Source of the DNA: Chthonomonadales bacterium
Lineage (GTDB): Bacteria; Armatimonadota; Chthonomonadetes; Chthonomonadales; Chthonomonadaceae
Length of the DNA stretch: 15,224 nt
Direction: 5' to 3'
Assembly: GCA_038217285.1 (NCBI GenBank)
Contig: JBBQPO010000150.1
Location: 1 to 15,224, forward strand
Part shown: positions 1-15,224 of the stretch, in pieces
How the letters are laid out: every line of letters begins with the position of its first letter
How positions within the stretch are numbered: the first letter of the stretch is position 1
Notes under the pieces: generated by a model
The model's input: only the letters and a program-made list of their open reading frames with translations
The model's database searches: none
What the model was told of the DNA's origin: nothing
Position numbers and translations under genes: made by a program

Positions 1-139
1 CGTGGGAGATTTGCTCTGCCACCAGATCGCTCCTGCGCCGTTGGTTCCTCCGAAACGAAGAGGGCGTCCACCTGGAAAAACAGGGGCCAGGGAAACGAAA
101 GGAGGTATGGCCAGTGTCACCGTTTAATGCAGCACTACC
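1..139 (+). mobile_element. Right end of an IS1-like element with its terminal inverted repeat
   Basis: The minus strand from 139 reads GGTAGTGCTGCATTAAAC, matching the GGnnnTG start of IS1-family IRs. It coincides exactly with the truncation of the ATPase ORF, whose TAG stop (137-135) lies inside the IR. Confidence 0.6.
2..127 (+). CDS. 3' end of a probable IS1-family transposase (partial at window edge)
   Basis: Manual translation: VGDLLCHQIAPAPLVPPKRRGRPPGKTGARETKGGMASVTV*. The PPKRRGRPP tail resembles C-termini I recall from IS1-family transposases of Chloroflexi-type bacteria. An IR-like end follows immediately. Confidence 0.6.
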   Translation: MGDLLCHQIAPAPLVPPKRRGRPPGKTGARETKGGMASVTV

Positions 140-410
140 CCGCTCTATCAACGATCTGTGCTAAATCAGGAATCACAAGTTTTTGCAGATCAATGTCCAG
201 AACTCCCGTTTGTCTCAGTGTTAGAATATCGAATTCCGGCAGTTCGAGATATTCCTCCAGCGTCTTCAGTACGCCATAAAGGGCATAGGTAAGATAAGTC
301 TTCCCGGTATTGTTTTCGCCACAGATGACCGTGAGTTCGGCGAGGTCCAGGGTGCCTGTGACGAGTGGCCCGAGATTTTCAACCTTGAATTGAAGCAGGC
401 TGTCTCTCAT
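135..410 (-). pseudogene. N-terminal fragment of an ABC/AAA-type ATPase (AAA_15/AAA_21-like), interrupted by the IS
   Basis: FKVENLGPL...LTVICGENNTGKTY is a typical N-terminus with Walker A (GENNTGKT). It is only 91 aa with no Walker B, and in-frame readthrough meets another stop (TGA 119-117). The start overlaps the helicase stop (ATGA, 410-407). Confidence 0.75.
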
Positions 411-1020
411 ATCAGTCTCCAGCGCAGGGTAAACAGAGATGTCATTTCACTCTGTTGGGACAGTTTACCCTCTACGAGTGCGATCAGTTCCTCACGCTGC
501 GTGTCCACTTGATCCTGCGCGTCGAAGAGAGAGCGGCGTTTGTGGTTGCGGATCGCTTCCAGCGTCTTGATCTGCTTCTGCCCGTTGAGTTTCTCTTCGA
601 GGGTCAGGGCGAGGGTCGCGGCAAAATGGTGTTTCCGGTCTGTCCTGGCAGTGTCAACAGGCGACAGACGGTCTGCGTATCCAGTGCCCGCCCGCTGTCT
701 GTGACGCCTGCACAGAGCAGATGGTCTTCGGCCTGATCCAAGGCGTTGACGGAAAACTCCGCCATCGTCAGCCAGCCCGACGCCCCGATGAGCGGCTCCA
801 GAATCGAGACCTTGCCCTCGTGATCGGCGTAGTTAAACAGTATTTCGGCGGGCGGCAGTTCCCGCGATTTAGCGCGTAAGAGCAGCGCTTCGGCCAGCGG
901 ATGATTCAGGCGATAGAGATGGGCGTCCCCGGTGCGCCACGGCAGTTCGTAACGCCCGGTCGGCGCGGATTCCGTCGGGATTCCAGGCGGCTGCGCTTTC
1001 AGCATGAAAGCGGCATCCCC
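407..1020 (-). pseudogene. C-terminal remnant of an SNF2-related helicase, with frameshift and internal deletion near 620
   Basis: The first frame reads GRYELPWRTGDAHLYRLNHPLAE...ALDQAEDHLL...RLLTLPG. A second frame from about 622 to 407 reads AATLALTLEEKLNGQKQIKTLEAIRNHKRRSLFDAQDQVDTQREELIALVEGKLSQQSEMTSLFTLRWRLI*. Both match the C-terminus I recall for SNF2 helicases linked to restriction-modification loci. The helicase core is absent. Confidence 0.75.
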
Positions 1021-1315
1021 GCAAAACACACTATACTTCAACAACGGCGTCTGAGTTACCTTCGCAAAATCGCCGAATAGGTCGAACCGACGAACGCCGT
1101 TGTCACGGCATGGAAATCCATAGCCTCAGCTATCCTAACGGACCTCTGAACAAATAAAGCCAAAAAATCCCTAGCCTTGTATTTTTGTCCTCAACACTGT
1201 CCTCTTGATAGAGAATGGACGAGGGGGTAATTCATTCTCGTCCGAGGTTTGATCACTCAAGAGCGCAGCCGGAGACGCTTCCTGCCGCGCCTTCCTCTGG
1301 AAAGAATGGACTGAA

Positions 1316-1855
1316 ATGAAAAGAGTTCTTGGATTGATGAGCCTGCTGACACTGATGTGCTCAGCGCTGAGCCTGGTATCTGTACCTGCAATGGCGCAAA
1401 AAGGAGGAAGTGGAGGGAGTGGCGGAAGCGGCGGAGGGAGTGGTGGCGGAAGCACCGTCGTCCTTACGACAGTGGCGATCAAGATGAGCAGCTCTGCCAA
1501 TCCCGCCAACGGAGCGGTCCCGCAGGGAACGGCTACCTTCACCTATACGAAGAACGGACTCCCACAAAATCTGGACATCCAGGTGTCCAATGTCGATCTG
1601 CCCGACGGCACGGTGGTGACGGTTCAGGCCGTAGACGCGTTGCGCGTGACTGGACGCTGCTGGCACTACGAGTACTTCAGCTATCACATGATCATCACGG
1701 GGGGCACAGGTTCCCTGTCGTTCGATGCCAGCAAAGGCGATGTCGTCCCCTTCCTGGACCCCAAGAAAGGCTACACGCAGATAAACGTAGCGTCCAATGT
1801 CTCGACCCTCACCACCTTTCTGACCTCCCTACTGCCTTTCAAGGGAGTTCTCTGA
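1316..1855 (+). CDS. Secreted hypothetical protein with signal peptide and Gly/Ser linker
   Basis: MKRVLGLMSLLTLMCSALSLVSVPAMA signal peptide, then KGGSGGSGGSGGGSGGGS and a Thr/Val-rich, probably beta-rich domain. 179 aa. Confidence 0.75.
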   Translation: MKRVLGLMSLLTLMCSALSLVSVPAMAQKGGSGGSGGSGGGSGGGSTVVLTTVAIKMSSSANPANGAVPQGTATFTYTKNGLPQNLDIQVSNVDLPDGTVVTVQAVDALRVTGRCWHYEYFSYHMIITGGTGSLSFDASKGDVVPFLDPKKGYTQINVASNVSTLTTFLTSLLPFKGVL

Positions 1856-1922
1856 TCGCACGGAAGAGGTTCGCGGGGAGAGGCGCCAGGGGAGCGTTCC
1901 TCCCAGGCGTTGCTCCGCACTC

Positions 1923-1958
1923 AGGTCAGCAGAGCTTATTTGCTAGCTCTGCTGACCT
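1923..1958. terminator. Perfect 14-bp hairpin between convergent genes
   Basis: AGGTCAGCAGAGCT-TATTTGCT-AGCTCTGCTGACCT lies between the stops at 1855 (+) and 1974 (-). There is no strong U-tract. Confidence 0.55.
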
Positions 1959-1973
1959 TCTTCGATCCCCGTA

Positions 1974-4436
1974 TCAGCGGCGGGTGGGATAGGGGGTGTT
2001 GACGCCGCGGAGGGTGTGCCAGAGGACCTCGTTCAGGATCTGCGGGTCGGGGCGGTCGAGGCCGCTCCAGTCGAGGGCGAGCGATTTTTCGGTCCAGTAA
2101 CGTTCGAGGCCGGCCTGTTTCGCAGCGGGCGGGTTCATCTGGTCGAGGGCGATACGGTTGGCGACGCTGGTGTAGGGATGCAGATCGGGCGTGTCGGTGA
2201 AACAGCCGGAGAGCGGCGGCGTCAGGGCATCGAAGCGGTTCATCGGGTCGAGGCCAAGCATCTTCTCGATGGAGCGCAGCATGGAGAGCGTCGTATAGAG
2301 AGTGTGGTCCACATAGCCGCGTCGCGTGTAGGGGCTATAAGCGGCGTAGACGGTGCGATGACCATCGACATGGTCGGGGCCGGACTGTGCGTCGTCCTCA
2401 ATGACGAAGATGCAGGTCTCCTTCCACTCCTTGCTCTTCGAGACCGCCTCGACGACGCGCCCCAATGCCAGATCGTTGTCCGCGACCATGCACTGCGGCT
2501 TCGGATAGTGCGGATCGCGGCCTTCCGTGTGGTCGGAGGGCAGGCTCATGATCATCAGGTTGGGGACGCGGCTCTCCCGGCTCATGCGGCCGTACTCACC
2601 GATAAAGAGATCGGCGCGCTCCTGGTCGCTCTGCAGCAGCGGCCAGTAGACGTAGTTCGGATGGATATAAGGGCGCAGCTCTGCGATCCGGGTGCCGACG
2701 CTCTTCTGAATGCGGCGCCTGCCGCTGAGACGGTCCTCCCAGACCTCTTTCCAGCTCGTGACGGTCGGAGTGAACACCGCCAGCTCGTCGTCGCAGAACT
2801 CCCCGTAGATTCGCAGCGACTTCCCCTTCTTCAGCGCGACGTCCCAGAGCCCGCCAGCGGGCGAGATCGCCATCGCGCAGTCGCCGTCGTCGGGGTAGGT
2901 GCGGTAGCCGGTGTAGAAATGTTCGAGATAGTCGTCCGCGACGGCCTGGGTGCTCCAGGCGTGGCCGTCCGCGCTGTTGGTGCCGGTCACATAGCCGTTG
3001 TCGAAGAGGGTGAACTGTCGGGCCAGCGCATGGGCGTTGGGCGTGATGGTCTCGCCGAGATCGCACAGCTTCGGGTCGCCGTTGCCCTCCTTCATATCGC
3101 CGAACACCTCGTCGTAGGTGCGGTTCTCCTTGATAATGTAGAGGACATGCTTGATCGCGCCCTTGTAGACGGCGAGGGGCGGATCGAGGTCGGCGCGGCT
3201 GCGGTTCCAGTCGTTGTCGGCCGCGACCTGCGCGGTCGCGGCTTTCAGGTCGGCCTTGAGGTCGATCACCGAGACGGTCCCTTGAAAGTCGTGGGCGTTG
3301 CCGGGCTTGCCGAGCACCGTGTTACGCACGGAGCCATTGCCCTTCGTGTTGACGACATAGGCGGCGCTGCCGTCGGGCGCGAGGGCGAGCGCCAGGGGGA
3401 AGTAGCCGGCAGGCCGGTAGCCGCGCACCGTGCCGCTCGGGATGTCGAACTCGCAGAGCGCGTTATCGCCGCCGTTGCAGATATAGAGAGTCTTCCCGGC
3501 AATAGCGAGGGCGCAGGGCATGGAGCCGAACAGGTTGAGCGCACCCCACTTCAGCGGAATAGTCCGGAGGAGCTTCGCGCCGGGAAGGTCGAGGACCGAG
3601 AGGCTGTCGCTCGCGGCGTTGGCGATGTAGGCGATGTCGCCTGCCACGGCGATCCCGGTGGGATGGAGGCCGACCTCCACACGTCTGGTCGTTCCCGTCT
3701 CGCGTTGAATCAGGCTGACCGTGCCGGAAGCGGTCGCCCCGCGTGAATCTATCGCGAGCATGGTGTTGCCACTCGCGGCCATATCGTCGCCGTCTTTGAC
3801 CAGATGTCCGCCCCAGTCGGTGACGATCAGCGTGCGTTCGTCCAAACTCAGCTTCACCTCGAAGGGCAGGTTCTGCACCGGATATTCGCGCACGAAGCGG
3901 CCCTCGGGCAGGGCGATCTCGGCGACGGCGTTGCGGTCGCAGGCGCAGACGAACAGACGGGAGCCGTCGCGGGTGAAAACCATGCCGCCGGGACGGGGGT
4001 TCTCCTTCTCGCCCTCGGCCTGAATAAAGAGCTTTCGGCCCGGCGTCAGCTTGCGGCCCGCCAGGACGTACTCCTGCACCACGCCGTTCTCCACACTTAC
4101 GTAAAGGCGCGCCCCGTCTGGCGACCAGACCGCCCCCCGATAGGCCGCCCCACTCGGCAGCGTAGCCGCAGAATCAGCGATAACGCCTTCCCTGGTAGCA
4201 AGGAAGACGTTGTTCTGATTCAGAACCGCGAAGAACTCCCCGGTGGGATGCAGGGCGATATCGGTCGGTCGCCCGTTGAAGGCGACCGTTCCCGGCGCGA
4301 TGCGGCGGCCGGTCGAAACCACAAATCCGCCGTCCGCCTGTTTGCCCATCTGCAGGATCGGAAAGCGGGCCGCCGTGACGCCGAGTGCGCCCAGCAGCAG
4401 AACGGCCACGAGAGAAATCAAGACTTTGCGTCGCAT
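1974..4436 (-). CDS. Bifunctional YncE-like beta-propeller / alkaline-phosphatase-superfamily phosphoesterase, secreted
   Basis: Start reassigned to ATG 4436 (RBS GGAGG, signal peptide MRRKVLISLVAVLLLGALGVTAA). Propeller repeats include WSPDGARLYV, VGLHPTGIAV and AYIANAASDSLSV. Phosphoesterase motifs include KHVLYIIKENRTYDEVFGD, NSADGHAW and IFVIEDDAQSGPDHVDGHR. Confidence 0.9.
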   Translation of the reverse strand: MRRKVLISLVAVLLLGALGVTAARFPILQMGKQADGGFVVSTGRRIAPGTVAFNGRPTDIALHPTGEFFAVLNQNNVFLATREGVIADSAATLPSGAAYRGAVWSPDGARLYVSVENGVVQEYVLAGRKLTPGRKLFIQAEGEKENPRPGGMVFTRDGSRLFVCACDRNAVAEIALPEGRFVREYPVQNLPFEVKLSLDERTLIVTDWGGHLVKDGDDMAASGNTMLAIDSRGATASGTVSLIQRETGTTRRVEVGLHPTGIAVAGDIAYIANAASDSLSVLDLPGAKLLRTIPLKWGALNLFGSMPCALAIAGKTLYICNGGDNALCEFDIPSGTVRGYRPAGYFPLALALAPDGSAAYVVNTKGNGSVRNTVLGKPGNAHDFQGTVSVIDLKADLKAATAQVAADNDWNRSRADLDPPLAVYKGAIKHVLYIIKENRTYDEVFGDMKEGNGDPKLCDLGETITPNAHALARQFTLFDNGYVTGTNSADGHAWSTQAVADDYLEHFYTGYRTYPDDGDCAMAISPAGGLWDVALKKGKSLRIYGEFCDDELAVFTPTVTSWKEVWEDRLSGRRRIQKSVGTRIAELRPYIHPNYVYWPLLQSDQERADLFIGEYGRMSRESRVPNLMIMSLPSDHTEGRDPHYPKPQCMVADNDLALGRVVEAVSKSKEWKETCIFVIEDDAQSGPDHVDGHRTVYAAYSPYTRRGYVDHTLYTTLSMLRSIEKMLGLDPMNRFDALTPPLSGCFTDTPDLHPYTSVANRIALDQMNPPAAKQAGLERYWTEKSLALDWSGLDRPDPQILNEVLWHTLRGVNTPYPTRR

Positions 4437-4518
4437 GGCGCCTCCACGTCGAATGGTACAACGTCGAATCTTCCGACCGGCCTCTTTCGCTCTCCTCAAA
4501 CCGAGCGGGAAGTGAGAA

Positions 4519-4848
4519 CTACCAGCGCAGTTTGTCGAGCGAGCGATCCTCGTCGCTCAGATCGCTGTCGAGCAGGATGCCCCACTCTTTGCCGCCCTTG
4601 TAGTAGAGGACAGTGCCACAGCCTGTGCATTTCGCGCGGCTGGAGAAACCCTTGCCGACGGGTGGGGTGCGCGACTGCCCGGTGTTCGGGTCGTGCGGGC
4701 GCAGGGGCTTATCGCAGACCGGGCAGCGCCCGAAATCGTTGCCTGCATCCCCCGGCGTGTGGTCTTCAATTGCGTCGGTCGGCGGTTCCGCCGTCTCCGG
4801 CAGCTCGATCACGCCGATATCCGGCGCATCCAACGTCTTTGTACTCAT
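4519..4848 (-). CDS. Small hypothetical protein with CPVC-x28-CTGC (probable Zn-ribbon) and acidic N-terminus
   Basis: A strong RBS (AAGGAGG) precedes ATG 4848. 109 aa with two CxxC motifs. Confidence 0.75.
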   Translation of the reverse strand: MSTKTLDAPDIGVIELPETAEPPTDAIEDHTPGDAGNDFGRCPVCDKPLRPHDPNTGQSRTPPVGKGFSSRAKCTGCGTVLYYKGGKEWGILLDSDLSDEDRSLDKLRW

Positions 4849-4892
4849 CGTTGTTTCCTCCTTATTATAGAACGGGACGTGTCTCACTATCT

Positions 4893-4901
4893 ATTCTAAC
4901 A
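4893..4901 (-). promoter_or_regulatory. Possible extended -10 promoter for the Zn-ribbon gene
   Basis: The minus strand reads TG-T-TAGAAT about 45 nt upstream of ATG 4848, in an AT-richer intergenic gap. Confidence 0.4.
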
Positions 4902-4916
4902 CACTGGGATAAGCCC

Positions 4917-5744
4917 CTAAATCCCCGGTCGCGGAAGGACGGTCAGGAGCGTCTCTTTGCCACCCCGCATGACCTTGACGACGACCGGAAGGCTCGGGAC
5001 GATCAGGGAAGCGGCTTCGTAGAGATCGTTGACATTGTCGGTCCAGCGGTCATCGAGAACGGTAATACGGTCGCCCGGCTGAAAGCCTGCCGCCGCCGCC
5101 GCACTGTCGGCATAGATCTGTGTTACCAGGACGCCGTCGTTCGGGGGCGAGGGCGCAACGGTCAGCCCCCAGAGCGAACGTGGCGCGATCACACGCGCCT
5201 TCTGTGAGCCTGCGAAGAGACGATTCATGAGGCCGGTCATGATGTCCTGCGGCGCGTAGTCGACGGGAACGAACGTCACACGGTTGTTGAGATAGTCGAT
5301 CGTCGTATGGAATCGGGCGAAGAAAGAGAAGCCTACGATGCCGTCCAGCCGGCCTTCCAGGCCGCCCAACGCCTCGACGATGGGGTGATCCAGGATCAGC
5401 GCGCTCAGGTTCTCTATCTTCGTCTCTCCGACCGAGAGCGATTTCAACACGACCTGACCACCGATTGCGAGCATACCCGGTTTCGAGGGCTTGCCCTGCT
5501 GCGGAGGGATCAGGCCGAGTTGGCGGGCAGCGCGCAGGCTGATGAAGGTCAGCGGCGAACCGGTGTCCAGAATCAGACGAAACGGCCCCTGGCCGTTCAC
5601 GCGCACCTGAACGGCGATGTGTCCGGTTCGCAGCACCTCCATGGGAGCGGCGTGAGACTGGGCTCCGGCCTGCAGACCGCCGGAGAAGAGAAACGCCAGG
5701 AGCAGCGTCATTGCGAGGAGGAGAGGACGCCGTGGGGTTCGCAT
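4917..5744 (-). CDS. Secreted retropepsin-like aspartyl protease with C-terminal PDZ domain (paralog 2)
   Basis: Signal peptide; HIAVQVRVNGQGPFRLILDTGS (catalytic D60); LDGIVGFSFF motif; PDZ segment LWGLTV...GVLVTQIYADSAAAAAGFQPGDRITVLD...VKVMRGG. Confidence 0.9.
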   Translation of the reverse strand: MRTPRRPLLLAMTLLLAFLFSGGLQAGAQSHAAPMEVLRTGHIAVQVRVNGQGPFRLILDTGSPLTFISLRAARQLGLIPPQQGKPSKPGMLAIGGQVVLKSLSVGETKIENLSALILDHPIVEALGGLEGRLDGIVGFSFFARFHTTIDYLNNRVTFVPVDYAPQDIMTGLMNRLFAGSQKARVIAPRSLWGLTVAPSPPNDGVLVTQIYADSAAAAAGFQPGDRITVLDDRWTDNVNDLYEAASLIVPSLPVVVKVMRGGKETLLTVLPRPGI

Positions 5745-5746
5745 GG

Positions 5747-6643
5747 TCAGAGCCCTCCCTGTCCGGCAACGACCGGCAGCACGATCTTTTTGCCGTCGCG
5801 CTGCACGGTGAAGCGCACGGTCGTCCCCGCCGCCACCGTTGCGGCGCGTTTCAGCAGGTCGGCCGTTCCCTGGAGATCGGTCACCGGATTGTCCCCAACG
5901 GCCAGCGCTGTGATCCGGTCCCCGACTTTCACCCCGGCTTTCGCCGCCGGGCTGTCTGCCAGTACCGCTGCCACCTGCACGGCATCGGCCTTACCGACGG
6001 CGAACTCGATCCCGAAAAAGCCGCGCGGAACCGGCTCCAGGGGCGTCTTCTGCGCGAAGAGAGAGCTCGCCATTTTCGTCAGGCTCTCCATCTGCGCCAT
6101 GCCTTCTGTCGGCACGGCCTTCGCCGTCGTTATCTCCTTTGCGTTCAGAGGAACCAGGATCAGGCCATGCTGCCGGGTCCATGTCATTTTCGGCTGCGTC
6201 AGATCGATCTCGATACGGAAGTTGGCCAGTAAGTTGAAACCGAACACGCCGTCGATGTGGACGCCGGCCAGGCCCATTGCGTTCATGCCTTTGAGTTGCG
6301 CCGGCGATTCGATGCGGCCCTGGGTCTTCTCTAGCGTCGCGCCGCCCTCCACTTCCAGCCGGTCGAAGACACCCCAGCCGTCTGCAGCCGGCTTTACGCC
6401 GATCTTGCTGGCGATCTCCGCGCTGACGAAGAGGGCAGGCGCTCCGGTATCCAGAATGAAGTTGTACGGCCCGTTGCCGTTCAGCTTCGCCCGGACCAGC
6501 AGATGCTTGGTGTCGGCCAGTCGGTAGGGCACATGGAAGACATTGCCCGGCTTCGACGCGACGTCTACGGCGGGCGGAGGCGCCGCGAGGCTATCGCGGG
6601 CGGTCAGGAGGAGCAGCAGGGCAAGGACAGGCAGGTGTTTCAA
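5747..6643 (-). CDS. Secreted retropepsin-like aspartyl protease with C-terminal PDZ domain (paralog 1)
   Basis: TTG start after an AGGAG RBS; signal peptide; HLLVRAKLNGNGPYNFILDTGA (catalytic D65); IDGVFGFNLL; PDZ segment GFFGIEF...VLADSPAAKAGVKVGDRI...FTVQRDGK. Confidence 0.9.
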   Translation of the reverse strand: MKHLPVLALLLLLTARDSLAAPPPAVDVASKPGNVFHVPYRLADTKHLLVRAKLNGNGPYNFILDTGAPALFVSAEIASKIGVKPAADGWGVFDRLEVEGGATLEKTQGRIESPAQLKGMNAMGLAGVHIDGVFGFNLLANFRIEIDLTQPKMTWTRQHGLILVPLNAKEITTAKAVPTEGMAQMESLTKMASSLFAQKTPLEPVPRGFFGIEFAVGKADAVQVAAVLADSPAAKAGVKVGDRITALAVGDNPVTDLQGTADLLKRAATVAAGTTVRFTVQRDGKKIVLPVVAGQGGL

Positions 6644-6663
6644 GCGTTATCTCCTGAAGGCGT

Positions 6664-7191
6664 TCAAAGGTTGCCGTTGTCGCTGACGGAACGCTGACGC
6701 GGGTTGACCTGCAGGCCCGTGGTATGCAGGTAGGCAATGGCCCGCTGCACCTCCAGGAGTGCCCCGGAGAGCGTGATCTCCACCTGTCCGCCCTCTTCGT
6801 CGTCGAAATAGGCGGTCTCGATGTTGACCACCACGTTGAGATCTTTCCCGACACGATAGAGAATCGGCGCATGGCCCTGCGCGGGATTGACGGTCTTGAG
6901 CAGGATCGAGATCGTATTGGGCTGCGCGATGGCGGCTTCCGGCGCGGAGCCGGTGCGCGGCGTGGCGGAGCCGGGCGCATCGCCCAGCACACCGAGCGAA
7001 CGCAGAAACTCCTGCGCCTGCTCGACCTCGCCGGTCGAGCCTTCCAGCGAAAGGGCCACGTGGCCGGAGTCGCTGGAGATGCGCGCGCGCAGGATATTGG
7101 TAACGACATTGAACATCTTGCCGAGGCGCCAGAGGATCGGCTGCCCGAGGATGTCTTTGCGGGCGTTCAGTTCGACGGTAACGAGGGGCAT
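6664..7191 (-). CDS. Stand-alone protein of two tandem NIL (ACT-like, MetN C-terminal) domains
   Basis: Repeat 1: QPILWRLGKMFNVVTNILRARISSDSGHVALSLEG...AQEFLRSLGV. Repeat 2: APILYRVGKDLNVVVNIETAYFDDEEGGQVEITLSG...AIAYLHTTGLQV. A Pro/Ala-rich linker joins them. No signal peptide. Confidence 0.85.
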   Translation of the reverse strand: MPLVTVELNARKDILGQPILWRLGKMFNVVTNILRARISSDSGHVALSLEGSTGEVEQAQEFLRSLGVLGDAPGSATPRTGSAPEAAIAQPNTISILLKTVNPAQGHAPILYRVGKDLNVVVNIETAYFDDEEGGQVEITLSGALLEVQRAIAYLHTTGLQVNPRQRSVSDNGNL

Positions 7192-7392
7192 CAGTGTTCA
7201 GTCCCAATCCGGTCTGCATCGCAGGACGCAGCCCGGAAACCTTTCTACACAGCAGAGGAGGGAGGACGCCCCCAGGCAAGAGACGACAGGGGCGACCGTT
7301 CCGTCTCGAATTGTACCTGATTTTCCCCGCTGCACCGAAAAAATCTCCCTTGTCACAGGCAAAAATAAGCTCTCCGCCTTGTCCCACATTTA

Positions 7393-7419
7393 TATTTTGT
7401 TATTTTGTTATTTTGTTAT
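7393..7419. repeat. 8-bp tandem repeat (TATTTTGT)x3 + TAT
   Basis: Read directly from the sequence, in the AT-rich divergent intergenic region. Confidence 0.9.
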
Positions 7420-7432
7420 CGTTCGCTCGTTT

Positions 7433-7448
7433 TGGCATGGTTTGTGCA
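7433..7448 (+). promoter_or_regulatory. Putative sigma54 (-24/-12) promoter
   Basis: TGGCATGGTTTGTGCA against the consensus TGGCACGNNNNTTGCW, with correct GG-N10-GC spacing. It points toward the PEP-CTERM pseudogene. Confidence 0.55.
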
Positions 7449-7698
7449 GTATTGTGTATTTCGCCCCGATGCGTTCTCCACTTCCGACCTCTTGCAGAAA
7501 GTTTGCCTTCCCCGACACAACGGGTGTGACTTCTTCCTGCGACGACACAGCCGACCACTTCGACGGAACCCTGTTGGGTGATCCTGTCTTTGTGCGGGAG
7601 GGATAGGAGAGAGGGAACGCCCTGGCCTTTGTTCGCCTATTGCGGATTGGGTAGAGTGATGGATCACTCCCTTCGATACGCTGAACCACCTTATCGCA

Positions 7699-7794
7699 CT
7701 AAGCGGCCGTCCGCTCAACGCTCGTAGAAATTTCGCGTGCGCTGATCTCGTTGTGCTCGTAGAAAGTACGAACCTTCAGCGGTTGGCCGCTTAG
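7699..7794. repeat. 96-bp element with 28-bp imperfect inverted repeats (MITE-like or structured leader)
   Basis: CTAAGCGGCCGTCCGCTCAACGCTCGTA (7699-7726) against the reverse complement of 7767-7794, CTAAGCGGCCAACCGCTGAAGGTTCGTA: 23/28 identical. Confidence 0.7.
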
Positions 7795-7835
7795 CTATAA
7801 TGTCCTATGGTTGCTTTCAGAAAGGGAGTGTTAGA

Positions 7836-8055
7836 ATGCGCCTTCTTCAATGGCTGAAAGGTTGCGAGCAGAACCCGCGTCCGTGTACGCTCGCTATCCT
7901 CGGCACTTCACTCGGCCTTGTTCTCCTCGGCAGCGGCCCCTCCGCTCAGGCCCAGCTCGTCATCACCCCGACCTTCGACGCCACGATCACGGGCGCTGGC
8001 CCTCTCCGCTTACGGCCTGCGTCGCCGTAAGCGTGTCGGCAAGACCGCCGCGTAG
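7836..8055 (+). pseudogene. Collapsed PEP-CTERM-type secreted protein gene: N-terminus fused out of frame to its C-terminal tail
   Basis: RBS AAAGGGA and ATG 7836, signal peptide ending SAQA, then QLVITPTFDATITG (resembles the mature N-terminus of NF038122-type PEP-CTERM metalloproteases, from recall). A different frame (7993-8055) reads ALALSAYGLRRRKRVGKTAA*, a membrane-anchor end plus basic tail. Confidence 0.7.
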
Positions 8056-8088
8056 CGCCGCCCTCGGCGCTTTATGCACCCACAAAAG

Positions 8089-8132
8089 CAAAATGCCCCC
8101 GTTCTTCCTGGCAGGAGGACGGGGGCATTTTG
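8089..8132. terminator. Bidirectional intrinsic terminator-like hairpin
   Basis: CAAAATGCCCCCGTTCTTCCTG...CAGGAGGACGGGGGCATTTTG, with A/T flanks, between convergent genes. Confidence 0.75.
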
Positions 8133-8257
8133 TCGGTTAACCAGGAGGCGAGTTGCGTGAAATACCCTCGAGAACACAGGGTCATCGCTGGCTCCGGCGC
8201 TCATGCCACCCTATGTGTTGCCGTTCTACGGAGCAACGGTGCAGGTCGAAGCCCTGC

Positions 8258-8806
8258 CTACGGAAGCGTGAAGCCTTTTGGGACCCAGTGGCTGTCGTAA
8301 TCACGTTCCAGGAGAGGCTTGCCGTGGCGAGAGGCGTCGGCCCTGGCGTTCAGTTCTTTATAAAGGGCATCGAAGTCTGGTGAGGCTTCATTGGCCCATT
8401 TCGATACCGCCAGTGCCTTACCCGAAGCCATCGTGACGAAAATCGTGGGACGCGCCTCGCCGGGGAGGCCGACTTTTCGTTTCGGGCGGATCGCGAAGAA
8501 ATGCCGTTCTTCGACGAGCAAGGCGATCTGGTGTAGGACGTCGCGCGAGAGCGCAAGCGTAAAATGTTGTTCGACCAGAGCGGTCGCCCCTGGACGCCGG
8601 AACACGAACTGACAAACGCCGGTCCCGTCGCTCCGTAGATAGAGGTTCTGTCCGCCGTAAAGGGCGTGAACATCCCGAAGAATCACCGTTTTTATAGCGG
8701 GCGGCCGCTTCTCTTGCCCCTCGCCGCTGATAACGAGGGGAAGGAGAAGGGCCGAGGTGAGGAGGGTCTGTGGGGTCCAGAAACCGGCTTTCGTGTTTTG
8801 GCGCAT
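8258..8806 (-). CDS. Hypothetical, probably secreted protein (possible emfourin/DUF6438-like fold)
   Basis: Start reassigned to ATG 8806 (RBS GAGGT). Hydrophobic N-terminal segment LLTSALLLPLVISG. The pattern LYLRSDGTG...LSRDVLHQIALLVEERHFFAI...PTIFVTMASGKALAVSKW...PDFDALYKEL only loosely suggests the fold. Confidence 0.65.
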   Translation of the reverse strand: MRQNTKAGFWTPQTLLTSALLLPLVISGEGQEKRPPAIKTVILRDVHALYGGQNLYLRSDGTGVCQFVFRRPGATALVEQHFTLALSRDVLHQIALLVEERHFFAIRPKRKVGLPGEARPTIFVTMASGKALAVSKWANEASPDFDALYKELNARADASRHGKPLLERDYDSHWVPKGFTLP

Positions 8807-8873
8807 TACAGGTACCTCAAGAGCGTCATCGATTCGGTCGAGCATTGTGTTGACCGTGAGATAGGCAGAGAGA

Positions 8874-9650
8874 TCAGGCTTTGCACCGGCGTCGCAAACG
8901 GAACACCAGGCCCGCTCCGATTCCGCTCACCAGGAATGCGTACGTTCCCGGCTCAGGTGTCGGCACGAGAATGAAACTCTGGCCAGCGTTTAATGTGTTC
9001 ATGTAATCCAGGTACTGCTGGTAGTATCGAGGGTACATCGCCGGGCCTGCGGTCAGCGCCCCCAGCCCCATTAACCCGTCGGGCGACAGTTGCGGATTAG
9101 GATATTGGTTCACGGCACCGCCGATGTATTCGTCATACAGGCTCAGCATATGCCCGAACTCATGGGCGTTGGCGACGCTCGTCGATCCGGTATACCAGTT
9201 AAGCATATCGTCACGGCCCGTTCCGGCGTGAACCTGAACCGTCTGGTCGAAGGGGCCTGCCGTCGTCAGGTTGACGGTAATGGGATAGGAGGTGTTCGTG
9301 GCGGTGTCGGTAATCACGAACTTGTTGTTCCAGACACCCTCTACGCCCGCCTTCGCGGCCGCCTGGTACGCAGTCTTGTCCGCTGCGGTGTAGTTCAGGC
9401 CAGCATCGAACACGAAGTCGATCTGAACATCCTTATAAAGTTTTGTACCGTCGAAACCCCGAACGTACTTGTAGTTCCAGCCGTAGGGGCCGTAGGTGGT
9501 TCCGTTGTCGGTGTAGGCGGCCGTTGCGCGAGCGCCGTTGCGGACCTCGGAACCTGTAGTGAGTTGCGCGGACGCGGGGACTGCCGAGGCGAGAACATAA
9601 ATTGCGAGAAATGTCAAACCACTGAGTCGGAGACGCGATAACCAGAGCAT
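8874..9650 (-). CDS. PEP-CTERM-anchored zinc metalloprotease-like protein
   Basis: RBS AAAGGAG; signal peptide ending ASA; zinc motif AHEFGHMLSLYDEY and a downstream GLMG Met-turn-like motif; C-terminal VPTPEPGTYAFLVSGIGAGLVFRLRRRCKA sorting signal. Confidence 0.9.
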   Translation of the reverse strand: MLWLSRLRLSGLTFLAIYVLASAVPASAQLTTGSEVRNGARATAAYTDNGTTYGPYGWNYKYVRGFDGTKLYKDVQIDFVFDAGLNYTAADKTAYQAAAKAGVEGVWNNKFVITDTATNTSYPITVNLTTAGPFDQTVQVHAGTGRDDMLNWYTGSTSVANAHEFGHMLSLYDEYIGGAVNQYPNPQLSPDGLMGLGALTAGPAMYPRYYQQYLDYMNTLNAGQSFILVPTPEPGTYAFLVSGIGAGLVFRLRRRCKA

Positions 9651-9846
9651 GTAGATTCTCCTTTCGGACGGAATCGTGGTTGGGAGCGACGGACGTATCA
9701 GCGATCATCCGTGCTGTTCCCTATGGGAGAGATTGGACCCCGCGTGGATGTGCACACGGGTTACGTGAAAGGCCGAAACCTCTGGACGCGGAGAGGGGAC
9801 TAATCTGATGTTGGCGCTGATGATGGTTTGGCCGCTGACCTACAGT

Positions 9847-9875
9847 AGTATAACATAGTATTTAGGCGATGTCAA
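9847..9875 (-). promoter_or_regulatory. Near-consensus sigma70 promoter for the PEP-CTERM protease
   Basis: The minus strand reads TTGACA-N17-TATACT with an extended TG (TTGACATCGCCTAAATACTATGTTATACT). Confidence 0.8.
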
Positions 9876-10019
9876 CAACCAGACATTAAGATTGCCTCCG
9901 TTCTTTCTGCCGCGCTTCCCTCGACCGGGCGAAAGTCGAATCGGGTATACTGCTTCGGGCCGGTACGTGTGTGGGAGGGGAGACTGATCGTCGAGAGCAA
10001 GACGCAAATAGAGGCGGAA

Positions 10020-11225
10020 ATGGGACGACAGCGAGGACGGAGCGGGATGCTGGCAACAGGCTTCGCGCTCAACCTGCTTTTCGCCATGTATATCAGCGGG
10101 TTGGGGGTGCTCCTGCCGGTTATGGGGCGGGCCTTTCATCTCGGAATTGAGGTAAAAGGACGCCTGTTTCCAGCCAGTTTCCTGGGAGCTGTCATCGGGG
10201 TGCTCGTGACCGGACCGCTCTCCGACCGCTTCGGGCGCAAGCCGGTGCTGCTGCTCTCCCTCGCTCTCTATACGCTCGGCCTTCTCAGTTGCGGCGCGGC
10301 GACCTCGTTCGGACTGGCGCTGCTGGCGGCGCCGCTGATCGGAGCGGGCAGTGCAGGGATGCAGTCGGTCATGAACGCCGCTCTCTCCGATCTGTTTCCG
10401 GAGCGTCGCGCCGTGGTTCTGAACTCCATGCAGGTCGCTTTTGGCGTCGGCGCGATCATCAGTCCCGCGCTGGCGCAGCAACTGCTGCAGGCCGGAACCG
10501 ACTGGCGTCTGCTCTATTTTGGTCTGGCGGCGGGCGTTGCCGCTGCAGGCGTTGTGCTGGCCTTCCTGCCGATGCCCCGTCCGGCAAGCGACGTCACCGC
10601 GCCCGGCCTCGCCGCGCTGTTCGGCATGCTCACCAACCCGCTCGTCGTCGTGCTCTGCCTGGCGCAACTTCTCTATGCAGGCGCAGAGGTCGGCTTCTTT
10701 TCATGGATGCCGACCTACTTCCACGAGCATGTTCCGCACGGCGCGAAGTGGGCGGGGCTGATCGTCAGCCTGTTCTGGGTCGGTATGACCGCCGGAAGGC
10801 TCGGGACCGGGTGGCTGCTGGGCCGCTTCCGTCTGGTTCCCCTGCGCCGCCGGCTGGCGACAGGCGGGGCGATCTGCGCCACGCTGACGCTGTTCGGCAC
10901 AACGCCCGGCACCGTGATGTTCTGGGTGGTGCTGACCGGCCTCTGCTTCGGCGGTATCTACAGCGTGATTCTGGCCGAGGGCGCCGACCGTTTCCCGACC
11001 GCGGCCGGGACGGTGTTCGGAGCGATCTCCGCCGCAGGCAATATCGGCGTCGCCCTGGTCCCCTGGGCCATCGGCGCCCTGGTGAATTTCGGCGTGGACT
11101 GGCGTCTGGCCCTGAGCCTGCCGCCGCTCTGCGCCGCCGGAGTGGCTCTGAACGCCCTGCTGCTGGAAACGGCGCGCACTCGACGACAGACCGCAGCAGG
11201 CAGAAAAACGGCAGGTGAGCCGTGA
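10020..11225 (+). CDS. MFS transporter
   Basis: About 12 hydrophobic segments and MFS motif A (GPLSDRFGRKPVLL). The start is uncertain (9969 GTG, 10020 ATG after GAGG, or a later ATG). Confidence 0.9.
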   Translation: MGRQRGRSGMLATGFALNLLFAMYISGLGVLLPVMGRAFHLGIEVKGRLFPASFLGAVIGVLVTGPLSDRFGRKPVLLLSLALYTLGLLSCGAATSFGLALLAAPLIGAGSAGMQSVMNAALSDLFPERRAVVLNSMQVAFGVGAIISPALAQQLLQAGTDWRLLYFGLAAGVAAAGVVLAFLPMPRPASDVTAPGLAALFGMLTNPLVVVLCLAQLLYAGAEVGFFSWMPTYFHEHVPHGAKWAGLIVSLFWVGMTAGRLGTGWLLGRFRLVPLRRRLATGGAICATLTLFGTTPGTVMFWVVLTGLCFGGIYSVILAEGADRFPTAAGTVFGAISAAGNIGVALVPWAIGALVNFGVDWRLALSLPPLCAAGVALNALLLETARTRRQTAAGRKTAGEP

Positions 11226-11235
11226 GGACGACGAG

Positions 11236-11712
11236 ATGAGCAGAGTGCTGGCTCTGGATGTGGGTGAAAAGACCATCGGCGTGGCCATGAGCGACGAGAC
11301 GGGCCGCATGGCCTTCCCCGGCGTAACGATCTGGCGGCAGGAGGGCCACAAGCGCGATATGGCCGCTGTGCGCCAACTGGTGGCCGATAGCAAAGTCGCG
11401 GAGGTCGTCGTCGGCTTGCCGCTGATGATGGACGGCTCGCGGGGCATTCAGGCCGAAAAGATCGAGGCGTTCGTGGCCGTTCTGCGCAACAACATCCGCC
11501 TTCCCATCCACCTGCAAGACGAGAGGCTCTCGACACGTCAGGCCGAGCGCGTTCTCATCGCCGCCGACCGCCGCCGTGACGAGCGCAAGAAAACCATCGA
11601 CAGCATGGCCGCCTGCCTCCTCCTCCAGACCTATCTCGATCGGCGCACCGAAGCCGTCCGGCGAGAAACGGCCCTCCAAGAGCTTATGGACGAAGATGAA
11701 ACCGAAGGGTAA
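11236..11712 (+). CDS. ruvX: Holliday junction resolvase-like / pre-16S rRNA processing nuclease RuvX (YqgF)
   Basis: Motifs RVLALDVGEKTIGVAMSD, VVVGLPLMMDGS, QDERLST and IDSMAACLLLQTYLD. RBS GAGGA precedes ATG 11236. Confidence 0.95.
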   Translation: MSRVLALDVGEKTIGVAMSDETGRMAFPGVTIWRQEGHKRDMAAVRQLVADSKVAEVVVGLPLMMDGSRGIQAEKIEAFVAVLRNNIRLPIHLQDERLSTRQAERVLIAADRRRDERKKTIDSMAACLLLQTYLDRRTEAVRRETALQELMDEDETEG

Positions 11713-11836
11713 GCGGGCTGTCCTCCTGGCATAAAATAGGGCGAAGCTGGTCTTCTTCGGTGTCGAGCAGAGGAAAAGCGTGGACGGGTGGCGAAACGGA
11801 CTGCGAAGCGTGTCCTACCCGACCAACAGGCCCATC

Positions 11837-12289
11837 ATGCCGACAGAACTCAGCCCAACCCTACATCTGCGCCTCCTTGGACCCTTCGCCGCCTCCCATC
11901 TCACCTCTCCCACCACCCACACCCTCGCTCTGCAACTCACCGAGGAGGAGTGCGATCTCCTCGCCTTCAACAAAGCCCAAGAGCAGAACCGGCCCGAGGC
12001 ATGGAGGCAGGCCGTCACCCTCTACCGCGGACATCTCCTCGCCGACAGTTACGAACTCTGGGTCAGGCCCGAGCGCGCCGCGCGCCACGAGGGCTACCTG
12101 CACACCCTGCAGAGGCTAGCCCAATACGAGAGCGAGCAGGGGGAGTGGCGGGAGGCGGCGCACTTTCTGCGGCTTGGCATCGCCTGCGATCTTCTGCGGG
12201 AGAGCCTCTACGGCGCCTTGATGGAGGCGCAACGCTGGAGGAAGTGGAACCGCCAAACTATTATCGCTCCACAATTCCGCCTCGGTTGA
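11837..12289 (+). pseudogene. Degenerate SARP/BTAD transcriptional activator fragment
   Basis: The N-terminus LHLRLLGPF joins almost directly to BTAD-like DLLAF...AVTLYRGHLLADSYELWVRPER...DLLRESLYGALMEA. The winged-helix domain is missing and similarity is lost after about 12230. Confidence 0.7.
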
Positions 12290-12396
12290 AGTCAGAAGGG
12301 GTCCGAATGTGGAGCAGTAATTCTTGGGAGTTGCCTAAGCAATCCGTTCGGGCTGGGCTGCAAACGCGGATCGTTTGCGGTCGGAGAAGCCGAATG

Positions 12397-13320
12397 TCAT
12401 GGATCGCGCCGCGGGGGGCGGAGTTTCTGTGTGCAGATCGCTACTCCGATGAGGGTCAGGGCGGCGAGCACGCTCGGCAGGCGGATAGGCTCTCCGAGCA
12501 GGAGCGCCGCCCAGACGAGCGTCAGCACCGGCTGCACCAGTTGGATCTGCCCGACATGCGCCACGCCTCCCAGCGCCAGCCCGCGATACCAGGCGAAGAA
12601 CCCTAGCAGCGCACTCACGACCGCCACATAGCTGAAGCCGATCCAGGCGCGCGGTGAGGCACTGACGCCATGCTTCCCGACTGCCAACAGCACTGGCACG
12701 ATCAGCAGCGGGGCGACCAGCACCAGCGCCCAGCAGATGACCCGCCAGCCGTTTATCTCTCGGGCCAGTCGGCCGCCCTCCGCATAGCCGAGTGCGCCGA
12801 GTCCGACGGCGGCCAGCAGCAACAGGTCGCCGGGCTGCGGATGGCCCGCGCCCTCGGTCGCGGCGAACGCCAGAACCGCCACAACCCCCACGAGACAGCC
12901 GACCCAGAACAGTTTCGAGGGCCTTTCCCCCGCCCGCAGCACGCCCATCACGGCGGTCGCCGCCGGGAGCAGACCTGTCGCGACCGCGCCATGCGCGGAG
13001 GGCAGAGACTGCATGGCGAGCGCCGACAGGAGCGGAAAGCCGATGATAACGCCTAGCGCGACGAGGGCGAGTGCGGGCCAGTGACGGCGGTCGGGCAGAG
13101 GCTCTCGCAGGCAGAACAGGATCGCACCGGCCAGAACGGCGGCGACCAGTGAACGGCCCAACCCCACGAAGACGCCGCCAAGTTCGGGGGCGGCGGCACG
13201 CGTCGCTGGCATGGTAAAACTGAAGGCGAGCACGCCCAGCGCCCCGAGCAGCATGCCTTCCGCTCGTGGGGAGAGGGCGCGTCGTGCGGGGCGTCCCGCA
13301 TTACCGATTGTCTGGTCCAC
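12397..13320 (-). CDS. DMT/EamA family transporter
   Basis: GTG 13320 after a GAGGAG RBS; about 10 hydrophobic segments in two repeats; GFFAWYRGLALGGVAHVGQIQLVQPVLTLVWAALLLGE. Confidence 0.9.
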   Translation of the reverse strand: MDQTIGNAGRPARRALSPRAEGMLLGALGVLAFSFTMPATRAAAPELGGVFVGLGRSLVAAVLAGAILFCLREPLPDRRHWPALALVALGVIIGFPLLSALAMQSLPSAHGAVATGLLPAATAVMGVLRAGERPSKLFWVGCLVGVVAVLAFAATEGAGHPQPGDLLLLAAVGLGALGYAEGGRLAREINGWRVICWALVLVAPLLIVPVLLAVGKHGVSASPRAWIGFSYVAVVSALLGFFAWYRGLALGGVAHVGQIQLVQPVLTLVWAALLLGEPIRLPSVLAALTLIGVAICTQKLRPPRRDP

Positions 13321-13414
13321 GATGACTCCTCTGTACTTGCCGTAACGTTGGTTGCAGGAACAGAGTATGCGGCACGGAGCGCCCTCGTGAACAGAGGCAG
13401 TCAGAGCGATGTGC

Positions 13415-13477
13415 GACCAGTACAGTTGGTGTGAGGTAAACTGTTCCGGTAACAGTTGGCCCAGACTGTCTCTGGTC
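13415..13477. promoter_or_regulatory. Putative MocR-regulator operator array in the divergent intergenic region
   Basis: Palindrome AACTGTT-CCGGT-AACAGTT (13439-13457); direct repeat ACAGTTGG at 13422 and 13452; outer inverted pair GACCAGTACAGT / ACTGTCTCTGGTC. Confidence 0.7.
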
Positions 13478-13507
13478 AGAACGGCGAAGAAAGCGTACAA
13501 TAGAAAG

Positions 13508-14956
13508 ATGCAGGATCCACCGCTCGCAAATATGCCCGGCGCTACCCTCTATGAACATGTCGCGTCCCAACTCGTGGGACTGATCGACGGCGGCACATTC
13601 CGTGTGGGAGATCGTCTGCCCTCGGTGCGAGAGCTCTGTCGGCAGCGGCAGGTCAGCGTCTCCACGGTGATGGAGGCTTACCGACTGCTGGAAGATCAGG
13701 GTCGGGTGGAGGTGCGCCCGCAGTCGGGGCACTACGTCTGCGCCTACGAGAGGACGCTGCCGGGCGAGCCGGCCCGCTCGCAGCCCGCCTCTCATCCGAC
13801 CACCATCAGCCTGAGCGATCTGATGCTGCGCATTCTGCGCAGCGCCGAAGACCCGACGCTGGTGCCCTTCGGCGCGGCCCTGCCGGATGTGGCGCTCCTG
13901 CCGACCGAAAAACTGCATCGCGCCTATATGACGGTGGCCCGGCGCGAAGGCGATGTGCTGTCGCGCTACAGCGTGCCGCCAGGCTGTCTGCCGTTACGCA
14001 CGCAGATCGCACGACGCCTGCTCACGGCCGGCTGCACGCTTGCGCCCGAACAGATCGTGATCACCTCGGGCTGTCAGGAGGCGCTGTCGCTGGCCTTGCG
14101 GGCGACCTGTCGCCCTGGCGATACGGTCGTGGTCGATTCACCGACCTACTTCAACATTCTGCAACTGCTGGAGACGCTGGGCCTGCGCGCGCTCGAACTG
14201 CCCAGCGATCCCCGCGAAGGCCTCTGTCTGCCGCCGCTTCAGGACGCCCTGCGCGAGCATTCCGTGCGGGCCTGCCTGGTCCAGTCGAACTTCAGCAACC
14301 CGCTGGGCGGCTCGATGCCGAGCGAGAAGAAGCGCGAGTTGGTGACCCTGCTGGCGCGGCACGACATCCCGCTGATCGAAGACGACATCTTCGGCGATCT
14401 CTATTTCGATGCGGATCGGCCCGATGTCGCCAAAGCCTACGACCGTAAAGGGCTGGTTCTGCTCTGTTCTTCGATCACCAAAACCCTCTCGCCGGGCTAC
14501 CGCATCGGCTGGATCGCGGCGGGACAGTTTCAAGCCGAAGTGGAGCGACTGAAGTTCGCCAGCACGGTCGCGACCGCGACACCGCTGCAGTACGCTGTCG
14601 CGGAGTTCCTGGTGAACGGCGGCTACGACCACCATCTCCGCAGTGTGCGTCGGGTCTATAGCCAGCGTATCGCGGCGATGGCGCAGGCGGTCGGGCGATG
14701 TTTTCCCGCTGGCACCCTTGTCTCCCGTCCGCACGGCGGCTTCGTGCTCTGGGTCGAGTGCCCACCCGAAATCGACACGATGATGCTCACCTCCCTCGCC
14801 CTGGAGGAGGGCATCACGGTCGCGCCCGGCCCGATCTTCACCGCCCAGCACCGCTACCTCAACTGCCTGCGCCTCAACGCCGCCTACTACTCCGAAGAGA
14901 CCGCCCCCGCCCTCCAAAAGCTCGGGAACCTCGCCACCTCCCTCCTCACCGCTTAA
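13508..14956 (+). CDS. MocR/GabR-subfamily GntR regulator (wHTH plus PLP-dependent aminotransferase-like domain)
   Basis: GDRLPSVRELCRQRQVSVSTVMEAYRLLEDQG (GntR HTH); IVITSGCQEAL, NFSNPLG, PLIEDDIFGDL, SSITKTLSPGYRIGW (PLP lysine). Start 13508 or 13532. Confidence 0.95.
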   Translation: MQDPPLANMPGATLYEHVASQLVGLIDGGTFRVGDRLPSVRELCRQRQVSVSTVMEAYRLLEDQGRVEVRPQSGHYVCAYERTLPGEPARSQPASHPTTISLSDLMLRILRSAEDPTLVPFGAALPDVALLPTEKLHRAYMTVARREGDVLSRYSVPPGCLPLRTQIARRLLTAGCTLAPEQIVITSGCQEALSLALRATCRPGDTVVVDSPTYFNILQLLETLGLRALELPSDPREGLCLPPLQDALREHSVRACLVQSNFSNPLGGSMPSEKKRELVTLLARHDIPLIEDDIFGDLYFDADRPDVAKAYDRKGLVLLCSSITKTLSPGYRIGWIAAGQFQAEVERLKFASTVATATPLQYAVAEFLVNGGYDHHLRSVRRVYSQRIAAMAQAVGRCFPAGTLVSRPHGGFVLWVECPPEIDTMMLTSLALEEGITVAPGPIFTAQHRYLNCLRLNAAYYSEETAPALQKLGNLATSLLTA

Positions 14957-15085
14957 TATTCTCCATCAACCAAGCACCGGACACCTTCGCTGCAAGAACC
15001 AAGCCAGCGGAAATGAAGCTCCAGTTCCCAAAATATAGCAAGCGCACTTTTGGGTCTAATTTACGAATGCAAACAAACAGGAGGA

Positions 15086-15224
15086 GTAACTGCTTAGGCC
15101 GATTCTGCCGTAGATTTTTCTTGCTCCATCGGGAATCTTTGAAGCGGACACATCGTACAAACGAGTATGCTTACACCCGAGGAAATTCAGGCCATCTACG
15201 ATAAGGGACCCGACGCAGTCGTGG
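15086..15224 (+). mobile_element. Left end of an IS66-family (ISBst12-like) element
   Basis: GTAACTGCTTAGG at 15086 matches the GTAA start of IS66 IRs. A transposase-like ORF begins 81 nt later. Confidence 0.65.
15167..15224 (+). CDS. N-terminus of a probable IS66-family transposase (partial)
   Basis: MLTPEEIQAIYDKGPDAVV resembles the EEIxAIYxxGPxAV N-terminus I recall for single-ORF IS66 transposases. Only 19 codons are visible. Confidence 0.65.
   Translation, partial: MLTPEEIQAIYDKGPDAVV

Follow-up and report, generated by a model that had tools for sequence, protein, structure and literature searches.

A co-encoded pair of diverged, PDZ-bearing retropepsin-like proteins from a Chthonomonadales bacterium that probably forms a heterodimeric aspartic protease

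Retropepsins are homodimers in which the dimer supplies the second catalytic aspartate, and pepsins are monomers with two fused lobes. An intermediate between the two, a heterodimer of duplicated genes, has long been postulated, and we know of no natural example. Non-viral single-lobe members of clan AA with one D-T-G per chain include APRc (RC1339) of Rickettsia conorii and RloA/B/C and RimB of Pseudomonas aeruginosa. Bacterial retropepsin-like enzymes are described as homodimers in the accessible portions of two papers (PMC12239564; PMC4140852), in the first of which the Rlo enzymes are secreted and PDZ domains are unmentioned. Muley et al. 2019 (PMC6411480) listed a family combining an aspartyl protease with a PDZ domain as "yet to be characterized functionally"; the accessible text mentions neither paired paralogues nor a heterodimer, and our literature search turned up no account of a paired or heterodimeric retropepsin.

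The window, by which we mean the whole stretch of 15,224 nucleotides that was analysed, carries two adjoining genes, A and B, which resemble the Rickettsia and Pseudomonas enzymes in being single-lobe clan AA proteins with one D-T-G, and are likewise predicted to be exported. Unlike those enzymes, which are one-gene homodimers without a PDZ domain, A and B are co-encoded, diverged paralogues with a PDZ domain on each. Their features are as follows.

5747..6643, minus strand: gene A, 298 aa, TTG start; single-lobe retropepsin-like protease, predicted to be exported, with a linker helix and a PDZ domain
6584..6643, minus strand: putative signal peptide of A (about residues 1-20); hydrophobic N-terminal helix 4-19 in the model
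6164..6544, minus strand: protease lobe of A (residues 34-160); pLDDT >90, Foldseek match to APRc 5c9b
6443..6451, minus strand: catalytic D65-T66-G67 of A; DTG by translation, with D, T and G invariant in 66/66
6056..6103, minus strand: Met-rich linker helix of A (residues 181-196); helix 181-195 in the model, pLDDT ~63-66
5765..6031, minus strand: PDZ domain of A (residues 205-293), loop RGF[FL]G; Pfam PDZ_2, and PDB profile matches to DegP/DegQ PDZ domains
5742..5759, minus strand: A/B junction; SD-like GGGAGGG at 5759-5753, TGA at 5749-5747, CC spacer, ATG of B at 5744-5742
4917..5744, minus strand: gene B, 275 aa, ATG start; single-lobe retropepsin-like protease, predicted to be exported, with a linker helix and a PDZ domain
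5661..5744, minus strand: putative signal peptide of B (about residues 1-28); hydrophobic helix 7-19 in the model
5250..5657, minus strand: protease lobe of B (residues 30-165); VIA-align structural matches
5559..5567, minus strand: catalytic D60-T61-G62 of B; DTG by translation, with D and G invariant in 66/66
5211..5249, minus strand: Met-rich linker helix of B (residues 166-178); helix 168-177 in the model
4929..5180, minus strand: PDZ domain of B (residues 189-272), loop xxWG[LF], motif RWTD; Pfam PDZ_2 and VIA-align

Homologues of A numbered 435 at E<=1e-5 and those of B 80 cluster representatives at E<=1e-30, from which we concluded that both are real genes and not chance open reading frames; the TTG start of A is common to the close relatives L011 and L014. 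The SD-like GGGAGGG for B sits within the last codons of A, and the stop of A is separated from the start of B by two nucleotides, as the first-pass annotation had claimed and as the TGA, CC and ATG confirm. This close spacing was a feature of the family, with gaps of <=6 nt in 49 of 72 measured loci and a mode of 2 nt (27 loci). Given the 2-nt gap and a candidate ribosome-binding stretch in the 3' codons of A, the two proteins may well be translated as a coupled pair.

Both proteins belong to the retropepsin-like aspartic proteases of clan AA, since each exceeded the profile cut-off, carried a single D-[TS]-G-[AS] with a hydrophobic-G motif and was modelled with a single-lobe fold. Against Pfam Asp_protease_2 (PF13650; cut-off 24.3 bits), A scored 29.6 bits in an alignment covering only profile positions 1-38 of 90, and B scored 48.4 bits over positions 1-90. 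AF2 models had mean pLDDT values of 87.2 for A and 88.2 for B, with both protease lobes above 90, and the closest solved fold to both was that of APRc (5c9b): Foldseek aligned the A model to it with a TM by target of 0.67, and VIA-align matched B to it at Z 11.7 (125 aligned), ahead of Ddi1 (7d66, Z 10.4) and pepsins (Z ~9), with EIAV protease at Z 8.4 in the fold comparison. A sequence search of the PDB with A and B returned PDZ matches only and none for the lobes. One lobe and one DTG per chain set A and B apart from the bilobal pepsin-like class, two of each occurring only in the relatives P0203 and P0211 described below, and scores against TIGR02281 (clan_AA_DTGA, PerP-like) were 16.2 bits for A and 25.1 for B, below its cut-off of 57.95.

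The PDZ domains of both proteins were of HtrA type, with PDZ_2 scores (cut-off 27 bits) of 41.6 bits for residues 209-287 of A and 35.8 bits for residues 196-269 of B, and a PDZ fold in each. Profile searches of the PDB matched them to DegP/DegQ PDZ domains with E down to 5e-20 for A and 7e-17 for B, and VIA-align placed the B domain close to the PDZ domains of Rv0983 (Z 15.0) and Deg1 (Z 13.8). A and B thus resemble HtrA/DegP/DegS, Prc/Ctp and RseP as proteases, exported by prediction in the case of A and B, with a C-terminal HtrA-type PDZ domain, and differ from them, which are serine or metalloproteases, in having an aspartic catalytic domain. Against the HtrA/Do serine endopeptidase model TIGR02037, both reached ~34 bits, in the PDZ region only, versus a cut-off of 416. 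Public labels such as "serine protease Do/DegQ", "htrA 2" and "RseP" are misplaced because they rest on the PDZ domain alone.

The first-pass annotation had read from the sequence one DTG, one DGxxG and one PDZ domain with a distinct loop in each protein, a Met-rich linker ahead of the PDZ domain and a strong divergence of the adjoining paralogues, and each of these readings held in the translations, Pfam matches, family alignments and models. The DTG lies in NFILDTGAP in A (DTGA) and in RLILDTGSP in B (DTGS), and the DGxxG is IDGVFG (DGVFGF) in A and LDGIVG (DGIVGF) in B. The linker, a predicted helix in both AF2 models, reads GMAQMESLTKMASSLF in A, with a conserved Met/Leu pattern, and DIMTGLMNRLF in B, with M169, L/M172 and M173 conserved. 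The PDZ loop is PRGFFGIEF in A and PRSLWGLTV in B, a contrast that extended family-wide as RGF[LF]G versus xxWG[LF], and W234 and T235 were invariant in the B domain. Over their full length, A and B were 29% identical (E 2e-22).

In alignments of 66 sequences of each family, the catalytic aspartate (D65 in A, D60 in B) was kept in 66/66. Invariant positions of the lobe were P39, R51, D65, T66, G67, E99, G100, Q116, N121, G132, G135 and D147 in A (66/66) and H42, D60, G62, P64, H120, P121, G135, G138, D150 and Y151 in B (66/66), so that the flap and the following loop are marked by different residues in the two families (E99, G100, Q116 and N121 in A; H120 and P121 in B). The N-terminal halves were close to each other (H47/H42, NGxGP, DTG[AS]P), and the last residues of both families are an invariant G and then L, F or I. 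Such likeness would suit promiscuous or higher-order pairing, in which AA, AB and BB all form, or contacts between PDZ domains and tails build mixed assemblies like HtrA cages, with no obligate heterodimer; the invariant terminal G could then be part of a ligand for the HtrA-type PDZ domains. Conservation of the A tail has another possible cause, however, since that tail doubles as the ribosome-binding stretch for B, and we regard such pairing as very unlikely.

Each protein also has everything that a single protease would need to act alone, namely a signal peptide, a full lobe, the flap GG motif and a PDZ domain, so that either could in principle be self-sufficient, which counts against a heterodimer of A and B. 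These features would also fit two homodimers, A2 and B2, as proteases of different specificity in one pathway, acting in sequence or in parallel, with both kept by selection. Known bacterial retropepsin-like enzymes are homodimeric, and paralogues can be redundant, according to the accessible text of PMC12239564. In B, the Thr of the DTG was replaced by V or L in 8/66 sequences, all in or beside the Isosphaeraceae and including complete Singulisphaera genomes. The fireman's-grip Thr is important in retropepsins, and a B2 homodimer of the Isosphaeraceae would be without it on both sides. Together with the co-occurrence and fusion data below, this led us to consider two separate homodimers improbable.

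Phylogenetic analysis placed the 66 A and 66 B sequences on opposite sides of a branch with support of 100, and the two window proteins shared the same nearest neighbours. Pairwise divergences within the two families correlated (r 0.865; Mantel 0 of 999) and averaged 0.531 and 0.532, so that the two have diverged at equal rates. By these sequence comparisons, A and B are reciprocal clades of one ancient duplication that were co-inherited. This duplication was independent of the one that gave rise to the N- and C-lobes of a family of two-lobe proteins, as 8/10 C-lobes fell apart from A and B, which grouped with the N-lobes. These bacterial two-lobe proteins of ~320-440 aa, with or without a PDZ domain, have relatives in the phylum and in the very genome of the window; like the pepsin-like (A1) enzymes, they have non-identical lobes with one aspartate each, as is proposed for A:B, but their lobes lie in one chain and those of A and B on two genes. 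Mutual information between the proteins (103 non-redundant A/B pairs) gave scattered top pairs in a run whose residue numbering was offset, and was set aside.

To determine how often the genes occur together, we used 80 loci from species genomes found through A and 80 metagenome loci found through B. In the A-first sample, B lay directly downstream on the same strand in 75 loci, and L058 had B behind a frameshifted A; in the remaining 4/80, the contig ended within ~80 nt of A, and three of these four genomes had B at nt 45-230 of another contig. In the B-first sample, an A open reading frame was upstream in 68 loci, the C-terminal tail of A in seven (where <=334 nt were available) and a frameshifted A in one, and 4/80 loci with <=85 nt of upstream sequence were uninformative. 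Thus no A without B or B without A was found among 152 informative loci. Within the phylum of the window (401 genomes), the A profile (E<=1e-35) and the B profile matched the same 20 genomes, and in each of them A and B were immediate neighbours with A first; B was full in 19, and in one it was a fragment within an open frame of 125 aa. In the Planctomycetota sample, 3/401 genomes matched at E<=1e-40, too few carriers for a co-occurrence test.

Damaged copies were found of both genes: A carried a nonsense mutation or frameshift beside an intact B in L037, L067, L058 and L170, and B had a nonsense mutation in L160 and no stop of its own in L082, where its frame continues into the gene downstream. 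Assembly errors may account for these cases.

It had been proposed that frequent occurrence of either clade alone would speak against a heterodimer; in both samples of 80 loci and the 401 phylum genomes the two clades instead co-occurred wherever the locus was informative, a constancy expected of a heteromer of paralogous subunits. That neither partner was lost in 152 informative loci or in 20 genomes argues against A2 and B2, and sufficient homodimers formed by promiscuous pairing should likewise sometimes tolerate the loss of one gene. Co-occurrence and correlated rates are, however, also expected from any shared pathway and co-inheritance.

A link of the Rosetta-stone type, in which the subunits are fused in some lineage, was provided by P0203 (386 aa) and P0211 (389 aa), natural single chains that were 45% identical and each consisted of two Asp_protease_2 stretches and one PDZ domain. 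In both, an A-type lobe precedes a B-type lobe and a B-type PDZ domain, so that the gene order is kept, and a short linker stands in place of the A PDZ domain and the B signal peptide, residues ~1-28 of B being missing from the B-type lobe. On the A profile, the first lobes of P0203 and P0211 scored 137 and 135 bits, versus 53 and 75 on the B profile, and the remainders ~170 and 162 bits on the B profile versus ~102 and 90 on the A profile. First lobes grouped with the A clade with support of 100/99 and second lobes with their PDZ domain grouped with the B clade at 73/93, the link of the second lobe to B being moderately supported overall (89/57 and 73/93). The ESM Atlas model of P0203 (pTM 0.79), in which both lobes align to bilobal protease and PDZ clusters, is a lead only. 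The fused form is rare, with two clusters known, on one and four contigs.

Among longer proteins, a search turned up seven redoxin-A fusions and none of A with B. L058 and L170 (and P0278, the product of L058) were rejected as A-B fusions: a frameshift in the A PDZ domain has put the true C-terminus of A into a different reading frame, and B still has its own Met and signal peptide. An apparent fusion of B with a redoxin in L082 was rejected as read-through because the signal peptide of the downstream protein is retained.

The joining of an A-type and a B-type lobe in one chain speaks against separate A2 and B2 enzymes. Because A and B are always together and are fused in rare relatives, we concluded that they are most likely a two-subunit protease. 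The heterodimer proposed in the first-pass annotation is thus supported on comparative evidence (no lone A or B, 20 shared genomes and the lobe fusions of P0203 and P0211), and A:B is probably a heterodimeric periplasmic aspartic protease, a halfway form from the homodimer of retropepsins to the two fused lobes of a bilobal enzyme.

We propose that A and B would each be exported to the periplasm by their own signal peptide, where the non-identical lobes would pair 1:1 in the manner of identical retropepsin subunits, with D65 from A and D60 from B in an asymmetric, pepsin-like cleft. The working enzyme would be neither homodimer. A flexible helix rich in Met and an HtrA-type PDZ domain would be present on each subunit; if the PDZ domains act like those of HtrA, Prc and RseP, they would bind the C-termini of substrates or regulators. 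Their distinct loops suggest two different PDZ specificities; the fused P0203 and P0211 keep only the B-type PDZ domain.

No conserved third gene was found across the loci, most neighbour clusters being shadow open reading frames. DUF4159 was present at ~10 loci. At about one third of loci, one redoxin-cytochrome paralogue lay beside A and another beside B. In the Gemmataceae, separate redoxin-cytochrome paralogues adjoin A and B, and real R1-A fusions exist. Residues ~1-20 of A are exactly the stretch exchanged for a linker in the natural R1-A fusions. Each of these Gemmataceae neighbours, presumed to be periplasmic, unites domains of three kinds, thioredoxin-like, monohaem cytochrome c and copper monooxygenase-like, and some of them occur as fusions with A. 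The A-side and B-side paralogues could be two parallel systems, and this arrangement, with the R1-A fusions, speaks for A2 and B2 homodimers.

Under the heterodimer reading, the relatives of A and B may be arranged as stages by which pepsins could have arisen. Forms encoded by one gene and presumably homodimeric (P0232, G693 and G723), which fell outside the A and B clades and of which G693 and G723 are present as one full-length copy per genome, would represent the first stage; the putative obligate heterodimer of A and B, whose genes are duplicated but still separate, in the window and >150 loci the second; and the fused A-B chains of P0203 and P0211 the third. That one bacterial family retains all three proposed stages, and that the Gemmataceae heterodimer is also wired to paired redoxin-type proteins, is a tentative reading that we consider less likely than not. 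If it is true, the wiring to redoxin-, cytochrome- and monooxygenase-like proteins suggests a machine that cuts, then modifies, peptides. A and B would be the aspartic counterpart of PDZ-guided envelope proteases, which corrects the public serine protease labels. The A/B family seems to supply the missing step in the route from a homodimer to an asymmetric enzyme, beside the presumed ancestral and the fused states; with all of these in one family and with carriers that are cultured and not pathogenic, which include Singulisphaera acidiphila DSM 18658, that route may be tested at the bench.

Genes A and B were both recovered on the minus strand, where the first-pass annotation had placed them, each with the single DTG, DGxxG motif, Met-rich linker and PDZ domain it had described. 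Its statement that the genes lie 2 nt apart yet are strongly diverged agrees with a full-length alignment at 29% identity (E 2e-22) and with a junction that reads GGGAGGGCTC TGA CC ATG.

5747-6643, minus strand: gene A, 298 aa, TTG start (ORF call)
6443-6451, minus strand: catalytic DTG of A, its only one (translation)
5750-5761, minus strand: C-terminal codons of A, invariant Gly and Leu/Phe/Ile ending
4917-5744, minus strand: gene B, 275 aa (ORF call)
5559-5567, minus strand: catalytic DTG of B, its only one (translation)
4920-4931, minus strand: C-terminal codons of B, invariant Gly and Leu/Phe/Ile ending

Both proteins exceeded the Pfam cut-offs for Asp_protease_2 and PDZ_2 and fell far under the NCBIfam cut-off for TIGR02281 (PerP-like), and the NCBIfam HtrA-type models were matched by the PDZ portion only, in A and B alike. 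Proteins of both families end in Leu, Phe or Ile after an invariant Gly; in A these codons also serve as the SD-like run for B, which sits within the final codons of A ahead of the B ATG, and B ends alike although a coupled gene does not always come next after it. The AF2 monomer models were confident across lobes and PDZ domains (pLDDT 87.2 for A and 88.2 for B) and predicted a helix for the Met-rich stretch of each protein. The nearest solved structure to the lobes was APRc, the retropepsin-like protease of Rickettsia, followed by Ddi1, the retroviral proteases and the lobes of pepsin, and the PDZ domains matched those of the HtrA family.

A large protein collection held 435 homologues of A at E<=1e-5, from sources that included by name Chthonomonadaceae, Abditibacteriales and Gemmataceae, and the loci nearest to the window's A were Chthonomonadaceae MAGs at 65-77% identity. 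Several sources label A- or B-type proteins as serine protease Do/DegQ, htrA 2 or RseP, because of the PDZ domain alone. Some A-type proteins of 365-372 aa (P0053, P0064, P0080, P0088 and P0119) have a second PDZ inserted after the protease lobe and ahead of the linker helix. The aspartyl protease plus PDZ architecture is catalogued as uncharacterised in one survey (PMC6411480), and the accessible parts of the literature searched on paired or heterodimeric retropepsins yielded no report of them.

Frequent occurrence of either clade alone had been named beforehand as an observation that would tell against a heterodimer, and neither was seen alone, whether approached from A, from B or through 401 genomes. 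Among 80 A-first loci, on contigs from one genome per species, a B-type ORF lay directly downstream of A on the same strand in 75, B followed a frameshifted A in another (L058), and the contig ended immediately past A in the remaining 4; in three of those four genomes B lay right at the beginning of a different contig, and the search of the fourth (G805) did not turn it up. Among 80 B-first metagenome loci, an A ORF lay upstream of B in 68 (in 5 of which the open frame of B extends upstream), a frameshifted A read into B in L170, the C-terminal tail of A (..G.G[LFV] stop) was present in 7 with at most 334 nt available upstream, and 4 had at most 85 nt, too short to tell. No lone A or lone B was found among the loci of either sample with enough flank. 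Across 401 genomes of the window's phylum, the A profile (E<=1e-35) matched 20 and the B profile the same 20, with B complete in 19 and fragmentary in G394 (an open frame of 125 aa); A and then B were adjacent in all 20, and neither was present in the other 381 at the thresholds used. A Planctomycetota-wide sample held 3 carriers in 401 genomes, too few to bear on co-occurrence.

Sporadic in-frame TAG stops or frameshifts affect one partner while the other is intact: A in L037 (in-frame TAG stop at L037:4397-4399), L067, L058 and L170, the lesions of the last two falling in the A PDZ. L160 has an in-frame stop in B and L082 a read-through out of the end of B. These may all be assembly errors or young pseudogenes.

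Among the 72 loci measured, 49 had a gap of at most 6 nt from A stop to B start, and 2 nt was the commonest value (27 loci); of the three large gaps, two reflect split A genes and the third is a real spacer of 535 nt. A joint tree of 132 sequences had A and B on opposite sides of a branch with a support of 100, and the window's A and B had identical nearest neighbours. Pairwise divergences of A and B over 66 loci were correlated (r 0.865; Mantel 0 of 999) and equal on average (0.531 for A, 0.532 for B). We therefore conclude that, after a single old duplication, the two genes were inherited or transferred as a unit and diverged at equal rates. The correlation is also expected from co-inheritance alone.

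Both catalytic Asp residues were invariant (66/66), and the lobes differed elsewhere. The DTG Thr, which has a role in the fireman's grip of retropepsins, was invariant in A (66/66), while among 66 B proteins eight have V or L in its place, giving D-V-G or D-L-G in L044, L049, L057, L081, L059, L072, L042 and L045, where the adjoining A retains DTG. These eight loci belong to Isosphaeraceae/Singulisphaera and two related MAGs, all within or next to Isosphaeraceae and with complete Singulisphaera genomes among them; 79 metagenome B proteins held three further cases. E99 and G100 at the flap tip, as well as Q116 and N121, are invariant in A; H120-P121 is invariant in B, where A has M-N, and the pre-flap loop of B is variable and was modelled with low confidence (pLDDT 62-77). 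The lobe tree placed a long stem (1.17) under A, beside a short-branched B. This asymmetric pattern is compatible with, but no proof of, two lobes specialised within one cleft.

By a long-standing hypothesis, pepsins came from homodimeric retropepsins through duplicated genes whose products paired as a heterodimer. The B profile also hits many Armatimonadota proteins of 320-440 aa in which one chain holds two D-[TS]-G lobes, some with one PDZ and others with none (L171-L176; also contig C177 of the window's own genome), and in the lobe tree their N/C-lobe duplication is independent of that of A and B. The C177 protein (G000:C177, L008:1474-2511, minus strand) has 345 aa and no PDZ, with LLDTG in lobe 2 and ITTG, a catalytic position without Asp, in lobe 1. 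A divergent pair of two-lobe genes occupies L176, and one of them reads NCG in lobe 2; L174 (G284:C53:10000-15500) has three tandem genes, each for a two-lobe protein with a PDZ.

L174:525-1757, 1777-3000 and 2984-4291, plus strand: tandem two-lobe ORFs, one with DTD for DTG in lobe 1

An exhaustive HMMER search with B recovered two proteins, P0203 (386 aa) and P0211 (389 aa), each with two protease stretches and one PDZ by Pfam. Their lobe 1 scored 137/135 bits with the A profile versus 53/75 with B, and the remainder about 170/162 with B versus about 102/90 with A. In IQ-TREE, lobe 1 grouped with the A clade (support 100/99) and lobe 2 with B (89/57 for the lobe alone, 73/93 with the PDZ). 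A linker of 12-15 residues takes the place of the A linker helix, the A PDZ and the B signal peptide, and these proteins are therefore evolved fusions rather than read-throughs. They are rare (two clusters, on 1 and 4 contigs). The ESM Atlas model of P0203 (pTM 0.79), whose lobes both align to bilobal protease plus PDZ clusters, offers a lead only. Single-lobe plus PDZ relatives (P0232, and those of G693 and G723) fall outside both clades, with one full-length copy per genome in G693 and in G723.

Flank comparison found no third gene conserved at all A/B loci. In the window, three same-strand genes with short gaps are common only to the closest Chthonomonadaceae/Chthonomonadales loci.

6664-7191, minus strand: tandem-NIL-domain protein, 20 nt upstream of A
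4519-4887, minus strand: 122-aa Cys-rich, Zn-ribbon-like protein with a weak Mut7-C match, downstream of B
1974-4499, minus strand: 841-aa phosphoesterase/beta-propeller protein, downstream of B

Farther off, a 258-aa ORF (8874-9650, minus strand) has a PEP-CTERM sorting motif (E 1.3e-4) at its C-terminus. In about a third of the loci with enough flank, mostly Gemmataceae, A is immediately preceded by the gene of an exported protein of about 620 aa (30 of 84) and B is immediately followed by that of a paralogue of it (32 of 87). The ~620-aa protein combines an AhpC/TSA-like domain (CPVS, single Cys), one CxxCH haem motif and a Cu2_monoox_C/PHM-like His-rich domain, and is joined to the mature N-terminus of A in evolved fusions (P0121-P0127, L083). 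Three homologues, unlinked to A/B, occur in the window's genome.

L018:1711-3789 and 5540-7555: genes of the ~620-aa protein at an example locus (among the L016-L170 flanks)
G000:C5:19958-21658, C270:5524-7203 and C323:2249-3490: homologues in the window's genome

Based on these comparisons of sequences, we consider it probable that A and B form a heterodimer; separate A and B homodimers acting in one pathway seem unlikely to us, and promiscuous or higher-order pairing very unlikely. The two would be translated in coupled fashion and, once exported, would pair in the manner of retropepsins, each giving one Asp to an asymmetric cleft. Substrates may be recruited or gated by the PDZ domains and Met-rich helices, an analogy drawn from HtrA, Prc and RseP.

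Follow-up and report, generated by a model that had tools for sequence, protein, structure and literature searches.

The NIL domain (Pfam family PF09383) is an ACT-like module that forms the C-terminal (C2) part of MetN, the ATPase of the methionine importer. The C2 dimer of MetN binds methionine. The NIL domain is also tied to homocysteine and methionine synthesis by the NIL/ferredoxin protein of the DUF39 pathway (MA1822, DvMF_0262); according to the available part of PMC5764234, Desulfovibrio and Methanosarcina have a genetic requirement for proteins of this kind when they make homocysteine. In Streptomyces, homocysteine is synthesized by MetM/MetO (Hasebe et al., as cited in Table 2 of PMC13759103 and in PMC12172450), and the accessible portions of these two sources report control by a SAM riboswitch.

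HtrA/DegP/DegS and Prc/Tsp are proteases of the cell envelope that carry PDZ domains in their C-terminal parts. PDZ domains bind C-termini. The catalytic domain of HtrA/DegP is a trypsin-like serine protease. Among the aspartic proteases, the retropepsins (MEROPS A2) consist of a single-lobe domain with a DTG motif. The characterized retropepsins, bacterial RimB included, work as homodimers, and pepsin forms its active site from two homologous lobes with one Asp each (both according to the part of PMC11957791 that was available). In literature outside the subscription journals, no bacterial retropepsin-PDZ fusion stood among the titles listed, and no natural heterodimeric bacterial retropepsin was found described in the partly available sources.

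The locus analyzed here lies in a window of 15,224 nucleotides, positions 1 to 15,224 of contig JBBQPO010000150.1 from a Chthonomonadales bacterium. Three tightly packed genes encode a protein with two NIL domains (NIL-NIL) and two proteases, called A and B. They are listed below with their spacers and with two genes found further downstream.

6664-7191, minus strand: tandem NIL-NIL gene, 175 aa, ATG start, without N-terminal hydrophobic leader
6644-6663, minus strand: NIL-NIL/A spacer, 20 nt, with a Shine-Dalgarno-like AGGAG inside
5747-6643, minus strand: protease A gene, 298 aa, TTG start
5745-5746, minus strand: A/B spacer, 2 nt
4917-5744, minus strand: protease B gene, 275 aa, ATG start
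4519-4887, minus strand: 122-aa protein with CxxC...CxxC, family-less (one weak Pfam match below cut-off)
1974-4499, minus strand: 841-aa protein consisting of leader, beta-propeller and Phosphoesterase domain PF04185 (Pfam, NCBIfam)

The NIL-NIL/A spacer with its flanking codons reads TGA acgccttcAGGAGataacgc TTG and has the AGGAG 7 nt ahead of the TTG start of protease A. A promoter scan found no site in 6644-6663, and the spacer is too short for a separate promoter. A promoter-like TAGATA-18-TATAAT is present at 4893-4864, ahead of the 122-aa gene. This gene lies downstream of the A-B pair in the window's genus only (the copy in genome G087 is 87% identical), and the 841-aa Phosphoesterase protein is a recurrent, not constant, neighbor of the pair, found in genera g1, g11 (locus L120) and g6 (loci L124 and L127). 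No RNA element at E<=1 and no tRNA was found in the window.

A sequence-only reading of this DNA had described three packed minus-strand genes with gaps of 20 and 2 nt, and its coordinates and gaps proved exact. The domains it had named were recovered by HMM search, with NIL PF09383, Asp_protease_2 and PDZ_2 all above cut-off. The N-terminal leaders it had seen on both proteases agree with the maximal 9-residue Kyte-Doolittle mean over the first 40 residues, which is 3.12 for A and 2.87 for B versus 1.52 for NIL-NIL. The prediction that A and B are secreted is based on this hydrophobicity measure and on reading of the sequence.

The locus is best explained, with a probability of about 0.72, as two unrelated units that became neighbors recently in part of one genus, namely a methionine-related NIL-NIL protein and the A-B protease pair. 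The ancestral place of NIL-NIL would be the third position of a thrC-like/ThiS-like cluster under a T-box reading tRNA-Met, and its two NIL domains may pack like the C-terminal dimer of MetN. NIL-NIL, which is predicted to be cytoplasmic, would have left this cluster in the window's genus, and in three of the five genomes of the genus its new place would be immediately upstream of A and B. A and B would represent an old two-gene module, each product of which is predicted to be exported and to supply one retropepsin-like half-site, with one DTG, and one HtrA-type PDZ domain. An A:B heterodimer would contain one catalytic dyad made of a single Asp per chain. Its unlike subunits would make the substrate cleft asymmetric. 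In the cell envelope the PDZ domains may recruit C-terminal peptides or be gated by them.

The NIL-NIL protein matches the Pfam NIL family PF09383 in two stretches (E 1.5e-17, 63.6 bits, cut-off 24). Its AF2 model (pLDDT 82.9) consists of two ferredoxin-like beta-alpha-beta-beta-alpha-beta units joined by a linker, residues 73-80, that is modeled as disordered. When one NIL domain of the model is superposed with 2qsw, the TM value is 0.75 (rmsd 2.4, 81 columns). In the fold search with the whole model, tandem BMC-T and ACT proteins reached low TM values (0.3-0.4), and the relative orientation of the domains was unmatched. When the family profile was compared with the PDB, the matches were MetN C-terminal domains only, with E values from 2.8e-4 (3dhx, the best) to 0.09. 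The C2 domain of MetN (3dhx, 3dhw, 3tui) belongs to the same Pfam family, and two NIL domains together would mimic its methionine-binding dimer. By this analogy the ligand of NIL-NIL may be methionine or a sulfur metabolite close to it, and NIL-NIL may tune its pathway. In contrast to MetN, NIL-NIL is free-standing, has two domains in a 175-aa chain, lacks an ABC ATPase and possesses an extra conserved tail; its genomic context is biosynthetic, whereas MetN functions in transport. The tail ends in ...NL, has R167, N174 and L175 invariant in an alignment of 26 sequences, and is modeled by AF2 as disordered.

Full-length homologues of NIL-NIL are present in 29 of the 31 Chthonomonadaceae genomes sampled, and the other two (G231 and G319) have weak single-domain matches only. 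The family is small, and its named members belong to the Chthonomonadaceae. Of 259 scored candidates, 113 are homologues at E<=1e-5. The JGI label 'L-aspartate semialdehyde sulfurtransferase ferredoxin', carried by some of these homologues, is a mis-transfer and is corrected here. Pfam finds the NIL domain alone in NIL-NIL and no ferredoxin domain, and no cysteine is invariant across the 26 sequences.

The genomic context of the family was surveyed at 26 NIL-NIL loci from Chthonomonadaceae genera (family by record title) other than the window's. In 25 of these loci the gene immediately upstream of NIL-NIL, in the same orientation, is ThiS-like, a thrC-like gene precedes the ThiS-like gene in 24, and NIL-NIL is the third gene of the thrC-like/ThiS-like cluster in 25 of the 26. 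The ThiS-like protein matches ThiS PF02597 (E 2e-17) and has the C-terminus ...AIAGG. The thrC-like protein is a PALP protein that scores 286.6 bits with TIGR00260 (cut-off 167.1) and so passes the ordinary thrC equivalog model. In the window's genome (G000) the thrC-like and ThiS-like genes are found on another contig (C31), without NIL-NIL. Two more thrC-like matches are present in this genome (C277, 34% identity; C123, 41%), which makes a separate true ThrC plausible.

A T-box (RF00230, gathering score 93) was detected upstream of the thrC-like gene with 97 bits at locus L042 and 94.5 bits at L056; in G000 it scores 70.5 bits (E 6e-15), below the gathering score. The T-box core was found in 20 of 22 upstream regions, and 16 have GAA-AUG-purine at the place of the specifier. 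The AUG, read off the cmscan alignment, we take to be the specifier codon from the usual architecture of T-boxes. No SAM element was found by Rfam in 12 loci. The thrC-like/ThiS-like context together with the AUG T-box indicates that NIL-NIL is a methionine-pathway protein, one that has moved in the window's genus.

Judged by gene-pair architecture and family matches, the cluster appears to be of the MetM/MetO type. It shares with MetM/MetO a threonine-synthase-like PLP enzyme beside a GG-ending carrier of the ThiS/MoaD type, and methionine-responsive RNA control. It differs from the Streptomyces system in that control is by a T-box with AUG. NIL-NIL as a third gene is a feature of the Chthonomonadaceae, and it is unmentioned for Streptomyces MetM/MetO in the accessible portions of PMC13759103 and PMC12172450.

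Rather than a regulator, NIL-NIL might be a functional component in the thiocarboxylate-dependent synthesis of homocysteine. It could, for instance, be an adaptor through which the thrC-like enzyme receives the ThiS-like carrier or the substrate, in parallel with the NIL/ferredoxin protein of the DUF39 pathway. This role is possible, although it is held to be rather unlikely. It would agree with the third place of NIL-NIL in the cluster at 25 of 26 loci, behind a Met-type T-box, and with the requirement for NIL/ferredoxin proteins in Desulfovibrio and Methanosarcina (available part of PMC5764234), and a tail that is conserved yet modeled as disordered is what would be expected of a docking peptide. 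NIL-NIL differs from the NIL/ferredoxin protein in that it lacks the ferredoxin domain, a conserved Cys and a DUF39 neighbor. Its nearest solved relatives are ligand-binding MetN domains, the window's genus retains thrC-like and ThiS-like genes without NIL-NIL alongside, and G231 and G319 lack a full-length homologue; all of these speak against a working part.

The second unit consists of the two proteases. Protease A is composed of a leader, a retropepsin-like domain (about 36-160), a linker modeled by AF2 with low confidence and an HtrA-type PDZ domain (about 204-298), and ends in ...GGL. Protease B has a leader, a retropepsin-like domain and a PDZ domain, and ends in ...PGI. Asp_protease_2 (PF13650, cut-off 24.3) scores 29.6 bits in A and 48.4 bits in B, and PDZ_2 (PF13180, cut-off 27) scores 41.6 bits (E 1.5e-10) and 35.8 bits (E 1e-8), respectively. 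The catalytic triplets, D65-T66-G67 in A and D60-T61-G62 in B, are preceded by hydrophobic-hydrophobic-x and are invariant in the family alignments A1 and A3. In the loop region that follows the DTG the invariant residues are specific to each protein: A has Q116/M120/N121, whereas B has D119-H120-P121. The two proteins share about 29% identity (tblastn). The N-terminal domain of A matches viral and phage retropepsin-like models with E values of 5.6e-6 to 1e-3. Its PDZ domain superposes on DegP 3mh6 (Z 14.3, rmsd 2.0, 90 residues, 32% identity), and a second fold search on A gave matches that are all PDZ and so informs on the PDZ part alone.

Both proteases score below the cut-off of 57.95 for TIGR02281, which describes the clan AA 'DTGA' membrane-anchored proteases (A 16.2 bits, B 25.1 bits). 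The HtrA model TIGR02037 gives 34 bits versus a cut-off of 416, and its match is confined to residues 215-293, the PDZ domain. A trypsin-like serine protease domain is absent. The labels 'htrA 2' and 'serine protease DegQ', which several sources give to homologues, are corrected as well. A and B share the single-lobe DTG domain with the retropepsins and RimB, and the fold of this domain resembles phage and viral retropepsin-like models. They differ from these in being two diverged, always paired genes with products that are predicted to be exported and that each end in an HtrA-type PDZ domain. The C-terminal PDZ and the presumed envelope location are shared with HtrA/DegP/DegS and Prc/Tsp, but the catalytic domain is aspartic, whereas that of HtrA/DegP is of the serine type.

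The pair is highly conserved. Among 80 public loci from Armatimonadota and Planctomycetota, 76 have the B gene behind the A gene in the same orientation, which are all of the loci with room for it; at the remaining four the contig runs out no more than 78 nt from A. A strong A match was obtained in 19 genomes of the order. B comes next in 17 of them, a contig end cuts the other two, and no genome with A but without B was seen where the downstream sequence was available. The distance from the A stop to the B start is at most 4 nt in 54 of 71 pairs, 2 nt being the commonest. The DTG is retained in 77 of 77 A proteins and 71 of 72 B proteins. In a tree the A proteins (77 rows) and the B proteins (73 rows) occupy the two sides of a single branch with support 100; A and B appear to go back to a single old duplication and to have stayed separate orthologous groups from then on. 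The pair is abundant in Gemmataceae and Chthonomonadaceae.

A 560-aa 'A-B fusion' at locus L178, the sole apparent fusion, was considered as a Rosetta-stone candidate. It was taken to be a frameshift or assembly error, because the PDZ end of A is out of frame and the leader of B is retained. Large flanking proteins of the Planctomycetota loci, grouped with the proteases by single-linkage clustering, were rejected as candidate proteases, Pfam placing them as redoxin, cytochrome c and Cu-monooxygenase-like proteins. The Cu-monooxygenase-like family is multi-copy in all 41 family genomes, and the protease pair was matched in 15 of the 41. This ubiquity, together with genome G309, which has the pair and no Cu-monooxygenase-like match, indicates no phyletic coupling of this family to the pair within the order.

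A complex model of A residues 34-162 with B residues 31-166 reached an ipSAE of 0.84, the best of three controls being 0.01, a pass that may reflect likeness to solved retropepsin homodimers and that does not tell A:B from A:A. Of 157 solved complexes 116 attain this ipSAE mark, as do 2 of 215 mismatched pairs; the calibration holds roughly, since the A:B model was built with alignments made for this analysis. Three A:B runs have 98% or more of their contacts in common, and the pLDDT of the partner is at least 84. The modeled interface includes the DTG loop of each chain (A 63-69, B 58-64) as well as the C-terminal strands. The model suggests that the pair is a secreted heterodimeric retropepsin with HtrA-type PDZ domains, and the two genes probably make a two-subunit protease. 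Such a heterodimer would resemble the pepsin-like A1 proteases in having two homologous lobes with one Asp apiece, but its lobes would be separate polypeptides encoded by two genes, whereas pepsin is a single chain. Tandem paralogues may remain linked without binding each other, and this counts against the heterodimer.

The A-then-B order in all 76 loci with room, in two phyla and with 2-nt or overlapping spacing, the failure to see A without B, the old separation into two orthologous groups and the differing invariant residues, which fit an asymmetric cleft, all speak against the proposal that A and B are independent homodimeric retropepsin-PDZ proteases of different substrates, adjacent as co-regulated tandem paralogues. 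That proposal is consistent with the homodimers of characterized retropepsins, RimB among them (available part of PMC11957791), and with the blindness of the complex test to A:B versus A:A. The full DTG in both A and B also means that each could be active alone. On balance two homodimers are considered doubtful.

A bolder form of the heterodimer is conjectural and is given a still lower likelihood. In it, A and B would form an obligate, envelope-exported retropepsin, a two-gene stage between homodimeric retropepsins and single-chain pepsins, with two PDZ domains that read C-termini and for which the conserved ...G-L/F/I ends of the proteases could serve as own or partner ligands. In Planctomycetota it would act with the flanking redoxin, cytochrome c and copper-monooxygenase-like proteins in an undescribed pathway for processing or modifying the C-termini of peptides.

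The two units meet in a part of one genus. NIL-NIL adjoins the protease pair in three of the five genomes of the window's genus (G000, G359 and G369), and the NIL-NIL/A/B block is kept in three species with 76-81% DNA identity. In the other two genomes, G087 and G411, NIL-NIL and the pair are found on different contigs, and a separation of a few kb is possible; upstream of A there is no NIL-NIL within 964 nt and 1485 nt, respectively. No protease homologue was found within about 6 kb of NIL-NIL in any of the 26 loci from other Chthonomonadaceae genera. NIL-NIL is present in 2 of the 80 public protease-pair loci, both from the window's genus, and the other 78 have no NIL gene; the Planctomycetota pair loci have no NIL-NIL within 4 kb. 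A strong A match is found in just 9 of the 29 family genomes that have NIL-NIL and is absent from the other 20.

In G411 an FGGY_N fragment follows NIL-NIL, and an FGGY gene precedes the protease pair in other genera. The idea that an FGGY kinase bridges NIL-NIL and the protease pair in G411 was rejected, as tblastn with the pair-preceding FGGY gene gave no match in the loci of the genus.

In the three genomes with adjacency, NIL-NIL and the proteases are likely to be co-transcribed, given the 20-nt gap and the lack of a promoter-like site before A, and this link is probably one of position only. A local, lineage-specific regulatory use of NIL-NIL beside the proteases may exist. The sequence-only reading had gone further and joined a NIL-NIL metabolite sensor and the two PDZ proteases into one system, in which, for this genus at least, a ligand signal from the cytoplasm would control proteolysis in the envelope. 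Tight same-strand packing with a Shine-Dalgarno sequence in the gap and no promoter-like site before A, the block common to three species and a conserved ...NL tail that a PDZ domain could bind speak for such a system, but it is very improbable and is largely refuted by the neighborhood survey, since the adjacency is absent in 2 of 5 genus genomes, all 26 other-genus loci and 78 of the 80 loci with the pair, 20 family genomes conserve NIL-NIL with its tail but gave no strong match to A, Planctomycetota have the pair without NIL-NIL within 4 kb, the predicted compartments differ by N-terminal hydrophobicity, and NIL-NIL has another, strongly conserved context. A NIL-gated system is thus unsupported, there being no adjacency outside a subclade of one genus, an outcome that the same reading had named as refuting it, and a methionine context of NIL-NIL's own. 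The accidental link that this reading had allowed for is favored. Its suggestion of an undescribed proteolytic system survives in altered form for the A-B pair alone, a conserved module not found described, and fails for NIL-NIL.

The likely role of the NIL-NIL family is thereby corrected to methionine metabolism, and the NIL-gated system is to be dropped. The thrC-like/ThiS-like/NIL-NIL cluster with its Met T-box offers a candidate for a third component, or for a regulator, in the thiocarboxylate route to homocysteine that was discovered recently. Gemmataceae and Chthonomonadaceae, the families rich in the protease pair, are organisms whose envelope biology is little studied. If the two-gene A-B retropepsin is real, it would be the first natural heterodimeric form found in literature outside the subscription journals, and the pair would bear on the origin of two-lobed aspartic proteases from single-lobe ancestors.

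Three closely packed genes on the minus strand of the window encode a protein with two tandem NIL domains (NIL-NIL) and two proteases, A and B, which together are called the pair below.

6664-7191, minus strand: NIL-NIL, ORF of 175 aa, two NIL domains (Pfam, E 1.5e-17)
5747-6643, minus strand: protease A, ORF of 298 aa, Asp_protease_2 and PDZ_2, both above the gathering scores (Pfam)
4917-5744, minus strand: protease B, ORF of 275 aa, Asp_protease_2 and PDZ_2, both above the gathering scores (Pfam)
5747-5755, minus strand: C-terminal codons of A
4917-4925, minus strand: C-terminal codons of B

The gaps are 20 nt (NIL-NIL/A) and 2 nt (A/B), and the longer spacer carries AGGAG 7 nt ahead of the TTG start of A. 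A and B each have a DTG motif and a strongly hydrophobic N-terminal stretch, which the same check did not find in NIL-NIL. The coordinates and spacing, the domains, checked with HMMs, and the leaders, present on the proteases only, are exactly those of the sequence-only reading, which had proposed that the three genes are one metabolite-sensing proteolytic operon. Next after B, on the same strand, come a 122-aa protein without a family and an 841-aa beta-propeller/phosphoesterase protein. About 1 kb 5' of NIL-NIL contains no credible ORF, and Rfam and tRNA scans found no RNA elements or tRNAs in the window. A perfect tandem repeat at 7393-7419 (3.4 copies of TATTTTGT) lies within an AT-richer stretch about 200 nt 5' of NIL-NIL. 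A dispersed repeat of about 96 nt with sharp bounds lies at 7699-7795 (plus strand), about 510 nt 5' of NIL-NIL; the genome (6.2 Mb, 459 contigs) holds 12 more copies at 85-91% identity and one weaker (73%), all on other contigs. Its ends are inverted (CTAAG..GCC / GGCCGCTTAG), it contains a duplicated CTCGTAGAAAT and matches nothing in Rfam; it resembles a MITE or REP-type element and could point to a place prone to rearrangement.

The search for NIL-NIL covered 401 genomes of the phylum. The full-length protein is present in 29 of the 31 other genomes of Chthonomonadaceae, and outside this family there are only single-NIL matches. When about 6 kb on either side of the 29 full-length and 11 single-NIL loci was compared using the window's proteins as queries, protease homologues were found after NIL-NIL only in two genomes of the window's genus, G369 and G359. 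The adjacency is thus seen in 3/5 genomes of this genus and in 0/26 loci from other genera. The two remaining genomes of the genus have NIL-NIL and the proteases on different contigs. G087 has NIL-NIL at C92:384-908 and the pair on C30, where the 964 nt between the contig end and the upstream side of A contain no NIL-NIL. G411 has NIL-NIL at C107:867-1391, followed by an FGGY-kinase fragment, and A on C696, with no NIL-NIL within 1485 nt upstream. Of the 19 genomes of the order with a strong A match, none that belongs to another genus has NIL-NIL near A. The sequence-only reading had named in advance, as evidence against itself, NIL-NIL homologues that do not adjoin the pair elsewhere; outside the genus this is the arrangement at all 26 loci, and the three-gene system is therefore dropped as a recent positional accident.

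The two proteases, by themselves, are regularly paired. Among the 19 of 68 genomes of the order with strong A-type matches, B comes after A in 17, and the remaining 2 are cut by contig ends. A wider survey, a pattern scan with one genome per species, yielded 151 confirmed relatives; the survey kept the best 80 loci, mostly from Gemmataceae and other Planctomycetota with some from Armatimonadota and Abditibacteriales. In 76 of these best 80 an A-type gene is followed by a B-type gene on the same strand; at the other 4 the contig stops at most 78 nt from A. In the same set the spacing is at most 4 nt in 54 of 71 measurable pairs (commonest 2 nt, as in the window), and DTG is retained in 77/77 A and 71/72 B proteins, the exception being DLG. 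A FastTree tree of 150 sequences places A and B on opposite sides of one branch with support 100, and the invariant residues between DTG and the C-terminal strands differ between the A-family (A1) and B-family (A3) alignments. A and B make up a real and old protease module that, so far as the literature was searched, is undescribed. The proposal of an undescribed proteolytic system survives in altered form: it applies to A and B, with NIL-NIL removed from it as a component. One Planctomycetota MAG shows what looks like a 560-aa A-B fusion (L178:3950-5632); the PDZ end of A is out of frame there and the leader of B is kept, so a frameshift or an assembly error is the likeliest cause, not a natural fusion. 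Six loci (L136, L160, L171, L184, L201, L205) labelled 'Actinomycetes bacterium' or 'uncultured Alcaligenaceae' have Gemmataceae-like A-B pairs, some with Gemmataceae-like flanking genes too, and these labels probably reflect misbinning or misnaming.

Retropepsin-like models from phages and viruses match the N-terminal domain. The PDZ domain is HtrA-type; compared with DegP it gives Z 14.3 and rmsd 2.0 over 90 residues. A and B are members of the retropepsin-like clan but fall below the cut-offs of both the TIGR02281 and HtrA families; the source labels 'htrA 2' and 'DegQ' given to homologues were rejected, since they reflect the PDZ domain only. Both families end in x-G-L/F/I (alignments A1 and A3), most commonly KGL, EGL, GGL and RGL in A and AGL, SGL and KGL in B. 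This hydrophobic C-terminus, conserved right after the PDZ domain, suggests from sequence that it may bind its own or the partner's PDZ. In the modelled complex of the A and B protease domains (ipSAE 0.84; best control 0.01) the two DTG loops lie opposite each other, three runs share 98% or more of their contacts and the partner reaches a pLDDT of 84 or more. The mark used for complexes is reached by 116/157 solved and 2/215 mismatched pairs, counts that apply only roughly here since own alignments were used. Retropepsins are described as homodimers, and characterised bacterial ones are called rare, in the available text of PMC11957791. As retropepsin homodimers have already been solved, the passing A:B model shows likeness and does not tell A:B from A:A. 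What speaks for a heterodimer is mainly the unbroken A-B pairing, and the heterodimeric mechanism is plausible, with a probability of roughly three in five. The literature searches, whose coverage lacks most subscription journals, turned up no account of a bacterial retropepsin that is paired or bears a PDZ domain.

The pair has no other constant neighbour. A frequent companion in Planctomycetota, at most 1.5 kb away, on one or both sides and mostly on the same strand, is a protein of 590-690 aa that combines AhpC/TSA redoxin, cytochrome c and Cu2_monoox_C domains; it is upstream in 32/77 loci, downstream in 26/77 and on at least one side in 45/77. A 466-467-aa Cu-monooxygenase-like version adjoins the pair in three Armatimonadota loci. 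A leader-bearing beta-propeller protein with a Phosphoesterase domain (PF04185) adjoins it in three genera of the family, in varying order and orientation. Examples from the window and the compared loci (L numbers) are:

L141:1701-3620 and L141:5894-7744 (also L138 and L139 among the 45 loci): redoxin/cytochrome c/Cu-monooxygenase-like protein
L119:5354-6757 and L164:6958-8358: shorter Cu-monooxygenase-like protein, Armatimonadota
window 1974-4499, L120:8527-12357, L124 and L127 about 2520-5165: propeller-phosphoesterase protein

The Cu-monooxygenase-like protein is absent from the window; the window's genome has three homologues at other sites, and all 41 genomes of Chthonomonadaceae carry several copies, with or without the pair. 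It is a possible functional partner, and a lead only. In the sister family f2 (L121, L122, L123) two same-strand radical-SAM genes (CofH/MqnC-like, about 376-390 aa) flank the pair, one on each side.

The usual site of NIL-NIL is a different cluster, which agrees with the earlier caveat that its link to the proteases might be accidental. Across the 26 loci of other genera a ThiS-family gene is directly upstream of NIL-NIL on the same strand in 25, and 24 have, one gene further upstream, a threonine-synthase-like PALP gene whose product carries a zinc ribbon at its N-terminus. Locus L040 does not extend far enough to reveal the PALP gene, and L044 has neither. The ThiS-like carrier protein ends in Gly-Gly, and the thrC-like enzyme meets the thrC model cut-off. 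Directly 5' of the thrC-like gene is a T-box leader, scoring 97 and 94.5 bits in two loci (Rfam; gathering score 93). The T-box core GGUGGNACCNCG is present in 20/22 upstream regions, and 16 of the 22 have GAA-AUG-purine at what we take to be the place of the specifier codon. The window's own genome has this thrC-like/ThiS-like gene pair on contig C31, followed by a MoxR-type ATPase and with no NIL-NIL adjoining.

L082:3638-3905 (G000:C31): T-box, 70.5 bits (Rfam, below gathering), AUG at the specifier place
L082:4004-5260 and 5281-5565: thrC-like and ThiS-like genes

The genomic context gives good support to a tie between NIL-NIL and a thrC-like/ThiS-like cluster controlled by a Met T-box. 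In another family, a Cys/Met-metabolism PLP enzyme gene (L073:7205-8404; PF01053, E 2.6e-111) comes after a single-domain NIL gene, which is another NIL-methionine link in the phylum.

NIL domains are linked to methionine through MetN, and the PDB matches of the NIL-NIL profile are MetN C-terminal domains only. The AF2 model (pLDDT 82.9) has two units of ferredoxin-like fold, and one of them can be superposed on 2qsw. The NIL-NIL alignment contains no invariant cysteine. The last ~20 residues (HTTGLxVNPRQRSVxDxxNL; window 6664-6700) are among the best-conserved parts and are modelled as disordered, which would fit a docking peptide for a partner. A second link of the NIL domain to methionine is the NIL/ferredoxin protein of the DUF39 pathway, according to the available text of PMC5764234; NIL-NIL belongs to the NIL family but is neither MetN nor this protein. 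We infer that NIL-NIL is a methionine-pathway protein and most likely a ligand-binding regulator, the main rival being that it plays a direct part in the pathway.

In Streptomyces, MetM/MetO, a ThrC-like enzyme and a sulfur-carrier protein, lead to homocysteine, as stated in the available parts of PMC13759103 (Table 2) and PMC12172450. The home cluster of NIL-NIL has the ThrC-like enzyme and the sulfur carrier in common with this route. No NIL protein attached to MetM/MetO is described in the literature searched, again with most subscription journals outside its coverage. A MetM/MetO-type cluster under T-box control in Armatimonadota may deserve a note of its own.
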